A stretch of 64,000 nt of DNA, taken from Actinomycetota bacterium (lineage in GTDB: Bacteria; Actinomycetota; Thermoleophilia; Gaiellales; Gaiellaceae). Positions 1-64,000 of the stretch are shown piece by piece. The notes beneath the pieces were generated by a model. That model was not told the DNA's origin. It ran no database searches and saw nothing but the letters and a program-made list of their open reading frames with translations. Numbering within the stretch: position 1 is the stretch's first letter; each line of letters begins with the position of its first letter. The position numbers and the translations under genes are program-made. Where the stretch lies: positions 5,534 to 69,533 of the forward strand of contig JBKPPY010000020.1 in assembly GCA_046733845.1 (NCBI GenBank). The letters run 5' to 3'.

Positions 1-1
1 C

Positions 2-2161
2 AAGGACTACGCCCTCGCCGTCGGCCGGACGCGCCACATCGGCGAGCCGGTCGTGGCCGTCGTCGCCGAGTCCAGAGAGCTCGCCCGCGACGCCGCGGAC
101 CTGGTCGAGGTCGACTACGAGCCGCTCGATGTCCTGGTCGACGCCCGTAGGGCAGAGGACGACGGCGCCCCGGTTCTGCACGAGGACGCAGGCACGAACG
201 TCGTCTGGTCGGGCACGTTCGACTGGGGCGACGTCGACGGCGCCCTGAAGGCGGCAGACCGGATCGTCAAGATCAAGGAGCTCCACTTCGACCGGTTCTC
301 CTCGACGCCGCTCGAGTGCTCCGCCGCGCTGGTCGAGCACGACCGCGGCACCGGCCAGTTCACGCTCCACTGCAACCACCAGATGCCCGGCGTCGCGGCG
401 ATCTGGATGGGGCCGGCGCTGCGCGTGCCACTCGACAAGCTCCGCTTCGTCACCCAGGACATCGGCGGCGGCTTCGGCAACAAGATCACGACCCACGTCC
501 AGCTAACGGCCTGCTGCCTGCTTGCCCGGAAGCTGAAGCGGCCGATCCAGTGGACGGAGTGGCGCACCGACCAGCACACCTCGAACGCCCACGGCAACGA
601 GCGCTGGTTCCATGACATCGAGGTCGCCGTCCAGAACGACGGCACGATGCTCGGCTTCAAAGTCAAGGCCCTCGACGACTGCGGCGCCTTCCCGCGCTAC
701 GAGCCGCTCGGCTGCATCATCTGGGCGCAGGTCACCCCAGGGCTTTACCGCTGGCGCAACATCCGCGTCGAGTTCACCCAGGTGGTGACGAACAAGTCGC
801 CGGTCGCGCCGAACCGCGGCTACTCCCGGATGCAGCAGCTCTGGCTGACCGAGCGGATCTGCGACATCGTCGCGCACCAGCTCGGCCTCGACCCCGTCGA
901 TGTGCGGAAGAAGAACTACGTACGAGCGGACGAGATGCCCTACGAAACGCCGAACGGGTGCGTGTACGACTCGGGCGACTACGCGCGCTGCCTCGACATC
1001 GCGCTCGATCTGGTCGACTTCGACGCCGTCCGCGAACGCCAGACGAGCGAAAACGGAAAGCTGATCGGAATCGGGATCGGCTCGACACTCGACTCCGGCA
1101 CGAACAATTTCGGCCAGTCGACGCTCCTCAACCCCGAGCTGCAGTTCTCCGGAAACAACGAGGTAGCGACGATCAAGCTCGACATCTTCGGCGAGATCGT
1201 CCTCACCCTCGGTACCGTCCCTCAGGGGCAGGGTCACGAGACGGTCGCGAGCCAGGTCGCCGCCGACATCCTCGGCGTCTCGCCCGACCAGATCCACGTG
1301 CGACCGGGCCACGACTCGTACTGGAACTCTCACGCCGGCTTCTCGGGCACGTACGCGAGCCAGTTCGCGGTCACCGGCCTCGAGGCGGTGAAGGGCGCCG
1401 CAGAAAAGCTTTCGCTCGAGATCCGCCGCCTCGCAGGCGGCGTGCTCGGCGGCGCCGACCCGGACGACATCGTCCTCGAAGGCGGTTTCGCGAAGCGCAA
1501 AGACAACCCCGAGGCGGCACTCCCGTTCATGGCCTGCGGGGCGATCATCAACGCGAACAACGCCGTCCTTCCGCCCGAGCTTCGCGACATCACCCTCAAC
1601 TGCCGCCACGTCTACGTGCCGCCGTTCGAGCTGCCCGACCCCGAAAGGAAGTTCGGCAACCTGACGCTGACGTACGCGACCCAGATCCACGCCTGCGTCG
1701 TCGAGATCGACCCGGAGACCGGTGAGGTCGAGATCGCCGACTACGCCGCCGTCGACGACTGCGGCATCCGGATCCATCCGCAGATCGTCGAGGGCCAGGT
1801 GCACGGCGCGACCGTCCACGGGATCGGCGCCGCCCTCTACGAGACGTTCGCGTACGACGAGGACGGCAACCTCTTGACGTCCAACTTCTACGACTACCAC
1901 GTGCCCCACGCGCTCGACCTGCCGTCGATCAAGACCGGGCACATCGAGAGCCCCTCGCCGTTCTCCTCCCTCGGCACGAAGGGGATGGGCGAGGGCGGCG
2001 GTGCCGCGATCCACGCGATCTGCGCCGCGATCCAGGACGCGCTCCGCCGCGCGGGCTCCAAGGCGGTTGTCAACGATTCGTTCAACCCGCCCGAGCGGGT
2101 CTGGCGGATGCTCCAGGCCCCGGAGGAGACGGCGGAACTCGTGGAGGTCACGCAACAGTGA
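2..2161 (+). CDS. Molybdopterin-dependent oxidoreductase, xanthine dehydrogenase/CoxL-family large subunit (5' end outside window)
   Basis: The frame is open to the window edge; codons upstream of 53 read KDYALAVGRTRHIGEPV. Family motifs DIGGGFGNK and GTKGMGEGG are present. The loop PNRGYSRMQQ replaces the CO-dehydrogenase signatures. Confidence 0.85.
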   Translation, partial: KDYALAVGRTRHIGEPVVAVVAESRELARDAADLVEVDYEPLDVLVDARRAEDDGAPVLHEDAGTNVVWSGTFDWGDVDGALKAADRIVKIKELHFDRFSSTPLECSAALVEHDRGTGQFTLHCNHQMPGVAAIWMGPALRVPLDKLRFVTQDIGGGFGNKITTHVQLTACCLLARKLKRPIQWTEWRTDQHTSNAHGNERWFHDIEVAVQNDGTMLGFKVKALDDCGAFPRYEPLGCIIWAQVTPGLYRWRNIRVEFTQVVTNKSPVAPNRGYSRMQQLWLTERICDIVAHQLGLDPVDVRKKNYVRADEMPYETPNGCVYDSGDYARCLDIALDLVDFDAVRERQTSENGKLIGIGIGSTLDSGTNNFGQSTLLNPELQFSGNNEVATIKLDIFGEIVLTLGTVPQGQGHETVASQVAADILGVSPDQIHVRPGHDSYWNSHAGFSGTYASQFAVTGLEAVKGAAEKLSLEIRRLAGGVLGGADPDDIVLEGGFAKRKDNPEAALPFMACGAIINANNAVLPPELRDITLNCRHVYVPPFELPDPERKFGNLTLTYATQIHACVVEIDPETGEVEIADYAAVDDCGIRIHPQIVEGQVHGATVHGIGAALYETFAYDEDGNLLTSNFYDYHVPHALDLPSIKTGHIESPSPFSSLGTKGMGEGGGAAIHAICAAIQDALRRAGSKAVVNDSFNPPERVWRMLQAPEETAELVEVTQQ

Positions 2162-2643
2162 AAGTCGAAGGCACGAAGGAGTTCGACGCCCCCGCCCAGC
2201 TGGTCTGGGACGTCCTGAACGACCCGTCGAAGATGGCCAAGCTCTTGCCCGGCGTGGAGAGCTTCGAGATCCAGGACGACCGTCACTGGAAAGCGTCAGT
2301 GAAGATCCCGCTCGGAATGGGCGGGCTGAAGCTGAACTTCAGCTTCGAGAAGGTCGAGGAGCGGCCGATCGAGTACGCCAAGCTCGCTTCGAAGGGCCAA
2401 GGCGTCGGCGCGATCGTCGCGATGGAGACCGAGTTCCACCTGAAGCCGGACGGCGAGAAGACGAACATGGACTGGATCGCAGACGTCCGCGTCGCCGGGC
2501 CGATCGGCAGCATGGGCCAGCGCGTCTTCCAGCCGATCGTCAACCAGCAGGTCGGGAACGTCCTGAACGCGCTGGAGGAGCAGGTGGCCGAGGCGAAGGG
2601 TGACGGCGGGACCGACGGCGACGGGCCGACTCAGTCCGAGTGA
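2158..2643 (+). CDS. coxG: CoxG-family SRPBCC protein
   Basis: 161 aa beginning MKVEGTKEFDAPAQLVWDVLNDP..LLPGVESFE, typical of CoxG/SRPBCC. GTGA overlap with the upstream large subunit. Confidence 0.8.
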   Translation: MKVEGTKEFDAPAQLVWDVLNDPSKMAKLLPGVESFEIQDDRHWKASVKIPLGMGGLKLNFSFEKVEERPIEYAKLASKGQGVGAIVAMETEFHLKPDGEKTNMDWIADVRVAGPIGSMGQRVFQPIVNQQVGNVLNALEEQVAEAKGDGGTDGDGPTQSE

Positions 2644-3785
2644 CCGAGTCTCAGAAGGTCGAGCTCCAGCACCAGGTTCAGCTCGACTCGATCGTCTACG
2701 GCGTCTTCGTCGCGCGCGTCGCGAGCGACGGGTACCGGTTCGTCCACCGAGATGGGTGGCGGACGGTCGCCGACGAGCCCGATCTCGGCACGCCGCTGAT
2801 GAGATTCACGACCGAGCGCAACGCGACGACGCTCTACGTGATCGACGGGACGCTCACCCTCTTCGCCTTCGGCCCGGGGCACGTTCTCGTCCTCGCCGCC
2901 GCGAACGAGCAGGCGGCGGTCGACGGCCTGTTCGAGCGCTTACGGGAGCTGCTCCCGACTCCCGATCCGAGCTCCAAGCACGAGGTGCCGGTGACGTTCT
3001 GGACCTACGGCATGCAGGGTCCGCAGCAGTCCTGGCGCTCGATCGCCGTGCCGGGCTGGGACGAGATCGAGACCAACTACCGCGACCGCACGCGCGCACC
3101 GCTCGCAGAGCTCATGCGCGGGTTCCGGCCGGCCTCCGGCGGACAGCTGATCCTCTGGCACGGCCCCGCCGGAACCGGGAAGACTTTCGCGCTCCGCGCG
3201 CTGGCGTGGGAATGGCGCGACTGGTGCGAGTTCAGCTACATCGTCGACCCAGATGCATTCTTCGGCCAGCACGCCGACTACCTCATGTCGGTGCTGCTCG
3301 AGGACGGCGAGGGGGCGATGATGCGTCGGTTTCAAAGGGGATGGACGAGCTACGCCGCGCTCGGGCTCCACGGCACGGTAGAGATGGAGGTGGAGGAGGA
3401 AGAGGAAACCGAGCCGCCGTGGCGGCTGCTGATCCTCGAGGACGCAGGTGAGCTGATCCAGGCAGACGCACGCGCCGCCGCGGGACAGGGCCTGTCGCGC
3501 TTCCTCAACGTCGTCGATGGGCTCATCGGTCAGGGTCTGCGCGTGCTCGTCCTCGTCACCACCAACGAGGAGGTGCGCAGGCTCCACCCGGCCGTGGCGC
3601 GACCCGGCCGCTGCGCAGCGGAGGTGGAGTTCGGCCCGATGTCCGCAGCGGAAGCGGCGGCGTGGTGCGCGGCGCATGGGCTCGACGAGCACCCGGCGAG
3701 CGCGACCTCACTCGCATCGCTCTTCGCCCGGCTCGAAGGGCGGAACCCCGAGGAGACGGTCCTCCTCGGGTTTGCAGACACCTAA
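2640..3785 (+). CDS. AAA-family ATPase with N-terminal uncharacterised domain
   Basis: Walker A GPAGTGKT, Walker B LLILED and an arginine-finger-like ARPGR. GTGA overlap with coxG. An acidic run EMEVEEEEETE lies between the Walker motifs. Confidence 0.7.
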   Translation: MTESQKVELQHQVQLDSIVYGVFVARVASDGYRFVHRDGWRTVADEPDLGTPLMRFTTERNATTLYVIDGTLTLFAFGPGHVLVLAAANEQAAVDGLFERLRELLPTPDPSSKHEVPVTFWTYGMQGPQQSWRSIAVPGWDEIETNYRDRTRAPLAELMRGFRPASGGQLILWHGPAGTGKTFALRALAWEWRDWCEFSYIVDPDAFFGQHADYLMSVLLEDGEGAMMRRFQRGWTSYAALGLHGTVEMEVEEEEETEPPWRLLILEDAGELIQADARAAAGQGLSRFLNVVDGLIGQGLRVLVLVTTNEEVRRLHPAVARPGRCAAEVEFGPMSAAEAAAWCAAHGLDEHPASATSLASLFARLEGRNPEETVLLGFADT

Positions 3786-3825
3786 CGGAGCGCACTCGCC
3801 GGGCGGCCGAGGTCGTCGGCGCACT

Positions 3826-3845
3826 CTGAGCCGGCCCGGGCTCAG
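3826..3845. terminator. Hairpin between convergent genes (CTGAGCC-N6-GGCTCAG)
   Basis: 7-bp GC-rich inverted repeat spanning the stop codon of the aldo/keto reductase, 41 nt after the AAA ATPase stop. No T-tract. Confidence 0.3.
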
Positions 3846-4861
3846 CCGCGGTCGGGCGGGACCGCGACGGGCGGCGGCTGTGGCGCCTCCTCGGTGCCGG
3901 CTCCGGTCGACTCGACCGCAGCCTCGATCTCGGCCAGGGTCTGAGCGTCCAGGGCCAGAGCGTCCGCCCCGAGCCAGTCGTCCAGCTGGGATACGCGGCG
4001 GCCGCCGACGATCGCGCCCGTCACGCCGGGCACCGCGAGCACCCACGCGAGCGCGAGTGAGGCGACCGTCGTACCCAGTCTGGCGGCGATCGGCTCGAGC
4101 GCCTCGACCAGCGCGAGGTTCTGCGAGAGCTTCGGTTCCTGGAACGGCGGCGCGTTCCGCCGCCAGTCGTCCTCGGCGAGCCGGTCGAGCCCTTCGCGGT
4201 TGAACGAGCCGGTCAGGAGCCCAGAGGCCATCGGCGAGTACGCGATCACGCCGGTGCCGTTCTCGTGCGCCCACGGAATCAGCTCCCGGCGCGCGTGGCG
4301 GTTGAGGAGCGAGAGCGGCGGCTGGAGCGAGTCGACGTGCCTGATCGCCTCGCAGGCCTGCAGCCGCGAAACGTCGAAGTTGCAGACGCCGAGCCAGCGC
4401 ACCTTGCCTTCGTCGGCGAGCTCTACCATCGTCCCCCACGACTCCTCGACCGGCGTGCCCGTCCCGTAGTCGGGCCAGTGGAACTGGTAGAGGTCGATTC
4501 GATCGATCCCCAGTCGCCGCAGGCTCGCCTCGCACTCCGCCCGGATCGATTCCGGCCGAAGGTCGAAGTAGACCTCGCCGCCGCGCCACGGCCGGCCGCA
4601 CTTCGTGAACACCAACACCTCGTCGCCGACGCGGAACGGCTCGAGCGCCCTCCCGACGACCTCTTCGGAGTGGCCGTCGCCGTACGTCGGCGCCGTGTCG
4701 ACCCAGCTCACGCCCTCCTCGACCGCCCGCCGAATCGCCGCGATCGACTCCTCGTCGTCGACCGCTCCCCAGCCGAAGCGGTATTGGCCCGCCAGCGCCC
4801 ACGTGCCGAAGCCGAGCGCCGTGATCGCAGGCCCATCACGGCCGAGCCTACGGGTCACCAT
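3842..4861 (-). CDS. Aldo/keto reductase
   Basis: From the internal ATG 4861 the sequence reads MVTRRLGRDGPAITALGFGTWALAG...IDLYQFHWPD, a typical AKR. The 150 aa upstream in ORF 3842..5311 are Arg/Ala-rich and overlap the epimerase gene. Confidence 0.85.
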   Translation of the reverse strand: MVTRRLGRDGPAITALGFGTWALAGQYRFGWGAVDDEESIAAIRRAVEEGVSWVDTAPTYGDGHSEEVVGRALEPFRVGDEVLVFTKCGRPWRGGEVYFDLRPESIRAECEASLRRLGIDRIDLYQFHWPDYGTGTPVEESWGTMVELADEGKVRWLGVCNFDVSRLQACEAIRHVDSLQPPLSLLNRHARRELIPWAHENGTGVIAYSPMASGLLTGSFNREGLDRLAEDDWRRNAPPFQEPKLSQNLALVEALEPIAARLGTTVASLALAWVLAVPGVTGAIVGGRRVSQLDDWLGADALALDAQTLAEIEAAVESTGAGTEEAPQPPPVAVPPDRG

Positions 4862-5763
4862 GGCGCCGCCACTCCGTCCTTCAGCCGCCCCTCGGCGTCG
4901 AGGTAGTCGCTCCAAGAGCGCCGCGGCTCCCACCCGAGCAGCCGCCGCGCCTTCGAGCAGTCGATCGCCGACGCGTCGGGGCGGTCGAGCGGCCGCAGCT
5001 CGACCTTCGTCGCACCGTGGTAGCGCCGCACGATCTCCTCGAGCGGATGGCCGCCGATCGTGTCCGGCGACGCGACGTACAAGACCTCGTGGCCCGGCAA
5101 CTCCGACTCCACGGCGAGCACGGTCGCCTGGCAGAGGTCGTACACGTCCACATACGAGCAGAAATTGCCGATCAGCACCGACGGGTCGCGGACGATCGGG
5201 CCGAGGTTGCGCTCGTAGCTCCCGACGTCCTGCACCCAGCAGGGTCGGATCGAGATCGTCGCGATATCGGCCCGCTCCGGTGCCCGCTCCATCAGCAGCT
5301 CGCCGAACCATTTCGCGGTCGCGTACGAGTCCTGCGGCCGGACGGGATGCTGCTCGTCGATCGGCAGGTAGTTCGGCTCGAAGGGCCGGTGGGCGAAGAT
5401 GAAGCCCGGGGCCGTCTCACTGGAGAAGTTGACGAAGCGGCTCGCGCCGGCTGCGATCGCCGCCTCCAGCACGTTGAACGTTGACATCAGGTTGTTCCCG
5501 AAGACGACGTGCGGCGCGTGGTGGAGCGGCTGAGGGATTGCGGCCGTGTGGACGACCGCGTCGCAGCCTCGTACGAGCGCGTCGACGGATCCGACGTCGG
5601 TGAGATCGACCTGCCAGTAGTCATCGGCCTCCCGCGGATCCTCGTGCCGGTCCCAGGTGGGACGCGTGACGTCGCTTGCCCGCACGTCATGCCCCGCCCG
5701 CATCAGCGCCGGGACGAGCGCACGTCCGACCTTCCCGTGCGCACCCGTGACGAGGACCTTCAC
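4855..5763 (-). CDS. NAD-dependent epimerase/dehydratase family protein
   Basis: GTG 5763 gives VKVLVTGAHGKVGRAL (Rossmann GxxGxxG). GTGA overlap with the dehydratase stop at 5760. Confidence 0.8.
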   Translation of the reverse strand: MKVLVTGAHGKVGRALVPALMRAGHDVRASDVTRPTWDRHEDPREADDYWQVDLTDVGSVDALVRGCDAVVHTAAIPQPLHHAPHVVFGNNLMSTFNVLEAAIAAGASRFVNFSSETAPGFIFAHRPFEPNYLPIDEQHPVRPQDSYATAKWFGELLMERAPERADIATISIRPCWVQDVGSYERNLGPIVRDPSVLIGNFCSYVDVYDLCQATVLAVESELPGHEVLYVASPDTIGGHPLEEIVRRYHGATKVELRPLDRPDASAIDCSKARRLLGWEPRRSWSDYLDAEGRLKDGVAAPW

Positions 5764-7514
5764 AGGTAGGTGACGGCGTCGGCGACGACCGGGGAGCGGC
5801 CGCGGAGAAAGTCGAAGTCGCAGCCCTCGTTCGCCTGCAGGACGCGGTCCTCGTAGAGCCGCCGGTAGCCGCGGTCGTCCTTTCGCTCGGGCGGCTCCCA
5901 GACACTGCGGCGGCGCTCGAGCTCGCTCTGCTCGACGAGCAGGTCGAGCCGCCGCTCCTCGACGTCGAGCTGGATGCGGTCGCCGGTCTCGACCAGCGCC
6001 AGGGGACCGCCGACGGCCGACTCCGGGGCGACGTGGAGGACGACTGCTCCGTACGAGGTTCCGCTCATCCGAGCGTCGGAGATTCGCAGAAGATCGGTGA
6101 CGCCGCGCTTCAGGAGTTTGGCCGGAATCGGCAGGTGACCCCACTCCGGCATTCCTGGCGCACCGACCGGGCCGCCGTTCCGCAGCACCATCACCGAGTC
6201 CTCGTCGATGTCGAGAGCCTCGTCGTCGACCCGGGCCGCGAGGTCGTGGATGTCCTCGAAGACGACCGCACGCCCCTCGTGTCGCAGAAGCCGAGGGTCG
6301 GCGGCAGTGATCTTCATCACCGCTCCATCCGGGCAGAGGGACCCCCGCAGGACGACGAGGCTGCCCCCGGCATCAAGCGGGTCGTCGGCGGGCCGGATGA
6401 CGTCGCGGTCGACGATCTCCGTCGGAGATTCTGCGAGGTTCTCGCCGACCGTCTGCCCGGTCACGGTGATCGCGTCGAGCGCGAGCAGATCGGCGATCTG
6501 CGCCATGACTGCAGGCAGCCCGCCTGCGTAGTAGAAGTCCTCCATCAGGTGCTCACCGGCGGGCTTCAGGTTGACGAGCCAGGGCGTCGAGCGACAGAGC
6601 TCGTCGAAGAGTCCGAGGGGCAGATCGACCCCCACCCGGCCGGCGTAGGCGATCAGATGCAGGATCGCGTTGGTAGATCCGGAGATCGCGTGCAGGACGC
6701 GGATCGCGTTCTCGAAGGCGTCGCGGGTGAGGATGTCGGACGGCCGCACGTCACGTTCGACCAGTTCGACGATCGTCCGGCCGGCGGCTTCGGCGACCTG
6801 CGCTCGACGCGAGTCGACGGCGGGGATCGCGGCACCGCCGGGCAGCGTGAGGCCGAGCGCTTCCGTTACGCACGCCATCGTCGACGCCGTGCCCATCGTC
6901 ATGCAGTGCCCATTCGAGCGGGACATCGCGTTCTCGATCTCCTCGAACTCGACCTCCGTGATCCGGCCGGCGCGCAGCTCCTCGTTGTAGTGCCAGCAGT
7001 CGGAGCAGGACCCCAGCTCTCGACCACGCCAGCGGCCGTTCAACATCGGCCCGCCGGTGACGACGATCGACGGGATGTTCGCGCTGGCCGCGCCCATGAT
7101 CGACGCCGGATTCGTCTTGTCGCAGCCGGTGAGGAGCACGACGCCGTCGAGCGGGTACGAGCGGATCGACTCCTCCACGTCCATCGCCATCAAGTTGCGG
7201 TAGAGCATCGTCGTCGGTTTCATCAGCGACTCGCCCAGCGACATCACCGGGAACTCCATGGGGAAGCCGCCCGCCTGGAGGACCCCGCGCTTCACCGCCT
7301 GGGCGAGCCCGCGCAGGTGGACGTTGCAGTTGACGAGCTCGCTCCAGCTGTTGCAGATGCCGATCACGGGCCGTCCGCGGAAGGTCTCGTTTGTCACGCC
7401 GGTCGACTTCAGCCAGGATCGGTGCAAGAAGCCGTCGAGGTCACGCCGGTCGAACCACTCGCTCGATCGGCGCCCGTTGCCCGTGCCGTAGCTACCGTTC
7501 CGAATCGCTGACAC
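5760..7514 (-). CDS. IlvD/Edd-family dehydratase (dihydroxy-acid / sugar-acid dehydratase)
   Basis: Family sequence throughout (PVIGICNSWSE, LLTGCDKTNP, GGPML, CMTMGTAST). GTG 7514 is preceded by AAGGAGGAG with a 6-nt spacer. Confidence 0.85.
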   Translation of the reverse strand: MSAIRNGSYGTGNGRRSSEWFDRRDLDGFLHRSWLKSTGVTNETFRGRPVIGICNSWSELVNCNVHLRGLAQAVKRGVLQAGGFPMEFPVMSLGESLMKPTTMLYRNLMAMDVEESIRSYPLDGVVLLTGCDKTNPASIMGAASANIPSIVVTGGPMLNGRWRGRELGSCSDCWHYNEELRAGRITEVEFEEIENAMSRSNGHCMTMGTASTMACVTEALGLTLPGGAAIPAVDSRRAQVAEAAGRTIVELVERDVRPSDILTRDAFENAIRVLHAISGSTNAILHLIAYAGRVGVDLPLGLFDELCRSTPWLVNLKPAGEHLMEDFYYAGGLPAVMAQIADLLALDAITVTGQTVGENLAESPTEIVDRDVIRPADDPLDAGGSLVVLRGSLCPDGAVMKITAADPRLLRHEGRAVVFEDIHDLAARVDDEALDIDEDSVMVLRNGGPVGAPGMPEWGHLPIPAKLLKRGVTDLLRISDARMSGTSYGAVVLHVAPESAVGGPLALVETGDRIQLDVEERRLDLLVEQSELERRRSVWEPPERKDDRGYRRLYEDRVLQANEGCDFDFLRGRSPVVADAVTYL

Positions 7515-7533
7515 GTCGCTCCTCCTTGTCCGA

Positions 7534-8406
7534 ATGACTGAAATCGCCGACGGCATCCATCGCATCGAGAGCGACCTCGGCCCGCGCTTCATGTGTCAGT
7601 ACGTCGTCGCCGGCCGTGACCGCAGCGTGCTGATCGACACCGGGCTCGCCGAGACGCCCGCGGCGGTGATCGACCCGTATCTGACCCGGCTGGGCCTGGA
7701 GCCCGACTTCGTCCTGCTCAGCCACGCCGACAACGACCACGTTGGCGGCAACCGCGCCTTCCGCGACGCTCACCCGCACGCGGTCTTCGCGTGCCACGAG
7801 CTCGATCGGCGCTGGGTCGAGTCGAACGAGGCTCTGGTCAGCGAGAACTACGGCTGGCATGCCGCCTACGGGTTCCCGCCCATGGACGCCGACGAGCTGC
7901 TCGCGTCGATGAGCGGTAACGCCCCGATCGACGTCGGCCTCATCGGCGGCGAGACGATCCGGCTGGACGCCGAGCAGGTGGTCGAGGTCCTGCACCTGCC
8001 CGGCCACACGCCCGGTCACCTGGGGCTCTGGGACGAGCGAAACCGGGCCGCGATCATCATCGACGCGGTCCTCGCCGACGGCATCTACGACCGCGCCGGC
8101 AACAAGCTGATCCCGCCGCGCTACTACGACCTGGCCGCCTTGCGGCAGACGATTGAGCGGCTGGAGGCGATCCGGCCAGAGCTGCTGCTCACCGCCCACT
8201 ACCCGGTATTCGAACGGGACGACGCGCTCGAGTGGCTCGCGACCGGCCGGGCGTTCGTCGACGACGTCGAGCGGTCGGTGCGCGACGCGCCGGCCGACGA
8301 GCGCGCCGACCTGTGGACGCTGACGCAGCGCGTCGACGCCGCGCTCGGACCGTTCCCCCAGTTCATGACCGAGCTGGGAGCGACCGTCCGCGCGGCTGTT
8401 CACTAA
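7534..8406 (+). CDS. MBL-fold metallo-hydrolase
   Basis: Contains SHADNDHVGG (an HxHxDH-type motif) and LHLPGHTPGH. Divergent from the dehydratase gene with only 19 bp between the start codons. Confidence 0.75.
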   Translation: MTEIADGIHRIESDLGPRFMCQYVVAGRDRSVLIDTGLAETPAAVIDPYLTRLGLEPDFVLLSHADNDHVGGNRAFRDAHPHAVFACHELDRRWVESNEALVSENYGWHAAYGFPPMDADELLASMSGNAPIDVGLIGGETIRLDAEQVVEVLHLPGHTPGHLGLWDERNRAAIIIDAVLADGIYDRAGNKLIPPRYYDLAALRQTIERLEAIRPELLLTAHYPVFERDDALEWLATGRAFVDDVERSVRDAPADERADLWTLTQRVDAALGPFPQFMTELGATVRAAVH

Positions 8407-9406
8407 CGCACTCGGCGCATCACGACCGACTGCATGATCAGCGCCCCGACGATCACGGCGCCGTAGATCACCTGGGTCAGCAGACCCGTCCAGCCCAGCG
8501 AGACGATCCCCGGCTCGATCGCGCCGATCACGAACGCGCCGACGAAGGTGCCGAAGATCGTCCCGCGTCCGCCGAAGATCGACGTCCCGCCGAGGAAGAC
8601 CGCCGCCACCGTCGGTAGCATCGCGCCGCTCCCTACAGTCGGCCAGAAGTAGTTCGTCTCCAAGGTCGAGGCAATGCCGGCGAAGGCCGCGGTCATCCCC
8701 ACGAGCGCGAACACCGACACGCGGACCCGGTCGGAGCGCACGCCCATCATGCGGGCGCTCTGCTCGTTATCGCCGACCAGGTACACGTGCGCGCCGAAGC
8801 GGTGGCGGTTGAGCAGGATCCAGAGCACGATCGCGATGGCGAGCATCCAGAAGAACTCCGCCGGGATGCCGTGCCACCGGCCGGTGAGCAGACTCTGGAC
8901 GAAGCCGTTGGCGAAGTCGGTGCCGGCTCCCTTCCCCCCGGTCCTCCAGACCACGATCCCACCCCAGAAGAACCACGTTCCGATCGTGGCGACCAGCGAC
9001 GGAATGCCGAAGCGGACGACGATGAGCCCGTTCAAGAGCCCGACGCCAAGGCCCGCGGCGAGCCCAGCGAGAAGTCCGAGCTCGGGTTGCCCCACGGAAA
9101 CGAAGACCCAGGCTCCGACGGCCATTACCGAACCGAACGAGAGGTCGATCTCGCGCGCGATCACGACGAGCGTCAGCGAGAGCGCGATCATCCCCGTGAT
9201 CGGCACGGACGACATCAGCGAGCTGTAGATGTCGAAGTGGAGCCAGGTCTCCGACGCGCCGATCGCGAGGATCGTCCAGAGCACGAGCGCCATTGCGAAG
9301 GTGCCGAGCTGGAGCCCGTACCGCACTGGGAGGGTCTTGTGCCACGCCGCGGACGGCGTTTTCGCCGGCGTGGGCGACGGCAGCCCTGTCTGCGCCTCGA
9401 CGCGGC

Positions 9407-9410
<4 letters not shown>
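8403..9410 (-). CDS. Sugar ABC transporter permease (ribose/xylose-type)
   Basis: Polytopic hydrophobic protein of the RbsC/AraH type. GTGA overlap with the ATPase gene. Confidence 0.85.
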
Positions 9411-10186
<776 letters not shown>

Positions 10187-10207
10187 GGACGTTGCCGGAG
10201 TTTCGCA

Positions 10208-10243
10208 GAGAGCGGCGGCGCAAACGGCCGCGCCGCCGCTCTC
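10208..10243 (-). other. Intercistronic 14-bp perfect hairpin between the binding-protein and ATPase genes
   Basis: GAGAGCGGCGGCGC-AAACGGCC-GCGCCGCCGCTCTC, located in the 85-nt gap 10187..10271. Confidence 0.6.
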
Positions 10244-10271
10244 GTGGCGAATTCCGCGTCAGAACCTCCGT

Positions 10272-11297
10272 TTACCTGATCAGCCGTTTGACGAGGGGCA
10301 CGAGCGGGGCGACGTTGCCCTTGTTGATGATCCCCGATCCTGTGTCGATGTAGAGACCGGCGAACTTGTAGACCTTCGTCATGCAAACCTGCAGGATCGG
10401 CAGGTAGCCCTGCAGCCACTCCTGCTGGTCGAGGACGAGATCCGTCCAGCCTCCCTGGATCGCGGTGATTGTCGCAGGCGACAGGTCGAACCCGGCGATG
10501 CCGATGTCGTTGGGTCCCTTGTGCGTCGCCTTCAGGTACGTCTCCGCCGTGGCGGTGAGACCGCCGTGGTCGGTGACGACCAGCTTAACGTCGGGATGCG
10601 AGCTGACGTATGCGGTGAAGGTCGGGATGCCCGCCGCCGGGTCCGCATTCGTTTGCTTGTTGATCTCGATGTAGTCGACCTTGAGCCCGGCCTTCTTCAG
10701 GGCGTCGATGGCGCCCTTGGTGCGCAGGCCGCGGGTCGGCTGGGAGAGCAGCCCCCAGACCATCGCCCGGTCGCCCTTCTTCAGATGAAGCTGGGAGACC
10801 GCGGACTGGCCGAGGAGGACGCCAGAGTTGTAGAGGTTCTGGCCCACATACCCGAAGCCCTTCGCCTGATAGGCGTGGAAGAGCGTCGGCAACTCGGTGT
10901 TCTGGCTCGTGACGATGATGCCCTTGCTCTCTGCCTTGGTCACCCACGGCTTCAGCGCGGCATCACCCGGATGACCCATGACCGCAATGCCGGCCGGGTT
11001 CGTGGCGATCGCCGACTTGAACTGGTTGACCATCGTTTCCGGATCCCAGTTCGACCAGACGTACCGAACATTCGCGCCGAGGTCGGCAGCCGCCTGCTTG
11101 GCGCCGTTGTAGACGTTGACGGCGAAGACACCGCCGGCAGGCCCACCGGGGAAGAACACGATCTTCTGGCCGCTACACCACTTCCCCGCGAAGGGCGACG
11201 CGTTCCCCTTGCTCGCGACGCCGAGGAACAGGGCTGCGACCAGGGCCACAACCCCCGCAGCGAGGGGCAGCACGGCAATTCGCAGCGCTCGTTTCAC
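10272..11297 (-). CDS. Sugar ABC transporter substrate-binding protein
   Basis: N-terminal signal peptide and a periplasmic-binding-protein type I sequence. GTG 11297 is preceded by GGAAGGAGGGAG. Confidence 0.85.
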   Translation of the reverse strand: MKRALRIAVLPLAAGVVALVAALFLGVASKGNASPFAGKWCSGQKIVFFPGGPAGGVFAVNVYNGAKQAAADLGANVRYVWSNWDPETMVNQFKSAIATNPAGIAVMGHPGDAALKPWVTKAESKGIIVTSQNTELPTLFHAYQAKGFGYVGQNLYNSGVLLGQSAVSQLHLKKGDRAMVWGLLSQPTRGLRTKGAIDALKKAGLKVDYIEINKQTNADPAAGIPTFTAYVSSHPDVKLVVTDHGGLTATAETYLKATHKGPNDIGIAGFDLSPATITAIQGGWTDLVLDQQEWLQGYLPILQVCMTKVYKFAGLYIDTGSGIINKGNVAPLVPLVKRLIR

Positions 11298-11375
11298 TCT
11301 TGCTCCCTCCTTCCAGATACACGCGCGGTCGCGCGAGGCGCGAATCTAACACCGTCCACCCGGGATGTCTAGTTA

Positions 11376-11381
11376 TAGAAT
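11376..11381 (+). promoter_or_regulatory. -10 box TAGAAT, 6 nt before ATG 11388 (leaderless-type promoter)
   Basis: Read directly from an AT-rich patch. Overlapped by the inverted repeat TCTA-N4-TAGA (11368..11379), a possible autoregulatory operator. Confidence 0.45.
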
Positions 11382-11387
11382 TATCGT

Positions 11388-12110
11388 ATGACTAAACGGC
11401 GAACCTACCCCCGCCGCGGCCTGCACGGCGCGGTCGTGCACGAGATCGGGGTACGAATCCTCGATGGGGAGCTGAAGCCGGGCGAGACGCTGCCCGACAA
11501 CGGCTTCGTCGGCGAGGCCGAGGTGAGCCGGACCGTCGTGCGCGAGGCGATCAAGGTGCTCGCCGCGAAAGGGCTGGTCGAGTCCCGGCCGAAGATCGGC
11601 ACCCGCGTGCGGCCGAGGCGGGACTGGAACCTGCTCGACCCCGACGTCCTCGCCTGGCAGATCGAAGCCGGCCCCGATTCCCGGTTCCTCGAGCAGGCGC
11701 TCGAGCTGCGTCGGATGATCGAGCCCGCCGCCGCGCGACTCGCCGCCGAGCGCGCCACGGCCGCCCAGACTGCGGCCCTCTACGAGGCTGCGGAGGCGAT
11801 GGCCGCCGCCGGCGACGACCTCGACGCGTTCATGGAGCCCGACCTCCGGTTCCACAGACTGATGCTGGAGGCGTGCCGAAACGAGCTGCTCGAGCACATG
11901 AACGACGTCTTCACGGCGGTGCTGCGAACGGTCTTCGCGTACTCGTCGGCGAGCTCTCGCGAGTACCCACGGTCCGCCCGTCGCCACCTCGCGATCGTGA
12001 AGGCGATCGAGGCCCACGACCCGGACGCCGCCGAGGGAGCCGTCCTCCGGCTGATCGATGACACGAAGAAGAACCTCGCGTCGACAGTGCGGCAGCGCTC
12101 GAAGAGGTAG
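11388..12110 (+). CDS. GntR/FadR-family transcriptional regulator
   Basis: N-terminal winged HTH (LPDNGFVGEAEVSRTVVREAIKVLAAKGLVESRPKIGTRV) plus an FCD-type C-terminal domain. Confidence 0.85.
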   Translation: MTKRRTYPRRGLHGAVVHEIGVRILDGELKPGETLPDNGFVGEAEVSRTVVREAIKVLAAKGLVESRPKIGTRVRPRRDWNLLDPDVLAWQIEAGPDSRFLEQALELRRMIEPAAARLAAERATAAQTAALYEAAEAMAAAGDDLDAFMEPDLRFHRLMLEACRNELLEHMNDVFTAVLRTVFAYSSASSREYPRSARRHLAIVKAIEAHDPDAAEGAVLRLIDDTKKNLASTVRQRSKR

Positions 12111-12113
12111 GCA

Positions 12114-12119
12114 TAGGAT
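12114..12119 (+). promoter_or_regulatory. -10-like TAGGAT, 9 nt before ATG 12129
   Basis: The same TAGGATCGC string recurs at 18113, upstream of the second LLM gene. Confidence 0.3.
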
Positions 12120-12128
12120 CGCGGGGCG

Positions 12129-13172
12129 ATGCCCCCGCCCTTCCGGATCGGCGTCATGCAGCTGACCATGGAGCCCCTCGAGGAGATCCTCGAGCACGCC
12201 CGCGCGATGGACGAGGGCGGCTTCGACACGATCTGGCTCGCCGAGGCGTACCCGTGGTGGCGGAAGCACTCGATGGAGGCGCGCTCGTCGACCGCGCTCT
12301 CGGCGCTCGTCGCCCGGGAAACCGAGCGGCTCGCCGTCGGCTGGGGGATCATCTCGCCGTTCACACGGCATCCGGTGCAGATCGCCATGGAAGCCCGGGT
12401 GACGCAGGAGGCAGCGGGCCCCGGCCGCTTCTACCTTGGTCTCGGCGTTTCGAAGATCTTCATGCGCCACGCGGGGATCGACTCGAAGCCGGTCGCGGCG
12501 ATGAAGGAGGCGGCGACGATCGTCCGCGGCGTCCTCGCGGGCGAGGAGCTCGACTTCGACGGCAAGGTCTTCTCCGCGCACGTGCCCGCGCTGAAGGACG
12601 ACGCCGACGCTCCGCGTTGGGACGTACCGCTCTATTTCGCTGGAACGGGCCCGATGATGCTCCGTGCCTCGGCGCAGGTTGCCGACGGCCTGCTCACAGC
12701 GTCGATCACGACGCCGGCGTTCGTCCGCTACGTCCGCGGCGAGCTCGAGGCCGCCGGGCGCGATCCTGCTTCGCTCGACCTCGGCTGCACGATCGTCGCC
12801 TCGGTCGACGAGGACCGGGAGAAAGGGCGCGACGGCGCACGCGAGATCGCCGGGATGTACCTCGCGAACAAGGTCCAGAACATCCAGGCCGCGGCCGACA
12901 CGCTCCTCGAGTGCGCCGGGCTGACCCAGGAGGAGATCCTCCCGATCGCGGAGGCGATGGAGCAGGGCGGCCGCCTGGCCGCGAAGGCAGCGGTAACGGA
13001 CGAGATCCTGGACAAGTGCCGACCGATCGCCGGCACGCCCGAGGACTGCATCGCTGCGATCCGGGAGTACCGCGAGGCAGGCTGCACGCACGTCATGCTC
13101 GAGCTGTGGGGCGACGACCGGCTCGGGCAGCTGAGACGCTTCTCTGAGAAGGTGCTCCCGGCATGCAGGTGA
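12129..13172 (+). CDS. LLM-class (luciferase-like) flavin/F420-dependent oxidoreductase
   Basis: TIM-barrel LLM sequence (FDTIWLAEAY..., GLGVSK..., C-terminal GCTHVML). Confidence 0.8.
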   Translation: MPPPFRIGVMQLTMEPLEEILEHARAMDEGGFDTIWLAEAYPWWRKHSMEARSSTALSALVARETERLAVGWGIISPFTRHPVQIAMEARVTQEAAGPGRFYLGLGVSKIFMRHAGIDSKPVAAMKEAATIVRGVLAGEELDFDGKVFSAHVPALKDDADAPRWDVPLYFAGTGPMMLRASAQVADGLLTASITTPAFVRYVRGELEAAGRDPASLDLGCTIVASVDEDREKGRDGAREIAGMYLANKVQNIQAAADTLLECAGLTQEEILPIAEAMEQGGRLAAKAAVTDEILDKCRPIAGTPEDCIAAIREYREAGCTHVMLELWGDDRLGQLRRFSEKVLPACR

Positions 13173-14383
13173 AGATCGACCGCCGCAGCCTGGTCGAGAC
13201 CGCGAGCGCACTCGTCGACATCCCCAGTCCCACCGGGGACGAGTTCGCTATGGCCGAGCACATGGCGAGGGTCTTCCACGAGATGGGGCTGCACGTGCAG
13301 TGGCAGGAGGTCGAGGAGGGCCGGCCCAACGTCCTCGGGACGTGGCGTGGGACGGGCGGCGGCAAGACGTTGATGTTCAACGGCCACATGGACACGTCGT
13401 ACTCCGGCCGCGAGCCATGGCTCGCGGGCCAGCGCGGGTTCAGGCCCGAGGCGCGGGTCGAGGGCGACCACTTGTTCGGGCTCGGGATCTCGAACATGAA
13501 AGGCGCCCTGGCGTGCTACGTCGAGGCGGTCCGGGCGCTCCAGTCGGCGGGTGTGCGGTTGAAGGGCGACGTGCTGATCGCCGCCGTCGTCGGCGAGATC
13601 GAGAAGACGCAGTGGGGCGAAGAGTTCCGCGGCAAGGAGTACCGCGGCTACGCGGCCGGGTCACGCCACCTGGTCGCGCACGGCGGCGTCGCCGACATGT
13701 GCGTGCTCGGCGAGCCGACCGAGCAGCGCATCGTTCTCGGACACTACGGCTCGATCTGGCTGCGGCTGACGACGCGCGGGCCCTTCATCCATACCGCGTT
13801 CAGCGGCGGCCGCTCCGACGAGAACTCGATCGTCCGCATGCGGGCGGTGCTCGACGCCGTTCTCGAGTGGATTCCCGAGTGGCAGGCGCTCACCTCGTAC
13901 GGCGGGACGCCCGGGGTCGTCAACGTCGGCTCGATCCGCGGCGGCTTCCCGTGGCGGGCGTCGCGAACACCCGGCCGCACCGACCTGTTTCTCGATGTGC
14001 GTGTCCCGCCGACGATGCCGATGGCGGAGGCGCGCTCGGCACTCGGCGACTGGGTGCGCAGCCTCCAGGAACGGTTCCCCGATTACGGGATCGACTGGGA
14101 GATCTACGTCACGGCCCCCGGCGCCGAGATCGAAGAGGGCCACGAGCTCGTCCGCGCGATCGACGCCGCGCACACGGAGGTCTTCGGCAGCGCGCCGCAG
14201 CGTGACACCGTCCGCTGGTTCTCCGACGCGAGCGTGCTGACCCGCTACGGGATCCCGACCGTGAACTACGGCACCTCGAGCGGCCTGCCGGGCGCGGAGG
14301 GCGAGAACCTCGAGATCCGTGGGCTGGTCGACACGGCCCGTGTGTATGCGCTCGTCGCGCGGCAGGTCTGCGGCGTCGCATGA
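13163..14383 (+). CDS. M20-family metallopeptidase / ArgE-DapE-type deacylase
   Basis: LVDIPSPTGDE, NGHMDT and GEPTE motifs. Confidence 0.8.
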   Translation: MQVKIDRRSLVETASALVDIPSPTGDEFAMAEHMARVFHEMGLHVQWQEVEEGRPNVLGTWRGTGGGKTLMFNGHMDTSYSGREPWLAGQRGFRPEARVEGDHLFGLGISNMKGALACYVEAVRALQSAGVRLKGDVLIAAVVGEIEKTQWGEEFRGKEYRGYAAGSRHLVAHGGVADMCVLGEPTEQRIVLGHYGSIWLRLTTRGPFIHTAFSGGRSDENSIVRMRAVLDAVLEWIPEWQALTSYGGTPGVVNVGSIRGGFPWRASRTPGRTDLFLDVRVPPTMPMAEARSALGDWVRSLQERFPDYGIDWEIYVTAPGAEIEEGHELVRAIDAAHTEVFGSAPQRDTVRWFSDASVLTRYGIPTVNYGTSSGLPGAEGENLEIRGLVDTARVYALVARQVCGVA

Positions 14384-14928
14384 GCCTCTACCAGCTGCCG
14401 CACGATCTGCCCGTTCCGGTCGACGACGGCGCCTGCTCGCATCTTCCAGGAACGGCCGCGCCCGCACTCGAGCTCGAGTCCTCGGTCGGGCCAGTGGACC
14501 TGGCCGAATTCGCGGCGGAGCGCGCAGTGCTCTACGTCTATCCCCGCACCGGTCGCCCGGATCGGTCGGTGCCGGACGGCTGGGACGCGATCCCCGGCGC
14601 ACGCGGGTGCACGCCGCAGTCGTGCGGGTTCCGCGACCACGCGGAGGAGCTGCGCGAGCTGGGCGCGCGCGTCGCCGGGCTGTCGGCGCAGACGCTCGAG
14701 GAGCAGGTCGAGCTCTCCGAGCGGCTGGGGATCCTCTTTCCCGTGATCGCCGACCCGGAGCTTCGCCTGTGCGACGCGCTTCGACTGCCGACCTTCGACT
14801 TCGAGGGCTCGACGCTGTACAAGCGAGTCACGTTGGCCTTCGAGGCCGGCCGGGTTGCGAAGGTCTTCTACCCGGTTTTCCCGCCGGACCGAAATGCCGA
14901 GGAGGTGGTCGCGTGGCTCGCCTCGTGA
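14380..14928 (+). CDS. Peroxiredoxin-like (AhpC/TSA/BCP-type redoxin)
   Basis: Redox motif GCTPQSCGF. ATGA overlap with the M20 gene. Confidence 0.75.
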   Translation: MSLYQLPHDLPVPVDDGACSHLPGTAAPALELESSVGPVDLAEFAAERAVLYVYPRTGRPDRSVPDGWDAIPGARGCTPQSCGFRDHAEELRELGARVAGLSAQTLEEQVELSERLGILFPVIADPELRLCDALRLPTFDFEGSTLYKRVTLAFEAGRVAKVFYPVFPPDRNAEEVVAWLAS

Positions 14929-15782
14929 CCTTCGACGAGGGCCGCGTCGGCCGGATCGAGGGCGATCAGATCGTCGTCCTGGAGGTGCCGACGATGCGCG
15001 AGTGGTTCGAGCACGGCGGCGCGGCCGAGACCGGCGAGCGCGTACCACTGGCCGGCGCGAGGCTGCGGCCGCCGATCGTCCCGAAGAAGTTCTTCCACAC
15101 CGCCGGCAACTTCCGGGAGCACGAGGAGGAGTCGAAGCAGGTCGACTGGTCGCACAAGATCTCGCCCTGGATCGTCTTCTTCCAGAACACAGACGCCCTG
15201 ATCGGCCAGGACGAGGCCGTTATCTACCCCGAGCACTTGACGGAAGAACTCGACTACGAGCTCGAGCTTGCGGTCGTAATTGGCCGCGACGGGAAGTGGT
15301 TCGGCCCGGACCAGGCGATGGACTTCGTCGCCGGCTACGTGATCTTCAACGACATCACCGCGCGCGACATCCAGCGGCGCGAGATGGAGTCCGGGGTGTT
15401 CTCGTTCTGCAAGGCCATCGATACGTTCTGCCCGCTCGGGCCATGGATCGTCACGCCGGACGAGATCTCGGATCCGCACAACCTGGCGATGGAGCTACGC
15501 GTGAACGGCGAACCGCGGCAGGTCTCGCACTCGTCGCGCATGTCGGTGACGATCCCGGAGATCGTCGCGCACTACTCGCCGCTCGGTTACTCGGCCGGTG
15601 ACGTGCTCTCGACGGGGACGGTGAGCGGCGTTGCCGGCTTCTCGCCGGACGCCGCGTCGCTGTATCTCAAGCCGGGCGACGTGATGGAGGCCGAGATCGA
15701 GGGCATCGGCGTTCTCCGGAATCCCGTGATCTCGTGGCAGGAAGGCCACGGGGAACCGGCGCCGCCGCGCGTGCGGTGGTAG
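14913..15782 (+). CDS. Fumarylacetoacetate hydrolase (FAH) family protein
   Basis: From GTG 14913 the sequence reads VARLVTFDEGRVG... and continues with ELDYELELAVVIG and FNDITARD. An alternative GTG at 14925 forms a GTGA overlap. The upstream 198 codons of the listed ORF are Arg-rich and overlap other genes. Confidence 0.8.
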   Translation: MARLVTFDEGRVGRIEGDQIVVLEVPTMREWFEHGGAAETGERVPLAGARLRPPIVPKKFFHTAGNFREHEEESKQVDWSHKISPWIVFFQNTDALIGQDEAVIYPEHLTEELDYELELAVVIGRDGKWFGPDQAMDFVAGYVIFNDITARDIQRREMESGVFSFCKAIDTFCPLGPWIVTPDEISDPHNLAMELRVNGEPRQVSHSSRMSVTIPEIVAHYSPLGYSAGDVLSTGTVSGVAGFSPDAASLYLKPGDVMEAEIEGIGVLRNPVISWQEGHGEPAPPRVRW

Positions 15783-15785
15783 CGC

Positions 15786-16943
15786 ATGGGCTGGCCCCGC
15801 GACGACGCGAAGCTCGAGCGCGTCCGTGGGCTCATGGCGGAACGGGAGCTCGACGCGCTCGTCGTCCGCGCGCCGGACAACGTCCTCTACCTGACGAACT
15901 TCTGGGGGATGAAGGGATTCGACGCGTGCGTGTTTCCCAGGGAGGGCGAGCCGGTGCTGATCTGCCTCGAGCCGTCGGCGGAGGATGCAGGGCGCACCGC
16001 GTGGACGCAGGAGCTGCGGCTCTTCAGCGGCTACGACCCGGCCGATCCGCGGCCGCCTGGTCTGCGCGCGCTCGACCTCGCGCGCGAGACGGCGGCCGGC
16101 TACGAGAACGTCGGCCTCGAGCTCTCGCTCGGCACCCAGGCCACCGACCGCATGGTCGGCGAGCCGACGACCTACCCGAAAGCCTGGTTCGACGCCTTCC
16201 CCGACGCGGCTGACGCCACGCCGCTCCTCGTCGAAGCCCGCGCTGTCAAGACCGAGCAGGAGATCGACCGCATGCGGCTCGCGAACGAGATTGCCGCCGC
16301 GGCGATGGAGCACGTCCAGGGCGTCCTCCGCCCCGGGATGACCTGCGCTCAGGCGGCGGCCGAGTGGCAGGGCTTCGTGCACGGCGAGGGTACGGGCTGG
16401 GACGGGAAGGTCGACCTCGCCCTTCCGTTCTCGCTCGTCTGGTCGGGTCCGAGCATCAAGACCTTCACCGGCACGACCGCCGACCCGATCGTCGAGGGCG
16501 CGCCGACGCTGTTCGAGATCTGGGTCTGCGCGGACGGGTACTGGGCAGACCATACGAAGAACCTCTGCCCGGGAACGCTCAACCCGCGGTACACCGAGCT
16601 GCTCGACCAACTGACCACCGTCTACGACGACGCGGTTGCGTTCTGCACACCCGGTGCGAGCTTGGCGGAGCTCGACCGCCGGATCCGGGACGGCATCGCC
16701 GCCGCCGGCTATCCCGGCCAGCCGTCCCACCCGATCTGTCACGGCGTCGGCGCCCGGGCGCACGAGCCGCCGTACGCGCACCAGGCCGGCGGGGGCGAGC
16801 TGGCGGAGAACACCGTGCTCGCGATCGAGCCCGGCATCTACTGGCCCGAGGGCGGCGGCCTCCGGCTCGAGGACAATTTCCTGATCACCGCCGACGGCCC
16901 TGAGAAGCTCTCCCCCTTCCCCGATGGCGTCGTCGAGATCTGA
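15786..16943 (+). CDS. M24-family peptidase (Xaa-Pro aminopeptidase / creatinase-like)
   Basis: Creatinase/prolidase N-terminal domain followed by a pita-bread fold (HGVGARAHEPP, LAIEPGIY). Confidence 0.8.
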   Translation: MGWPRDDAKLERVRGLMAERELDALVVRAPDNVLYLTNFWGMKGFDACVFPREGEPVLICLEPSAEDAGRTAWTQELRLFSGYDPADPRPPGLRALDLARETAAGYENVGLELSLGTQATDRMVGEPTTYPKAWFDAFPDAADATPLLVEARAVKTEQEIDRMRLANEIAAAAMEHVQGVLRPGMTCAQAAAEWQGFVHGEGTGWDGKVDLALPFSLVWSGPSIKTFTGTTADPIVEGAPTLFEIWVCADGYWADHTKNLCPGTLNPRYTELLDQLTTVYDDAVAFCTPGASLAELDRRIRDGIAAAGYPGQPSHPICHGVGARAHEPPYAHQAGGGELAENTVLAIEPGIYWPEGGGLRLEDNFLITADGPEKLSPFPDGVVEI

Positions 16944-18087
16944 TCTCGTCTGGACCGGCTCCCTGAGCTACCCGTACCGGATCGGCGGGTCGGTTGGGCT
17001 GTACGACACGACCCTCCGCGACGGCGAGCAGACGGTCGGCGTCGTCCTGAGCCCCGAGGAGAAGCTCGAGATTGCGCGGCTGCTCGACGGGCTCGGCATC
17101 GACCGGATCGAAGCAGGCTTTCCACGGACGTCCCAGGACGACTGGGAGGCGGTCCGGCTCATCGCCGATGCGGGTCTCGACGCCGAGATCTGGGGCTTTT
17201 CCCGCGCCGTCGCCGCCGACGTCGAGGCCCTCGTGGAGCTCGGCATCCGGCACGCGGTCATCGAGTCGCCGATCTCTGACGGAAAGCTCGCGGCGCTCGG
17301 GGTTTCCCGGGAGACCATGCTCGAACGCATCCGTGCGGCGGTCGCGCTGGCCGCCGCGGCGGGCATCACCGTCGCCTTCTTCGGCGTCGACTCGACCCGC
17401 GCCGAACTCGACTTCTTCGGGCAGGCGTACGAGACGGCCATCGACGCGGGTGCGCGCGAGGTCGTCGTTGTCGACACGCTGGGCATCGCCGCCCCCGAGG
17501 CGGTCCGCGACCTCGTCGGCCGGGCGATCCAGTGGTTCGACGGCACGCCGGTTCACTTCCACGGGCACGACGATTTCGGGCTCGCGACCGCGAACGCTGT
17601 CGCCGCCGTGCGCGGCGGCGCGACCTGGATCCAGGGCACGATCAACGGGATGGGCGAGCGGGCGGGAAACACAGATCTCGGCGAGGTCGCGCTCACGCTG
17701 CGCGCGCTGTACGGCGTGGAGTCGAATCTGCGGCTGGAACGGATCCGCGGGGTCTCCGAACGTGTGCGCGAGCTCTCCGGCTACGAGCTGGAGCCGTGGA
17801 AGCCTGTCGTCGGCGAGAACCTCTTCCGGCGAGAGAGCGGCGCGGTCGCGAGCCAGTTCCACGACCCGCCGGCAATCGAGCCGTACTCGTCCGAGCTGGT
17901 CGCCGCCGAGCGCTCGGTCGTGCTCGGCAAGAAGAGCGGCATCGACTCGATCCGGCTTGCAGTCGAGCGGCTCGGCCTCGACGTCCCGGAGGAGCAGTGG
18001 CCGGACCTGCTCGCGAAGGTAAAAGCGGTCGGCACCGAGAAGCGCGGTCTCGTCACCGACGACGAGCTGCGCGCGCTTGCCGAGTAG
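16924..18087 (+). CDS. HMGL-like / 2-isopropylmalate-homocitrate-citramalate synthase family protein
   Basis: LYDTTLRDGEQ and HFHGHDDFGLATANAVAA motifs. No LeuA-type C-terminal regulatory domain. Confidence 0.75.
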   Translation: MASSRSDLVWTGSLSYPYRIGGSVGLYDTTLRDGEQTVGVVLSPEEKLEIARLLDGLGIDRIEAGFPRTSQDDWEAVRLIADAGLDAEIWGFSRAVAADVEALVELGIRHAVIESPISDGKLAALGVSRETMLERIRAAVALAAAAGITVAFFGVDSTRAELDFFGQAYETAIDAGAREVVVVDTLGIAAPEAVRDLVGRAIQWFDGTPVHFHGHDDFGLATANAVAAVRGGATWIQGTINGMGERAGNTDLGEVALTLRALYGVESNLRLERIRGVSERVRELSGYELEPWKPVVGENLFRRESGAVASQFHDPPAIEPYSSELVAAERSVVLGKKSGIDSIRLAVERLGLDVPEEQWPDLLAKVKAVGTEKRGLVTDDELRALAE

Positions 18088-18112
18088 CGAAGCACGACGA
18101 CGACCGGCGTCG

Positions 18113-18118
18113 TAGGAT
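18113..18118 (+). promoter_or_regulatory. -10 box TAGGAT, 6 nt before ATG 18125 (leaderless-type promoter)
   Basis: Read directly. Preceded by the short hairpin ACGACG-ACCGG-CGTCGT. Confidence 0.4.
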
Positions 18119-18124
18119 CGCCGC

Positions 18125-19207
18125 ATGAAGTTCAGCATCTACTCCGAGCTCCAGTGGTGGCCTGGGAAAGAGCCTGCTCAGGTCTACGCCGAGGTGCTCG
18201 AGCAGATCGAGAGCGCCGACCGGCTCGGTTTCGACACCTACTCCGCGATCGAGCACTTCTTCTTCCCGAAGTTCTCGTCCTCGCCGGACCCGATCGCACT
18301 CTTCTCCGCGGCAGCGCAGCGGACGTCGCGGATCAACTTCCGCACGCTCGTGCACGTGCTCCCGTACCACAACCCGATGGTGCTCGCGTCGCGGATCGCG
18401 TTCGCCGACATCCTCATGGGCGGCCGCTACGAGTTCGGTGTCGGCCGTGGCCACGGCTGGATCCCATGGCGCGCGGGGGTCTCGTACGCGGAGATGGTCG
18501 AGCGCTACGACGAGTCGCTCGAGATCCTCTTCACCGCCCTCGAGTCGGGCGGAGAGCCGTTCTCGTACGCCGGGAAGTTCTACGACGTCCACGACGCGCG
18601 GATCGTGCCGCCGCCGCGCGGGAAGTTCCGCGTCTTCACCGGCGGGACCTCGGACAAGACGTACACGCTCGCCGCTTCGAAGGGCTGGGGCGTCGTCGTA
18701 CCGCCGCTTTTGCCGTACGAGGCGCTCCGCGAGCAACTCGACCTGTATCGCAAGACGTGCGCGGAGCACGGGAACCAGCCGGACATCGTCTGGATCCACG
18801 CCTGCTACCTCGACGAGGACCGCGACACCGCGCTCCGCGAGGCCGAGGAGGGGATGAAGGGCTTCCTGGCCGGCAACGCCTCCCCGCTGGTCGAGTACGA
18901 GAAGCCGCCGACCGACGAGCTGACCGCCGCCGGCTACGGCTTCTACACCGCCGGCATCCTCGAAAAGCTCGCGGAGACGCCGTACGAGGAGATGGTCGCC
19001 GGGGACATCGTGTGGGTCGGGACGCCCGAGGACGTGATCGAGCGGATCGAGGCGGTGCTCGACGTCTGCGAGGGACTCACCGAGATCTCGATCACCGTCA
19101 ACCCCGGCAACTTCGACCACTGGAAGGCGATCAAGAACCAGGAGCTGTTCGCGCACCGCGTGATGCCGCGCTTCAAAGCGGCGAAGAAGGCCCGCGCGAC
19201 AGCGTAG
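18125..19207 (+). CDS. LLM-class flavin-dependent oxidoreductase
   Basis: LLM monooxygenase-type sequence (FDTYSAIEHFFF, GVGRGH). Confidence 0.8.
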   Translation: MKFSIYSELQWWPGKEPAQVYAEVLEQIESADRLGFDTYSAIEHFFFPKFSSSPDPIALFSAAAQRTSRINFRTLVHVLPYHNPMVLASRIAFADILMGGRYEFGVGRGHGWIPWRAGVSYAEMVERYDESLEILFTALESGGEPFSYAGKFYDVHDARIVPPPRGKFRVFTGGTSDKTYTLAASKGWGVVVPPLLPYEALREQLDLYRKTCAEHGNQPDIVWIHACYLDEDRDTALREAEEGMKGFLAGNASPLVEYEKPPTDELTAAGYGFYTAGILEKLAETPYEEMVAGDIVWVGTPEDVIERIEAVLDVCEGLTEISITVNPGNFDHWKAIKNQELFAHRVMPRFKAAKKARATA

Positions 19208-19244
19208 GCCGCTGTTGTACGGGTGGTGGGCACACCTCTCTGTG

Positions 19245-19270
19245 GGGACACACCCTTCGGGGTCAGTCCC
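19245..19270. terminator. Hairpin between convergent genes (GGGAC..ACCC-TTCG-GGGT..GTCCC)
   Basis: Inner 4-bp stem with a UUCG-type tetraloop plus an outer 5-bp stem, between stops at 19207 and 19277. Confidence 0.3.
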
Positions 19271-19276
19271 TATGAG

Positions 19277-19843
19277 TCAGAGCTCCGCGCCCTCCCAGAG
19301 CAGGTCCTGGCCGCTGACCTCGATCGCAGGGATCGGGCGGCTCGGGAGCTCCCTCGGCGCCGGCTTCCAGACACCCCACGAGCGGCGGTAGTACATCAGC
19401 GGGGCGTCCTCGTCCACGGCGCCTGCCCCTTCCTCGACCTGGCCGAGCAGGATTACGTGGTCGCCCGGCTCGATCTCGTGGACCGTGACGCACTCGGCCC
19501 ACGCGAGCGCGTCGGACTCGAGCACCGGCATCCCGCTCGCCGTCGCCCGCCAGTCGACGCCCTCGAACTTGTCTTCGGCCTTCGACGCGAACAGCCGCGC
19601 GAGCTCGCTCCGCCCCTCGCGGAGAAAGTTGACCACGAACCGCCCGCCGTCTCTGAGGGCAGGCAGGGTGCGTGAGGTCAGATCGACGCAGACGAGGAGC
19701 AACGGCGGCTCGGCCGAGACGGACGAAACCGCGGTGGTCGTCAGCCCGCGCGGCGTGCCGTCGGCGTCCAGTGTTGTCACCACCGCCACCCCGGCGGGGT
19801 ACGACGCCATGATCTCGACGATGAGGTCGCGATCGACGGGCAC
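19277..19843 (-). CDS. Flavin reductase family protein
   Basis: Flavin_Reduct-type sequence (AGVAVVTT...GLTTTAVSSVSAEPPLLLVCV). Confidence 0.8.
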   Translation of the reverse strand: MPVDRDLIVEIMASYPAGVAVVTTLDADGTPRGLTTTAVSSVSAEPPLLLVCVDLTSRTLPALRDGGRFVVNFLREGRSELARLFASKAEDKFEGVDWRATASGMPVLESDALAWAECVTVHEIEPGDHVILLGQVEEGAGAVDEDAPLMYYRRSWGVWKPAPRELPSRPIPAIEVSGQDLLWEGAEL

Positions 19844-19854
19844 GAGGGTGAAGG

Positions 19855-20301
19855 CTACTCCGCGTTGCTGGAAGCGCCGGCGGCAGAGCCGCCGGCGCCC
19901 AGCTCAGAATCGGGGTCCAGCTCTTCGAACAGCGTCAGCTGGAGCGCCCCCGGCCCCTCGAGCCGTGCGTTCAGCGACCGCCACGGCGTCTCCGTCGGCT
20001 CGGCGATCAGCTCGGCGCCGCCCTCGACCGCCGCCGCGGTCGCGGACCGGGAGTCGTCCACCTCGAGGGCGACTCGAACGTGCCCCGCGACCCGCCGCCC
20101 GACCTCGACCTCGTCGATGAAGGCGGCGTTCTTCGGATCGGTGATCTCGAGCGTCGCCCGGCCGGCGTCGAGGAGCGTCACCTGCCCGCCGTCGGGCGAG
20201 ACCCACACCGCGAGCTCGCCCATCCCGAGCACGTCCCGGTAGAACGCGACCGCCTCGTCGTAGTCCTCGGCCGTCACGACCAGCCTCAGCTGGTGGATCA
20301 C
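19855..20301 (-). CDS. VOC (glyoxalase/bleomycin-resistance/dioxygenase) family protein
   Basis: From GTG 20301 the sequence reads VIHQLRLVVTAEDYDEAVAFYRDVLGM. GTGA overlap with the upstream gene. Confidence 0.7.
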   Translation of the reverse strand: MIHQLRLVVTAEDYDEAVAFYRDVLGMGELAVWVSPDGGQVTLLDAGRATLEITDPKNAAFIDEVEVGRRVAGHVRVALEVDDSRSATAAAVEGGAELIAEPTETPWRSLNARLEGPGALQLTLFEELDPDSELGAGGSAAGASSNAE

Positions 20302-21833
20302 TTGGCCAGCGCCTTCGCGACGAGGGTTCCCGACCCCGCACCCAGACCCGGGCCGGGGTGGGTAGACGCGCCGACGTGCCAGAGCCGGTCGACGTTCGTC
20401 TTGTGGCCGGGCAGGCCGGGCCGGGGGCGCCAGATCAGGTTCTGGTCGAGCGCGCACGAGCCCGAGTAGATGTCTCCGCCGACCATGTTCGGATTGGCCG
20501 CCTCGATGTCGACCGGAGAGAGCGTAACCCGGCGCAGAACCGATGGGTCGAAGCCGGGCGCCTGCGCGGCGATCCGCGCCTGGATCCGGTCCGCGTAAGC
20601 CTCCCGGACGGCTTCCGTCCACCCGCCGGACGTGTCGATCTCGCCGGCTGCGTCGCCCTTCAGCTGCGCCGGGATCTCCTGCAGCTGGATCCAGAGGATC
20701 CACCGGCCGTCGGGCGCACGCGAGGGGTCGACGGCCATCGGCTGGCCGACCACCACGGTCGCCTCGGCGGGCAGCAGACCGCGGTCGGCCTCGTTCACCG
20801 CCCGCGAGACACCGTCGAGGCCCGGTGTCAGGTGGACGATCGCCGTCTCTCCGAGCCTCGGATCGCCTTGCCATTTCGGCGGCTCCGACAGCGCGAAGTG
20901 GATCTGCATGGCGCCGCGGCCGTACCGGAAGCGATCTGCCTCCGGCATGCGCTCCCCGAGCAGCGAGCCGTACAGCGCCTGCGGGGTGACACCGGCGATA
21001 ACCGCGCGCGATGCCTCGATCGTCTCGCCCGCCGCGACGACGCCGACGGCGACGCCGTTCTGGGTCACGATCCGCTCGACCTCACGTTCGGTCTCACAGG
21101 CGCCTCCGGCGTCGCGGATGATCCCGGCGAGCGCCTCGACCAGCTTCACCCCGCCGCCACGCGGCACGGGCATGCCGCCCAGCTCGATCGCGACGCCGAT
21201 CACCTGCGCCATGAACCCGGAAGACGCAGCGTCGGGGCCGAGACCGGTGTGGAGCACCCACGGCGCGAAGACGCCCCCTGCACGCTCGTCGTCGAAGGTC
21301 GACGCGGTCCAGTCGCGGCAGCTGGTCAGGACATTCCCGGCGAACTCGACAAGTCCGCGCCGCCCGAACCGCCGGAACGCCTTCCAGCCCAGCTTGGCCC
21401 CCTCGCGCGACCAGAGCTCGGTCGAGAGGACGCCGAAGGCGAGATCGGCGTTCGGCAGGAACTCGGCCACGGTCGTCTCCCATCCGGCGCCGAGCGAGGC
21501 AACGTTGTCGTCGTGCGAGGTGGTCAGGAATCGCGACTGTCCGTCCGGGAAGAGCGTCGCCGTCGGCAGGTCGGTGTTCAGGTACTCGACCCCGCGCGCC
21601 TCGAGGTCGTCCTTCAGCTCCGCGAACGCGGCCGAGCCGGTGAAAAGCGGGTGCCAGGATGCGAATACCTCGTGGACGAAGCCCGGCTCGGTGATCTCCG
21701 CGGTTCGGATCGCGCCGCCGAGCCAGTCGTTGCGCTCGAGGAGGCACACCGTCCAGCCCTTTCGCGCGAGCAGCGCGCCTGCGACGAGCGCGTTAATGCC
21801 GCTGCCGATCGCGACGGCGTCGTAGCGCCTCAC
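20298..21833 (-). CDS. NAD(P)/FAD-dependent oxidoreductase, phytoene-desaturase (CrtI)-like family
   Basis: N-terminal YDAVAIGSGINALVAGALLARKG dinucleotide fold. GTGA overlap with the upstream isomerase gene. Confidence 0.8.
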   Translation of the reverse strand: MRRYDAVAIGSGINALVAGALLARKGWTVCLLERNDWLGGAIRTAEITEPGFVHEVFASWHPLFTGSAAFAELKDDLEARGVEYLNTDLPTATLFPDGQSRFLTTSHDDNVASLGAGWETTVAEFLPNADLAFGVLSTELWSREGAKLGWKAFRRFGRRGLVEFAGNVLTSCRDWTASTFDDERAGGVFAPWVLHTGLGPDAASSGFMAQVIGVAIELGGMPVPRGGGVKLVEALAGIIRDAGGACETEREVERIVTQNGVAVGVVAAGETIEASRAVIAGVTPQALYGSLLGERMPEADRFRYGRGAMQIHFALSEPPKWQGDPRLGETAIVHLTPGLDGVSRAVNEADRGLLPAEATVVVGQPMAVDPSRAPDGRWILWIQLQEIPAQLKGDAAGEIDTSGGWTEAVREAYADRIQARIAAQAPGFDPSVLRRVTLSPVDIEAANPNMVGGDIYSGSCALDQNLIWRPRPGLPGHKTNVDRLWHVGASTHPGPGLGAGSGTLVAKALAK

Positions 21834-22603
21834 AGCGCCTCCATCGCTTCGACCGCGCGGCGGGCGATCTCCTCGGCCGGCTGCGCCCAGAGCGAGTCGG
21901 GGAACGTCTCACCGAACGTCCCGTCGTCCGACATCAGCTCGACGTCGAACCAGCCGTCGTAGCCGGCCTCGACGAGCGCCCGGACAGCCGGGCGCGATCC
22001 TGCGCCGGGCAAGTCCCGGTCGAAGTCGGACCTGGTCGGCTCCCGGCGATCGGCGACGTGTACCCCGTACAGGCGGTCGACGTGCGAGATCCCGTCGAGG
22101 TGCCAGGTGTCGAACAGGATCCCGACCTCGGCGTCGCCGATCAGCTCCAGCGCCGCGTCGACGGTCGGCACCGCCGACAGGAGCGACGCCTGGGACGGAT
22201 GGATCGGCTCGAGCGCGACCCGCACTCCGTGGCGCGTGCCCGCCTCGGCGATTCGGCGGATTCCCTCGACGACCGTTGGGCGGTCGTCCCCCGGGCCGGT
22301 CAGGAAGAACACGCAGGACGGCTCCAGCTCGGCGAGCCGCGCCACCGACGCGCAGATCGACTCGACTCGCGCCTCCGGCTCGTCAGGCCCGGGAATCAGC
22401 GGCGAGGGCAGGATCGACCCGGCGGCCGGGAGACAGGCCGACACGGCGAGCCCGCTCTCGCGCAGCTTCCCACGGACATCGTCGACCCCTTCGAGCTTGA
22501 ACTCGAGGATCCCGATCGCGCCAGCGCCTGCCGCCCGATACGCGGCGAGCTCGTCGTCGAATGACGCCGGGAATGTCGTCCACTGGTTGATTCCGATCCG
22601 CAT
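21830..22603 (-). CDS. Sugar phosphate isomerase/epimerase (xylose-isomerase-like TIM barrel)
   Basis: AP_endonuc_2-type sequence over the full 257 aa. Confidence 0.7.
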   Translation of the reverse strand: MRIGINQWTTFPASFDDELAAYRAAGAGAIGILEFKLEGVDDVRGKLRESGLAVSACLPAAGSILPSPLIPGPDEPEARVESICASVARLAELEPSCVFFLTGPGDDRPTVVEGIRRIAEAGTRHGVRVALEPIHPSQASLLSAVPTVDAALELIGDAEVGILFDTWHLDGISHVDRLYGVHVADRREPTRSDFDRDLPGAGSRPAVRALVEAGYDGWFDVELMSDDGTFGETFPDSLWAQPAEEIARRAVEAMEAL

Positions 22604-22609
22604 GGCTGA

Positions 22610-22615
22610 ACGCTA
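22610..22615 (-). promoter_or_regulatory. -10 box TAGCGT, 6 nt before ATG 22603 (leaderless-type promoter)
   Basis: Read directly on the minus strand. Confidence 0.4.
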
Positions 22616-22762
22616 AACCGAAGCGCGTTGAACCCGCGTACCGATCAGTCGTATGGTGCGATCGCGGGATCCGAGAATGCGGCGCGGCCGCCTCGCCCCG
22701 AGGGCTCACCCGGGAGATGGTTAACTCACTCTGGACGGTTCAGCCGAAGGGAGGAGTGGAGC

Positions 22763-23971
22763 ATGAGGGATAGGAAGAGGTGGGGCGTGGCCGGCGTACT
22801 CGCGGTCATCGTCGCGGTCGCCGTGACCGTCGTCGGGGTGACGACGGCGTCCGGCGCCAAGTCGGCCAAGAAGCCGATCGTCATCGGCTTCGCCGCAGAC
22901 CTGAGCGGTCAAATGGCGCCGTTCGACAACCCGGCGCTGACTGCGGCCAAGCTCGAGGTCGCCAAGATCAACGCGGCCGGTGGCGTGAACGGCGCGAAGC
23001 TCAAGATTGTCGCCTGCGACACCCAGAACTCGAAGCCGGATGTCTCGAAGTCCTGCGTCAACAATGTCGTGTCGAAGGGCGCCGTGATCGGCATGGTCAC
23101 CTGCGACGTCGACTTCGCCACTGCTGCGATCCAGCAGTTCCTCGCCAAGAAGATGCTGACGATCGCGCCGTGCATCGGCACCGACCAGATGGGCCCGAAG
23201 CGCTTCGGCGCGCTCGGTAAGCTCGCCTTCAGCTACGGCAACGTCGCCCAGGACGAGGGTGCGGCGATGGCCGAGTACGCCTACAACGTGAAGCACTGGA
23301 CAACGGCGGTCACCGTCACCGACAACGTCATCGTCTACTTCAAGAACATCGTCCAGGCGTTCACGTCCCGCTACAAGCAACTGGGCGGGAAGATCGTCGA
23401 CGCGGAAAGCTTCACGTCGTTCGACAAGACGATCGGGAACGTCGTCAGCCGCGTGAACGGACAGAAGGCGGACGTGATCGTCACCTCGACCGGCTTCGCG
23501 GACTGGCCCGCGTTCATGGCCGGCCTCCGCAGCCTGAACAACCAGACGCCGATCATGAACTCGTGGGCCGGTGACGGCACCTTCTGGTATCCGAAGAGCC
23601 CGCCGGTCTCGAACTACTGGTACGTCACCTATGCGTCGGTGTTCGGCGACGATCCGAGCGCCGCGGTGAAGCGGATGATCGGCCAGCTGACGAAGATCGG
23701 CCAGCCACCTGCGACGGGAGGTTTCGTCACCGGTGCGGCATCGATCGACGGCATCGCCGCTGCGATCAAACTGGCGAAGGGCTCGACGAAGGGCTCCGTG
23801 CTCGCAGCGATCATGCAGAAGTTCCACGGCCTGCCGACGATCTCGGGCCAGGTGAGCTTCTCCCCGACGCTGCACAGCGTCTTCGGGCGCGCCTACCGCG
23901 TGATGGAGGTGCAGAACTCGAAGCCGAAGTTCGTCCAGCTCTACACAGCGAAGAAGCTGGGCACGCTCTGA
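22763..23971 (+). CDS. Branched-chain amino-acid-type ABC transporter substrate-binding protein (LivJ-like)
   Basis: ATG 22763 is preceded by GAAGGGAGGAG. Signal/anchor MRDRKRWGVAGVLAVIVAVAV, followed by a Peripla_BP_6-type sequence. Confidence 0.85.
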   Translation: MRDRKRWGVAGVLAVIVAVAVTVVGVTTASGAKSAKKPIVIGFAADLSGQMAPFDNPALTAAKLEVAKINAAGGVNGAKLKIVACDTQNSKPDVSKSCVNNVVSKGAVIGMVTCDVDFATAAIQQFLAKKMLTIAPCIGTDQMGPKRFGALGKLAFSYGNVAQDEGAAMAEYAYNVKHWTTAVTVTDNVIVYFKNIVQAFTSRYKQLGGKIVDAESFTSFDKTIGNVVSRVNGQKADVIVTSTGFADWPAFMAGLRSLNNQTPIMNSWAGDGTFWYPKSPPVSNYWYVTYASVFGDDPSAAVKRMIGQLTKIGQPPATGGFVTGAASIDGIAAAIKLAKGSTKGSVLAAIMQKFHGLPTISGQVSFSPTLHSVFGRAYRVMEVQNSKPKFVQLYTAKKLGTL

Positions 23972-23977
23972 GAGGCG

Positions 23978-24754
23978 TTGGTAGACGACGTCTCGCGTGA
24001 GGCGAGCCGGTGGCCCGGGGGCAGTCTCCGGGCCACCGGCGTTTCGCGCGCCTTCGAGGGCGTGCACGCACTTCGCGGCGTCGACATCGAGGTCCACCGG
24101 CACGAGGTCGTCGGGCTGATCGGTCCCAACGGAGCCGGGAAGACGACCCTCGTCAACGTCATCACCGGATTCGACTTTCTGACCTCGGGCTCCATCGCAC
24201 TCGCCGACGACCTGATCACCTCGTGGAGCCCTCACCGACGCGGCCGGGCCGGACTCGCCCGGACGTTCCAGCACAGCCGGTCGTTCGGCTCTCTGTCCGT
24301 CCGGGAGAACGTCGAAGTGGCCGCGCTCGGCTCAGGTGCGGGCGCCCGGGAAGCGCGGCGACGCGCGGCAGCACTGCTCGAGCTCCTCGGCCTCGAAGGC
24401 TACGGACGCCGGCCGGCGGCGACGTTGGCGCACGGTGACGAGCGCAAGCTCGGCGTCGCCCGGGCACTCGCGACCGCACCGAGGTTCGTCCTGATGGACG
24501 AACCCGCGGCCGGGCTGCCCGAGGCCGAGGTCCCCGACTTCGCCGCTGTCGTCCACACGGTCCGCGACGCCTACGGGGCAGGCGTGCTGCTGATCGACCA
24601 CAACATGGCGCTGATCATGGAGGTGTGCGACCGCATCCACGTGCTCGACCAGGGCCGCACGCTCGCCGAGGGCACGCCGCAAGAGATCCGATCGAACCTT
24701 GACGTGACCGCCGCCTACCTGGGCGAGAGCGCCGTCCACGAGGAGTCCGACTGA
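23978..24754 (+). CDS. ABC transporter ATP-binding protein (LivG-like)
   Basis: TTG start 6 nt after the upstream stop. Walker A GPNGAGKTT and Walker B FVLMDEPAAGL. Confidence 0.85.
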   Translation: MVDDVSREASRWPGGSLRATGVSRAFEGVHALRGVDIEVHRHEVVGLIGPNGAGKTTLVNVITGFDFLTSGSIALADDLITSWSPHRRGRAGLARTFQHSRSFGSLSVRENVEVAALGSGAGAREARRRAAALLELLGLEGYGRRPAATLAHGDERKLGVARALATAPRFVLMDEPAAGLPEAEVPDFAAVVHTVRDAYGAGVLLIDHNMALIMEVCDRIHVLDQGRTLAEGTPQEIRSNLDVTAAYLGESAVHEESD

Positions 24755-25488
24755 GCGCGGCTCCGTCACCTGCCGCTGCGCCTGCCCTCGAGATCGACGG
24801 CCTCTGGGTCAATTACGGCTCGGTGCCCGCTGTTCGGCAGCTCACGCTCACCGTCGGCGCCGGCGAGATCGTCGGGCTGATCGGCCCGAACGGCGCCGGC
24901 AAGTCGACGACTCTGCACACGATCGTCGGCCTGGTGCCGGCACGGTCCGGCGACGTCCGCGTCCAAGGCACGTCGATCGTCGGCCGCAAGCCCGAGGCGA
25001 TCGCTCGGGGCGGCGTCTCGCTGGTACCCGAAGGCCGCCGGATCTTCGCCGAGCTGACGGTCGAGGAAAACCTGCGGCTCGGACTGGTCGCGCGGAAGGA
25101 CCGGGCCGACTCCCGCAGTGACTTCGAGTGGATCGAGGAGCTTTTCCCGGTTGTCCGCGAATTCCGCGCCCGGCAGGCCGGGACGCTCTCCGGTGGCCAG
25201 CAACAGCAGCTCGCGATCGCGCGGGCGCTGGTCGCGGGGCCGAGCGTACTCCTCCTCGACGAGCCCTCGCTCGGGCTAGCTCCGACGACGGTGGACGTCG
25301 TTCTCCAGGCACTCGCCCAGATCCGCGAGCGCGGCGTCACCGTCCTGCTGGTGGAGCAGCGCGCCCAGCGCACGGTCGCGCTCGCCGACCGGACGTATGT
25401 GATGACGAACGGCGAGATCAGGATGACGCTCACCCCCGCCGACGCAGACGACACCGACCGCATCGTCGCCGCGTACATGGCCTCGTGA
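24751..25488 (+). CDS. ABC transporter ATP-binding protein (LivF-like); start probably CTG 24751
   Basis: Walker A GPNGAGKST, signature LSGGQQQ and Walker B LLLDEPSLGL. The conserved first strand and A-loop Tyr (LEIDGLWVNYGS) lie upstream of the first canonical start, GTG 24823. Confidence 0.75.
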   Translation: MSAAPSPAAAPALEIDGLWVNYGSVPAVRQLTLTVGAGEIVGLIGPNGAGKSTTLHTIVGLVPARSGDVRVQGTSIVGRKPEAIARGGVSLVPEGRRIFAELTVEENLRLGLVARKDRADSRSDFEWIEELFPVVREFRARQAGTLSGGQQQQLAIARALVAGPSVLLLDEPSLGLAPTTVDVVLQALAQIRERGVTVLLVEQRAQRTVALADRTYVMTNGEIRMTLTPADADDTDRIVAAYMAS

Positions 25489-26405
25489 CCCACGTTCAAT
25501 CCCTCATCGATGCGATCGGCGTCGGCGCCCTCTACGCGCTCATCGCGGTCGGCATTGGGCTCGTCTTCGGCGTGCTGCGGCTGATCAACTTCGCATACGG
25601 GCAGCTGATCATGCTGGCCGCCTACGCGCTCGCCTTCACCGATAGCTGGCCCGACGCGGCGAGCATCGTGCTTGCGGTGCTCGTCGCAGTCGCCGCCTCA
25701 CTCGTGCTCGAACGCGTGGCGTTCCGGCCTCTTCGCACCGCCGACGCATCGACGATGCTCGTCGCGACCTTCGCGGTCGCCTACCTGCTTCAGAACGCGG
25801 CTCTGCTCCAGTACACGTACCGCCAGCGGGGCGGCCTCGGCGATCCGGTGGGGACGCTGGCCCAACTGAACCGGGCGGTGACGATCGGGTCGCTGAACAT
25901 CCGTTGGGCGACGTTCCTCGCGATCGGCGCGAGCCTCGTCTCCCTCGTGGGGCTGGCGCTCCTGCTCAACCGCACTTCGATCGGGCTTCAGATGCGCGCG
26001 GCCGCGATGGACTTCCGCACCTCGCGACTGCTCGGCGTCAAGGCGGACACCGTGATCATGGTCGCCGTCGCGGTCGCGGGCGTGCTGGCTGCGATCGTGG
26101 CCGTGATCCTGAGCATCACCAGTCCGCTGGTCAACCCGACAACAGGTCTGAACGAGACCCTGATCGTGCTCGTCGGCGTCGTCGCAGGCGGCATCGACCG
26201 CCTCACATCGGCGACGCTCGGCGGGTTTGCGATCGGCTTCGCCACCTCGTTCGTCGGCTCGGAGTTGCCGACGTCGGGGACGACCCCATTCACCTCCAAT
26301 GTTTATATGCCGTCGGTCATCTACCTCGCGGTGATCGTTGCCCTGCTTCTGCGACCCCAGGGGCTCTTCGCGCGGCCGGGGCAGGGCTCGGTGCAACGGG
26401 TATGA
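25485..26405 (+). CDS. Branched-chain amino-acid ABC transporter permease (LivH-like)
   Basis: From GTG 25485 (GTGA overlap) the sequence reads VTHVQSLIDAIGVGALYALIAVGIGLVFG. Confidence 0.85.
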   Translation: MTHVQSLIDAIGVGALYALIAVGIGLVFGVLRLINFAYGQLIMLAAYALAFTDSWPDAASIVLAVLVAVAASLVLERVAFRPLRTADASTMLVATFAVAYLLQNAALLQYTYRQRGGLGDPVGTLAQLNRAVTIGSLNIRWATFLAIGASLVSLVGLALLLNRTSIGLQMRAAAMDFRTSRLLGVKADTVIMVAVAVAGVLAAIVAVILSITSPLVNPTTGLNETLIVLVGVVAGGIDRLTSATLGGFAIGFATSFVGSELPTSGTTPFTSNVYMPSVIYLAVIVALLLRPQGLFARPGQGSVQRV

Positions 26406-27466
26406 GGCGCGCCGATTGGCTCACAGAGCTGCTCGGGCCGATCACCCTTGTCGTACTCCTGGCGGTTACCTCCAGCCTGTGGGTGACGAGCGGCGACCAG
26501 GTCAAGTTCCAGAACGCGATCGTGTACATCGCGCTCGTCACCGCTCTGTACGTCTTTGTCGGCAACTCCGGCGTGATCTCCTTCGGCCAGGTCAGCTTCG
26601 TCGCCGTGGGCGCGTTCGCGAGCGGCGTGATGACCATCCCGCTCGACACAAAGCGCGGCGTGCTGCCGACGCTGTTCCCGCTCCTGCGCGACCACACGAT
26701 CTCGAGCGCGTGGTCGCTGGTGCTCGCCGCCGGGCTCGGAGCGGTCTACGCATTCGTGGTCGGCATCCCGCTCATGCGCCTGTCCGGGATCGCCGCCGGC
26801 ATCTCGACGCTCGCCGTGCTCGGCATCACCTACAACATCCTCACGTACTGGACGAGCATCGGACCGGGCTCGACGGTGCTGTCCTTGATCCCGACGACCA
26901 CGGACTACTGGCAGGCGACCGTGGGGGCGATCGCGGTCATCTGCGTGGCGTTCGCCTACCAGCGCAGCCGTTTCGGGCGTCAGCTACGCGCCGCTCGGGA
27001 AGACCCGGCCGCCGCGCGCGCAGCCGGGATCGACATCCACCGGCAACGGTTGCTCGCCTTCACGCTCTCCGGTGCGCTCTCCGGCTTCGCCGGCGGGCTC
27101 TACGTCCACCTGCTCGGGAGCATCGCCACCAACCAGGTCTACCTCGACCTCACCTTCCTCACGCTGGCGATGCTCGTCGTCGGCGGGATCTCGAGCCTGT
27201 TCGGCGCCGTCGTCGGCGCGATCGCAATCAGCCTCTTCACGATCCTGCTTGGGAACTCCGAGCTTGGGATCCACATCTTCGGCTGGGGGATCAAGGCGCC
27301 TGCGGGCTCCAGTCTCGTCGGCGTCGCGATCGTGATGCTCGTGATCCTCCTGCTCCGGCCGAGCGGGATCACCGGTGGGAAAGAGTTCTCGCTGCCCCGC
27401 TCACTTCGCGGTAGGCCGAGCGGCCCCGAGCCGCCGGCGACCGCCGCGCCGGAAGCAGGCGTCTAG
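26402..27466 (+). CDS. Branched-chain amino-acid ABC transporter permease (LivM-like)
   Basis: ATG 26402 (ATGA overlap). Polytopic LivM-type sequence. Confidence 0.85.
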   Translation: MRRADWLTELLGPITLVVLLAVTSSLWVTSGDQVKFQNAIVYIALVTALYVFVGNSGVISFGQVSFVAVGAFASGVMTIPLDTKRGVLPTLFPLLRDHTISSAWSLVLAAGLGAVYAFVVGIPLMRLSGIAAGISTLAVLGITYNILTYWTSIGPGSTVLSLIPTTTDYWQATVGAIAVICVAFAYQRSRFGRQLRAAREDPAAARAAGIDIHRQRLLAFTLSGALSGFAGGLYVHLLGSIATNQVYLDLTFLTLAMLVVGGISSLFGAVVGAIAISLFTILLGNSELGIHIFGWGIKAPAGSSLVGVAIVMLVILLLRPSGITGGKEFSLPRSLRGRPSGPEPPATAAPEAGV

Positions 27467-28626
27467 CCCAGGTCGAGCACCGGGCCGGGCTGGTCGCGCA
27501 CCAACTCGAGGGTCGCACAGTGGAGTCCGGCGATTGCGAAGCGCTGGCTCTCCGAGAAGTCGACCTGAATCACCTCGACCCCGGCGCGCTCGAGCGCCGC
27601 GACGACCGTCCGCGAGCCTTTGTTGACGACTACCTTGCCCGGCTCGAGCGTGACCCCGTTCACCGCCAAGTCCCAGTACTCGTCGAGCGGCACCTCGATG
27701 ATCCGATAGTCGCGCTCCATCAACCAGCGCACGAAGCCGTAGTTGACGAGATGCGGCGCAAGCACGATCACGCGCTCGTCCGGAACGAGACAAACCATGT
27801 CCATGTGCGACGTGCCGATCGAGCCTTCTCCGATCGAGTCGTACCAGCCTGGGCTGTGCGCCACCACCAGCTCGACACCGAGCGTCTCGAGGACGAACCC
27901 GAGCTGCCGCAGACCCTCCTCGTTCGCGACCACGCTCTCGTTGAACACGAACGTCCTCGAGTCGAGCCAGCGGCCGGCGCCGGGCTCGCAGATGCCGCGT
28001 CCGTGGACAGTGTGGTAGATCGGCACCTGAAGGGCGGCAAGCGCCTTCGTCCAAATCACCTCGCGGCCGCGCTGCCACGAGCCGAGGCCGTAGCGATGCA
28101 GGATCGCGCCACCGTGGACGCAGAGCCCCGCGCCGGCGAGGGTGACCAGGTTCTTGATGTACCCGTACTCGCCGATCGCGGGCACCGGCGCTTCGAGGTA
28201 GTTGACGCGCACGCCGTGACCTGCGAGGACGTCGTAGTACTCGTCGAACTGGGCCTGGAGGCGGCCGAGGTCGGCGTTGCCCGCGGCACTCGAGTAGTAG
28301 TACTGCCACTCTTTCGCGTACTCGGGACGGATCTCATTCTCGGTCGGGCGCGAGACGAGCACCTCGCGCAGGGTTCCGATTCCCTCCGCGCCCCACGGCC
28401 GTCCCCAGATCTGCTCGACCTCGTCGTAAAAGTCGGTCTGGTGGAGCATGTAGTTGCGCAGCGGCTTCCCGGGCTCGAACCACGGCAGCGACTCGAGCAC
28501 CTCCTCCTCGTCGTGTTCCTCGGCCACCCGCGGCGACGAGTACGTCAGCTCGATCGAGTCGCCGTCGGCGGTGCGAACGGTGAACGGCACCGACTCCCGC
28601 TGGCGCTTCCGGCTCTCCTTCAGCAT
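27463..28626 (-). CDS. Amidinotransferase / arginine-deiminase-fold protein (guanidino-group-modifying enzyme superfamily)
   Basis: C-terminal nucleophile motif AGLHCATLE and an upstream GTSHMD. Length and fold-type pattern fit the family. Confidence 0.6.
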   Translation of the reverse strand: MLKESRKRQRESVPFTVRTADGDSIELTYSSPRVAEEHDEEEVLESLPWFEPGKPLRNYMLHQTDFYDEVEQIWGRPWGAEGIGTLREVLVSRPTENEIRPEYAKEWQYYYSSAAGNADLGRLQAQFDEYYDVLAGHGVRVNYLEAPVPAIGEYGYIKNLVTLAGAGLCVHGGAILHRYGLGSWQRGREVIWTKALAALQVPIYHTVHGRGICEPGAGRWLDSRTFVFNESVVANEEGLRQLGFVLETLGVELVVAHSPGWYDSIGEGSIGTSHMDMVCLVPDERVIVLAPHLVNYGFVRWLMERDYRIIEVPLDEYWDLAVNGVTLEPGKVVVNKGSRTVVAALERAGVEVIQVDFSESQRFAIAGLHCATLELVRDQPGPVLDLG

Positions 28627-28627
28627 C

Positions 28628-29689
28628 TCAACCTCCGATCAGTCGTAACGCATCGTCCATCTGGCCGAGGTAGGCCGGAAACGAGAACTCGCGCATCGGG
28701 AACCCGTCCGGGAAGTGGCCCTGGTACAAGGGGTACCACACGCCCGGCGGCGACGGATTCACGCCGACGGTCTGCACGCCGGCAGCGCGGAGCATGTCCA
28801 CCCGGCGACCGACCTCGTCGGGCTTGCCCGACACCGTCATCGCCTCGACCGCCTCGTCCGGGATCGCCGCGATCGCTCCGTCGGCGTCGCCCGCCGCGAC
28901 TCGCTCCTTCAGCTCGGCGACGAGGTCGCCGTACCCGGCTGCGGCGAAGCTCTCCGCGTAGAAGGGCGAGGAGCTCGAGGCGGTCGCGAACATCAGCACC
29001 TGGGCCTTGGCTTTCTCTATCCCACTGCCGTCCTCGGCGACGACGGTCGGGTAGCCGCAGGCGACGTCGAGATCGTCGAGGGTGCGGCCGGCCTTCGCGG
29101 CGCCTTCGCGCAGCGCCGGCAGCACGACCTGGTCGACGTACGGGATCGACCAGCAGTAGCCGAGCACGCCGTCGGCGAGCTCGCCGGCAAGGCGGAGCAT
29201 CTGCGGCCCGACGGCGGCGAGGTAAAGACGCACCGGCTGCTCCGGCATCGGCATCTGCAGCTGGAAGGCGCGGACGGAGAAGAGCTCGCCCTCGTAGTCG
29301 ACGGCTTCGCCCGCGAGGATCCGCCGCAGGATCGTCAAGTACTCGCGCATCGCGCGGATCGGCCGCTCGTAGGTGCGGTCGTGCCAGTCGCGGACGTAGT
29401 TCCGCGCCTGGACGCCGACGCCGAGCAGCATCCGACCGTTCGAGAGCTCGTTGACCGACGCCGCCTGGAGCGCCATCGTCACCGGCGAGCGGCTCCAGAT
29501 GCCGATGACGCCCGTGCCGAGGAGCAGCGTCGAGGTGCCGGTGGCGGTCGCGGTGGCCGGGGCGAACGCGTCGCCGAAGACGATCTCGGGGAACCACGCC
29601 GTGCGGAACCCGGCCTCCTCGACGCGGCGTCCGTACTGGACGGCGAGGCTCGGCGGGACCGCTTCGACGAAGAAATCGAGACCGTTCAC
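28628..29689 (-). CDS. LLM-class F420/flavin-dependent oxidoreductase
   Basis: From GTG 29689 (GTGA overlap) the sequence reads VNGLDFFVEAVPP...GFRTAWFPE. Confidence 0.8.
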   Translation of the reverse strand: MNGLDFFVEAVPPSLAVQYGRRVEEAGFRTAWFPEIVFGDAFAPATATATGTSTLLLGTGVIGIWSRSPVTMALQAASVNELSNGRMLLGVGVQARNYVRDWHDRTYERPIRAMREYLTILRRILAGEAVDYEGELFSVRAFQLQMPMPEQPVRLYLAAVGPQMLRLAGELADGVLGYCWSIPYVDQVVLPALREGAAKAGRTLDDLDVACGYPTVVAEDGSGIEKAKAQVLMFATASSSSPFYAESFAAAGYGDLVAELKERVAAGDADGAIAAIPDEAVEAMTVSGKPDEVGRRVDMLRAAGVQTVGVNPSPPGVWYPLYQGHFPDGFPMREFSFPAYLGQMDDALRLIGG

Positions 29690-30792
29690 AGCTCCTCCCC
29701 CGGCCTGTAGATCTTGATCGGCACCTGCGAGAGCGGCTTCCCGCCGTCGGGCGTGACGAGCCAGGTGTCCTGCATGTAGAGACACGTCTTCTCGTCCTTC
29801 GTGATCGCGTGCGGGTGCATGGAGACCACCATGCTCTCGCGCAGCTCGACCTCGATTCCCTCCCCGACGCGAGGGTGCTCGATCATGGTCATCCCGATCG
29901 AGTGGCCGGTCACGTGGCCGAGAGTGAAGCCACGGTCGAGGAAGGGCTTCGAGACGGCAGTGTGGACGTCGTGCGCGCTCGCGCCGGCCTTCATCGTCTG
30001 CTCGGCGGCCTCGAAGTACTCACCGTAGGCCTCGAGCGCGGAGAGGGTCGCCGCGTTCGGCTTCCCGGCACAGATCGGGCGTGAGAACTCCACCCAGTGC
30101 CCGCCCGGCCCGGCGATCTCGAGACCGTAGAGCAGGAGATCGTCTTGCCCGACCGGGCGCAGTGACGGGAACTTGAACTCCGGCCCGGCACCGCCGTTCT
30201 CCCCGGTCAGGACCATGTCCATCGTCGTCCGGTAGGTGCCGGCGGCGGCGAAGACACGCTCCGCGACGCCCATCAGCTCGGCCTCGGTCTTGCCGACCTC
30301 GTACGCCTCGAGCACCGCGCGGACGCCGTCCTCGTTGATCCGGAAGCTCTCGCGCACCGACTCGAGCTCCTCCTCGCTCTTCACCGCGCGGGCGAGGTCG
30401 AAGCCCTGGTCCCAAGGGATGGCGACGTCGGCGAGTGGACGGTAGTCGCGCACGGGCATCACGTAGTCGACTCCGTAGACACCGATCCGCTCGAATCCTC
30501 GGTCGGCGATCCACTGCCCTGGGTGCTCGGAGAAGACCTTGTCCTCGATCCACGCCTCCGAGTGGTCGCCGACCCAGCGCGCCTCCTTTGGAAACACGAC
30601 CGAGGGTTCGCCCTCGACCGGCAGGACGACGTAGGCGTATCGGTGCAGGATCCGGAAGCCTGACAGGTAGCGCACCGCACCCTCGAACCCGGTGTACTCG
30701 GAGCCGGCGACGACGACCGCGTCCAGACCGTCGCGAGCCGCGGCATCTCGCACATTGGCGTATCGGCGCTCGATCTCCTGCGTGCTCGTCAT
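29686..30792 (-). CDS. M24-family peptidase (creatinase / Xaa-Pro aminopeptidase-like)
   Basis: From ATG 30792 (ATGA overlap) the sequence reads MTSTQEIERRYANVRDAAARDGLDAVVVAG. The C-terminal region has a pita-bread fold (GHVTGHSIGMTMIEHP). Confidence 0.8.
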   Translation of the reverse strand: MTSTQEIERRYANVRDAAARDGLDAVVVAGSEYTGFEGAVRYLSGFRILHRYAYVVLPVEGEPSVVFPKEARWVGDHSEAWIEDKVFSEHPGQWIADRGFERIGVYGVDYVMPVRDYRPLADVAIPWDQGFDLARAVKSEEELESVRESFRINEDGVRAVLEAYEVGKTEAELMGVAERVFAAAGTYRTTMDMVLTGENGGAGPEFKFPSLRPVGQDDLLLYGLEIAGPGGHWVEFSRPICAGKPNAATLSALEAYGEYFEAAEQTMKAGASAHDVHTAVSKPFLDRGFTLGHVTGHSIGMTMIEHPRVGEGIEVELRESMVVSMHPHAITKDEKTCLYMQDTWLVTPDGGKPLSQVPIKIYRPGEEL

Positions 30793-31703
30793 GTCCAGGT
30801 GTCCTCCATTCCCTTGACCAGCTCGGTGAGTGCGCGGTTCAGCGGTGTGTCGACGCCGAGGCGATCGCCGAAGACGGCGATCGCGCCGTTCAAGAAGTCG
30901 ATCTCGGTCGCGCGGCGCGCCTCGACGTCCTGGAGCATGCTGGGCTTGTGCCCGTAGGCGACGTCCTGACGGGCGGCGTGGTCGAACAGCTCCTCCGGGC
31001 TCATGTCGAGCGTGATCCCCTGCGCGTCCGCGACTGCTCTGCCCTCGGCCATCACACCCCAGGCGAGCTTGCGCGTCGGCTGCTCGGCCACCTGCCCGTG
31101 CGTCCGGCCGGTCAGCGCGGCGATCGCGTTTGACCCGGCGTTGAAGATCAGCTTGCGCCACTGAGCGCCCCGGGCGTCTTCGAGCGCATGCGTCGGCATG
31201 CCCGCCCGAGTGCAGGCGTCGGCGAGCGCTTCGACCTTCTGCATGGGCGCCGGCCTCGGTTCGAACGGACCGATGTGCGTGTCGCCCTTCGTGTCCCAAC
31301 CGACGTGGCCCGGTTCGATCACGTGCCCGGCCGGGAAGGTCGTGCCGCGGATCACCTCACGAACGTGCTCTGCAATCAGCTCCTCGTTGCCGGCGCCGTT
31401 CTGCACCGAGCAGACGGCTCCCTGCTCGAAGGCATGGGCGGTCGCCGCGAGCGCTTCCGACGTGTGCATGCTCTTCACGGCCACGATGCCGAGGTCCGAG
31501 GACGGGAGCTCGGTCGGGTCGGCGGTCGCCCGCACGCGGCCGACGACCTCACCTGCGCCGGACAGCCTGAGCCCGTGCGCGTTGATCGCGTCGACGTGCT
31601 CCTGCCAGGGGTCGTACGCCCAGACCTCGACGTCGCCGAGCGTGCCGAGGTTGGCCGCGAAGAGCGAGCCGACCGCGCCACAGCCGATCACCGCAATCCT
31701 CAC
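30789..31703 (-). CDS. 2-dehydropantoate 2-reductase (ketopantoate reductase/ApbA) family protein, paralogue 2
   Basis: From GTG 31703 (GTGA overlap) the sequence reads VRIAVIGCGAVGSLFAANLG. ApbA_C-type C-terminus. Confidence 0.8.
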   Translation of the reverse strand: MRIAVIGCGAVGSLFAANLGTLGDVEVWAYDPWQEHVDAINAHGLRLSGAGEVVGRVRATADPTELPSSDLGIVAVKSMHTSEALAATAHAFEQGAVCSVQNGAGNEELIAEHVREVIRGTTFPAGHVIEPGHVGWDTKGDTHIGPFEPRPAPMQKVEALADACTRAGMPTHALEDARGAQWRKLIFNAGSNAIAALTGRTHGQVAEQPTRKLAWGVMAEGRAVADAQGITLDMSPEELFDHAARQDVAYGHKPSMLQDVEARRATEIDFLNGAIAVFGDRLGVDTPLNRALTELVKGMEDTWT

Positions 31704-32644
31704 GCCTCCTCCCGGGCCTTGACCAGCCGGTACATGGCCGTGTGGAGCGGTACCGGGACGCCGTGTCGCCCGGCCTCCCGTACGAGCGCGCCGGTGATGA
31801 AGTCGATCTCGGTCGGGCGGGCCGCGCGCACGTCCTCGAGCATCGACGGGACATGGGCGTAGTGCCCCTCGGCGGCGAGCGTCTCGCCCCGGCGGACGGC
31901 GTGGACATTCATCTCCCACGGATCTTCGTGGAGCTCGACACCGGCGGCAGCGGCAACCGCGTTCCCCTCGTCCATCAGGTCGTGGACTAGATGGCCGAGA
32001 TCGGTCTGGTGGTCGCGGGCCGCGAACGCGCTCACGTGCGGCAAGTCGGTGAGGGCTGCGACGGTGTTCACGGTCGCGTTGAAGATCAACTTCGACCACT
32101 GGGCCGGGCGGAGGTCGGGGAAGGCGCGGGCGTGCAGGCCGGACGCGACGAGCAGCGCCTCGACCTCCTGCGCCTGCTCGTACGTTGCGGTGTCCGCGAA
32201 CGGGCCGAGCCAGGTCTCGGTGTCGAGCTCGTACTCGACGTGCGCGTCCCCGTGGCGCACGCCGCTCATGAATGTGACCGCGGAGAGCAGCCGCCAGCTG
32301 CCGTGCTCGCGGACGAGCTCCTCGGCACCCAGGCCGTTCTGGATCGTCATCATCGTGGCGCCGGGAAAACGACCCGCGAGCGCGGCGGCGGCCTCCTCGA
32401 GCTGGGTCGCCTTGGTCGCGATGATCCCGAGGTCGAAATCGCGCAGCTCGGCGGCGTCGGCGGTGGCGCTGACCGACGCGGTGAACTCCGACTTGCCGGA
32501 GATGCGTAGACCCTCGGCGGCAAGCGTGCGCGCATGCTCCTCGCGGCGAGTGAGGACGCTCACGTCCGTGATCCGTGCAAGGTGACCGGCGTAGAGGCTG
32601 CCGATCACCCCGCCGCCGACCACGCAGATGCGCTCGAACGCCAT
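31700..32644 (-). CDS. 2-dehydropantoate 2-reductase (ketopantoate reductase/ApbA) family protein, paralogue 1
   Basis: Begins MAFERICVVGGGVIGSLYAGHLA. ATG 32644 is preferred because of the -10 box 6 nt upstream; GTG 32647 is the alternative. Confidence 0.8.
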   Translation of the reverse strand: MAFERICVVGGGVIGSLYAGHLARITDVSVLTRREEHARTLAAEGLRISGKSEFTASVSATADAAELRDFDLGIIATKATQLEEAAAALAGRFPGATMMTIQNGLGAEELVREHGSWRLLSAVTFMSGVRHGDAHVEYELDTETWLGPFADTATYEQAQEVEALLVASGLHARAFPDLRPAQWSKLIFNATVNTVAALTDLPHVSAFAARDHQTDLGHLVHDLMDEGNAVAAAAGVELHEDPWEMNVHAVRRGETLAAEGHYAHVPSMLEDVRAARPTEIDFITGALVREAGRHGVPVPLHTAMYRLVKAREEA

Positions 32645-32650
32645 CACGAG

Positions 32651-32656
32651 AACCTA
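32651..32656 (-). promoter_or_regulatory. -10 box TAGGTT, 6 nt before ATG 32644 (leaderless-type promoter)
   Basis: Read directly. Forms the near-palindrome CTAACCCGTTAG with the opposing -10 box. Confidence 0.4.
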
Positions 32657-32662
32657 ACCCGT

Positions 32663-32668
32663 TAGCTT
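32663..32668 (+). promoter_or_regulatory. -10 box TAGCTT, 6 nt before GTG 32675 (leaderless-type promoter)
   Basis: Read directly. Confidence 0.4.
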
Positions 32669-32674
32669 CCGACC

Positions 32675-33532
32675 GTGTCCGGGGTCGCTCTCTCGCTTGC
32701 GTCGGCCGTGCTGTTCGGCGGGATGTCGGTCGCGCTCGGCTTCTCCGTGATGCGGAGTCGGGACGCACTCGTGGGCGCGTTCGCGACTGCGTTCAGCGGG
32801 TTCTGCGTGTGCGCGATCGTCGCTCTCCTCGGCCGCGAGTGGGGCGGCGAGCTGTGGCCGTACTTCCTCGCCGGCCTGCTCGCGCCCGGCGGCGCGCAGC
32901 TCCTGTTCGTGCTCGGCGTGCGCGAGGCTGGCCCGGCCCGCGCCTCCGTTATTGCCGGTGCTGCGCCGCTCGTCGCCGTGACGATCGCGATCATCGCGCT
33001 CGGCGAGCCGGCACAGGCGCCGCTGCTGCTCGGGGCGGTGGCGATCGTCGGCGGCGGGGTCGCCCTGATCGCCGAACGGGCTCGGCCGGAGCACTTCCGT
33101 GCGGTCGGGCTCGTCTACGCGTTCGGCTGCACCGTCCTGTTCGCGACGCGAGACAACGTCGTCCGTCACATCGCGTCGGACAGCACCGTGCCGCCGCAGC
33201 TCGCGGCCGCGGCCACGATCCTGTCCGGGACGGTTCTCGTCTTCATCGTCCTGGCGGTCGCGCGCCGCGGCCGGGTTTTCGCCGACATCCGCCGCGAGGG
33301 GCCGCACTTCGTCCTGCCCGGCGTCCTCTGGGGTGCGTCGTACGCCTTCCTCTTCGAGGCCTTCTACCGCTCGCGGGTGACGGTCGTCAGCCCACTCGTG
33401 GCGACCGAGTCGCTGTTCGCGGTTCTGCTTGCCGTCTTGCTCCTCCGCCGCCGCGAGCTCGTCGGACGGCATCTGATCCTCGGCGCGACGCTGGTCGTCG
33501 TCGGAGGCGCGCTGATCGGGGCGTTTCGTTGA
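32675..33532 (+). CDS. EamA/DMT-family transporter
   Basis: About ten hydrophobic segments with a duplicated EamA-type pattern. Confidence 0.8.
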   Translation: MSGVALSLASAVLFGGMSVALGFSVMRSRDALVGAFATAFSGFCVCAIVALLGREWGGELWPYFLAGLLAPGGAQLLFVLGVREAGPARASVIAGAAPLVAVTIAIIALGEPAQAPLLLGAVAIVGGGVALIAERARPEHFRAVGLVYAFGCTVLFATRDNVVRHIASDSTVPPQLAAAATILSGTVLVFIVLAVARRGRVFADIRREGPHFVLPGVLWGASYAFLFEAFYRSRVTVVSPLVATESLFAVLLAVLLLRRRELVGRHLILGATLVVVGGALIGAFR

Positions 33533-33538
33533 CAGGCC

Positions 33539-33673
33539 GTGGACAAGAAATCGCAGTCTTGTTCCAACCCCGGTCTCAGAGACCGGGGCGCAACCGCTGG
33601 AAGCAAGCCAACGCCCCGATCGGCCGGGGACGGATCGTTTCAAGAACGTTTCAGTTCCGGTCTCAGAGACTGG
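33539..33673 (+). repeat. Palindrome-bearing ~135-nt repeat, intergenic copy A
   Basis: Contains a perfect 21-nt palindrome CCCCGGTCTCAGAGACCGGGG (33568..33588) and an imperfect one, CCGGTCTCAGAGACTGG (33657..33673). Collinear with the reverse complement of 47277..47411. Confidence 0.75.
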
Positions 33674-33695
33674 AGACGAACGGCACGAGGCTCGG

Positions 33696-34427
33696 CTAGC
33701 CCCTTTCGGCCGGAAAGCTCCGTGTGCACCACTCGCTCCACGAGCCGGGATACAGCTTCGCGTCCGGTCGGCCCGCCTCCGCGAGGGCGAGCAGGTCGAC
33801 GCACGCCGTGATCCCCGAGCCGCAGTAGACGACGATCTCCTCCGCCTCGGCGATCTCCCGGGGCACTTGGTCCGCCTGCGGGTACGGCCAGTTGACGGCG
33901 CCCGAAATGCGACCGGCTACGGGGTCGATCGGCTCAACCTCGCCGCGGTATCGCTCTGGCACGCGCGCGTCGACGACGGCGAGCCGTAGCTCGCCGAGCC
34001 GCGCGGCGAGCTCGTCCGCCTCGATCGTGTCGCCCGTTCGCTCACGTGGGAGGAACTCAGCCGGCTCGATCGCCTCGTCGCCGCCCCGCAACGGACCCAC
34101 CCATGCCTCGATCCCACCCCGCAGCACCGCGACGTCCTCGTGGCCGAAGTGCCGCAGGAGCCACCACAGGCGGGCGGCCCCACCGGCCCCGCCGTGGTCG
34201 TAGGCGACGACGAAGACGCCCTCGCCGATCCCGGCCCGCCCGGCCGCGGCGGCAAATGCGTCCGGGCTCGGGAGCGGGTGCCGCCCACGCCCCTCGACCC
34301 GCAGATCCGAGAGGTCGTCGATCCCGAGGAAGGACGCGCCCGGAATGTGCTCCTCAAGGTACGCCTCGCGTCCGGCCTCAACCCGGTCGAGCGCGTAGCC
34401 GCAGTCGACGAACTGGTAGCGGATCAG
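33696..34427 (-). CDS. Rhodanese-domain sulfurtransferase (two rhodanese domains); start probably CTG 34427
   Basis: EEHIPGASFL, GRHPLP and the active-site loop VVYCGSGITA. The domain begins directly at LIRYQFVDCG, which coincides with a CTGA overlap on the upstream stop. Confidence 0.7.
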   Translation of the reverse strand: MIRYQFVDCGYALDRVEAGREAYLEEHIPGASFLGIDDLSDLRVEGRGRHPLPSPDAFAAAAGRAGIGEGVFVVAYDHGGAGGAARLWWLLRHFGHEDVAVLRGGIEAWVGPLRGGDEAIEPAEFLPRERTGDTIEADELAARLGELRLAVVDARVPERYRGEVEPIDPVAGRISGAVNWPYPQADQVPREIAEAEEIVVYCGSGITACVDLLALAEAGRPDAKLYPGSWSEWCTRSFPAERG

Positions 34428-35041
34428 TAGAAGCCTTCGCGGCGAGCGTAGCGCTCGGCGCGCTCGGCGTCGTACGTCCCGGCGTCGACGTCCGCCCCGA
34501 CAGAGCACAGCAGCTCGCCGGGGGAGGGCAGCTCGTCCCGTGACACGAAACCCTGGGGATCCCAGAGCTTGGCGCGTAGGAAAGCCTTCGAGCAGTGCGT
34601 GAAGACCTGGTCGATCTCGATGCGCAGCGCCAGCTTCGGAACCTTGCCCTCGACCGCACACGACTCGAGCAGCTCGGAGTCGGTGACGATCGACGCCCGC
34701 CCATTCACGCGCAGCGTGTCGGTCACGCCCGGGACGATGAGCAGGAGCCCGACGTTCGGGTTCTCGAGCACGTTCCGGAGCGAGTCGGCCAGACGGTTGC
34801 CGGGCCGGTCCGGCAGCAGCAGCGTTCGCTCGTCGAGGACCCGGACGAAGCCGGCAGGGTCGCCGCGCGGGCTGACGTCACACGTCCCGTCGGCGGCCGA
34901 AGTGGCCAGACAGAGGAACGGCGATCGCTCGACGAACTGCCGCGTCAGATCGTTGAGACAGTCGGAGACTTTCGAGCGGACGAGCTCCGTCGGCTCGCCG
35001 AGCAGAGAGCGAAGGCTTTCCTCGCCCGCAATCGCGGTCAT
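34424..35041 (-). CDS. Pyridoxamine 5'-phosphate oxidase (PPOX) family FMN-binding protein
   Basis: From ATG 35041 (ATGA overlap) the sequence reads MTAIAGEESLRSLLG...SPFLCLATSAADGTCDVSPRGD. Confidence 0.7.
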   Translation of the reverse strand: MTAIAGEESLRSLLGEPTELVRSKVSDCLNDLTRQFVERSPFLCLATSAADGTCDVSPRGDPAGFVRVLDERTLLLPDRPGNRLADSLRNVLENPNVGLLLIVPGVTDTLRVNGRASIVTDSELLESCAVEGKVPKLALRIEIDQVFTHCSKAFLRAKLWDPQGFVSRDELPSPGELLCSVGADVDAGTYDAERAERYARREGFY

Positions 35042-35784
35042 CGCCGAGAGCCTACCTGCGAGAACAGCTCCGCCTCGTCGGCGTCGCCCCAGGCCAGCGA
35101 CTTGACGAGACCCCAGAGACGCATGCGCTCGCGGTCGAGGCCAAGCGAGTCTGAGAGCACATCGAGCCGCCGGCGCAGCTGCGCGAGCGTCGGGTCGGCG
35201 TCCCGGACGAGCGCAACCGTGTCGTAGGCGGGCTCGGCGACGATCGGCTTCGAATCGATCGCCAGCCACGGCTCTCTTTGCGCACGGAGGAGGTTGCCGC
35301 CGTGCAGGTCCTGGTGGCAGAGGACAAGCTGCTCCTGCGCTGGGAGGAGCTGCCGAATCGCATCGAGCGCCTCGTCGAGAATTCGACCGTGCGGGTAGCT
35401 TCGAGGGAGCTCACGCAGCCACCGGTCGGCGTTCGCCGCCAGCGTCTGCCAGGCGACGTCGGTGGGCGGCTCGCGCCAGAGCCGCTGCATCGCCCGCGCG
35501 GCGATCTCGAGCGACGCGTCGTCGTACTCAGTTCCGAGCGGCGTTCCGGGCACGCAGCGCTCGATCAGCATCGCCCGCATCGCGGGATCGTGGTCGATCA
35601 GCCGCACCGCGCCGTGACCGTCCCAGAATCGGAGCGCGTCGGCCTCATTGATGCTCTCGGTGTCCTCGTCGAGGTGGATCTTCAGGACGGCCTCAGTGCC
35701 GTCGGGGAGACGGACGGGAGCGACGAGCTTCGAGTACGGCGCGACGAACGGTTCGCCGACCTCGAGCTGCCAGGGCAGCTTCAG
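35038..35784 (-). CDS. Aminoglycoside/streptomycin 6-kinase-like phosphotransferase (APH(6)/StrB family); start probably CTG 35784
   Basis: LPDGTEAVLK, ALRFWDGHGAVRL and the catalytic CHQDLHGGNLL..IDSKP. The N-terminus aligns with the StrB-type N-terminus from LKLPWQLEVG. Confidence 0.7.
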   Translation of the reverse strand: MKLPWQLEVGEPFVAPYSKLVAPVRLPDGTEAVLKIHLDEDTESINEADALRFWDGHGAVRLIDHDPAMRAMLIERCVPGTPLGTEYDDASLEIAARAMQRLWREPPTDVAWQTLAANADRWLRELPRSYPHGRILDEALDAIRQLLPAQEQLVLCHQDLHGGNLLRAQREPWLAIDSKPIVAEPAYDTVALVRDADPTLAQLRRRLDVLSDSLGLDRERMRLWGLVKSLAWGDADEAELFSQVGSRR

Positions 35785-36593
35785 TGGGCTCCCTCTGGGG
35801 ACACGGCCAGCGGCAGAACCGTCTCTTCCGGGAACCGCGTCCCGAGGTCGGCGGCGCACGCGGCCGCATCGGCCGCCCAGGCGATTACCGTCGGCCCTGA
35901 TCCGGAGAGGGTCGCTCCGACCGCGCCGGACGGAAGATCCGCCCGAATGGCGTCGAGCAGTGGCGACGGCCGGTACTGCTCGTGCAGCCGGTCCTCGAAC
36001 GCAGCGGCGAGTAGGCCGGCGTTCCCCTGTGCGAGGCCTGCCCCAAGCAGCGCGGCGCGGGCGGCGTTGAACGACGCATCCGCATGCGCCACCTGCCGGG
36101 GCAGCGCCAGGCGCGCCTCCGCCGTGGGGACAAGCTGACGAGGGATCACGGCCACCGGCGTGAGCGGGAGCGATTCCGCCACGCGCTCGATCCGACCGTT
36201 CCAGGTCAGGCAGGCGCCGCCGGAGAGACACGCGGCAAGGTTGTCCGAGTGGCCTTCCAGCGGCCCGCCCCGGGCGAGCAAGTCCTCGAGCGCGAGTTCC
36301 TGGCCCGTCCACTTCATCGCGGCGACCATTCCGAGCGCGATCGTCGCGGCGCTCGAGCCGAGCCCGCGGGCCCGCGGGATCCGGTCGGTCCACACGAAGG
36401 CGAGTCCTTCCGGCGACGCGACAAGCCCGAAAGCTCGGATCCCGATGTGCGTGGGATCGGGCGGGCGGTCGCCGCCCTCGGTCACCTCGACTTCGTTCCA
36501 GAGGTCGAGCGCCACCGCGGCGCAGTCGAAGCCGGGGCCAAGGTTCGCGGTCGTCGCCGGAGCGACCGTTCTGAGGCCACGGCCCTTGCTCAC
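35781..36593 (-). CDS. thrB: Homoserine kinase
   Basis: From GTG 36593 (GTGA overlap) the sequence reads VSKGRGLRTVAPATTANLGPGFDC, with GLGSSAA (GHMP kinase motifs). Confidence 0.85.
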   Translation of the reverse strand: MSKGRGLRTVAPATTANLGPGFDCAAVALDLWNEVEVTEGGDRPPDPTHIGIRAFGLVASPEGLAFVWTDRIPRARGLGSSAATIALGMVAAMKWTGQELALEDLLARGGPLEGHSDNLAACLSGGACLTWNGRIERVAESLPLTPVAVIPRQLVPTAEARLALPRQVAHADASFNAARAALLGAGLAQGNAGLLAAAFEDRLHEQYRPSPLLDAIRADLPSGAVGATLSGSGPTVIAWAADAAACAADLGTRFPEETVLPLAVSPEGAH

Positions 36594-37438
36594 AGCTGCT
36601 CGACTGCGTCCGGGTCCTTCAGCCCGTGGCCGGTGAGGACGCAGACAACCCGGCCGGTCGGACGGACCTGCGCGACCCCGGCCACCCCGGCCGCCGACGC
36701 AAGCTCGCAGAAGACCCCTTCGAGCCGGGCCGTGGACCGCCACCACTCGACCAGCTCGTCGTCGGTCACGGTCACGACGTCGGCGAGCGCTTCCGCCTGC
36801 TCGCGGTGGACGGGGTCGACGATCCTGATCGCCGACGCGGCCGTGTCCGCGCGACGCGCCGCCTGCACGCTGAGGAGCCGCGGCATTCCAGCGCCGGCAC
36901 GCTCGAATCCCATCGCGAACGCACGGGTGTTCCCCCCGCCGCCGTACGGGAGCGCGAGCACGTCGGGGACGCTCCCACCGAGCTGCTCGACGACTTCGAC
37001 CGCCGCCGAGCTCTGCCCCTCGATCCGGTCGGGGTTGATGGAGTTGACGTTCACGAGCCCCTCATCCGCAGCGAGGCGGCGCGCCTCCAGGTGAGCGTCC
37101 TCGAACGTGCCGGAGCGCCTGATCTCCGCTCCGGCGGCGATCGCCTGCGCGATCTTGCCGCGGGCGACCGCTCCTTCCGGCAGCAGCACGATCGCCGGCA
37201 GGCCCGCACGCGCCGCGTAGGCGGCCGCCGACGCAGCCGTGTTGCCGGTCGATGCGACGACGACGCCTGGAGCGCCGCGTTCGACCGCGCGCGAGACGGC
37301 GAGCGCCATCCCGCGGTCCTTCATGCTCCCGGTCGGGTTCGTGCCCTCCCACTTCAGCCAGACCTCGCACCCGAGCCGCTCCGACAGCCGGGGCGCCGCA
37401 AGCAGCGGCGTATTCCCCTCGCCGAGCGTTACGCCCAT
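36590..37438 (-). CDS. thrC: Threonine synthase (compact form, 282 aa)
   Basis: LGEGNTPLL, the PLP-lysine motif NPTGSMKDRG, ASTGNTAASAAAYAARAG and TGHGLKDPD. Overlaps hom by 10 nt. Confidence 0.85.
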   Translation of the reverse strand: MGVTLGEGNTPLLAAPRLSERLGCEVWLKWEGTNPTGSMKDRGMALAVSRAVERGAPGVVVASTGNTAASAAAYAARAGLPAIVLLPEGAVARGKIAQAIAAGAEIRRSGTFEDAHLEARRLAADEGLVNVNSINPDRIEGQSSAAVEVVEQLGGSVPDVLALPYGGGGNTRAFAMGFERAGAGMPRLLSVQAARRADTAASAIRIVDPVHREQAEALADVVTVTDDELVEWWRSTARLEGVFCELASAAGVAGVAQVRPTGRVVCVLTGHGLKDPDAVEQL

Positions 37439-38727
37439 CCGAGTTCCGCGACCCCGCGGTCGGAGACCACCGGGAGCGCCGAGGCGGCCGCCCTGGTCTC
37501 TTCCAGCCCGTCGATCTCGCTGAGCGCATCGCTCAACTGTCCGGACGGCGCCTCGTGTGTGACGATGTGCACCGTCGCGCTGCCGTCGCCTTGATGCTGG
37601 ACTAGTCGGGCGACAGACACCCCGTGGGCGGCCAGCCGTGTGGCGATCAGCGCCAGCGCGCCGGGCCGGTCGAGCAGCTCGACACGGACGTAGAACGGGG
37701 ACGAGACATCACCGTCCGGCAGCGGCTCGAGGCTGCGCCAGCAGGCGTCGTTCTGGAGGAAGCCCGTTCCGGTCGTGCCGACGATCGTGACCATGTCCGC
37801 GACCACGGCTGAGGCTGTCTCGATGCCCCCAGCGCCGGGCCCTTCGAGCGTGATCTCGCGGATCGCGTCACCCTGGAGCATCACGGCGTTGAACGCGCCT
37901 TCGACCGCCGCGAGCGGGTGACTTCGATCGACAAGCGCGGGGCCGACGCGGACGTCCCAGCGTTCCTCGACAAGCGTCGCCGCGCCGATCAGGCGCACGA
38001 CCATGCCCATCTCGGCTGCCGCGGCCACGTCGGCCGGGGACACACGTTCAAGGCCGACATACGAGACGTCTTCGAGGGTGACTCGCGAGCCGAACGCGAC
38101 CGTCGCCAGGATCGCCATCTTCGCCGCCGCGTCCTTTCCGGACACGTCCTCGGTCGGATCTGCCTCGGCAAAGCCGAGCCGCTGCGCCTCGGCGAGTGCC
38201 TCGTCGTACGACGAACCGCGCTCCATCTCCGTGAGCACGAAGTTGGTAGTTCCGTTGACGATGCCGAGCACGCGATGGACGTTCGACACGACCAACGCCT
38301 CGCGCAGCACCTTGATCACCGGGATCGCAGCGCAGACGGATGCCTCGAAGCGAAGTTGGACGCCGCCCTCGGCCGCAGCCGCGAAGAGATCCGCGCCCTG
38401 AGCGGCAACCAGCTGCTTGTTCGCCGTCACCACCGGCTTGCCCGCGCGCAGGAGGTCGAGGACGTAGTCGGCGGTCGGCTCGAGCCCGCCCATCACCTCA
38501 GCGACGACGGCAATATCGGGATCGTCCCGGATCGAGGCGAAGTCGGTCGTCACCTCGACGTCCGCGCCCCGTTCTTTCGCCGGATCGCGGACGAGCGCGC
38601 GGACGACGCGCAGACGATGCCCCGTCGCGCGCTCGATGTCGGCCGCCTGCTGACGCAGCAGGCGGTCGACGGCAGAGCCAACCGTCCCGTAGCCGAGCAG
38701 GGCAACCGGAACGTCGACGGACGTCAC
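37429..38727 (-). CDS. hom: Homoserine dehydrogenase
   Basis: N-terminal VALLGYGTVGSAV, a central homoserine-dehydrogenase domain and a C-terminal ACT domain. Confidence 0.9.
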   Translation of the reverse strand: MTSVDVPVALLGYGTVGSAVDRLLRQQAADIERATGHRLRVVRALVRDPAKERGADVEVTTDFASIRDDPDIAVVAEVMGGLEPTADYVLDLLRAGKPVVTANKQLVAAQGADLFAAAAEGGVQLRFEASVCAAIPVIKVLREALVVSNVHRVLGIVNGTTNFVLTEMERGSSYDEALAEAQRLGFAEADPTEDVSGKDAAAKMAILATVAFGSRVTLEDVSYVGLERVSPADVAAAAEMGMVVRLIGAATLVEERWDVRVGPALVDRSHPLAAVEGAFNAVMLQGDAIREITLEGPGAGGIETASAVVADMVTIVGTTGTGFLQNDACWRSLEPLPDGDVSSPFYVRVELLDRPGALALIATRLAAHGVSVARLVQHQGDGSATVHIVTHEAPSGQLSDALSEIDGLEETRAAASALPVVSDRGVAELGWA

Positions 38728-38733
38728 ACCTCG

Positions 38734-38739
38734 ACGCTA
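38734..38739 (-). promoter_or_regulatory. -10 box TAGCGT, 6 nt before GTG 38727 of hom (leaderless-type promoter)
   Basis: Read directly on the minus strand. Confidence 0.4.
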
Positions 38740-38881
38740 CCGCAGCGCACAGACGCGCGCGGCACGGATCGAGCTGCCCTGAGTCCACACCCCCACCCAA
38801 GGGCGGGGGCAGAGCCCCTCACCCTCTGCGGCGATCGTGCCACGAATGGGCGCGCGCGTATGTGTCGACTCTGTGCCAATC

Positions 38882-38887
38882 TAGGCT
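38882..38887 (+). promoter_or_regulatory. -10 box TAGGCT, 7 nt before GTG 38895 of dinB (leaderless-type promoter)
   Basis: Read directly. Confidence 0.4.
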
Positions 38888-38894
38888 TCGTCCG

Positions 38895-39947
38895 GTGATC
38901 GTCGCCCACCTGGACCTCGATGCCTTCTTTGCCGCGGTTGAGGAGCTCGAGGATCCGAGCCTGCGCCGTCGCCCGCTCGTCGTTGGCGGCGACCCGAAGG
39001 GCCGCGGCGTCGTCGCGACCGCGAACTACGTCGCCCGGACGTTCGGGATTCGCTCGGCGATGAGCTGTGCCGAGGCATTCCGGCGCTGTCCGCAGGCGGT
39101 GTTCGTCCGGCCGCGACACTCGCTCTACTGGCAGTACTCCCAGTCCGTCTGGGGCGCGGTGCGCGAGGTCGTCGCGACCGTCGAGCAGACTGGGATCGAC
39201 GAGGGCTACCTCGATCTAGGCGAGATCGCGCCCGATTTCCTCGCCGCCCGCACGCTGGCCGAGGCGGTACAGGCGGCTGTCCGCGGCGCGACGTCGCTCA
39301 CGTGCTCCCTCGGCGTCGCCGGGTGCAAGGTGGTCGCGAAGGTCGCGTCCGACAGGCGCAAGCCGGGCGGCCTGACGGTCGTGGCGCCGGGACGGGAGGC
39401 GTCCTTTCTCGCGCCGTTCGACGTCCGCCTCCTCCCGGGGGTCGGCCCGCGGTCGGAGACCCGGCTTCGCGACGGCGGCATCACGACGATCGGCGCGCTC
39501 GCGACGCTCGACGATGCCACCCTGCGCAGACTGCTCCCCGGCAAGGTCGGCCATCTCCTCCGCGACCGCGCTTGCGGCATCGACCCTCGTGGGCTGGAGA
39601 CGCAGGTCGAGCGAATCTCGATCTCGACCGAGGAGACGTTCGAGCGGGACATCGCGGACCGCGAGCAGCTCCACGCCGAGTTGCGTCGGATGGCTGCGCG
39701 CCTCGGCGACCACCTGACCCGGACGAACCAGGCGGCCCGCACGGTCACGACCAAAGTCCGCTACCCCGACTTCTCGATCCGGAGTCGCTCGTCGACGGTC
39801 GCCGCCGGCCTTGACGACGGGGCCGCGATCGGCGACATCGCCTGCGCGCTGCTCGATCGGGCGCTCGCCGACCGGCCAGGGCCTCTGCGCCTGGTCGGGG
39901 TCGGGCTCTCGAACCTGGAGCCGTTCCGCCAGCTCGCCCTGTCGTAG
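38895..39947 (+). CDS. dinB: DNA polymerase IV (Y-family)
   Basis: From GTG 38895 the sequence reads VIVAHLDLDAFFAAVEELEDPSLRRRPLVVGG, continuing with ANYVARTFGIRSAM and GIDEGYLDL. Confidence 0.85.
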   Translation: MIVAHLDLDAFFAAVEELEDPSLRRRPLVVGGDPKGRGVVATANYVARTFGIRSAMSCAEAFRRCPQAVFVRPRHSLYWQYSQSVWGAVREVVATVEQTGIDEGYLDLGEIAPDFLAARTLAEAVQAAVRGATSLTCSLGVAGCKVVAKVASDRRKPGGLTVVAPGREASFLAPFDVRLLPGVGPRSETRLRDGGITTIGALATLDDATLRRLLPGKVGHLLRDRACGIDPRGLETQVERISISTEETFERDIADREQLHAELRRMAARLGDHLTRTNQAARTVTTKVRYPDFSIRSRSSTVAAGLDDGAAIGDIACALLDRALADRPGPLRLVGVGLSNLEPFRQLALS

Positions 39948-39952
39948 GAGGG

Positions 39953-40753
39953 CTAGCGGCGCAGCTGCGCGAGGACGTCGCCGAGCTCCGACTCGGCATC
40001 CTCAGGCGCCACGCGGCCGAGCGGCGTCGCCGCTATCTCCGCGTACACCTTCGCCATCGCCTCGAACAGCGCCGGTTCGAGCCCAGCGGTGCGCTGAGCG
40101 GCGCTGATCTCATGCATCTCGCCGACGTAACGGTCGGCCTTCGCCGCCGCCCGGGCGATGCGGCGACCCGCTGCCCCAGCCAGCTCGCCGAGGTCGTCGA
40201 GGACATGCTCGAGCACCCCGTAGTGTTCGGCCGCCCGCAGCGCCTGCGCGAGCAGCGCGACCGATCCCTTGTACACGGACGCGGTGCTCATCTTCACCGC
40301 CGATGCCAGCCCGACCTCGTCCCCCACGACGACGATCGAGACGCCATCGAACGGCAGGGTCGCAACCTCGGGTGCACGCGGACCGGACAGGTAGATCCGC
40401 GTCGTGCCTGCACTGGTCGGTGGCGGCCCAGAGATCGAGCCGTCCGCCTCGGTCGAGATGCGCCGCGCGGTTTCTGGTGAGACTGCATTGAGATCGACGA
40501 ACAGGCGAGCCCCGGAGAGGTCTGCAGCCACCGCCTCCGCCTGATCGGGCGGAACGACGGAGAGCACGACGTCGGCCGCGTCGACCACGTCCCCGACAGA
40601 GGGCAGCAACTCCAGTCCTACGGCCCGCGCCAGCCGCTCGGTTCGGTCGCTCCGTCCGGCGACGGTCGCCACGACTCGAGCGCCGCCGCGGAGCAGCGAG
40701 TCGCCGACGGCACTGCCCATCGCGCCCGGACTCACGATCCCGACGGTCGGCAC
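39953..40753 (-). CDS. NAD(P)-dependent oxidoreductase (6-phosphogluconate-dehydrogenase-like NAD-binding domain plus DUF1932-type C-terminus)
   Basis: Begins VGIVSPGAMGSAVGDSL. C-terminal region contains KMSTASVYKGSVALLAQAL. Confidence 0.6.
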   Translation of the reverse strand: MPTVGIVSPGAMGSAVGDSLLRGGARVVATVAGRSDRTERLARAVGLELLPSVGDVVDAADVVLSVVPPDQAEAVAADLSGARLFVDLNAVSPETARRISTEADGSISGPPPTSAGTTRIYLSGPRAPEVATLPFDGVSIVVVGDEVGLASAVKMSTASVYKGSVALLAQALRAAEHYGVLEHVLDDLGELAGAAGRRIARAAAKADRYVGEMHEISAAQRTAGLEPALFEAMAKVYAEIAATPLGRVAPEDAESELGDVLAQLRR

Positions 40754-40759
40754 GAAGAG

Positions 40760-40765
40760 AGTCTA
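40760..40765 (-). promoter_or_regulatory. -10 box TAGACT, 6 nt before GTG 40753 (leaderless-type promoter)
   Basis: Read directly on the minus strand. Confidence 0.4.
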
Positions 40766-40781
40766 GGAGCGGGGCGCCCGC

Positions 40782-40787
40782 TACAGT
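40782..40787 (+). promoter_or_regulatory. -10 box TACAGT, 6 nt before GTG 40794 (leaderless-type promoter)
   Basis: Read directly. Confidence 0.4.
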
Positions 40788-40793
40788 GCGACC

Positions 40794-41321
40794 GTGGTCA
40801 CGCGACCGCTCGGGTTGATCGCCGCGGTTGCGGTCGCCGCGCTCGCGCCGGTCGGCGGCGCGAGTTCAGCGACGACACTGCCGTGCGCCGACTCGCAGGT
40901 CGCCGGCAACTTCGTGGTCATCCCCGGCAGTGCCGGCGCCGGCAACATTTCCTACCGGCTGAACGTCCGCTACCTCTCCGGCCCGACCTGCTTCGTTTCC
41001 GGCCTGCCCCGCGTCCAGTTGCTGACCCGCCTGCGGCGGCCTCTGCCGACGAAGGTAAGGCCTGCGTTCCGGCAGGGCCTGCTCGCGCCGAGGGTCGTCC
41101 TTCGGTCGGGGTACGGGGCGAAGGCGGAGGCGCGCTTCTCACCCGACGTGCCCGGTGTGGGCGAGCCGGTCGCCGGGCGGAACTGCGAGCGAACCGCGTA
41201 CTTCATGCGGGTGACGCTCTCGCCCGGAGCCGCCACCTTCCTCGCGCCGATCAAGCCGGCGACGCCGGTCTGCGAGCACGGCACGATGAGCTTCTCGGCG
41301 CTAGGGCCTGCGCGCGCGTAG
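40794..41321 (+). CDS. Secreted DUF4232-like protein
   Basis: Signal peptide followed by a Cys-bracketed beta-rich pattern (LPCADSQV...GAGNISYRLNV...GPTCFVSGLP). Confidence 0.5.
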   Translation: MVTRPLGLIAAVAVAALAPVGGASSATTLPCADSQVAGNFVVIPGSAGAGNISYRLNVRYLSGPTCFVSGLPRVQLLTRLRRPLPTKVRPAFRQGLLAPRVVLRSGYGAKAEARFSPDVPGVGEPVAGRNCERTAYFMRVTLSPGAATFLAPIKPATPVCEHGTMSFSALGPARA

Positions 41322-41777
41322 AGGCTCCGCCGCAGCAAGAATCGAATCGACGATCGGCGCGTAGCCGGTGCAGCGGCAGAGGTGCCCGGCGAGCTCTGCA
41401 CGCACTTCCGCTTCTGTCGGATCGGGGTTCTGCTCGAGCAGGAACGCGGCGGTCATCAGGATGCCGGACGTGCAGAAGCCGCACTGGAGGCCGAAATGCT
41501 CGTGGAATGCCTGCTGGAGCGGGTGCAGCGCAGCGCCGTCCGCCAATGACTCGACCGTCTCCACTGTGCGGCCGTCGGCTTGCACGGCCAGCGTCAGGCA
41601 GGAGCGTGCGGGCCTGCCGTCGATCAGCACCGTGCAGGCGCCGCAGACACCGTGCTCGCAACCGACATGCGTGCCGTAGAGCGCGAGCTCGTGGCGGAGA
41701 AAGTCCGACAGCAGGAGCCGCGGCTCGACCCGCCGCTCGTGGCGCGCGCCGTTGACCGTGAGGACGGTCTGAATCAT
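41301..41777 (-). CDS. (2Fe-2S)-binding small subunit of an XDH/CoxS-family enzyme
   Basis: From ATG 41777 (ATGA overlap). Contains CEHGVCGACTV and CGFCTSG...CRCTGY. Confidence 0.9.
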   Translation of the reverse strand: MIQTVLTVNGARHERRVEPRLLLSDFLRHELALYGTHVGCEHGVCGACTVLIDGRPARSCLTLAVQADGRTVETVESLADGAALHPLQQAFHEHFGLQCGFCTSGILMTAAFLLEQNPDPTEAEVRAELAGHLCRCTGYAPIVDSILAAAEPLRARRP

Positions 41778-42493
41778 CCGCCCAGCGCCCTCTCGACCAG
41801 CGCTTTCGCCACGCCGCGCTTGTAGCCGGCGGGCGCGAAGAGATCGCCCACCGGTTCGAGCCCGTTTTCGTCCCAGAGCACCGGCGTCGGCGCGACGCCG
41901 CCGATCGCGACCCGGTCGCCGACGGCTGCGACGCAAACGACCGCAAAGTCGCCGTGGCGATGGGCGTGCTCCTCGAACGCCGTCGGCTCCGACGGAGCAG
42001 GAAAGCGCACCTCGACCAGGAGCTCGCCGGGCTCGAGGGCGGTCGTGAAGACCGAGACGAAGAACTCCTCGGCCGGAATCGTTCGCCGGCTCGTGACCAG
42101 TTCGGCCCCGAGCGCGAGCGCGCAGACCGGCAGTTCCGCGGTCGGGTCGGCGTGGACGAGCGACCCGCCGACCGTCCCGCGACACCGCGTCGCTGTGTGG
42201 CCGACGAACCCGAGCGCCTCGCGCAGCAAGGGAAACGCGTCGGGCGACTGCTCGAGATCCCACTGCCGCGTCATGGCGCCGACGACGAGCACGTTGCCTT
42301 CGATTCGGATCCCCGTCAGCTCCTCGATCGCGTCCAAGTCGACGAGCGCGGACGGCCGCGCGAGCCGGAAGTTCAGCATCGGGACGAGGCTCTGGCCGCC
42401 GGCGAGCGGCTTCGCGTCCTCGTCTTCGGCGAGGAGCGCCAGCGCCTCGTCGAGCGTCGCCGGCCGATGGTACGCGAAGGGCGCGGGCTTCAT
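41774..42493 (-). CDS. FAD-binding medium subunit of an XDH/CoxM-family enzyme
   Basis: From ATG 42493 (ATGA overlap). Contains PLAGGQSLVPMLNFRLA and VGGSLVHADP. Confidence 0.85.
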   Translation of the reverse strand: MKPAPFAYHRPATLDEALALLAEDEDAKPLAGGQSLVPMLNFRLARPSALVDLDAIEELTGIRIEGNVLVVGAMTRQWDLEQSPDAFPLLREALGFVGHTATRCRGTVGGSLVHADPTAELPVCALALGAELVTSRRTIPAEEFFVSVFTTALEPGELLVEVRFPAPSEPTAFEEHAHRHGDFAVVCVAAVGDRVAIGGVAPTPVLWDENGLEPVGDLFAPAGYKRGVAKALVERALGG

Positions 42494-44889
42494 GTCCGAG
42501 ACAGCTCCCAGAGCCGCGCGGGCGTCAGCGGCAGGTGTGACGGCTTCAGGCCGAGCGGTCTGAGCGCGTCCGCGACCGCGTTCGCAACGGCGGCCGGCGC
42601 CGTCTCGGCGCTCGACTCGCCGCAGCCCTTGGCGCCGACCGGCGTGAACGGGGACGGCGTCTCGATGTGCGCGGTGGCGATCCGCGGCGCCTCGGCGGCG
42701 GTCAGGCACCGATAGTCGGCGAAGGTTCCGGTCAGGAACTGGCCGTCATCGTCCCAGCGGAATTCCTCCAGCAGGGCACCGCCGAGACCGTGCAGGGCCG
42801 AGCCGTAGGTCTGCCCCTCGACCAGTTTCGGATTGATGATCGTCCCGGCGTCGTGGGCGGAGGCGTACTTCAGGATCGTCACGCCCCAGGTGACCGGGTC
42901 GAGCTCGACGGCAACGATCTCCGCGACGAAGCCGTAGGCGTGGGACGAGTTGACCCGGTCGTCGTCGGTCGGCGGGGCTGACGAGGGCACGTGGAAGACC
43001 TCCGAGGATTGGATCCCCGCGGACAAGCCCTCCGGCAGGCCGTAGGGGTCCCAGTGGGCGACCCCGGCGATCCGGCGCAGCGAAACCGACCGGTCGGGGC
43101 TGCCCTTCACGCGTACCTCGCCGTCCGTCAGCTCGACGTCGTCGGCGGCGGCCTCGAGGAGCGCGGCGCCGATGTCGAGGATCTGCCTCCGCACAACGCC
43201 GGCCGCCTTCCGTGCCGCACCCGCGGCGATCCCTGAGAAGCGGCTCGAGTAGCTCCCGGACGAGACCGACCAGACCGACACGTGGCTGTCGAACTCGTCG
43301 ACGGTTGCGATGTCGTCCGGCGTGAGGCCGAGCTCGTCGGCGACGACCTGGGCGACCGCGGTCTGGTGCCCCTGGCCCTGCGGCGTGGTCGCCATCGTCA
43401 CCACGACCTTGCCGCGCGGGTCGACCCGGACTTGCGCCCAATCGGCCGCGCCCGACTTCGGGTTGTACCCTGGCGCCTGCCGCACCTCCGGTGACAACGC
43501 GACGGTGATGTAGCCCATGTTCGAGATCGACGGGTCCACGGCGAGACCGATCCCGATCCCGACCAGCCGTCCGTCCGCCCGCGCTTCCTCCTGCAGCTCG
43601 CGCAGCTGGGCGTAACCGGCGGTCTCCAGCGCGAGCTCGAGGACACGCGGGTAGTCGCCGCTGTCGTACAGGCCCCCTGTCGGCGTCTCGTACGGGAACG
43701 CGTCCGGCTGGATCAAATTGCGTCGACGGATCTCGGCCGGATCGAGGCCCAGCTGCTCCGCTGCCTCGTCCAGCGTCCGCTCGGTTTCGAGGTAGACCTG
43801 CTGGCAGCCGTAGCCGCGGTTCGGACCGGTGGGCACCTTGTTCGAGACGACGTCGACCAGGTGGAGCTCGACGTCACGCACGCGGTACGGCCCGACGTAG
43901 TTGCCGAGCGGCCGGTACGTCGTCGCCGGCTCGGGAGCGCGGACGTACGCGCCGAGGTTGTCGACCACGTGCGCGCGGAGGCCGATGATCTCGCCCTCCT
44001 TGGTCAACGCGAGCTGGCGCGTCCCGACGCGATCCGGCTGATGGCTGGACGCGATCAGGTGCTCGGCCCGGTCCTCGATCCATTTCACCGGCCGGCCGGT
44101 CCGCATGGCCAGCAGCCCGACGACGGTCATGTAGGGGAAGAGCGACGACTTGATCCCGAAGCTGCCGCCGATGTCGCGGGGGACGATCACCCGCAGCTTC
44201 GCCTCCGGCATCCGCAGCGAGCGGGCAAGCACCGGGAGCAGCGTCATCGGCCCCATGAAGTTCGCCCACATCGTCAGCAGACCGGAGGCCGGCTCGTAGT
44301 CGGCGACGACGCCGTAGGTCTCGATCGGCGTCGAGCTGTACCGCTCCCACCGTAGGGTCTCGGTGACCACGAGGTCGGCACGGGCGAAGGCGGCGTCCGG
44401 GTCGCCGTAGCGGAGGACCCGGTCGACGACGACGTTCGAGCCGACTTGCTCGTGCAGGACCGGCTTCGCGGGATCGAGCGCGTCTTCGACGGTCACGACC
44501 GCGCCAAGCGGGTCGTAGTCGGCGACCACGAGCTCGGCCGCGTCCTCGGCGAGGTACCGCGACTCGGCTGCGACCGCCGCAACCGGCTCGCCGGCGTAGC
44601 GGGAACGGTCGACCGCAAGGGAGTAGTAGGCGAGCCGGTGCGTGATTCCGGCCGCGAACGGCTCGGTCAGGTCCGGAAGCTCGGCGCCGGAAATCGCCGC
44701 GGCAACGCCGGGCGCCGCGAGCGCGGCGGACAGGTCGACGGAGCGGATCTCCGCATGCGCCCAGGGGGAGCGGGTGAAGGCGACGTGGAGCGGATTCGCG
44801 ACCTGGACGTCGTCGACAAACTGGCCGCGGCCGGTCAGGAGCGGCAGGTCCTCGCGGCGCGGCAGCGGCTGTCCGATCCAGCGGGTCAT
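42490..44889 (-). CDS. Molybdopterin-binding large subunit of an XDH/CoxL-family enzyme
   Basis: ATG 44889 is preceded by GGAAGGGG. Begins RREDLPLLTGRGQFVDDV and ends near GAKGCGESS. The loop PNRGYGCQQ replaces the CODH signatures. Confidence 0.9.
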   Translation of the reverse strand: MTRWIGQPLPRREDLPLLTGRGQFVDDVQVANPLHVAFTRSPWAHAEIRSVDLSAALAAPGVAAAISGAELPDLTEPFAAGITHRLAYYSLAVDRSRYAGEPVAAVAAESRYLAEDAAELVVADYDPLGAVVTVEDALDPAKPVLHEQVGSNVVVDRVLRYGDPDAAFARADLVVTETLRWERYSSTPIETYGVVADYEPASGLLTMWANFMGPMTLLPVLARSLRMPEAKLRVIVPRDIGGSFGIKSSLFPYMTVVGLLAMRTGRPVKWIEDRAEHLIASSHQPDRVGTRQLALTKEGEIIGLRAHVVDNLGAYVRAPEPATTYRPLGNYVGPYRVRDVELHLVDVVSNKVPTGPNRGYGCQQVYLETERTLDEAAEQLGLDPAEIRRRNLIQPDAFPYETPTGGLYDSGDYPRVLELALETAGYAQLRELQEEARADGRLVGIGIGLAVDPSISNMGYITVALSPEVRQAPGYNPKSGAADWAQVRVDPRGKVVVTMATTPQGQGHQTAVAQVVADELGLTPDDIATVDEFDSHVSVWSVSSGSYSSRFSGIAAGAARKAAGVVRRQILDIGAALLEAAADDVELTDGEVRVKGSPDRSVSLRRIAGVAHWDPYGLPEGLSAGIQSSEVFHVPSSAPPTDDDRVNSSHAYGFVAEIVAVELDPVTWGVTILKYASAHDAGTIINPKLVEGQTYGSALHGLGGALLEEFRWDDDGQFLTGTFADYRCLTAAEAPRIATAHIETPSPFTPVGAKGCGESSAETAPAAVANAVADALRPLGLKPSHLPLTPARLWELSRT

Positions 44890-44963
44890 CCGGTGCCCCT
44901 TCCAGCGAGGCCGCCGAGCTTCTGGGTCTCTAGCACCACGCGATGCACGGACGCAGGGAGCGG

Positions 44964-44983
44964 CCATATCGATTGGGATATGG
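44964..44983. promoter_or_regulatory. Inverted repeat CCATATC-N6-GATATGG upstream of the XDH-family operon
   Basis: AT-rich 7-bp arms, 75-94 nt upstream of ATG 44889, in the 180-bp gap after hyuB. Confidence 0.3.
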
Positions 44984-45069
44984 GCGGCGCGACTGACGAC
45001 GCGGCAGCGCGCTGCGTGATAGCGGGCCAGAAGCCGGCATGCATCGCTGGGAGGGGCACTTGACGATTT

Positions 45070-46566
45070 TCACACGCCCCAGCCGCCGCCTCCGGGAGTC
45101 TCGACCGTGACCACGTCTCCAGCGGCGAGCTCGCGGCTCGCCTTCGGCGCAAGCTCTTCGTCGTTCAGGAGGTTCCTTCCGGGCCGGCCGGGTTCGCCGC
45201 CGTCAAGGCCGAGGGGCGCATGGCGGCGGCGGTCGGTGAGCAGCGATAGGGTCGCCGGCTCCAGCACCCGAAGCGATCGGACGAGGCCGTCCCCGCCACA
45301 ATGCCGGCCTCTGCCACCCGAGCCTTCGAGCAGCTCGTAGCGCTCGACTCGGAGCGGCAACTCGAGCTCGAGCGCCTCGATCGGAGTGTTCAGCGTGTTC
45401 GACATCCCGACATGGACGCCGGAGGGGCCGTTTCCCCGGCTGGACGCGCCCTGGCCGCCGCCGAGCGTCTCGTAGTACGTCCACGCGGCGGTGCCGATCA
45501 CAACGTTGTTCATCGTCCCCTGACCCTGCGCTGGCACGTCGGCGGCCCGCGCGAGCGCGAGCAGAACGGTGTCGGCGATCCGCTGGCTGGTCTCGACGTT
45601 GCCGGCGACGACCGCCGACGGCGCGCGAGCGTCGACGAGGCAACCCTCCGGCGCGCGGATCGAGACGGTCGCGTAGAGGCCGGCGTTGACCGGGACGTCG
45701 GCGCCCAGCGCGACCTTCACAGCGAAGGTGCAGGCGGCACGGGTGACCGCGAGCGGCGCATTGACGTTGCCGGCGGCCGCCGGCGCGGTGCCGTCGAAGT
45801 CGATCTCGATTGCGTCGCCGGCAACCGTCACCGCGACCCGGATCGGCAGGTCCTCGTCCGTGACCCCGTCTCCCTCGACCTCCCCGTCTGCCTCGTACCG
45901 GCCGTCCGGCAGGCGCCGGATCGCCTCCCGGGCCCGCCGCTCGGCGTAGGCGATCACCTCGTCGAATGCGGCGAGCACCGTGTCCAGGCCGCGGCGCGCG
46001 ACAAGCTGGCGCAACCGCTCGCCGCCGAGCCGGTTGGCGGCCGCCTGTGCCTGCAGGTCGGCGCGGCGGATCTCCGGGGTCCGGACGTTACTGAGAATCA
46101 CTATCACTATCGATTCGTCGAGCCGGACCGGCGGGATGATCAGACCCTCCTGCCAGATCGAGGTCGATCCGGCCGGCATCGAGCCGGGAACGATTCCGCC
46201 CACGTCCGAGTGGTGCGCCCGGGTGCAGGCGTACGCGACGATCTCGCCGTCCACGTCCAGCGGCGAGACGAGCGTGATGTCCGGCAGGTGCGAGCCGCCG
46301 GCGAACGGATCGTTGAGCACGAACACGTCGCCGGGGCGGGGCTCGCACTCGATCACCGCGGCGACCGACTCGGGCATCGCGCCGAGATGTACGGGAATGT
46401 GCTCCGCCTGGGCGACCATGCGCCCGTACGCATCGAAGAGCGCCGCCGAGCAGTCGCGCCGCTCCTTGATGTTCGAGGACGACGCGCTCCGGACGAGCGC
46501 GGTGCCCATCTCCTCGGCGATCCCGGAGAGGGCGGCGCTCATCACCGAGAGGGTCACTGCGTCCAC
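45070..46566 (-). CDS. hyuB: Hydantoinase B / oxoprolinase family protein
   Basis: Hydantoinase_B-type sequence over the full 498 aa (DCSAALFD, HLGAM, NDPFAGGSHLPD). Confidence 0.9.
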   Translation of the reverse strand: MDAVTLSVMSAALSGIAEEMGTALVRSASSSNIKERRDCSAALFDAYGRMVAQAEHIPVHLGAMPESVAAVIECEPRPGDVFVLNDPFAGGSHLPDITLVSPLDVDGEIVAYACTRAHHSDVGGIVPGSMPAGSTSIWQEGLIIPPVRLDESIVIVILSNVRTPEIRRADLQAQAAANRLGGERLRQLVARRGLDTVLAAFDEVIAYAERRAREAIRRLPDGRYEADGEVEGDGVTDEDLPIRVAVTVAGDAIEIDFDGTAPAAAGNVNAPLAVTRAACTFAVKVALGADVPVNAGLYATVSIRAPEGCLVDARAPSAVVAGNVETSQRIADTVLLALARAADVPAQGQGTMNNVVIGTAAWTYYETLGGGQGASSRGNGPSGVHVGMSNTLNTPIEALELELPLRVERYELLEGSGGRGRHCGGDGLVRSLRVLEPATLSLLTDRRRHAPLGLDGGEPGRPGRNLLNDEELAPKASRELAAGDVVTVETPGGGGWGV

Positions 46567-48572
46567 GTTCGCTCCAGGACGAGGGTGCCAGCTGCGTCAG
46601 GCTCCCCGGCCCAGCTCGGACGGACGAGACAGGTCGCACCAGGGAGCTCGACTATCGCGGGGCCGACGACCGCGGAGCCGGCGACGTGCACTGGCAGGTC
46701 GAGCCACTCGCCGTCCAGATACGCGCGGCGTGACCCCGTCTCCGCCGCCGCGCCGGTGTCGCTGAGCTCCGGGCGTGGGCGGGGCAGCGCTGCGACGAGA
46801 CGCCGGCCGACGACTTCGATGTCGGTGCTCAGACGGAACCCGTAGCGCTGCTCGTGGGCGGCGGCGAAACAGCTCTCCCACCCGTCGGCGTCGATGGTCA
46901 GCTCGTGCGCCTGACCTCGGTAGCGCGCATCGACGAGGCGTCGCGTCGGTGCTCCCGGCAGGTCTTCGGCGGCCCGAGCCTCGAGCTCCTCGAAGGAGAC
47001 GGCCGCCGGTGCAACGTAATCGCGGCGCAGGTCGGCGGCCGCGAGACCAAGGGCGCTCAGGACGCCTGAGGCGAGGGGCACGAGCACGCGTTCGATCCCG
47101 AGCTCCTCCGCGAGCGCGCATGCGTGCAGCGGGCCGGCGCCGCCGAACGCGACGAGCGACAACCCGCGCGGGTCGATCCCGCGCTCGACCGTCACCACCC
47201 GAAGCGCGCGGGCCATGTCCGCCTCGACCACCCGTACGACCCCAAGAGCGGTGGCGACGGCTCGTTCGGCCTCGTCCCGGTCTCTGAGACCAAGGGTGGA
47301 ACGTTCTTGCGCCAATCCGTCCACATGTCCAGCGGCGGTTGGGATGGTTGCTGCGGTTCCGCCCCGGTCTCTGAGACCGGGGCTGAAACGTTTGTGTGAC
47401 AGTTCGTCCACAGGGAGACGCGCCAACGCCGCTTCGGCCAGGGCTTGGTCGAGCACGACTTCGCCGCCGAGGACGGCCCCGTCCGCCAGGTATCCGAGGG
47501 CGAGGTTTGCGTCGGTCACGGTCGGCTGCTCGCCGCCCTGCCCGTAGCAGGCCGGTCCCGGCCGGGCGCCCGCCGAGCGCGGGCCGACGCGAAGCGCGCC
47601 GCCGTCGTCGAGCCAGGCGATCGACCCGCCGCCGGCGCCGATCGTGTGCACGTCCACCATCGGGAACCGGATCGGCACGCCGGCGACGACCGATTCCGCG
47701 GTCACCTGTGGCTCCCCGCCCAGAACCGCGGCGACATCCGTGCTCGTCCCGCCCATGTCGAAGCTGATCAGATCCTCGAAGCCGCCGGCCGCAGCCACGA
47801 ATGCAGCGCCAACCACGCCGGCAGCAGGCCCAGACAGGACGCACGACGCGGGACGCGCTGCGGCCGTCGCGACGTCGACGACTCCTCCCGACGACTGCAT
47901 CACCAGCGGTCTCGGCTCGATCCGCGCCAGGTACGCCGAGAGCGGCGGCGCGAGGTACGCGTTCGCGACGGTGGTCGAGGTGCGCTCGTACTCGCGGAAC
48001 TCCGGCAGGAGCTCGCTGGAGAGCGTCACAGGTACATCCGGCAACGCGGAACCGATCGCCTCACCGACGAGCCGCTCGTGCTCCGGGTGCAGGAACGAGA
48101 AGAGCAGGCACACTGCGACCGCCTCGACGTCCGCGGCCGCCAGACGAGCCACCGTCTCGTGCAGCGACTCCTCGTCGAGCGGGACGAGCGCGCCTTCCGG
48201 CCCCATCCGCTCGCGTACGGTGAAGCGCAGCTCGCGCGGAACGAGCGGCGGCGGCCGGTGAGCGGTGAGGTCGTAGAGCGAGGCGCGGTTCTGGCGACCG
48301 ATCTCGAGCACGTCACGAAAGCCCTCGGTCGTCACCAGCGCAGTGCGAGCTCCACGTCGCTCGAGCAGAGCGTTGGTGGCCACCGTCGTTCCGTGCGCGA
48401 GCACGCCGACAGCGCCCGCGTCGACCCCTGCGGCGGCGAGGGCGGCCGCCACGCCGCGTGCCTCGTCGCCCCGCACCGACGGCACCTTCGTCGTCACGAG
48501 CCTTCCGTCGACGATTGCGACCAAATCGGTGAACGTGCCGCCGACGTCCACCCCGACGCTGATACCTCCCAT
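46554..48572 (-). CDS. hyuA: Hydantoinase A / oxoprolinase family protein carrying an in-frame repeat-derived 45-aa insertion
   Basis: Contains VGVDVGGTFTDLV, FDMGGTSTDV and VAFGGAGPLHA. ATG 48572 is preferred; ATG 48608 is the alternative. Residues encoded by 47277..47411 come from the repeat. Confidence 0.85.
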   Translation of the reverse strand: MGGISVGVDVGGTFTDLVAIVDGRLVTTKVPSVRGDEARGVAAALAAAGVDAGAVGVLAHGTTVATNALLERRGARTALVTTEGFRDVLEIGRQNRASLYDLTAHRPPPLVPRELRFTVRERMGPEGALVPLDEESLHETVARLAAADVEAVAVCLLFSFLHPEHERLVGEAIGSALPDVPVTLSSELLPEFREYERTSTTVANAYLAPPLSAYLARIEPRPLVMQSSGGVVDVATAAARPASCVLSGPAAGVVGAAFVAAAGGFEDLISFDMGGTSTDVAAVLGGEPQVTAESVVAGVPIRFPMVDVHTIGAGGGSIAWLDDGGALRVGPRSAGARPGPACYGQGGEQPTVTDANLALGYLADGAVLGGEVVLDQALAEAALARLPVDELSHKRFSPGLRDRGGTAATIPTAAGHVDGLAQERSTLGLRDRDEAERAVATALGVVRVVEADMARALRVVTVERGIDPRGLSLVAFGGAGPLHACALAEELGIERVLVPLASGVLSALGLAAADLRRDYVAPAAVSFEELEARAAEDLPGAPTRRLVDARYRGQAHELTIDADGWESCFAAAHEQRYGFRLSTDIEVVGRRLVAALPRPRPELSDTGAAAETGSRRAYLDGEWLDLPVHVAGSAVVGPAIVELPGATCLVRPSWAGEPDAAGTLVLERTWTQ
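47277..47411 (-). repeat. Palindrome-bearing ~135-nt repeat, copy B, in frame inside hyuA
   Basis: The reverse complement is collinear with 33539..33673. Perfect 21-nt palindrome at 47362..47382 and a second palindrome at 47277..47291. Confidence 0.75.
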
Positions 48573-48591
48573 CGCCCAATCTTCCCGAGGA

Positions 48592-48597
48592 TAGGCT
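48592..48597 (+). promoter_or_regulatory. -10-like TAGGCT, 9 nt before ATG 48607 of fhs
   Basis: Read directly. Overlaps by 2 nt an opposing TATCCT (48588..48593, minus strand) that could serve hyuA. Confidence 0.3.
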
Positions 48598-48606
48598 TCG
48601 TCCGCC

Positions 48607-50277
48607 ATGGCGACGACGAAGATGCCTTCGAGCCTCGAGATCGCGCAGCAGGCAACGCTGCGGCCGATCGGGGAGATCGCTGAGGAGATTGGGCTCGACG
48701 AGGACGAAGTCGAGCTCTACGGGAGGTACAAGGCGAAGGTCGACCTCTCCGTGCTCGACCGGCTCCGCGACAGTGCCGACGCGAAGCTGATCGGCGTCAC
48801 CGCGATCACGCCGACGAAGGCGGGCGAGGGCAAGACGACCACGTCGGTCAGCCTGACCCAGGGGCTCGGCAAGATCGGCAAGAGCCCCGTGCTCTGCCTG
48901 CGAGAGGCGTCACTCGGGCCCGTCTTCGGGATCAAGGGCGGCGCCGCCGGCGGCGGCTACGCGCAGGTCGTGCCGATGGAGGACCTCAACCTCCACTTCA
49001 CCGGCGACATCCACGCAATCGGCGCAGCCAACAACCTGCTCTCGGCGATGCTCGAGGCGCACATCCTGCACGGGAACGAGCTCGGGATCGACCCGCTCAC
49101 CGTCAGCTGGCGCCGCTGCGTCGACATGAACGACCGCGCGCTGCGACAGGTCGTGCTCGGCCTCGGCGGCCGCGCAAACGGCTACGTTCGGGAGACCGGC
49201 TTCGACATCACCGCCGCCTCGGAGGTGATGGCGATCACCGCAGTCGCCCGCGACCTGTTCGATCTGCGCAAACGGCTGGGCGCGATCACGGTCGCGTACA
49301 CCTGGGACGGCGAGCCGGTTACGGCCGAGCAGCTCCGCGCGGCGGGGGCCATGACCGTCCTGCTCAAAGACGCGATCAAGCCGAACCTCGTCCAGACGCT
49401 CGAAGGGCAGCCGGCGTTCATCCACTGCGGCCCGTTCGCGAACATCGCGCACGGGAACTCGTCGCTCGTCGCCGACCTCGTGGGGCTGAAGCTCGGTGAC
49501 TACGTCGTCACCGAGTCGGGCTTCGGCTCCGACATGGGCATGGAGAAATTCCTCGACATCGTCTGCCGGGTCGGGGGCATCTCGCCGAGCGCAATCGTCC
49601 TCGTCGCGACCGTCCGAGCGCTGAAGCACCACGCCGACGATCCGGACGGCGGTGTCGCCGCGGTCGAGCACGGCGCCGCGAACCTCGCCCGGCACATCGG
49701 GATTGTCAAGGAATTCGGTCTGAAGTCGGTTGTCGCGGTCAACCGTTTCCCGACCGACACGGACGAGGAGATCGCCACCGTGCGCCGCCTCGCACTCGAG
49801 CTCGGCGCGCACGCCGCGGCCGTCAACACGGCGTTCGTGGACGGCGGCGACGGCGCCCAAGAGCTCGCCGAGGCGGTCGTCGACGCAGCCGAGCAGCCGA
49901 ACGCCTTCGAGCCCGTCTATCCGCTCGACGCGCCGATCACCGCCAAGATCGAGGCGATCGCGAAGCGCGTGTACGGCGCCGACGGCGTCTACCTGCTCCC
50001 GGCGGCCGAGAACGACGTCAAGCGCTTTACGGAGCAGGGCCTCGACACGGTGCCGATCTGCATGGCGAAGACGCACCTCTCGCTCTCGCACGATCCCGCT
50101 CTCGCCGGCGCTCCGACCGGCTTCACCGTCCCGGTCCGGGCGGTGCGGGCGTACACCGGTGCGGGCTGGCTCGTCGCTCTCTGTGGCGACATGCAGACGA
50201 TGCCGGGGCTCTCGGCATCGCCGGCCGCGTTCAACGTCGACATCGACGAGAACGGCCGCACCGTTGGCCTCTTCTGA
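48607..50277 (+). CDS. fhs: Formate--tetrahydrofolate ligase
   Basis: Full-length FTHFS sequence (TPTKAGEGKTTTSVSL, FGIKGGAAGGGY, PAFIHCGPFANIAHGNSS). Confidence 0.95.
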   Translation: MATTKMPSSLEIAQQATLRPIGEIAEEIGLDEDEVELYGRYKAKVDLSVLDRLRDSADAKLIGVTAITPTKAGEGKTTTSVSLTQGLGKIGKSPVLCLREASLGPVFGIKGGAAGGGYAQVVPMEDLNLHFTGDIHAIGAANNLLSAMLEAHILHGNELGIDPLTVSWRRCVDMNDRALRQVVLGLGGRANGYVRETGFDITAASEVMAITAVARDLFDLRKRLGAITVAYTWDGEPVTAEQLRAAGAMTVLLKDAIKPNLVQTLEGQPAFIHCGPFANIAHGNSSLVADLVGLKLGDYVVTESGFGSDMGMEKFLDIVCRVGGISPSAIVLVATVRALKHHADDPDGGVAAVEHGAANLARHIGIVKEFGLKSVVAVNRFPTDTDEEIATVRRLALELGAHAAAVNTAFVDGGDGAQELAEAVVDAAEQPNAFEPVYPLDAPITAKIEAIAKRVYGADGVYLLPAAENDVKRFTEQGLDTVPICMAKTHLSLSHDPALAGAPTGFTVPVRAVRAYTGAGWLVALCGDMQTMPGLSASPAAFNVDIDENGRTVGLF

Positions 50278-50707
50278 CCCACTCGCCGCAGGCCCCGCGA
50301 TCGCCCGAACGATCGAGCTGTCAGCCGGTCTCGCGCTGCTGACGGCGCGGGTCGCCGGTCGGGACGACCTCGCCTCCCGCGCCGAAGAGCTCTCGGCGGC
50401 GGTCGCGCCCCTCGGCGACGCCGACGCCGAGGCATACCGGGAGTTCCTCGCCACCCGATCGGACGAGGCCCGCGCGCGAACGATCGAGCTGCCGTTGCGC
50501 ATGGCCGAGCTTGCCGCAGATACAGCCGAGCTCGCGGCAGAGGCGGCGCTGGCGACCGAGAGCGCGGCGCAGGGCGATGCCCGTGTCGGCGTACTGCTCG
50601 CGGCAACGGCGGCCCGCGCAGCCGCCTTGCTCGTCCGGGTGAACGGCGGCGGCGGCGCGGCCGACTCGGCTACTGCGCGGGCTGCCCGCGCAGCTGCTCG
50701 GGTGTGA
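50264..50707 (+). CDS. Cyclodeaminase/cyclohydrolase (FTCD C-terminal domain-like) protein, short form
   Basis: All-helical Ala/Leu-rich sequence with D.DAEAY.EFL and ELPLRMAELAADTAELA, resembling the FTCD_C family. The only nearby start is TTG 50264, which overlaps fhs by 14 nt. The N-terminal PGGGS motif is not seen. Confidence 0.45.
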   Translation: MASSDPLAAGPAIARTIELSAGLALLTARVAGRDDLASRAEELSAAVAPLGDADAEAYREFLATRSDEARARTIELPLRMAELAADTAELAAEAALATESAAQGDARVGVLLAATAARAAALLVRVNGGGGAADSATARAARAAARV

Positions 50708-51350
50708 CGCCGAGGTCGCGGAGAACCTCGCCACCCACGCCGCGTGAGTCCGAGACGAGCGCGAGTAGGATGTCGTTCGGGCCGAACTGCTCCCGGCCGG
50801 CATCGACTGCGTCGTTCAGCGCCGACTCGAGAACACGCTTCGCTCTCGGCGTAAACGGGCGAGGCAGGCCGGCAACCCAGTCGTCCTCTCCTTCGCCGAT
50901 CCGCTCGACCACCTGAGCGCGGGCAGCGTCGTAGGAGACGCCCTCGATCCCACGCTTGGCGAGCGCGAGCATCAGGTGCTCGGTGCCGAGGTAGTTGTGC
51001 TTCAGCGAGTCGGCCTCCTTCTGGGCCTCGACCATGACGTCGCGGGCACCGTCGTCGAAACGGGCCATGAAGAAGCGCCGGTTGCGGCCGCGATGGCGGC
51101 CGTGCTTCCAGCGCCGTCCCGCCCACTGCGGGCCGCCGGGAGGCCCGGCAGGGCCTTCCACGATCTGGTGCACGCGCTGGTGCGAGAGCTCGAGCGCCTC
51201 GGCGATCTCGCGCAGCGAGCCGCCGGCCGCATGGAGCTTCTTGATCGCGTGCTGATAGTCCACGCGTACGTGTGCTGTCTGGCTCTCGAGGTCGACGAGG
51301 CGCTGCCGCGCCTCCTTCGTCTCGGCCAGGATCTGTTCGTCTAGTGTCAT
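50670..51350 (-). CDS. HTH domain fused to a Clp N-terminal (Clp_R repeat) domain protein
   Basis: N-terminal coiled segment plus HTH (GGSLREIAEALELSHQRVHQIV), then a basic linker, then MARFDDGARDVMVEAQKEAD...GTEHLMLAL, a Clp_N-type sequence. Confidence 0.7.
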   Translation of the reverse strand: MTLDEQILAETKEARQRLVDLESQTAHVRVDYQHAIKKLHAAGGSLREIAEALELSHQRVHQIVEGPAGPPGGPQWAGRRWKHGRHRGRNRRFFMARFDDGARDVMVEAQKEADSLKHNYLGTEHLMLALAKRGIEGVSYDAARAQVVERIGEGEDDWVAGLPRPFTPRAKRVLESALNDAVDAGREQFGPNDILLALVSDSRGVGGEVLRDLGVTPEQLRGQPAQ

Positions 51351-51390
51351 AGACGTCTACTGTACTAGACAGTTGTCTAGTTGTCTAGAC
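51339..51390. promoter_or_regulatory. Three tandem 16-bp palindromic operators GTCTA-N6-TAGAC
   Basis: Units at 51339..51354, 51355..51370 and 51375..51390. The last contains the perfect 12-mer TTGTCTAGACAA (51381..51392). A -10-like TACAGT lies on the minus strand at 51359..51364, 8 nt before ATG 51350. Confidence 0.55.
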
Positions 51391-52200
51391 AACGAGCAGA
51401 ATCACGCCCGCGACGACGATCGTGGCGCCCGCCGCGCGCCAGGTCGAGACACGCTCCTTGAGCAACACCGCGGCCAGGACGGTGACGAACAGCACGCTCG
51501 TCTCGCGGACAGCCGCGACCGGAGCCGCAGCGGCGAGGCGCAGCGCGTAGAGCGCCAGGGCAACCGGAGCCAGCGTCAACGGCGCGATCAGGAGCGTCTC
51601 GAGCCGGAAGCCGGCCCGAAGCGCCGGCGCGCCCTGGCGGAACGCGACCACCGCCGCGGTCAGGAGCGCGGGGACGACCATCACCGCCTCGAGGTACGCG
51701 AGCGGATCGGCGAAGGTGACGCCTGTGTTGTCGACCAGGGTGTAGCCCGCGATCGTGGCGGCGATCGACAGGCCGAACACAGTCGCCGCCCGGTCGGGCT
51801 TCCGCCCACGCACGAGCAGGATTCCGGTGCCGACCGCGCAGACCCCGAACACCTGCTCCCACGAGGTCGCTGCGCCGAGCGCGACCACCGCGACGATCAG
51901 GACGAGCACCGGCGCCAGCCCGCGGGCGATCGGATAGAAGACCGACAGCGGTGCGCGGACGTACGCGGCGCTCAGGAGCAGGACGTAGACGAGCTCGAAG
52001 GCGGCGCTCGCGACGATGTACTTCCAGGCTCCCGCCTCGACGCGCCAGCGAACCGCCGCCACCGGCGCCAGGATCGCGACCGCCATGCAGAAGGCCGCCG
52101 CGGTCGCCGGCTGCGGGTCTCGGGTCCGGGCGAGCAAGACGTTCCACAGCGCGTGCAGGACCGCTGCGCCGAGAGCGAGTGCGAACGCATCGGCCGGCAT
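51385..52200 (-). CDS. EamA/DMT-family transporter
   Basis: From ATG 52200 the sequence reads MPADAFALALGAAVLHALWNV. Ten hydrophobic segments. Confidence 0.75.
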   Translation of the reverse strand: MPADAFALALGAAVLHALWNVLLARTRDPQPATAAAFCMAVAILAPVAAVRWRVEAGAWKYIVASAAFELVYVLLLSAAYVRAPLSVFYPIARGLAPVLVLIVAVVALGAATSWEQVFGVCAVGTGILLVRGRKPDRAATVFGLSIAATIAGYTLVDNTGVTFADPLAYLEAVMVVPALLTAAVVAFRQGAPALRAGFRLETLLIAPLTLAPVALALYALRLAAAAPVAAVRETSVLFVTVLAAVLLKERVSTWRAAGATIVVAGVILLVV

Positions 52201-52207
52201 CGGTGAG

Positions 52208-52213
52208 TAGCAT
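52208..52213 (+). promoter_or_regulatory. -10 box TAGCAT, 7 nt before ATG 52221 (leaderless-type promoter)
   Basis: Read directly. Confidence 0.4.
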
Positions 52214-52220
52214 CGCCTAG

Positions 52221-53459
52221 ATGCCGGAGCGCTCCTTCTGGAACCCGATGACGAACATGGGCGCATTTCGCGACCGCGGGATCACGATCGTGCGCGGCGA
52301 GGCTTCGACCGTCTGGGACGACGCAGGCAACGCCCTGATCGACATATCGGGCGCGCTCTGGTACTGCAACGTCGGTTACGGCCGCGAGGAGCTGGCCGCG
52401 GCGGCCGCCGACCAGATGCGCGGGCTCGCGTCGTTCAAGACCTACGACGGGTTCACCTCACCGCGCAGCGAGGAGCTGGCGGCACGGGTGGCGTCGATCG
52501 TCCCACTCGAGGGCGCGAAGATGTTCTTCACTTCGGGTGGGGGCGAGTCGATCGACACGGCGGCGAAGCTCGCCCGCGCGTACTGGGCCGCCGTCGGCAA
52601 GCCTGACAAGCACGTCGTCGTCTCCCGGCAGTTCGCCTACCACGGCTCGAACGCGTACGGCACGTCGCTCGGCGGCATGGCCGCGCTGACGGACGTCTAC
52701 GGCAGGCTCGTCCCGGACGTCGAGCAGGTGCCGTGGGACGACGCCGAAGCGTTGGCGGAGGCGATCGACCGCGTCGGCGCCGAGCGTGTCGCGGCGTTCT
52801 TCGCGGAGCCGATCATCGGCGCCGGCGGCGTCATGATCCCGCCGGACGGCTACCTGCAGCGCGTCCAGGAGATCTGCCGGGAACGCGAGGTGCTGCTCGT
52901 CCTCGACGAGGTGATCACCGGCTTCGGCCGCACGGGCGAGTGGTTCGCGACCGGGCGGTTCGGCCTGGCTCCGGACCTGATCACGGTCGCCAAGGGCATC
53001 ACCTCCGGCTACATCCCGCTCGGCGGCGTGATCGCCTCACGCCGCGTTGCCGAGCCGTTCTGGACGTCCGGCACGCAGCACATGTTCCGGCACGGCTACA
53101 CCTACGCCGGCCATGCCACTGCATGTGCGGTGGGGCTTGCGAACCTCGAGGTGATCGAGCGCGAGGGGCTCGTCCGGCGCGTGCGCGATCTCGAGCCGGT
53201 TCTGGCCGATGCGCTTGCGCCGCTGGCCGATCATCCGGCGGTCGCCGACGTCCGGGCCGGCGTCGGCCTGCTCGCCGCCGTCGAGCTGACCGACCCGTCG
53301 AAGCTCCAGGCCGTGGTCGACGAGGCCTACCGTCGCGGCGTCCTTGTCCGCGGCATCCGCGGCGTCGCGCTCCAGGTCTCGCCCCCGTTCGTGATCACCG
53401 AGGACGAGATCGCGACGACGGCGCGGGTATTCAGCGAGGCGCTGGACGAAGCCGTCTGA
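52221..53459 (+). CDS. Class III (omega) aminotransferase
   Basis: Contains FFTSGGGESIDTAAKLAR, DEVITGFGRTGEWF and the PLP lysine in ITVAKGITSG. Confidence 0.9.
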   Translation: MPERSFWNPMTNMGAFRDRGITIVRGEASTVWDDAGNALIDISGALWYCNVGYGREELAAAAADQMRGLASFKTYDGFTSPRSEELAARVASIVPLEGAKMFFTSGGGESIDTAAKLARAYWAAVGKPDKHVVVSRQFAYHGSNAYGTSLGGMAALTDVYGRLVPDVEQVPWDDAEALAEAIDRVGAERVAAFFAEPIIGAGGVMIPPDGYLQRVQEICREREVLLVLDEVITGFGRTGEWFATGRFGLAPDLITVAKGITSGYIPLGGVIASRRVAEPFWTSGTQHMFRHGYTYAGHATACAVGLANLEVIEREGLVRRVRDLEPVLADALAPLADHPAVADVRAGVGLLAAVELTDPSKLQAVVDEAYRRGVLVRGIRGVALQVSPPFVITEDEIATTARVFSEALDEAV

Positions 53460-53468
53460 GCGGCGAGG

Positions 53469-54956
53469 CTAGCGGGTCGGAATGCTCTGCGCGAACCGGA
53501 AGAAGTTGTCCGGGTCGTAGTTTCGCTTGACGGCCACTAGGCGCTTGAGATGAGAGCCGTAGTACGCGGCGCCCCAGTCCTGGAGATCGGGATCCGCGTA
53601 GTTCGTCACCGCTCCGCGGGAGACAAAGGGCTGCATGGCAGCGTGGGTGTTCTGCACCCAGCCGAGGTGGGCTGCGGCGACTTCAGCCGGCGCCGACACG
53701 CTCCAGAACGCCGTGTACCGGATCGCGAAGAGCGCTGACCGGTGTGCGTACGCGGTTGCGTCCGCGTCAACACGATTGACCGCTCCGCCGTGCGCGAACA
53801 TGAGGATTCCGACGGCGCCGAGTCGAGGGTCGCGATCGGCGGACTCGAGCGCTCGAGTGATGACGTCGATGCCTCCGTCCGGCAGCGGCGCGACCCCGAA
53901 GTTCGACTTCGCGGCGTACGACCTGCGTTCGGGGTTGTCCGCAGCGAAGTAGCTGACCGCACCGATGAACGGACGACGAACCGCGGCCAGCCTCAGCGGC
54001 CTGACTGCGTCGGTCAGCGGGGCCAGCATTGCCAGCGTTTCGTCACGGGTTCCGAAGACCTGCCCGTTGAGGATCACCTGCGGCGTACCGCCGGCCGGCG
54101 GCGGCGGCGTGAACGTCAACGAGCAGCTGAGGCTGTCGGGTGCGGCTGGGGCAAATGCCTGCCAGGCGCGCGTGACCTTGGGCGCGTCGGCCCAGGCCCA
54201 GCTCGCGTTGACGGTCGTGACGAAGTCGACCGGGTGCAATCGAAAGACGAACTTCGTCACCACCCCGAAACTGCCCCCGCCGGCGCCGCGAAGTGCCCAG
54301 AAGAGTTCCGGCTCACTGTGGGGGTTGCATACCCGATGTTTCCCGTCGGCCGTGACGATCTCGATCTCGACGACGTTGTCGCACGCAAGCCCGAGTGCGC
54401 GAGACGAGTATCCGTGGCCGCCGCCGAGGGTCAGCCCCGAAACTCCTACGGCCTCGCAGGTGCCGAAGGGGACCGCGCGCCCCACGTTCCACAGGCGCCC
54501 GTACACCGAGCCGAGCTTGGCGCCCGCCGCCACCGCAGCCGTGCCGTCGGCATTCGTGTGGATGTTTGTAAGCCGGGACACGTCCAGCACGAGGCCGGGC
54601 GAAATCGAGTAGCCGGCGAAGGAGTGGCCGCCCGATCGGGTCGTAACCTGCACGTCGTACCTTTTCGCCCACTGGATCACCCGGCGGACATCCGCGATCG
54701 TCTCGACGTAGGCAATCGCGAGCGGTCGAATCCCATCGAAGCGCGGATTCCAGATCTGACGGGCCCGGGCGTATCCCTTGCCGCCACGAGGGATGAGGTC
54801 GCCGTGGAGAACATGGGCGAGGGCGGCGAGCCTGGGATCGGCGGCCGCACGAGCGGACGCGCCAGGCCACGCCGCCGCAGCTGCGAGGCCGAGCGCTCCT
54901 CCGACACCACGGCGCAGGAGCTCACTCCGGTCGAACAAGCGCTCTTCCAACACCAC
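53469..54956 (-). CDS. Secreted FAD-linked oxidase (FAD_binding_4 plus berberine-bridge-enzyme-like C-terminus) with Tat-type signal
   Basis: Starts GTG 54956, GTG 54953 and TTG 54950 follow GGGAAGGA. Twin-arginine signal LLRRGVGGALGLAAAAAWPGASARA. Contains RSGGHSF and a C-terminal VKRNYDPDNFFRFAQSI. Confidence 0.8.
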   Translation of the reverse strand: MVLEERLFDRSELLRRGVGGALGLAAAAAWPGASARAAADPRLAALAHVLHGDLIPRGGKGYARARQIWNPRFDGIRPLAIAYVETIADVRRVIQWAKRYDVQVTTRSGGHSFAGYSISPGLVLDVSRLTNIHTNADGTAAVAAGAKLGSVYGRLWNVGRAVPFGTCEAVGVSGLTLGGGHGYSSRALGLACDNVVEIEIVTADGKHRVCNPHSEPELFWALRGAGGGSFGVVTKFVFRLHPVDFVTTVNASWAWADAPKVTRAWQAFAPAAPDSLSCSLTFTPPPPAGGTPQVILNGQVFGTRDETLAMLAPLTDAVRPLRLAAVRRPFIGAVSYFAADNPERRSYAAKSNFGVAPLPDGGIDVITRALESADRDPRLGAVGILMFAHGGAVNRVDADATAYAHRSALFAIRYTAFWSVSAPAEVAAAHLGWVQNTHAAMQPFVSRGAVTNYADPDLQDWGAAYYGSHLKRLVAVKRNYDPDNFFRFAQSIPTR

Positions 54957-55006
54957 ATTCCTTCCCGATGTACCGGGGCGGCAACTCGCAGGCCGCCGCC
55001 CCGACA

Positions 55007-55465
55007 CTACTTCAGGCAGATGGCATAGACCGATCCGGATTGAGCGCCTGGCGCGCTGGACGTGGTGTAGATGTTGACCGTCCACCCTGCACCGTCGGCG
55101 GTGGGGAGACTTTGATAACTGGACGACCAGTCTCCGGGGTCCGACCAGCCGCCGGCGATCGCCTTCTGGCCCGCGTCGCAAGTGGCCGTGAAGTTGGCCT
55201 CGCCTCTCGGGTTGAGCGTCCAGGGGGCCGTCTTCACCACGATCAAGCTCGCGGCGCTGCTTGCCGGGCCCGGCTGCTGGGCGGCCTGAGCGATGAGCGC
55301 CGGGGGCGCCTGCCCGTTGAGCTTCTTGGCGTTGTCCGCAACGAGAGCGCGCTTTGCGAGCGGTACGACGGCATTCCCGACGGCGAAGGCCGTTCCCGAC
55401 AGCGCAACGAAGAGCGCAACGAGGGCGACGACCAGCGCCGGGCTTGGGGGCGAAAACCTGCGCAT
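55007..55465 (-). CDS. Small secreted/membrane-anchored hypothetical protein
   Basis: ATG 55465 is preceded by GGGAAGGGAGGGAAGG. Begins MRRFSPPSPALVVALVALFVALSGTAFA. Two Cys in the C-terminal beta-rich part. No family recognised. Confidence 0.5.
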   Translation of the reverse strand: MRRFSPPSPALVVALVALFVALSGTAFAVGNAVVPLAKRALVADNAKKLNGQAPPALIAQAAQQPGPASSAASLIVVKTAPWTLNPRGEANFTATCDAGQKAIAGGWSDPGDWSSSYQSLPTADGAGWTVNIYTTSSAPGAQSGSVYAICLK

Positions 55466-55519
55466 CGCCTTCCCTCCCTTCCCACGATTCCTCATGACAC
55501 GGCCAGGATGGACCGAAGC

Positions 55520-55536
55520 CCTAATACGCGGATAAC
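55520..55536 (+). promoter_or_regulatory. 11-bp-phased direct repeat CCTAAT-N5-GATAAC (candidate SARP box, site 4)
   Basis: Lies in the divergent intergenic region 55466..55598. Confidence 0.3.
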
Positions 55537-55598
55537 GCAGCATTTGGCCCAAGAGCTTTGCCAGGGGCGTAACGGGTGCCACAATCGCCCGGAAGGAC

Positions 55599-58500
55599 AT
55601 GGAATTCCTCATCCTCGGTCCGTCCGTCGAGGTACGAGACGGCGAGCGCACTGTGGCGGTGCGGCGGAAGAGGCAACGCGCCCTCCTCGCCGTCCTGCTC
55701 CTGCGCGCCGGTGAGGTCGTCCCCACGGACATCCTGATCGAGGAGATCTGGGGCGCGAACCCGCCGCGGACCGCCCGCGAGTCGTTGCACAACAACGTCT
55801 CGCAGCTCCGTAAGCTGCTCGGCGAGGGCGTGATCGAGAGGCACGATCCCGGCTACGTCCTGCAGATCGACCCCGGCCAGCTCGACCTCGTCCGCTTCGA
55901 ACGGCTCGTCGCCGACGCTCGCCGGACGGAGTCGGCTGAGACGCGCGCAGCCGGGCTCCGGCAGGCCCTCGCGCTCTGGCGCGGCTCTCCGCTCGCGGAC
56001 CTGGCCTACGAGCCGTTCGCCGACGTCCAGATCGAGCGCCTAGAGGAACTGCGACTTGCAGCGCAGCAGGACCTGGTCGACGCGCAGCTCGACCTCGGCC
56101 GGCATGCAGATGTGGTCGGCGAGCTCGAGGCGCTGATCGCCGTCCATCCGTTCGACGAGCGGCTCCGCTCTCAGCTCATGCTCACGCTGTACCGATCGGG
56201 ACGCCAGGCGGATGCGCTCGCGGTGTACCGGAATGCGCGCCAAGCACTCCTGGACAGCCTGGGGCTCGAGCCCGGCGTGGCGCTGCGCGAGCTCGAGCAG
56301 GCGATCTTGCGCCAGGATCCGTCGCTCGATCTGCCGGCAGTGCTGCCCTCTCTCGAGGAGCGGCGGAAGACGGTGACTGTCCTGGCCTGCGAGGTCGCGC
56401 CGACGGCGTCCGGCCTCGATCCCGAGGAGCTGCGCCGGCTGACCGTGAAAGCGCTCTCCTCCGTCCGCGCAGCAATCGACGGCCACGGCGGCGCGGTCGA
56501 GACGCGGGCGGGCGACGAGCTCCTCGGCATCTTCGGCGTTCCCGCATCGCATGAGGACGACGCGCTGCGTGCCGTTCGGGCAGCCTCGGAGCTCGAGGTC
56601 GAGCTCGGCGACAGCGGGCGAATCGGGATCGACACAGGCGAGGTACTGACTGGCCATGGGTTCGTGTCGGGCGAGGTCGTGGGCCGGGGTAAGGGGCTCG
56701 CCCGGGCCGCCCGCCCTGGAGAGATCCTGCTCGGCGAGGGGACGGTCGGACTGTGCCGCAACGCGGTGCAGGTCGAGCCTGCGAACGGCGCGCACCGGCT
56801 CCTCGGGGTCGAGAAGGCAACGCGGCCGACGGCGCGCGCTCTCGACGCGCCGCTCGTCGGGCGCAGGACCGAGCTGGCAGCACTCCGGGACACGTTCGAG
56901 CACACGCGCAACGGTGGACAGGCGTGTGTCGTCCCCGTTCTGGGCGAGCCCGGAATCGGCAAGACGCGGCTCGCACGCGAGCTCGTCACCGGAGTTCGCG
57001 GCCAGGCAACCGTCCTCGTCGGGCGCTGCGTCTCCTACGGAGCAGGCGCGACCTACCTGCCGCTGCGGGAGATGGTCGCGCAGGCGGGCGGCGACCTGGC
57101 AGAGATCGTCGGCGACGCCGGAACCGTCGGGGAGCAGCTGCTCGCCGTCCGGCGCTTCTTCGAGCGACACGCACGCGAACGCCCGCTCGTGCTCGTGTTC
57201 GACGACGTCCACTGGGCGGAGCCGGCGTTGCTCGACCTCGTCGAGCAGCTGGACGAGAGAACCGAAGGGCCGATCCTGACACTCTGCCTCGCCAGACCTG
57301 AGCTCCGCGATCTTCGCCCTGTCCTGGCCGAGGATGCAATCGAGCTCGGGCCCCTCGGGGAGCAGCAGCTGCGTGCGCTCGTCGACTCGCTGGCCGAGGC
57401 AGCGCCCGACGACGTGCGTGCGCGGGTCGTCGAGAGTGCCGGCGGCAACCCGCTCTTCGCCGAGCAGCTCGTCGCCTACGCCGAAGAAGGAGGCGCAGTC
57501 GACGCCGTTCCCCCCTCCGCGGAGGCGCTCATCGCCGCCCGTCTCGACCTGCTCGAGCCCGAGGAGCGGTCGGTGCTTCAACGTGCCGCGGTGGTCGGAC
57601 GCCTCTTTTCGCGCAGCGCCGTCGAGGAGCTCTCGCCGCCGCACGACCTCGCCGTCGGCGAGTTGCTTCAGCGACTCGGCGAGAAGGGGCTCGTCCACCG
57701 TCGGCGCGGCGGCTTCCGCTTCCACCACGTGCTCGTGCGCGACGTCGCCTACGCGTCGCTGCCGAAGGCCGAGCGCGCGCGGCTGCACGAGCGCCTGGGC
57801 GACTGGCTCGACGAGCAGGGCGAGCCCGACGAGCTCGTCGGCTACCACCTCGAGCAGGCCTACCGCCTGCGGGCAGAGCTGGGCCGCATCAACGGACGAG
57901 CACGGCGGCTCGCCGCCGACGCGGGCCAACGGCTGGGCGCGGCCGGCATCGGGGCGTGGAAGCGCGGTGATACTCCCGCGACCATCAGCCTGCTCGAACG
58001 GGCTGTTCAGCTGCTGCCCGAACGAAGCACTCACCGAGTTGAGCTGCTGTGCGAGCTCGGCATCGCGAGACGTACCGGCGAGGAGCTCGCATCCGCCGAG
58101 AGCACGCTCGCGAATGCCGCCGAAACGGCGCTCGCAGCCGGCGATCGCCGGCTCGAGATGCGAGCGCGACTCGAGCTTGCCGCGGTGCGGCTCTTCAGTA
58201 GTCCCGAAGGACGTGCAGACGATCTGCTCGATCTCGCTGCCAGCGCGCTTCCACTATTCGAGGCAGTTGCCGATCAACGCTGCCTCGGAAGAACATGGCA
58301 GTCGATCGCCGTCGTTCAGGGGCCGATGCGCTGCATGCATAGCGCGGCCGCGGAGGCAGCCGGCCGAGCCGTCGTCCATCAGCAAGCCGCCGGATGGCCG
58401 GTCTCGGCGTCGCTTGGAGTGCTCGCAGCATCTCTCCAAAATGGCCCGACACCAGTTCCGGAGGCGATCCAGCGCTGCAGGAAACTCCTGTTAACCGCGG

Positions 58501-59156
58501 ATCTCGCCGGTCAGGCGAACATCCTTGCTCCCCTGGGCGCCCTCGAGGCGATGCGTGGCCGCTTCGCCGAGGCGCGCAAGCTCGTTCGACGAGCGGCGGA
58601 GACGTATCAGCAGCTCGGGCAAACCTCCACCTCAGAGGCCAACTGCGGCGCCGTCATGGGGCGTGTGGAGTTGCTCGCCGGCGACCTTTCTGCTTCGGAA
58701 CGGGCATTGAGAGCGAGCTGCGAGACCCTCGAGGAGGTCGGCGATCGGTCGTACCTGGCCAGCGCTGCGGCCGAGCTGGCCGACGTTCTGCTCATCCAGG
58801 GTCGAGATGACGACGCTGACCCATGGTGTCGGACGGCCGAAGCTCTAGGCGCGTCGGACGACGTTCTGACCCAGATTCTCTGGCGGACGGCTCGTTCTCG
58901 GTTGCTCGCGAGGAGGGGTGCTCTCAACGAAGCCGAGGACCTCGTCCGGGCAGCGGAGCGGCTCGCGCAGGGTACGGACGGCCTGAACCGACAGGCGAAG
59001 GTGCTTCTCGATCTCGCAGAAGTCCTGCGACTCGGCGGTCAAGCCGCAGCCGCCGCAGAGGCCATGAATGCAGCGATCAATGCGTTCGAGCGCAAGGGGA
59101 ATTTGGTCGGCGTGAGGGAGACCCGCGCCCTCCTCAAAGAGCTCGCGATGACCTGA
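55599..59156 (+). CDS. SARP-family regulator: OmpR-type winged HTH + BTAD + class III cyclase-homology domain + P-loop STAND ATPase + TPR-like repeats
   Basis: wHTH/BTAD (ALLAVLLLRAGEVV, LALWRGSPLADLAYEPFA, LMLTLYRSGRQADAL). Cyclase-like segment VTVLACEV...AGDELLGIFG...RIGIDTGEV. Walker A GEPGIGKT and Walker B LVLVFDDVHWAE. Helical repeats run to the C-terminus. Confidence 0.85.
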   Translation: MEFLILGPSVEVRDGERTVAVRRKRQRALLAVLLLRAGEVVPTDILIEEIWGANPPRTARESLHNNVSQLRKLLGEGVIERHDPGYVLQIDPGQLDLVRFERLVADARRTESAETRAAGLRQALALWRGSPLADLAYEPFADVQIERLEELRLAAQQDLVDAQLDLGRHADVVGELEALIAVHPFDERLRSQLMLTLYRSGRQADALAVYRNARQALLDSLGLEPGVALRELEQAILRQDPSLDLPAVLPSLEERRKTVTVLACEVAPTASGLDPEELRRLTVKALSSVRAAIDGHGGAVETRAGDELLGIFGVPASHEDDALRAVRAASELEVELGDSGRIGIDTGEVLTGHGFVSGEVVGRGKGLARAARPGEILLGEGTVGLCRNAVQVEPANGAHRLLGVEKATRPTARALDAPLVGRRTELAALRDTFEHTRNGGQACVVPVLGEPGIGKTRLARELVTGVRGQATVLVGRCVSYGAGATYLPLREMVAQAGGDLAEIVGDAGTVGEQLLAVRRFFERHARERPLVLVFDDVHWAEPALLDLVEQLDERTEGPILTLCLARPELRDLRPVLAEDAIELGPLGEQQLRALVDSLAEAAPDDVRARVVESAGGNPLFAEQLVAYAEEGGAVDAVPPSAEALIAARLDLLEPEERSVLQRAAVVGRLFSRSAVEELSPPHDLAVGELLQRLGEKGLVHRRRGGFRFHHVLVRDVAYASLPKAERARLHERLGDWLDEQGEPDELVGYHLEQAYRLRAELGRINGRARRLAADAGQRLGAAGIGAWKRGDTPATISLLERAVQLLPERSTHRVELLCELGIARRTGEELASAESTLANAAETALAAGDRRLEMRARLELAAVRLFSSPEGRADDLLDLAASALPLFEAVADQRCLGRTWQSIAVVQGPMRCMHSAAAEAAGRAVVHQQAAGWPVSASLGVLAASLQNGPTPVPEAIQRCRKLLLTADLAGQANILAPLGALEAMRGRFAEARKLVRRAAETYQQLGQTSTSEANCGAVMGRVELLAGDLSASERALRASCETLEEVGDRSYLASAAAELADVLLIQGRDDDADPWCRTAEALGASDDVLTQILWRTARSRLLARRGALNEAEDLVRAAERLAQGTDGLNRQAKVLLDLAEVLRLGGQAAAAAEAMNAAINAFERKGNLVGVRETRALLKELAMT

Positions 59157-59165
59157 GCGGAAGCA

Positions 59166-59195
59166 ACACGAAGAGCCCCTCAGGGCTCTTCGTGT
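59166..59195. terminator. 13-bp perfect hairpin ACACGAAGAGCCC-CTCA-GGGCTCTTCGTGT
   Basis: Starts 10 nt after the SARP stop and lies 18 nt beyond the stop of the minus-strand mini-ORF. No T-tract, so it could act in both directions. Confidence 0.6.
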
Positions 59196-59212
59196 CTCGT
59201 CGAGGCTGGCGA

Positions 59213-59260
59213 TCAGTCCTGCCGGCCGCCGCCTCCGCCGTTCTCCGGCATTCCGGTCAT
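59213..59260 (-). CDS. Mini-ORF, 15 aa MTGMPENGGGGGRQD
   Basis: AAAGGAGGTGAGCGCC precedes the ATG. Inverted paralogue of 59443..59481. Confidence 0.3.
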   Translation of the reverse strand: MTGMPENGGGGGRQD

Positions 59261-59322
59261 GGCGCTCACCTCCTTTCGGAGGCCCACTCCACGACCAGGC
59301 GCTCACCGCGCCCCAATCGCCG

Positions 59323-59339
59323 GCTAATGGCTCGCTAAC
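59323..59339 (+). promoter_or_regulatory. 11-bp-phased direct repeat GCTAAT-N5-GCTAAC (candidate SARP box, site 1)
   Basis: Lies between the two divergent mini-ORFs, left of centre. The second repeat forms the loop of GGCTC-GCTAAC-GAGCC. Confidence 0.3.
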
Positions 59340-59386
59340 GAGCCCAGAGGGCGCGGACGCTTGGCGTCAGCGCTCGCGTAGGTCCC

Positions 59387-59415
59387 TTGACCCAGGGTCG
59401 CTCCGGCGAGAGGAT
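59387..59415 (+). promoter_or_regulatory. Sigma-70-like promoter TTGACC-N17-GAGGAT upstream of the plus-strand mini-ORF
   Basis: The -35 box (59387..59392) and -10 box (59410..59415) were read directly. The predicted short 5' UTR contains the SD GGAGGTGA. Confidence 0.35.
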
Positions 59416-59442
59416 CGGCCGGCCAGTCAGAGGAGGTGAGCC

Positions 59443-59481
59443 ATGATCGGAATGCCGGGCAACGGCGGCGGCCCGCGTTAA
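59443..59481 (+). CDS. Mini-ORF, 12 aa MIGMPGNGGGPR
   Basis: CAGAGGAGGTGAGCC precedes the ATG. Inverted paralogue of 59213..59260. Confidence 0.3.
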   Translation: MIGMPGNGGGPR

Positions 59482-59491
59482 GGCACCGAGA

Positions 59492-59520
59492 GATCCGGGG
59501 GCTTGTCGGCCCCTCGGATC
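59492..59520. terminator. Hairpin GATCCGGGGGC-TTGTCG-GCCCC(T)CGGATC
   Basis: 11-bp stem with one bulge, between the mini-ORF stop (59481) and the MFS stop (59528). Confidence 0.5.
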
Positions 59521-59527
59521 CTGGTCG

Positions 59528-60739
59528 CTAGCGGATCCGAAGACGGCGCACGCTCGGCGTCAGCGAGACGCCGATGCAGGCGGAGGCCTGCACGGTCGCC
59601 GAGGCCAGAAGAGTCGCGGGCACGCCAATAACGACCGCCAGCGGGCCGGCCAGCGCGAAGCCGGCTGGTTGCAGCACGACAGAGCCCAGCCAGTCGTACG
59701 AGCTGACGCGGGAAAGCGCCTGGCGCGGGATGCGCTCCTGAAGCGCGGTGAACCACACTGCATTCGAGAAGCCGGAGGCGCCGAAGCCGATCGCGGCGGC
59801 AACGGCGATCAACGCCGTCGGGAACGGCCGCGCAAGGAGCGCCGGCTCGAGCGCCCAGAGCGAGACGGCGAGCCCTCCGACGAACAGCGGGCGCCTGAGG
59901 CGCAGCCGCAGCGCGACCGCGTCGCCGAGCACCGCTCCGATTCCGCCGGCCGTCCCGATCACACCCCAGGCGGCCGCCCCGCCCAGCGACTCCTTCGCGA
60001 CGAGCGGCCCGAGCACGAAGAGGGGCGTGATCGCCAGGTTCGAGATCGAGAAGCGGAGCACTGTCACCCAGACCCAGGTCCGGCTCCTGACCTCGAGCCA
60101 GCCGGCGCGCAGCTCGGCGAGCACACCCGCCCGCGGATGCTGGTCCGGTGACCACGGAAGTGACAGCAAGGCGAGCGAGAGGCTCGACACGGCGAAGGTC
60201 GCCGCGTCGACCGCGAAGACCCAGCCCGGGCCGACGCTGGCGACGAGCAGTCCCGAGATCGTCGGGCCCGCAACGAATGCGACGCTCCGCGACAGACTCA
60301 TGAGCGCATTCGCCTCCTGCAGACGCTCGGAGGGCACGGTTTCGGGCACGAGCCCCGTCGACGCCGGCGAGAAGAAGGCGTCTCCCGCTCCGAAAAGGGC
60401 AAAGAGGACGACCAGTTGCCACACCTCCGCCTGCCCGCTGATCAGCAACAGAGCGGCGAGCCCCTGCGAGGCGGTGCGAACGAGGTCGGCGGCGAGCATC
60501 ACGCTCTGGCGCGGCAGCCGGTCGGCGACAACTCCGCCGAGGAGGAGGAACACGACCCGCGAGGCGAATGCGGTCGCCAGAACGAGCCCGAGTGCCGATG
60601 CCGAGCCGGTCAGCTCGAGGACCGCGAACGCGAGTGCCACCGGGACGAGGCTCGATCCCAGCGCCGACGTCGCCTGCCCGAGCCACAGGAGCCTGAAGGT
60701 TCCCTCCTCCAGCACCCCGAGCCTCCCGGCGGCGAGCAT
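59528..60739 (-). CDS. MFS transporter (efflux-type)
   Basis: 12-TM MFS pattern (FRLLWLGQATSALGSS, GGVVADRLPRQ). ATG 60739 is preferred; GTG 60757 is the alternative. Confidence 0.85.
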   Translation of the reverse strand: MLAAGRLGVLEEGTFRLLWLGQATSALGSSLVPVALAFAVLELTGSASALGLVLATAFASRVVFLLLGGVVADRLPRQSVMLAADLVRTASQGLAALLLISGQAEVWQLVVLFALFGAGDAFFSPASTGLVPETVPSERLQEANALMSLSRSVAFVAGPTISGLLVASVGPGWVFAVDAATFAVSSLSLALLSLPWSPDQHPRAGVLAELRAGWLEVRSRTWVWVTVLRFSISNLAITPLFVLGPLVAKESLGGAAAWGVIGTAGGIGAVLGDAVALRLRLRRPLFVGGLAVSLWALEPALLARPFPTALIAVAAAIGFGASGFSNAVWFTALQERIPRQALSRVSSYDWLGSVVLQPAGFALAGPLAVVIGVPATLLASATVQASACIGVSLTPSVRRLRIR

Positions 60740-60760
60740 GACGCGAGACTTTCGCACGTC

Positions 60761-60777
60761 GCTAACTTCCGGCTAAT
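60761..60777 (+). promoter_or_regulatory. 11-bp-phased direct repeat GCTAAC-N5-GCTAAT (candidate SARP box, site 2)
   Basis: Lies in the 30-48 bp gap between the hydrolase-like gene stop (60788) and the MFS start. Confidence 0.3.
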
Positions 60778-60787
60778 ACCGGGAGCC

Positions 60788-61636
60788 TCAGCAGATCGCC
60801 CCAGGCGGAATCGCGCCGCCCGGCCGGAACGTGACCCGCCGCCCGGGGTTGCGACCGGCGAGGATTGCGGCCCCGTAGTCCCAGAGGTCGTGCCCGTGTC
60901 TGCTGGTCGTGACCCAGGCCGCGACCGGGCGTCCCACCGTTCGGGCGAGCTTCGAGAGGGTCCCGGCGTTCGCGTCGCGATTGCAGGTCGCGCCACGGAA
61001 GAACCGCTCCTCGTCGGGCGAGAGGCTCCAGATGTCGGTGAACCGCGTCCCGCCCCGGACGAGACGGGCAAGGCCCGCAACGCCGGCGCTTCGCCGCCGC
61101 AGGGCGGCTTCCGATCCGCCCGTCTCCTGGTCGATCTCCTGCGCCGTCTCGTGCGTGTCGGGCAGCAGCTTCCGCCGTGCGACCAGGTCGAGGTAGGAGT
61201 CGATGACGATCAGCCGGTCTGGGCGGATCTCGGGATGATGCGAGGCCAGCGTCGCGACGCCGAAGCCCGAGTACGAGACGCCGATCAGAACCAGCTCCCC
61301 GCCCACTCTCCGGTGAACCGCGCGGATCTTCTCGGCGAGCTGCGCAAGGTAGTGCGGCTCGCCCCAGTCGAGGTGCCGATCCGCCCGGAGGCCGGGTCCG
61401 AGGTAGCCGTCCTTCGAGTAGCGCCCGCATAGCAGCGTGTACCGGCTGCGTCGCGCGAGTCGACGGAGCTGCTCGCAGTACGCCCAGCCGCCGCTCGTGA
61501 CCATGAGACCGCGCGGATCGGGAACGGCGTACAGGGTCGTCACGACGGACGCGGGGCCGCCTCCCGCGGAGGCGACCCCTGCTCCGATCGAGACGACGAG
61601 CGCGCTCACCGCCGCCGCCTGCCGGAGGCTCCTCAC
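60788..61636 (-). CDS. Secreted hypothetical protein, possibly alpha/beta-hydrolase fold
   Basis: From GTG 61636 (GTGA overlap) the sequence reads VRSLRQAAAVSALVVSIGAGVASAGG (signal). Contains a nucleophile-elbow-like LIGVSYSGFG. The listed 635-aa ORF is a composite. Confidence 0.5.
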   Translation of the reverse strand: MRSLRQAAAVSALVVSIGAGVASAGGGPASVVTTLYAVPDPRGLMVTSGGWAYCEQLRRLARRSRYTLLCGRYSKDGYLGPGLRADRHLDWGEPHYLAQLAEKIRAVHRRVGGELVLIGVSYSGFGVATLASHHPEIRPDRLIVIDSYLDLVARRKLLPDTHETAQEIDQETGGSEAALRRRSAGVAGLARLVRGGTRFTDIWSLSPDEERFFRGATCNRDANAGTLSKLARTVGRPVAAWVTTSRHGHDLWDYGAAILAGRNPGRRVTFRPGGAIPPGAIC

Positions 61637-62670
61637 AGCGCCTGCCCGTTGCGGACGATGAAGACCTGACCGGACGAGCTGTGGTTGCCGCGGATGTCCG
61701 TCACAGTCACCCGAAGGATGTAGATGCCGTTCGGGATGCGGGCGCTGTCGAAGGCGACCCGGCTGAGCTTGTAGAGGTACACACCCGGCTCCCGCCACGC
61801 GCGCTGGCCGTTGAAGGTGGCCATGTTCTGCCGGGTACCGCGGGCGTAGCACTGCCAGAAGTCGTCGTGCGGCAGCGTCGTGCGAACGTCGAACGCGGTC
61901 CGCTCGGGAAGGACGACTTTGCCGCTCTTCGCCGACTCGACCCGCCACGTGACCAGTGCCGGCGCGACCGGCAGATCGGCCCAGTCGTCGGGAACACGCA
62001 AAGAAGGCATGTCGTAGGCCTGGGCGACCAGGACGACGCGGCCGTGCACGTACTCCGGGAGGATCTCGGGGCCCGTGTCGGACTCGCGGAACGAAATCGA
62101 GCTCACGCGCGGAACGGTGGTGTCCTGGTACGGGCCCAGGTGCCCCGGCGCGAGCGGGTTCACGATCCGGCCGTGGTCGATCTCGGTGAAGTGGACGTGC
62201 CCGTACCCCTTCATCACGTGACCGAGCACCGTCTTGAAGGCCTCGACCTTCTGGCCGGGCTCGACCGTCGGCACGATGTGCCAGTACTCGGCGACGAAGC
62301 CGCTGCCCGAGTCGACTGCGACCACCCGGGCATTGATCAGCGTGGCGGTTCCCGAGCGGACGGGATAGACCGCAGTGCCGTCGGGAGTCGAGATGTCGAC
62401 GCCGAAGTGCAGCGCGAAGATGCCCGAGCTGGTCATCAGGCCGCGCGGGGTCGGCGGGCCCGCGAACGTCGTGCGCGGGTCGCCGAAGTTGCCGCGAACG
62501 GGATGGGGCCGGTCGAACGGCTTGACGGGCCAGTTGTAGCCGCTGCCGGCCGCCGAAGCCCGTCCGGCCGGGATCGCGAAGGAGATCGCCGTCACTGCGA
62601 ACGAGAGCGTGAGGAGGGACAGGACGATGGGGCGCAGGGCGCCGCCGCGGATATGTGTGTGAGTGAACAT
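61633..62670 (-). CDS. Secreted M23-family metallopeptidase with C-terminal extension
   Basis: Signal peptide, HFGVDISTPDGTAVY (HxxxD) and GHVHFTE (HxH). Confidence 0.7.
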   Translation of the reverse strand: MFTHTHIRGGALRPIVLSLLTLSFAVTAISFAIPAGRASAAGSGYNWPVKPFDRPHPVRGNFGDPRTTFAGPPTPRGLMTSSGIFALHFGVDISTPDGTAVYPVRSGTATLINARVVAVDSGSGFVAEYWHIVPTVEPGQKVEAFKTVLGHVMKGYGHVHFTEIDHGRIVNPLAPGHLGPYQDTTVPRVSSISFRESDTGPEILPEYVHGRVVLVAQAYDMPSLRVPDDWADLPVAPALVTWRVESAKSGKVVLPERTAFDVRTTLPHDDFWQCYARGTRQNMATFNGQRAWREPGVYLYKLSRVAFDSARIPNGIYILRVTVTDIRGNHSSSGQVFIVRNGQAL

Positions 62671-62713
62671 GCGGCCACGCTCGGGCCGCGCTCAAACCGC
62701 TCCCTCAGCGCCC

Positions 62714-62730
62714 GCTAACGGCGCTCTAAT
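62714..62730 (+). promoter_or_regulatory. 11-bp-phased direct repeat GCTAAC-N5-TCTAAT (candidate SARP box, site 3)
   Basis: Lies in the divergent intergenic region 62671..62771. The first repeat forms the loop of AGCGCC-CGCTAAC-GGCGCT. Confidence 0.3.
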
Positions 62731-62771
62731 CGGGTCTGGTCAACGGATGTGCAGAGTGCTACAAGGGCTCT

Positions 62772-64000
62772 GTGCTCGAGTTCAAGCTCCTCGGGCCGAT
62801 CGAGGTCGGCGAGGACGGCACCTCCATCGTGCTCGGCGGCCCGAGGCAGCGCGCCCTGCTTGCCCTCCTGCTGATCCATGCGCGCGAGGTGCTCTCGACG
62901 GACCGGATCATCGAAGAGCTCTGGGGCGAGCAGCCGCCGACTAATGCCAAGGCCGGGCTCCACAACCTCGTCGCCCAGCTACGCCGGCTGCTCCCGAGCG
63001 ACGTCCTCTTGAGAAGGCCGCCCGGGTACGTGCTCCGGATCGAGCCGGATCAGCTCGATGTGAACCGCTTCGAGCAGCTGGTCGCCGACTCGAGAGGGCA
63101 GGACGCGAAGCAGCGGTCGCGGCTGCTGCGCGAGGCGCTGGCCCTGTGGCGAGGCTCCCCGCTCGCCGACTTCGCGTACGAGAGCTTCGCCCTGGGGGAG
63201 ATCCGCCGGCTCGAGGAGCTCAGGCTCGACGCTCTCGAGGACCGGATCGACGCCGACCTCGAGCTCGGCGGGGGCGGAGAGCTCGTCGGCGAGCTCGAGG
63301 GGCTGGTCACGGCGCATCCGCTCCGCGAGCGCCTGCGCGGGCAACTGATGCTCGCGTTGTACCGATCGGGACGGCAGGCGGAGGCAATCCAGGCCTACCA
63401 CGACGCTCGCCGCACACTGGCGGACGAACTCGGCATCGATCCGAGCCCGGCGCTGCAGCAGCGCTTTCGCTCGATGCTCAAGCAGGAGGACGCGCTAGAG
63501 CGTCCGTCCGCGCAGCACCCGGTCGAGGACCACCTCGGAGACGTCGTCGACGCGTTCCTCGCCGGCCGCCTCGTGTTCATCGTCGGCGAGGGCGTCAACC
63601 ATCCGGGCGAGCCGGCGGAGAACGGCCTGCCCGGGCCGGCCCAGGTAGCGGCGCACCTGGCTCGCTGCTTCGAATGCCCGCCCGACCACGCGCTCGACCT
63701 GGCCCACGTCGCCGAGTACGTCGCGCTGACCAAGGGTGTGGGTCCTCTCTACGACGAGCTGCACACCCTCTTCGACCTGGAGAGCGCCCCCGGTCCCGTC
63801 CATCGGACGCTGGCCGAGCTGGCCCGGCTGCTCCGAGCACGCGGCGGCTCGAACCAGCTGATCGTCACCACCAACTTCGACGACGTCCTGGAGCAGGCGT
63901 TCACGGACGCCGGCGAGGCGTTCGACGTCGTCTCCTACCTCGCCCTCGGGCCGAATCGCGGCAAGTTCCTCCACGTCGGCTCCGACGGTGCGGCCGCGCT
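62772..64000 (+). CDS. SARP (winged HTH + BTAD) fused to a SIR2-like (SIR2_2-type) domain; 3' end outside window
   Basis: Not in the ORF track because there is no stop codon before the window end. My translation from GTG 62772 reads VLEFKLLGPIEVGEDG...ALLALLLIHAREVL...LALWRGSPLADFAYESFA...LMLALYRSGRQAEAI. From about 63534 it continues GRLVFIVGEGVN..GLPGPAQVAAHLA..PVHRTLAELA..LIVTTNFDDVLEQAF. Confidence 0.75.
   Translation, partial: MLEFKLLGPIEVGEDGTSIVLGGPRQRALLALLLIHAREVLSTDRIIEELWGEQPPTNAKAGLHNLVAQLRRLLPSDVLLRRPPGYVLRIEPDQLDVNRFEQLVADSRGQDAKQRSRLLREALALWRGSPLADFAYESFALGEIRRLEELRLDALEDRIDADLELGGGGELVGELEGLVTAHPLRERLRGQLMLALYRSGRQAEAIQAYHDARRTLADELGIDPSPALQQRFRSMLKQEDALERPSAQHPVEDHLGDVVDAFLAGRLVFIVGEGVNHPGEPAENGLPGPAQVAAHLARCFECPPDHALDLAHVAEYVALTKGVGPLYDELHTLFDLESAPGPVHRTLAELARLLRARGGSNQLIVTTNFDDVLEQAFTDAGEAFDVVSYLALGPNRGKFLHVGSDGAAA

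Follow-up and report, generated by a model that had tools for sequence, protein, structure and literature searches.

The end of the window, by which we mean the whole 64,000-nucleotide stretch of Gaiellaceae DNA analyzed here, carries a gene for a SARP-type regulator joined to a SIR2-like domain. At a probability of roughly one in two, we read the window as holding the promoter of a conserved two-gene module together with the 5' three quarters of its gene 1, and the module as a split NLR-like transmembrane sensor with SARP-driven transcription as its output. Gene 1 would encode a ~552-aa cytoplasmic protein in which a SARP activator module (winged helix-turn-helix, wHTH, plus BTAD) is fused to a SIR2_2-type domain, and the translationally coupled gene 2 would supply an nSTAND1 NTPase, one transmembrane helix, and WD40 beta-propellers that are predicted to face outward.

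The SARP-SIR2-like gene starts at GTG 62772 on the + strand, and its frame stays open for 409 codons up to base 64000. The assignment of 62772..64000 draws on this open frame, on more than 118 full-length orthologues with PF00486, PF03704, and PF13289, and on alignments. By homology, the full protein should reach ~552 aa, with ~143 codons past the window edge. An OmpR-type wHTH occupies aa 23-76 (62838..62999, + strand; Pfam Trans_reg_C, PF00486, 34.9 bits against a cut-off of 26.2), and in its recognition helix, N65, Q69, and R71 do not vary among the 34 orthologues aligned. Directly after it, as in SARP family transcriptional activators, lies a BTAD domain at aa 95-233 (63054..63470, + strand; PF03704, 156 bits, E 9e-46). 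The N-terminal half of a SIR2_2-type domain then fills aa ~255-409 (63534..64000, + strand), as judged from Pfam, profile alignment, and the fold matches of an orthologue. An earlier note on this DNA had proposed just such a wHTH-BTAD protein running into the start of a SIR2_2 domain and truncated at the edge, and the open frame, Pfam, and full-length orthologues agree with it. The motifs it quoted (FIVGEGVN, GLPGP, and LIVTTNFDDVLEQAF) are present, and the paralogy it saw with the regulator at 55599 is borne out by 52% identity over 260 aa (E 1e-69). NCBIfam returned partial AfsR/BagI SARP matches only, far under the cut-offs, and Rfam returned no RNA family within 58.5-64 kb.

The Pfam SIR2_2 model (PF13289) begins at the TTNFD strand, 24 residues before the edge, so the truncated fragment scores under the cut-off: aa 363-385 match model positions 2-24 of 141 with E 4.6e-4 and 20.8 bits, against 24.5. 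A SIR2_2 match after residue ~255 is thus missed with the fragment, but it is obtained with full-length orthologues (64-82% identity), which score 58-71 bits and cover the whole model. Both the GxG loop (IVGEGVN) and the TTNFD strand lie inside the window part of the domain. The catalytic-position Asn, taken as the equivalent of ThsA N112 and DSR2 N133, is also there as N368 (nt 63873-63875), in line with the earlier expectation, and it falls on the TTNYD Asn of KomC in the profile alignment (SIR2-like domain to KomC, E 4e-9). The KIHGG His position, equivalent to KomC H146 and DSR2 H171, is beyond base 64000. For orthologue P0002, an AlphaFold model (pLDDT 81.5) aligns structurally with the AfsR SARP at a TM of 0.91, matches EmbR as well, and matches the SIR2 domains of KomC, ThsA, and DSR2 with a TM of ~0.7 (Foldseek E 3e-11 to 1e-7).

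Orthologues are 58-82% identical across all 409 residues (best E 1e-214) and 545-570 aa long, and Pfam found no further domains after SIR2 in the full-length proteins, which end there. The nearest relative has 82% protein identity, and the orthologue search returned no protein identical to the window's own. We examined 80 loci out of 249 matches, all from Gaiellaceae, Thermoleophilia, or otherwise unclassified Actinomycetota MAGs. The possibility that this is a common, already annotated SARP subfamily applies in part: the SARP-SIR2 architecture is common in soil metagenomes, but its annotations are generic ("SARP family activator" or "BTAD domain-containing regulator"). Our literature search found no published description of a SARP-SIR2-like architecture with a STAND partner.

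That partner was found by tblastn directly downstream on the same strand, as an nSTAND1 homologue, in 79 of the 80 loci; at the exception, 21 nt of sequence remained downstream, leaving no room to check. The GC3-based gene caller used for the neighborhoods sometimes chose antisense ORFs, and it was by tblastn that partner conservation was re-measured. Partners match nSTAND1 (8e-39) and WD40 (3e-96) in Pfam. The stop codon of the SARP-SIR2 gene overlaps the partner start (ATGA, GTGA, or TTGA) in 76 of 79 loci, and two loci (L014 and L051) read through from gene 1 into the partner, which could reflect true fusions or Nanopore indels. Between NTPase and WD40 repeats, 54 of 56 partners carry an RRHRR-hydrophobic-QR transmembrane segment, and by the positive-inside rule only, the WD40 propellers are predicted to face outward. 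An exact 40-mer from the window end matched no metagenome contig; as no extension was found, we infer the window's own gene 2, beyond the edge, from the syntenic relative L001 (79-82% nucleotide identity to the window) and 78 other loci. The earlier suggestion that the ORF is the N-terminal part of a STAND-like protein therefore needs dividing. The orthologues end at ~552 aa, and their length together with the stop/start overlap in 76/79 loci rules out the N-terminus of a giant STAND protein, but the STAND idea itself survives in the coupled nSTAND1-TM-WD40 gene that comes next. Median identity is highest in the SARP part (65%), followed by SIR2 (56%), nSTAND (55%), and WD40 (39%), the last being the fastest-evolving region.

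Next, we compared the catalytic residues of the SIR2-like domain across 198 family members. The Asn position holds N in 98 (49%), S in 51, G in 24, and A in 10, and it is more variable than 74% of SIR2-like domain sites. The GxG loop of the NAD site is missing in 29% of members, the catalytic His is present in 175 (88%), and GxG, N, and H occur together in 76 (38%). Other motifs (GPLYDELH, SFVVxEDD, LRRSHFLFLGY, and YRSWA) are near-invariant. Catalysis is therefore doubtful as the conserved function of this domain, and the idea of an NAD-consuming protein, raised earlier as a possibility, is weakened for the family, with Asn lost in half of the orthologues. The window's clade, though, keeps GxG and Asn, and His is present in the nearest relatives (L001, P0001, and P0002); for this reason, an active NADase is possible for the window's gene, and some NAD+ hydrolysis or binding may persist in the clade. 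The His conservation suggests some remaining ligand-related constraint.

Such a constraint would also fit a transcription factor sensing NAD+/NADH or ADP-ribose, with the SIR2-like domain as the SARP's ligand sensor and the STAND neighbor accessory or independent. The SIR2 Rossmann fold is retained along with the 88% conserved His, and catalytic decay with the fold kept is typical of domains turning into binding modules. We nevertheless consider this reading improbable, as 29% of members have lost the pyrophosphate-binding GxG and the nSTAND1 coupling is strict, being translational in 76/79 loci. An independent role of the STAND protein is unlikely because this strict coupling extends to SIR2-like proteins without any DNA-binding domain. 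Besides the SARP-SIR2 form, the subfamily includes standalone, CHAT, TIR, XRE-HTH, kinase, and cyclase-SARP versions, and an nSTAND1 gene is directly downstream in all five contigs of these other versions that extend past the SIR2 gene. Fusions of the types nSTAND1-HEAT-SIR2 and CHAT-SIR2-nSTAND1 were also seen. The SIR2-like subfamily is coupled to nSTAND1 whatever N-terminal module it carries. Both N and H are kept in 34/40 standalone forms versus only 4/14 long fusions.

The same sister forms bear on an NLR-like abortive-infection or conflict system, in which nSTAND1-WD40 would sense an invader and activate the SIR2 NADase, depleting NAD+, while the SARP would only autoregulate the operon or tether the effector to DNA. 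Sisters with CHAT or TIR effectors, or standalone SIR2 with an intact dyad, lie beside nSTAND1; the SIR2 domain is closest to the defense NADases KomC, ThsA, and DSR2; GxG, Asn, and His are retained in the window's clade; and the WD40 part evolves fastest. nSTAND1 and SIR2 are listed as conflict-system components (PMC8195603). We judge this explanation unlikely, although it carries more weight than ligand sensing by the SARP protein. Among SARP-SIR2 orthologues, 51% have lost Asn and 29% GxG, yet the gene pair and the other motifs are kept; the SARP module is the most conserved region; and an outward-facing sensor, as predicted, is hard to square with sensing intracellular phage proteins. PADLOC matched no system. 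Its weak local SIR2 matches (PDC-S65, ThsA, and Aga-SIR2) came with no model matching the nSTAND1-WD40 partner, and a known defense system was rejected as a candidate. With the literature search equally blank, the earlier remark that the architecture could not be placed in a described system still applies.

The genomic context gives no support to the defense role that had been raised. The neighborhood of many related loci is conserved core genome that is inherited vertically, as opposed to a variable island, and its chromosomal flanks include an S1-repeat gene, read as rpsA, uvrB, and an apparent lytic transglycosylase. In many loci, the context of the gene pair is thus housekeeping-like core genome. 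These flanks also bear on the possibility that the gene encodes an ordinary pathway-specific SARP, serving a biosynthetic gene cluster, whose accessory sirtuin-type deacylase domain would modify a protein substrate. The window does resemble a secondary-metabolite neighborhood, with Pfam identifying a large SARP (BTAD+AAA_16+TPR; 55599-59156), a BBE/FAD oxidase (53469-55181), and an MFS transporter (MFS_1; 59528-60757, - strand). However, the genes conserved beside the pair in other genomes are of the housekeeping type and form no such cluster, the SIR2 domain is of the SIR2_2 type and not a deacylase sirtuin, and its catalytic residues are variable, so that we regard this explanation as highly improbable.

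We then examined the region upstream of the gene. A divergent gene for a secreted M23-peptidase-like protein (61633..62670, - strand; Pfam Peptidase_M23) shares with the SARP-SIR2 gene a 101-nt intergenic region, and this holds three SARP-box-like heptamers spaced 11 nt apart (CCCTCAG cgcc CGCTAAC ggcg CTCTAAT; 62702..62730, + strand), with the end of the array 42 nt ahead of the start codon. In the upstream regions of 73 orthologous loci, the core motif was observed at 11-nt spacing 85 times, with 0.7 expected. Heptamer arrays were found in 51 of these loci, many ending at -41 to -44, and in some loci, the arrays are inverted. The M23-peptidase-like gene is a candidate co-regulated target; in many related loci, an M23-cluster gene or a DMFA2_C-like secreted protein was called upstream on the opposite strand. 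Downstream of the boxes lies a putative promoter, TGGTCA-17 nt-TACAAG, with TG before the second hexamer (62737..62765, + strand). With 6 nt between the second hexamer and GTG 62772, the transcript may be leaderless. We keep this promoter as putative because its -10-like element lacks the terminal T; a sigma-70 consensus scan of 59.1-62.9 kb found no canonical promoter and did not call it. A G[TA]G[CTA]TA[CG]A motif occurs within 40 nt of the start codon in 39/73 loci and is at -16 in 28 of those. The box arrays sit upstream of the -35-like hexamer, unlike the boxes of classical SARP promoters, which overlap it, and this counts against our model.

Two further arrays were found on the + strand: four heptamers of the same box type (CGCTCAC, CCCCAAT, GGCTAAT, and CGCTAAC; 11-nt spacing) at 59300..59339, and two (CGCTAAC ttcc GGCTAAT) at 60760..60777, adjoining the start of the MFS transporter gene. 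In the 64-kb window, there are six arrays of at least two boxes, with 5.3 expected by chance, and CGCTAAC-type boxes occur only in the three at 59.3-62.7 kb. Mini-ORF peptides near 59.3 kb had no counterpart in the 80 related loci. It could instead be the paralogous large SARP, encoded at 55599, that binds the predicted boxes, which also counts against our model.

Comparison with AfsR-type large SARPs (structures 8k60 and 8hvr) and EmbR places the module close to a known regulatory design. The wHTH+BTAD is shared, with 42% identity and a TM of 0.91 to the AfsR SARP; the logic of linking SARP output to a STAND NTPase with a repeat sensor would be common to both; and candidate tandem heptamer boxes likewise recur with 11-bp periodicity near the promoter. 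The differences lie in how the parts are arranged. AfsR-type proteins carry NB-ARC/AAA_16 and TPR in cis after BTAD, whereas these are absent from the SARP-SIR2 protein, whose NTPase is of the nSTAND1 type and is encoded on a separate coupled polypeptide. Their sensor is a cytoplasmic TPR, and here it is WD40 behind a transmembrane helix; a SIR2-like domain stands between SARP and STAND protein; and the boxes are upstream of a -35-like element that they replace in AfsR-type promoters.

KomC (Kongming; 8zsf and 9xvc), ThsA, and DSR2 share the SIR2_2 fold, and the TTN[FY]D and K[IL]HG positions align. Here, though, SLOG/Macro domains, ThsB or KomA/KomB neighbors, and a C-terminal sensor of the DSR2 type are all lacking; half of the family does without the catalytic Asn, a transcription activator module is joined to the domain, and the context is core genome in place of a defense island. 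Thoeris, with SLOG/Macro on its SIR2 protein and a TIR-domain ThsB neighbor, differs on both counts, since the neighbors here are nSTAND1-WD40 and M23/DMFA2_C-like, and the PADLOC ThsA matches were weak and local. Single-chain STAND or NLR-like defense proteins hold effector, NTPase, and sensor in one ORF, unlike the separate nSTAND1 gene found here; Avs5 is such a single-chain SIR2-STAND defense protein. Also close to our pair are the effector plus nSTAND1 conflict systems of Kaur, Iyer, Burroughs and Aravind (eLife 2020, 2021; PMC7159879, PMC8195603), which have the nSTAND1 clade, a repeat sensor, and SIR2, TIR, and caspase-like (CHAT) modules. Sister pairs of CHAT-SIR2, TIR-SIR2, or standalone SIR2 followed by nSTAND1-WD40 fit this scheme. 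In the described systems, effectors are joined via small Death-like or EAD adaptor domains; SARP and BTAD are not mentioned in either paper, and SIR2 is named once, in a list of effector domains (PMC8195603). Elsewhere, both the nSTAND1 clade and SIR2 effectors go with conflict systems (PMC8195603), which counts against our model. Our pair differs in that the constant partner is the SIR2-like domain itself, a transcription activator serves as the N-terminal module, and the sensor is predicted to be extracytoplasmic.

For the split transmembrane sensor that we favor, we infer the topology, signaling direction, docking role, and DNA target as follows. The extracytoplasmic propellers would bind a ligand, leading to NTP-dependent oligomerization of nSTAND1 at the inner face of the membrane. 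The oligomer would contact the SIR2-like domain, the constant docking and oligomerizing partner of this nSTAND1 clade, and this contact would cluster or activate the SARP modules. These would bind the tandem, 11-bp-spaced CGCTAAC heptamers, and the module's own operon and nearby genes would be transcribed. The SIR2-like domain would be the ancestral NADase effector of an NLR-like conflict system, and as it would be retained mainly for coupling, its catalytic residues would be optional across the family.

More tentatively, and at clearly lower odds than the sensor reading itself, these genes may represent a new class of bacterial transmembrane NLR-like receptors, with WD40 outside, an nSTAND1 switch, and a (pseudo)sirtuin as universal coupler whose outputs can be exchanged (SARP or XRE transcription factors, kinase, cyclase, CHAT protease, and TIR). 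In Gaiellales, the SARP form would then have arisen by domestication of an immune-type module into a core pathway of autoregulated, outside-in transcription, making it the bacterial counterpart of NLRs turned transcription regulators. To our knowledge, SARP regulators are known almost only from Streptomyces antibiotic clusters, and defense-type SIR2 domains are regarded as NAD+-depleting killers. If our reading is true, SARPs would also act as the output side of a STAND receptor that spans the membrane in soil bacteria of a widespread, uncultured lineage, and a defense-type SIR2 domain would serve docking and oligomerization, with catalysis dispensable. The CHAT, TIR, kinase, HTH, and SARP sisters on a shared SIR2-like/nSTAND1 core would then form a series showing how a conflict module is rewired into ordinary signaling.

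The SARP-SIR2-like gene (gene 1) starts with a GTG at 62772 (+) and is open to the window's last base, giving 409 codons. In Pfam, aa 23-76 matched Trans_reg_C (34.9 bits, passing the cut-off), aa 95-233 matched BTAD (156 bits), and aa 363-385 matched SIR2_2 (model positions 2-24 of 141, E 4.6e-4, 20.8 bits), the last scoring below the Pfam cut-off of 24.5 bits solely because the window stops 24 residues into the model. Among 5.8 billion proteins searched were more than 118 full-length orthologues with 58-82% identity across all 409 residues (best match, E 1e-214), nearly all 545-570 aa long with precomputed PF00486, PF03704, and PF13289; in three that were rescanned, SIR2_2 scored 58-71 bits over the entire model. 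The databases label this architecture "SARP family activator" and nothing more specific. In an AlphaFold model of orthologue P0002 (pLDDT 81.5), the N-terminal half matched the AfsR SARP (8k60, TM 0.91, 42% identity) and EmbR, and the C-terminal half matched KomC, ThsA, and DSR2 over their SIR2 domains (E 3e-11 to 1e-7). Profile searching against PDB sequences agreed (KomC, E 4e-9), and in the alignment to KomC the Asn of the window's TTNFD falls on KomC TTNYD and the His of the orthologues' KIHGG on KomC H146. Domain matches, full-length orthologues, and fold matches thus confirm the wHTH, BTAD, and SIR2_2-type fusion read in the earlier note, and its claim that the SARP part is paralogous to the N-terminus of the large regulator at 55599 is borne out at 52% identity. 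The suggestion that gene 1 begins a giant STAND protein fails, since the orthologues terminate at ~552 aa.

Scanning one genome per GTDB species with the SIR2 part as query gave 249 relatives, and 80 loci were retrieved, all of them belonging to Gaiellaceae, to Thermoleophilia, or to Actinomycetota MAGs with no finer classification. Locus L001 shares the window's gene order (large SARP, MFS transporter, SARP-SIR2 gene) at 79-82% nucleotide identity, and there a 1357-codon ORF overlaps the SARP-SIR2 gene by 4 bp; its product carries nSTAND1 (PF20703, 8e-39, aa 9-402) and, after it, many WD40 repeats (3e-96). By tblastn, 79 of 80 loci have an nSTAND1 homologue (gene 2) immediately 3' of gene 1 in the same orientation; in the remaining one, just 21 nt are left downstream. 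The gene 1 TGA stop overlaps the gene 2 start in 76 of the 79 (ATGA in 39, GTGA in 30, TTGA in 7), which is classic translational coupling. Gene 1 reads through into the nSTAND1 gene in L014 and L051, and apparent single-ORF SIR2-like and nSTAND1 fusions are seen at L014:9227-13594 and L051:9233-14974 and in proteins P0134 and P0225. These are either Rosetta-stone fusions supporting physical interaction or frameshift artefacts of long-read MAGs; in L014 and L051, both MFD MAGs, a true fusion and an indel error would look alike. Gene 2 has an intact Walker A (GDTGVGKSS), and a conserved, single, strongly hydrophobic transmembrane helix (L001:12200-12280 and equivalents) separates the NTPase from the WD40 repeats in 54 of 56 partner orthologues. 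Its pattern, RRHRR on the N-terminal side, about 21 hydrophobic residues, and xQR, predicts under the positive-inside rule that the WD40 propellers face outward. This helix also occurs in the partners of TIR-SIR2 (L081) and XRE-HTH-SIR2 (L086) and is absent from one standalone-SIR2 partner (L084).

With the window's SIR2 half as query, 631 of 1.84 billion cluster representatives matched at E<1e-10, with the SIR2-like domain at very different positions within the protein. Architectures included standalone SIR2 (about 320 aa), CHAT-SIR2, TIR-SIR2, Pkinase-SIR2, XRE-HTH-SIR2, cyclase-SARP-SIR2, nSTAND1-HEAT-SIR2, and CHAT-SIR2-nSTAND1. The next gene was nSTAND1 in 5/5 non-SARP contigs with downstream room, and Asn and His were both kept in 34 of 40 standalone representatives versus 4 of 14 long fusions. 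These counts point to a constant core of SIR2-like domain and nSTAND1 with an interchangeable N-terminal module and with catalytic residues that decay once another output is attached. Across 198 distinct family members, the catalytic-position residue is Asn in 98 (S in 51, G in 24, A in 10, H in 7, T in 4, other or gap in 4), the catalytic-position His is kept in 175, the second Gly of the NAD-loop GxG in 71%, and all four canonical SIR2 residues in 76 (38%). Variability at the Asn site exceeds that at 74% of the domain's sites, whereas GPLYDELH, GKFxH, SFVVxEDD, LRRSHFLFLGY, and YRSWA are near-invariant, a pattern indicating that selection across the family does not maintain canonical NAD+ hydrolysis. 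Canonical residues are retained by the window (IVGEGVN, TTNFD) and by L001, P0001, and P0002 (KIHGG), the relatives closest to it, and because of this NAD+ hydrolysis may occur in the window's own clade. That gene 1 encodes a transcription factor sensing an NAD-type ligand, a role also floated in the earlier note, appears improbable to us, and a BGC-type SARP bearing a deacylase domain would be a distinctly poorer candidate still.

Many of the loci share the genes that flank the pair. Upstream are S1-repeat/rpsA-like and lytic-transglycosylase-like genes, as read by eye, together with an MFS gene and an opposite-strand secreted M23-like or DMFA2_C-like protein, and uvrB follows the pair; UvrB and M23 were confirmed by Pfam. 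Such a context suggests a core region passed on vertically and not a defence island; PADLOC has no model for the partner and gave just weak local SIR2 matches for gene 1. If SIR2 were the NADase effector of a conflict or abortive-infection system, this would account for the domain's fold relatives, for sister architectures carrying CHAT or TIR, and for the residues kept intact in the window's clade, but such a system sits poorly with catalytic decay in half of the family, the core-genome context, and a sensor predicted to face outside, and we consider it unlikely, though the likeliest of the alternatives. In the window, the secreted M23-peptidase-like gene (61633-62670, -) is divergent from the SARP-SIR2 gene, ~100 nt apart; many loci have a divergent gene of this kind (cluster c1/c2), which in other genomes may instead encode a DMFA2_C-like secreted protein, and the Pkinase-SIR2 relative P0129 likewise has an M23 gene nearby. 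The M23 neighbours hint at a link to the cell envelope. A 635-codon ORF (60788-62695, -) overlaps the 345-codon M23 gene in a different frame, and 60788-61632 may reflect a frameshift or a distinct gene. A BBE/FAD-binding oxidoreductase gene (53469-55181, -) and an MFS transporter gene (59528-60757, -) flank the large SARP, a secondary-metabolism flavour that most related loci do not share.

The SARP module is the best-conserved part of the pair, with median identity to L001 of 65%, against 56% for SIR2, 55% for nSTAND, and 39% for WD40, and its recognition-helix residues are invariant. Heptamers of consensus CGCTAAC recur at an exact 11-nt spacing upstream of gene 1 in orthologous regions, and 11-bp periodic heptamers are a hallmark of SARP sites. 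Core pairs numbered 85 at distance 11, 30 at 22 nt, and 10 at 33 nt (~0.7 expected per distance), in loci that share descent and so are non-independent; the arrangement persists in intergenic DNA at divergences with ~55% protein identity. Of 73 loci, 51 carry arrays of 2-4 boxes, whose proximal box usually ends 41-44 nt 5' of the start codon. Only three arrays of such quality occur in the 64-kb window: 62702-62730, upstream of gene 1; 59300-59339, with four boxes, between the large SARP gene and the MFS gene; and 60760-60777. The candidate binder is either the gene 1 product or its paralogue, the large AfsR-like regulator (55599-59156, +; wHTH, BTAD, AAA_16, and MalT-like TPR), whose 52% identical SARP module could compete for the same boxes. 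The latter also has a weak cyclase-like stretch at aa 270-404. Beyond the 62702-62730 array, TGGTCA, 17 nt, and TG-n-TACAAG ending 6 nt before the GTG form a putative promoter whose position fits a leaderless transcript; it was not called in a consensus promoter scan. Divergent mini-ORFs with strong Shine-Dalgarno sequences, 59213-59260 (-) and 59443-59481 (+), lie on either side of the 59300-59339 array; their products, MTGMPENGGGGGRQD and MIGMPGNGGGPR, are Gly-rich and resemble each other. The mini-ORFs may be peptide genes under SARP control, and the 80 related loci gave no counterparts. Some orthologues are extended N-terminally by an adenylate/guanylate-cyclase domain (cyclase-SARP-SIR2, ~740-770 aa), namely L001:8651-10912, P0131, and also L034, L045, and L076; in these loci, DNA 5' of the SARP part is coding and carries no box array.

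In its workings, the module resembles AfsR-type SARP-STAND regulators and also the conflict systems, with effector plus nSTAND1, described by Kaur et al. (PMC7159879, PMC8195603). Its features did not match those defining AfsR-type large SARPs, Thoeris, Kongming, DSR2, or single-chain Avs-type systems, and it therefore falls outside these classes. In full-text literature searches, neither the SARP/BTAD-SIR2 architecture nor its coupling to nSTAND1-TM-WD40 turned up. The hosts are uncultured organisms, and only part of gene 1 falls inside the window. Collectively, there is strong evidence that the abundant SARP-SIR2 architecture belongs to a coherent, undescribed module. The best-supported model, to which we assign a probability of about one half, is a split, NLR-like transmembrane receptor with SARP-driven transcription: an outside ligand would bind the WD40 propellers, the nSTAND1 domain would oligomerise and engage the SIR2-like domain, and the SARP modules would then cluster on the tandem boxes and switch on transcription of targets that include their own operon.
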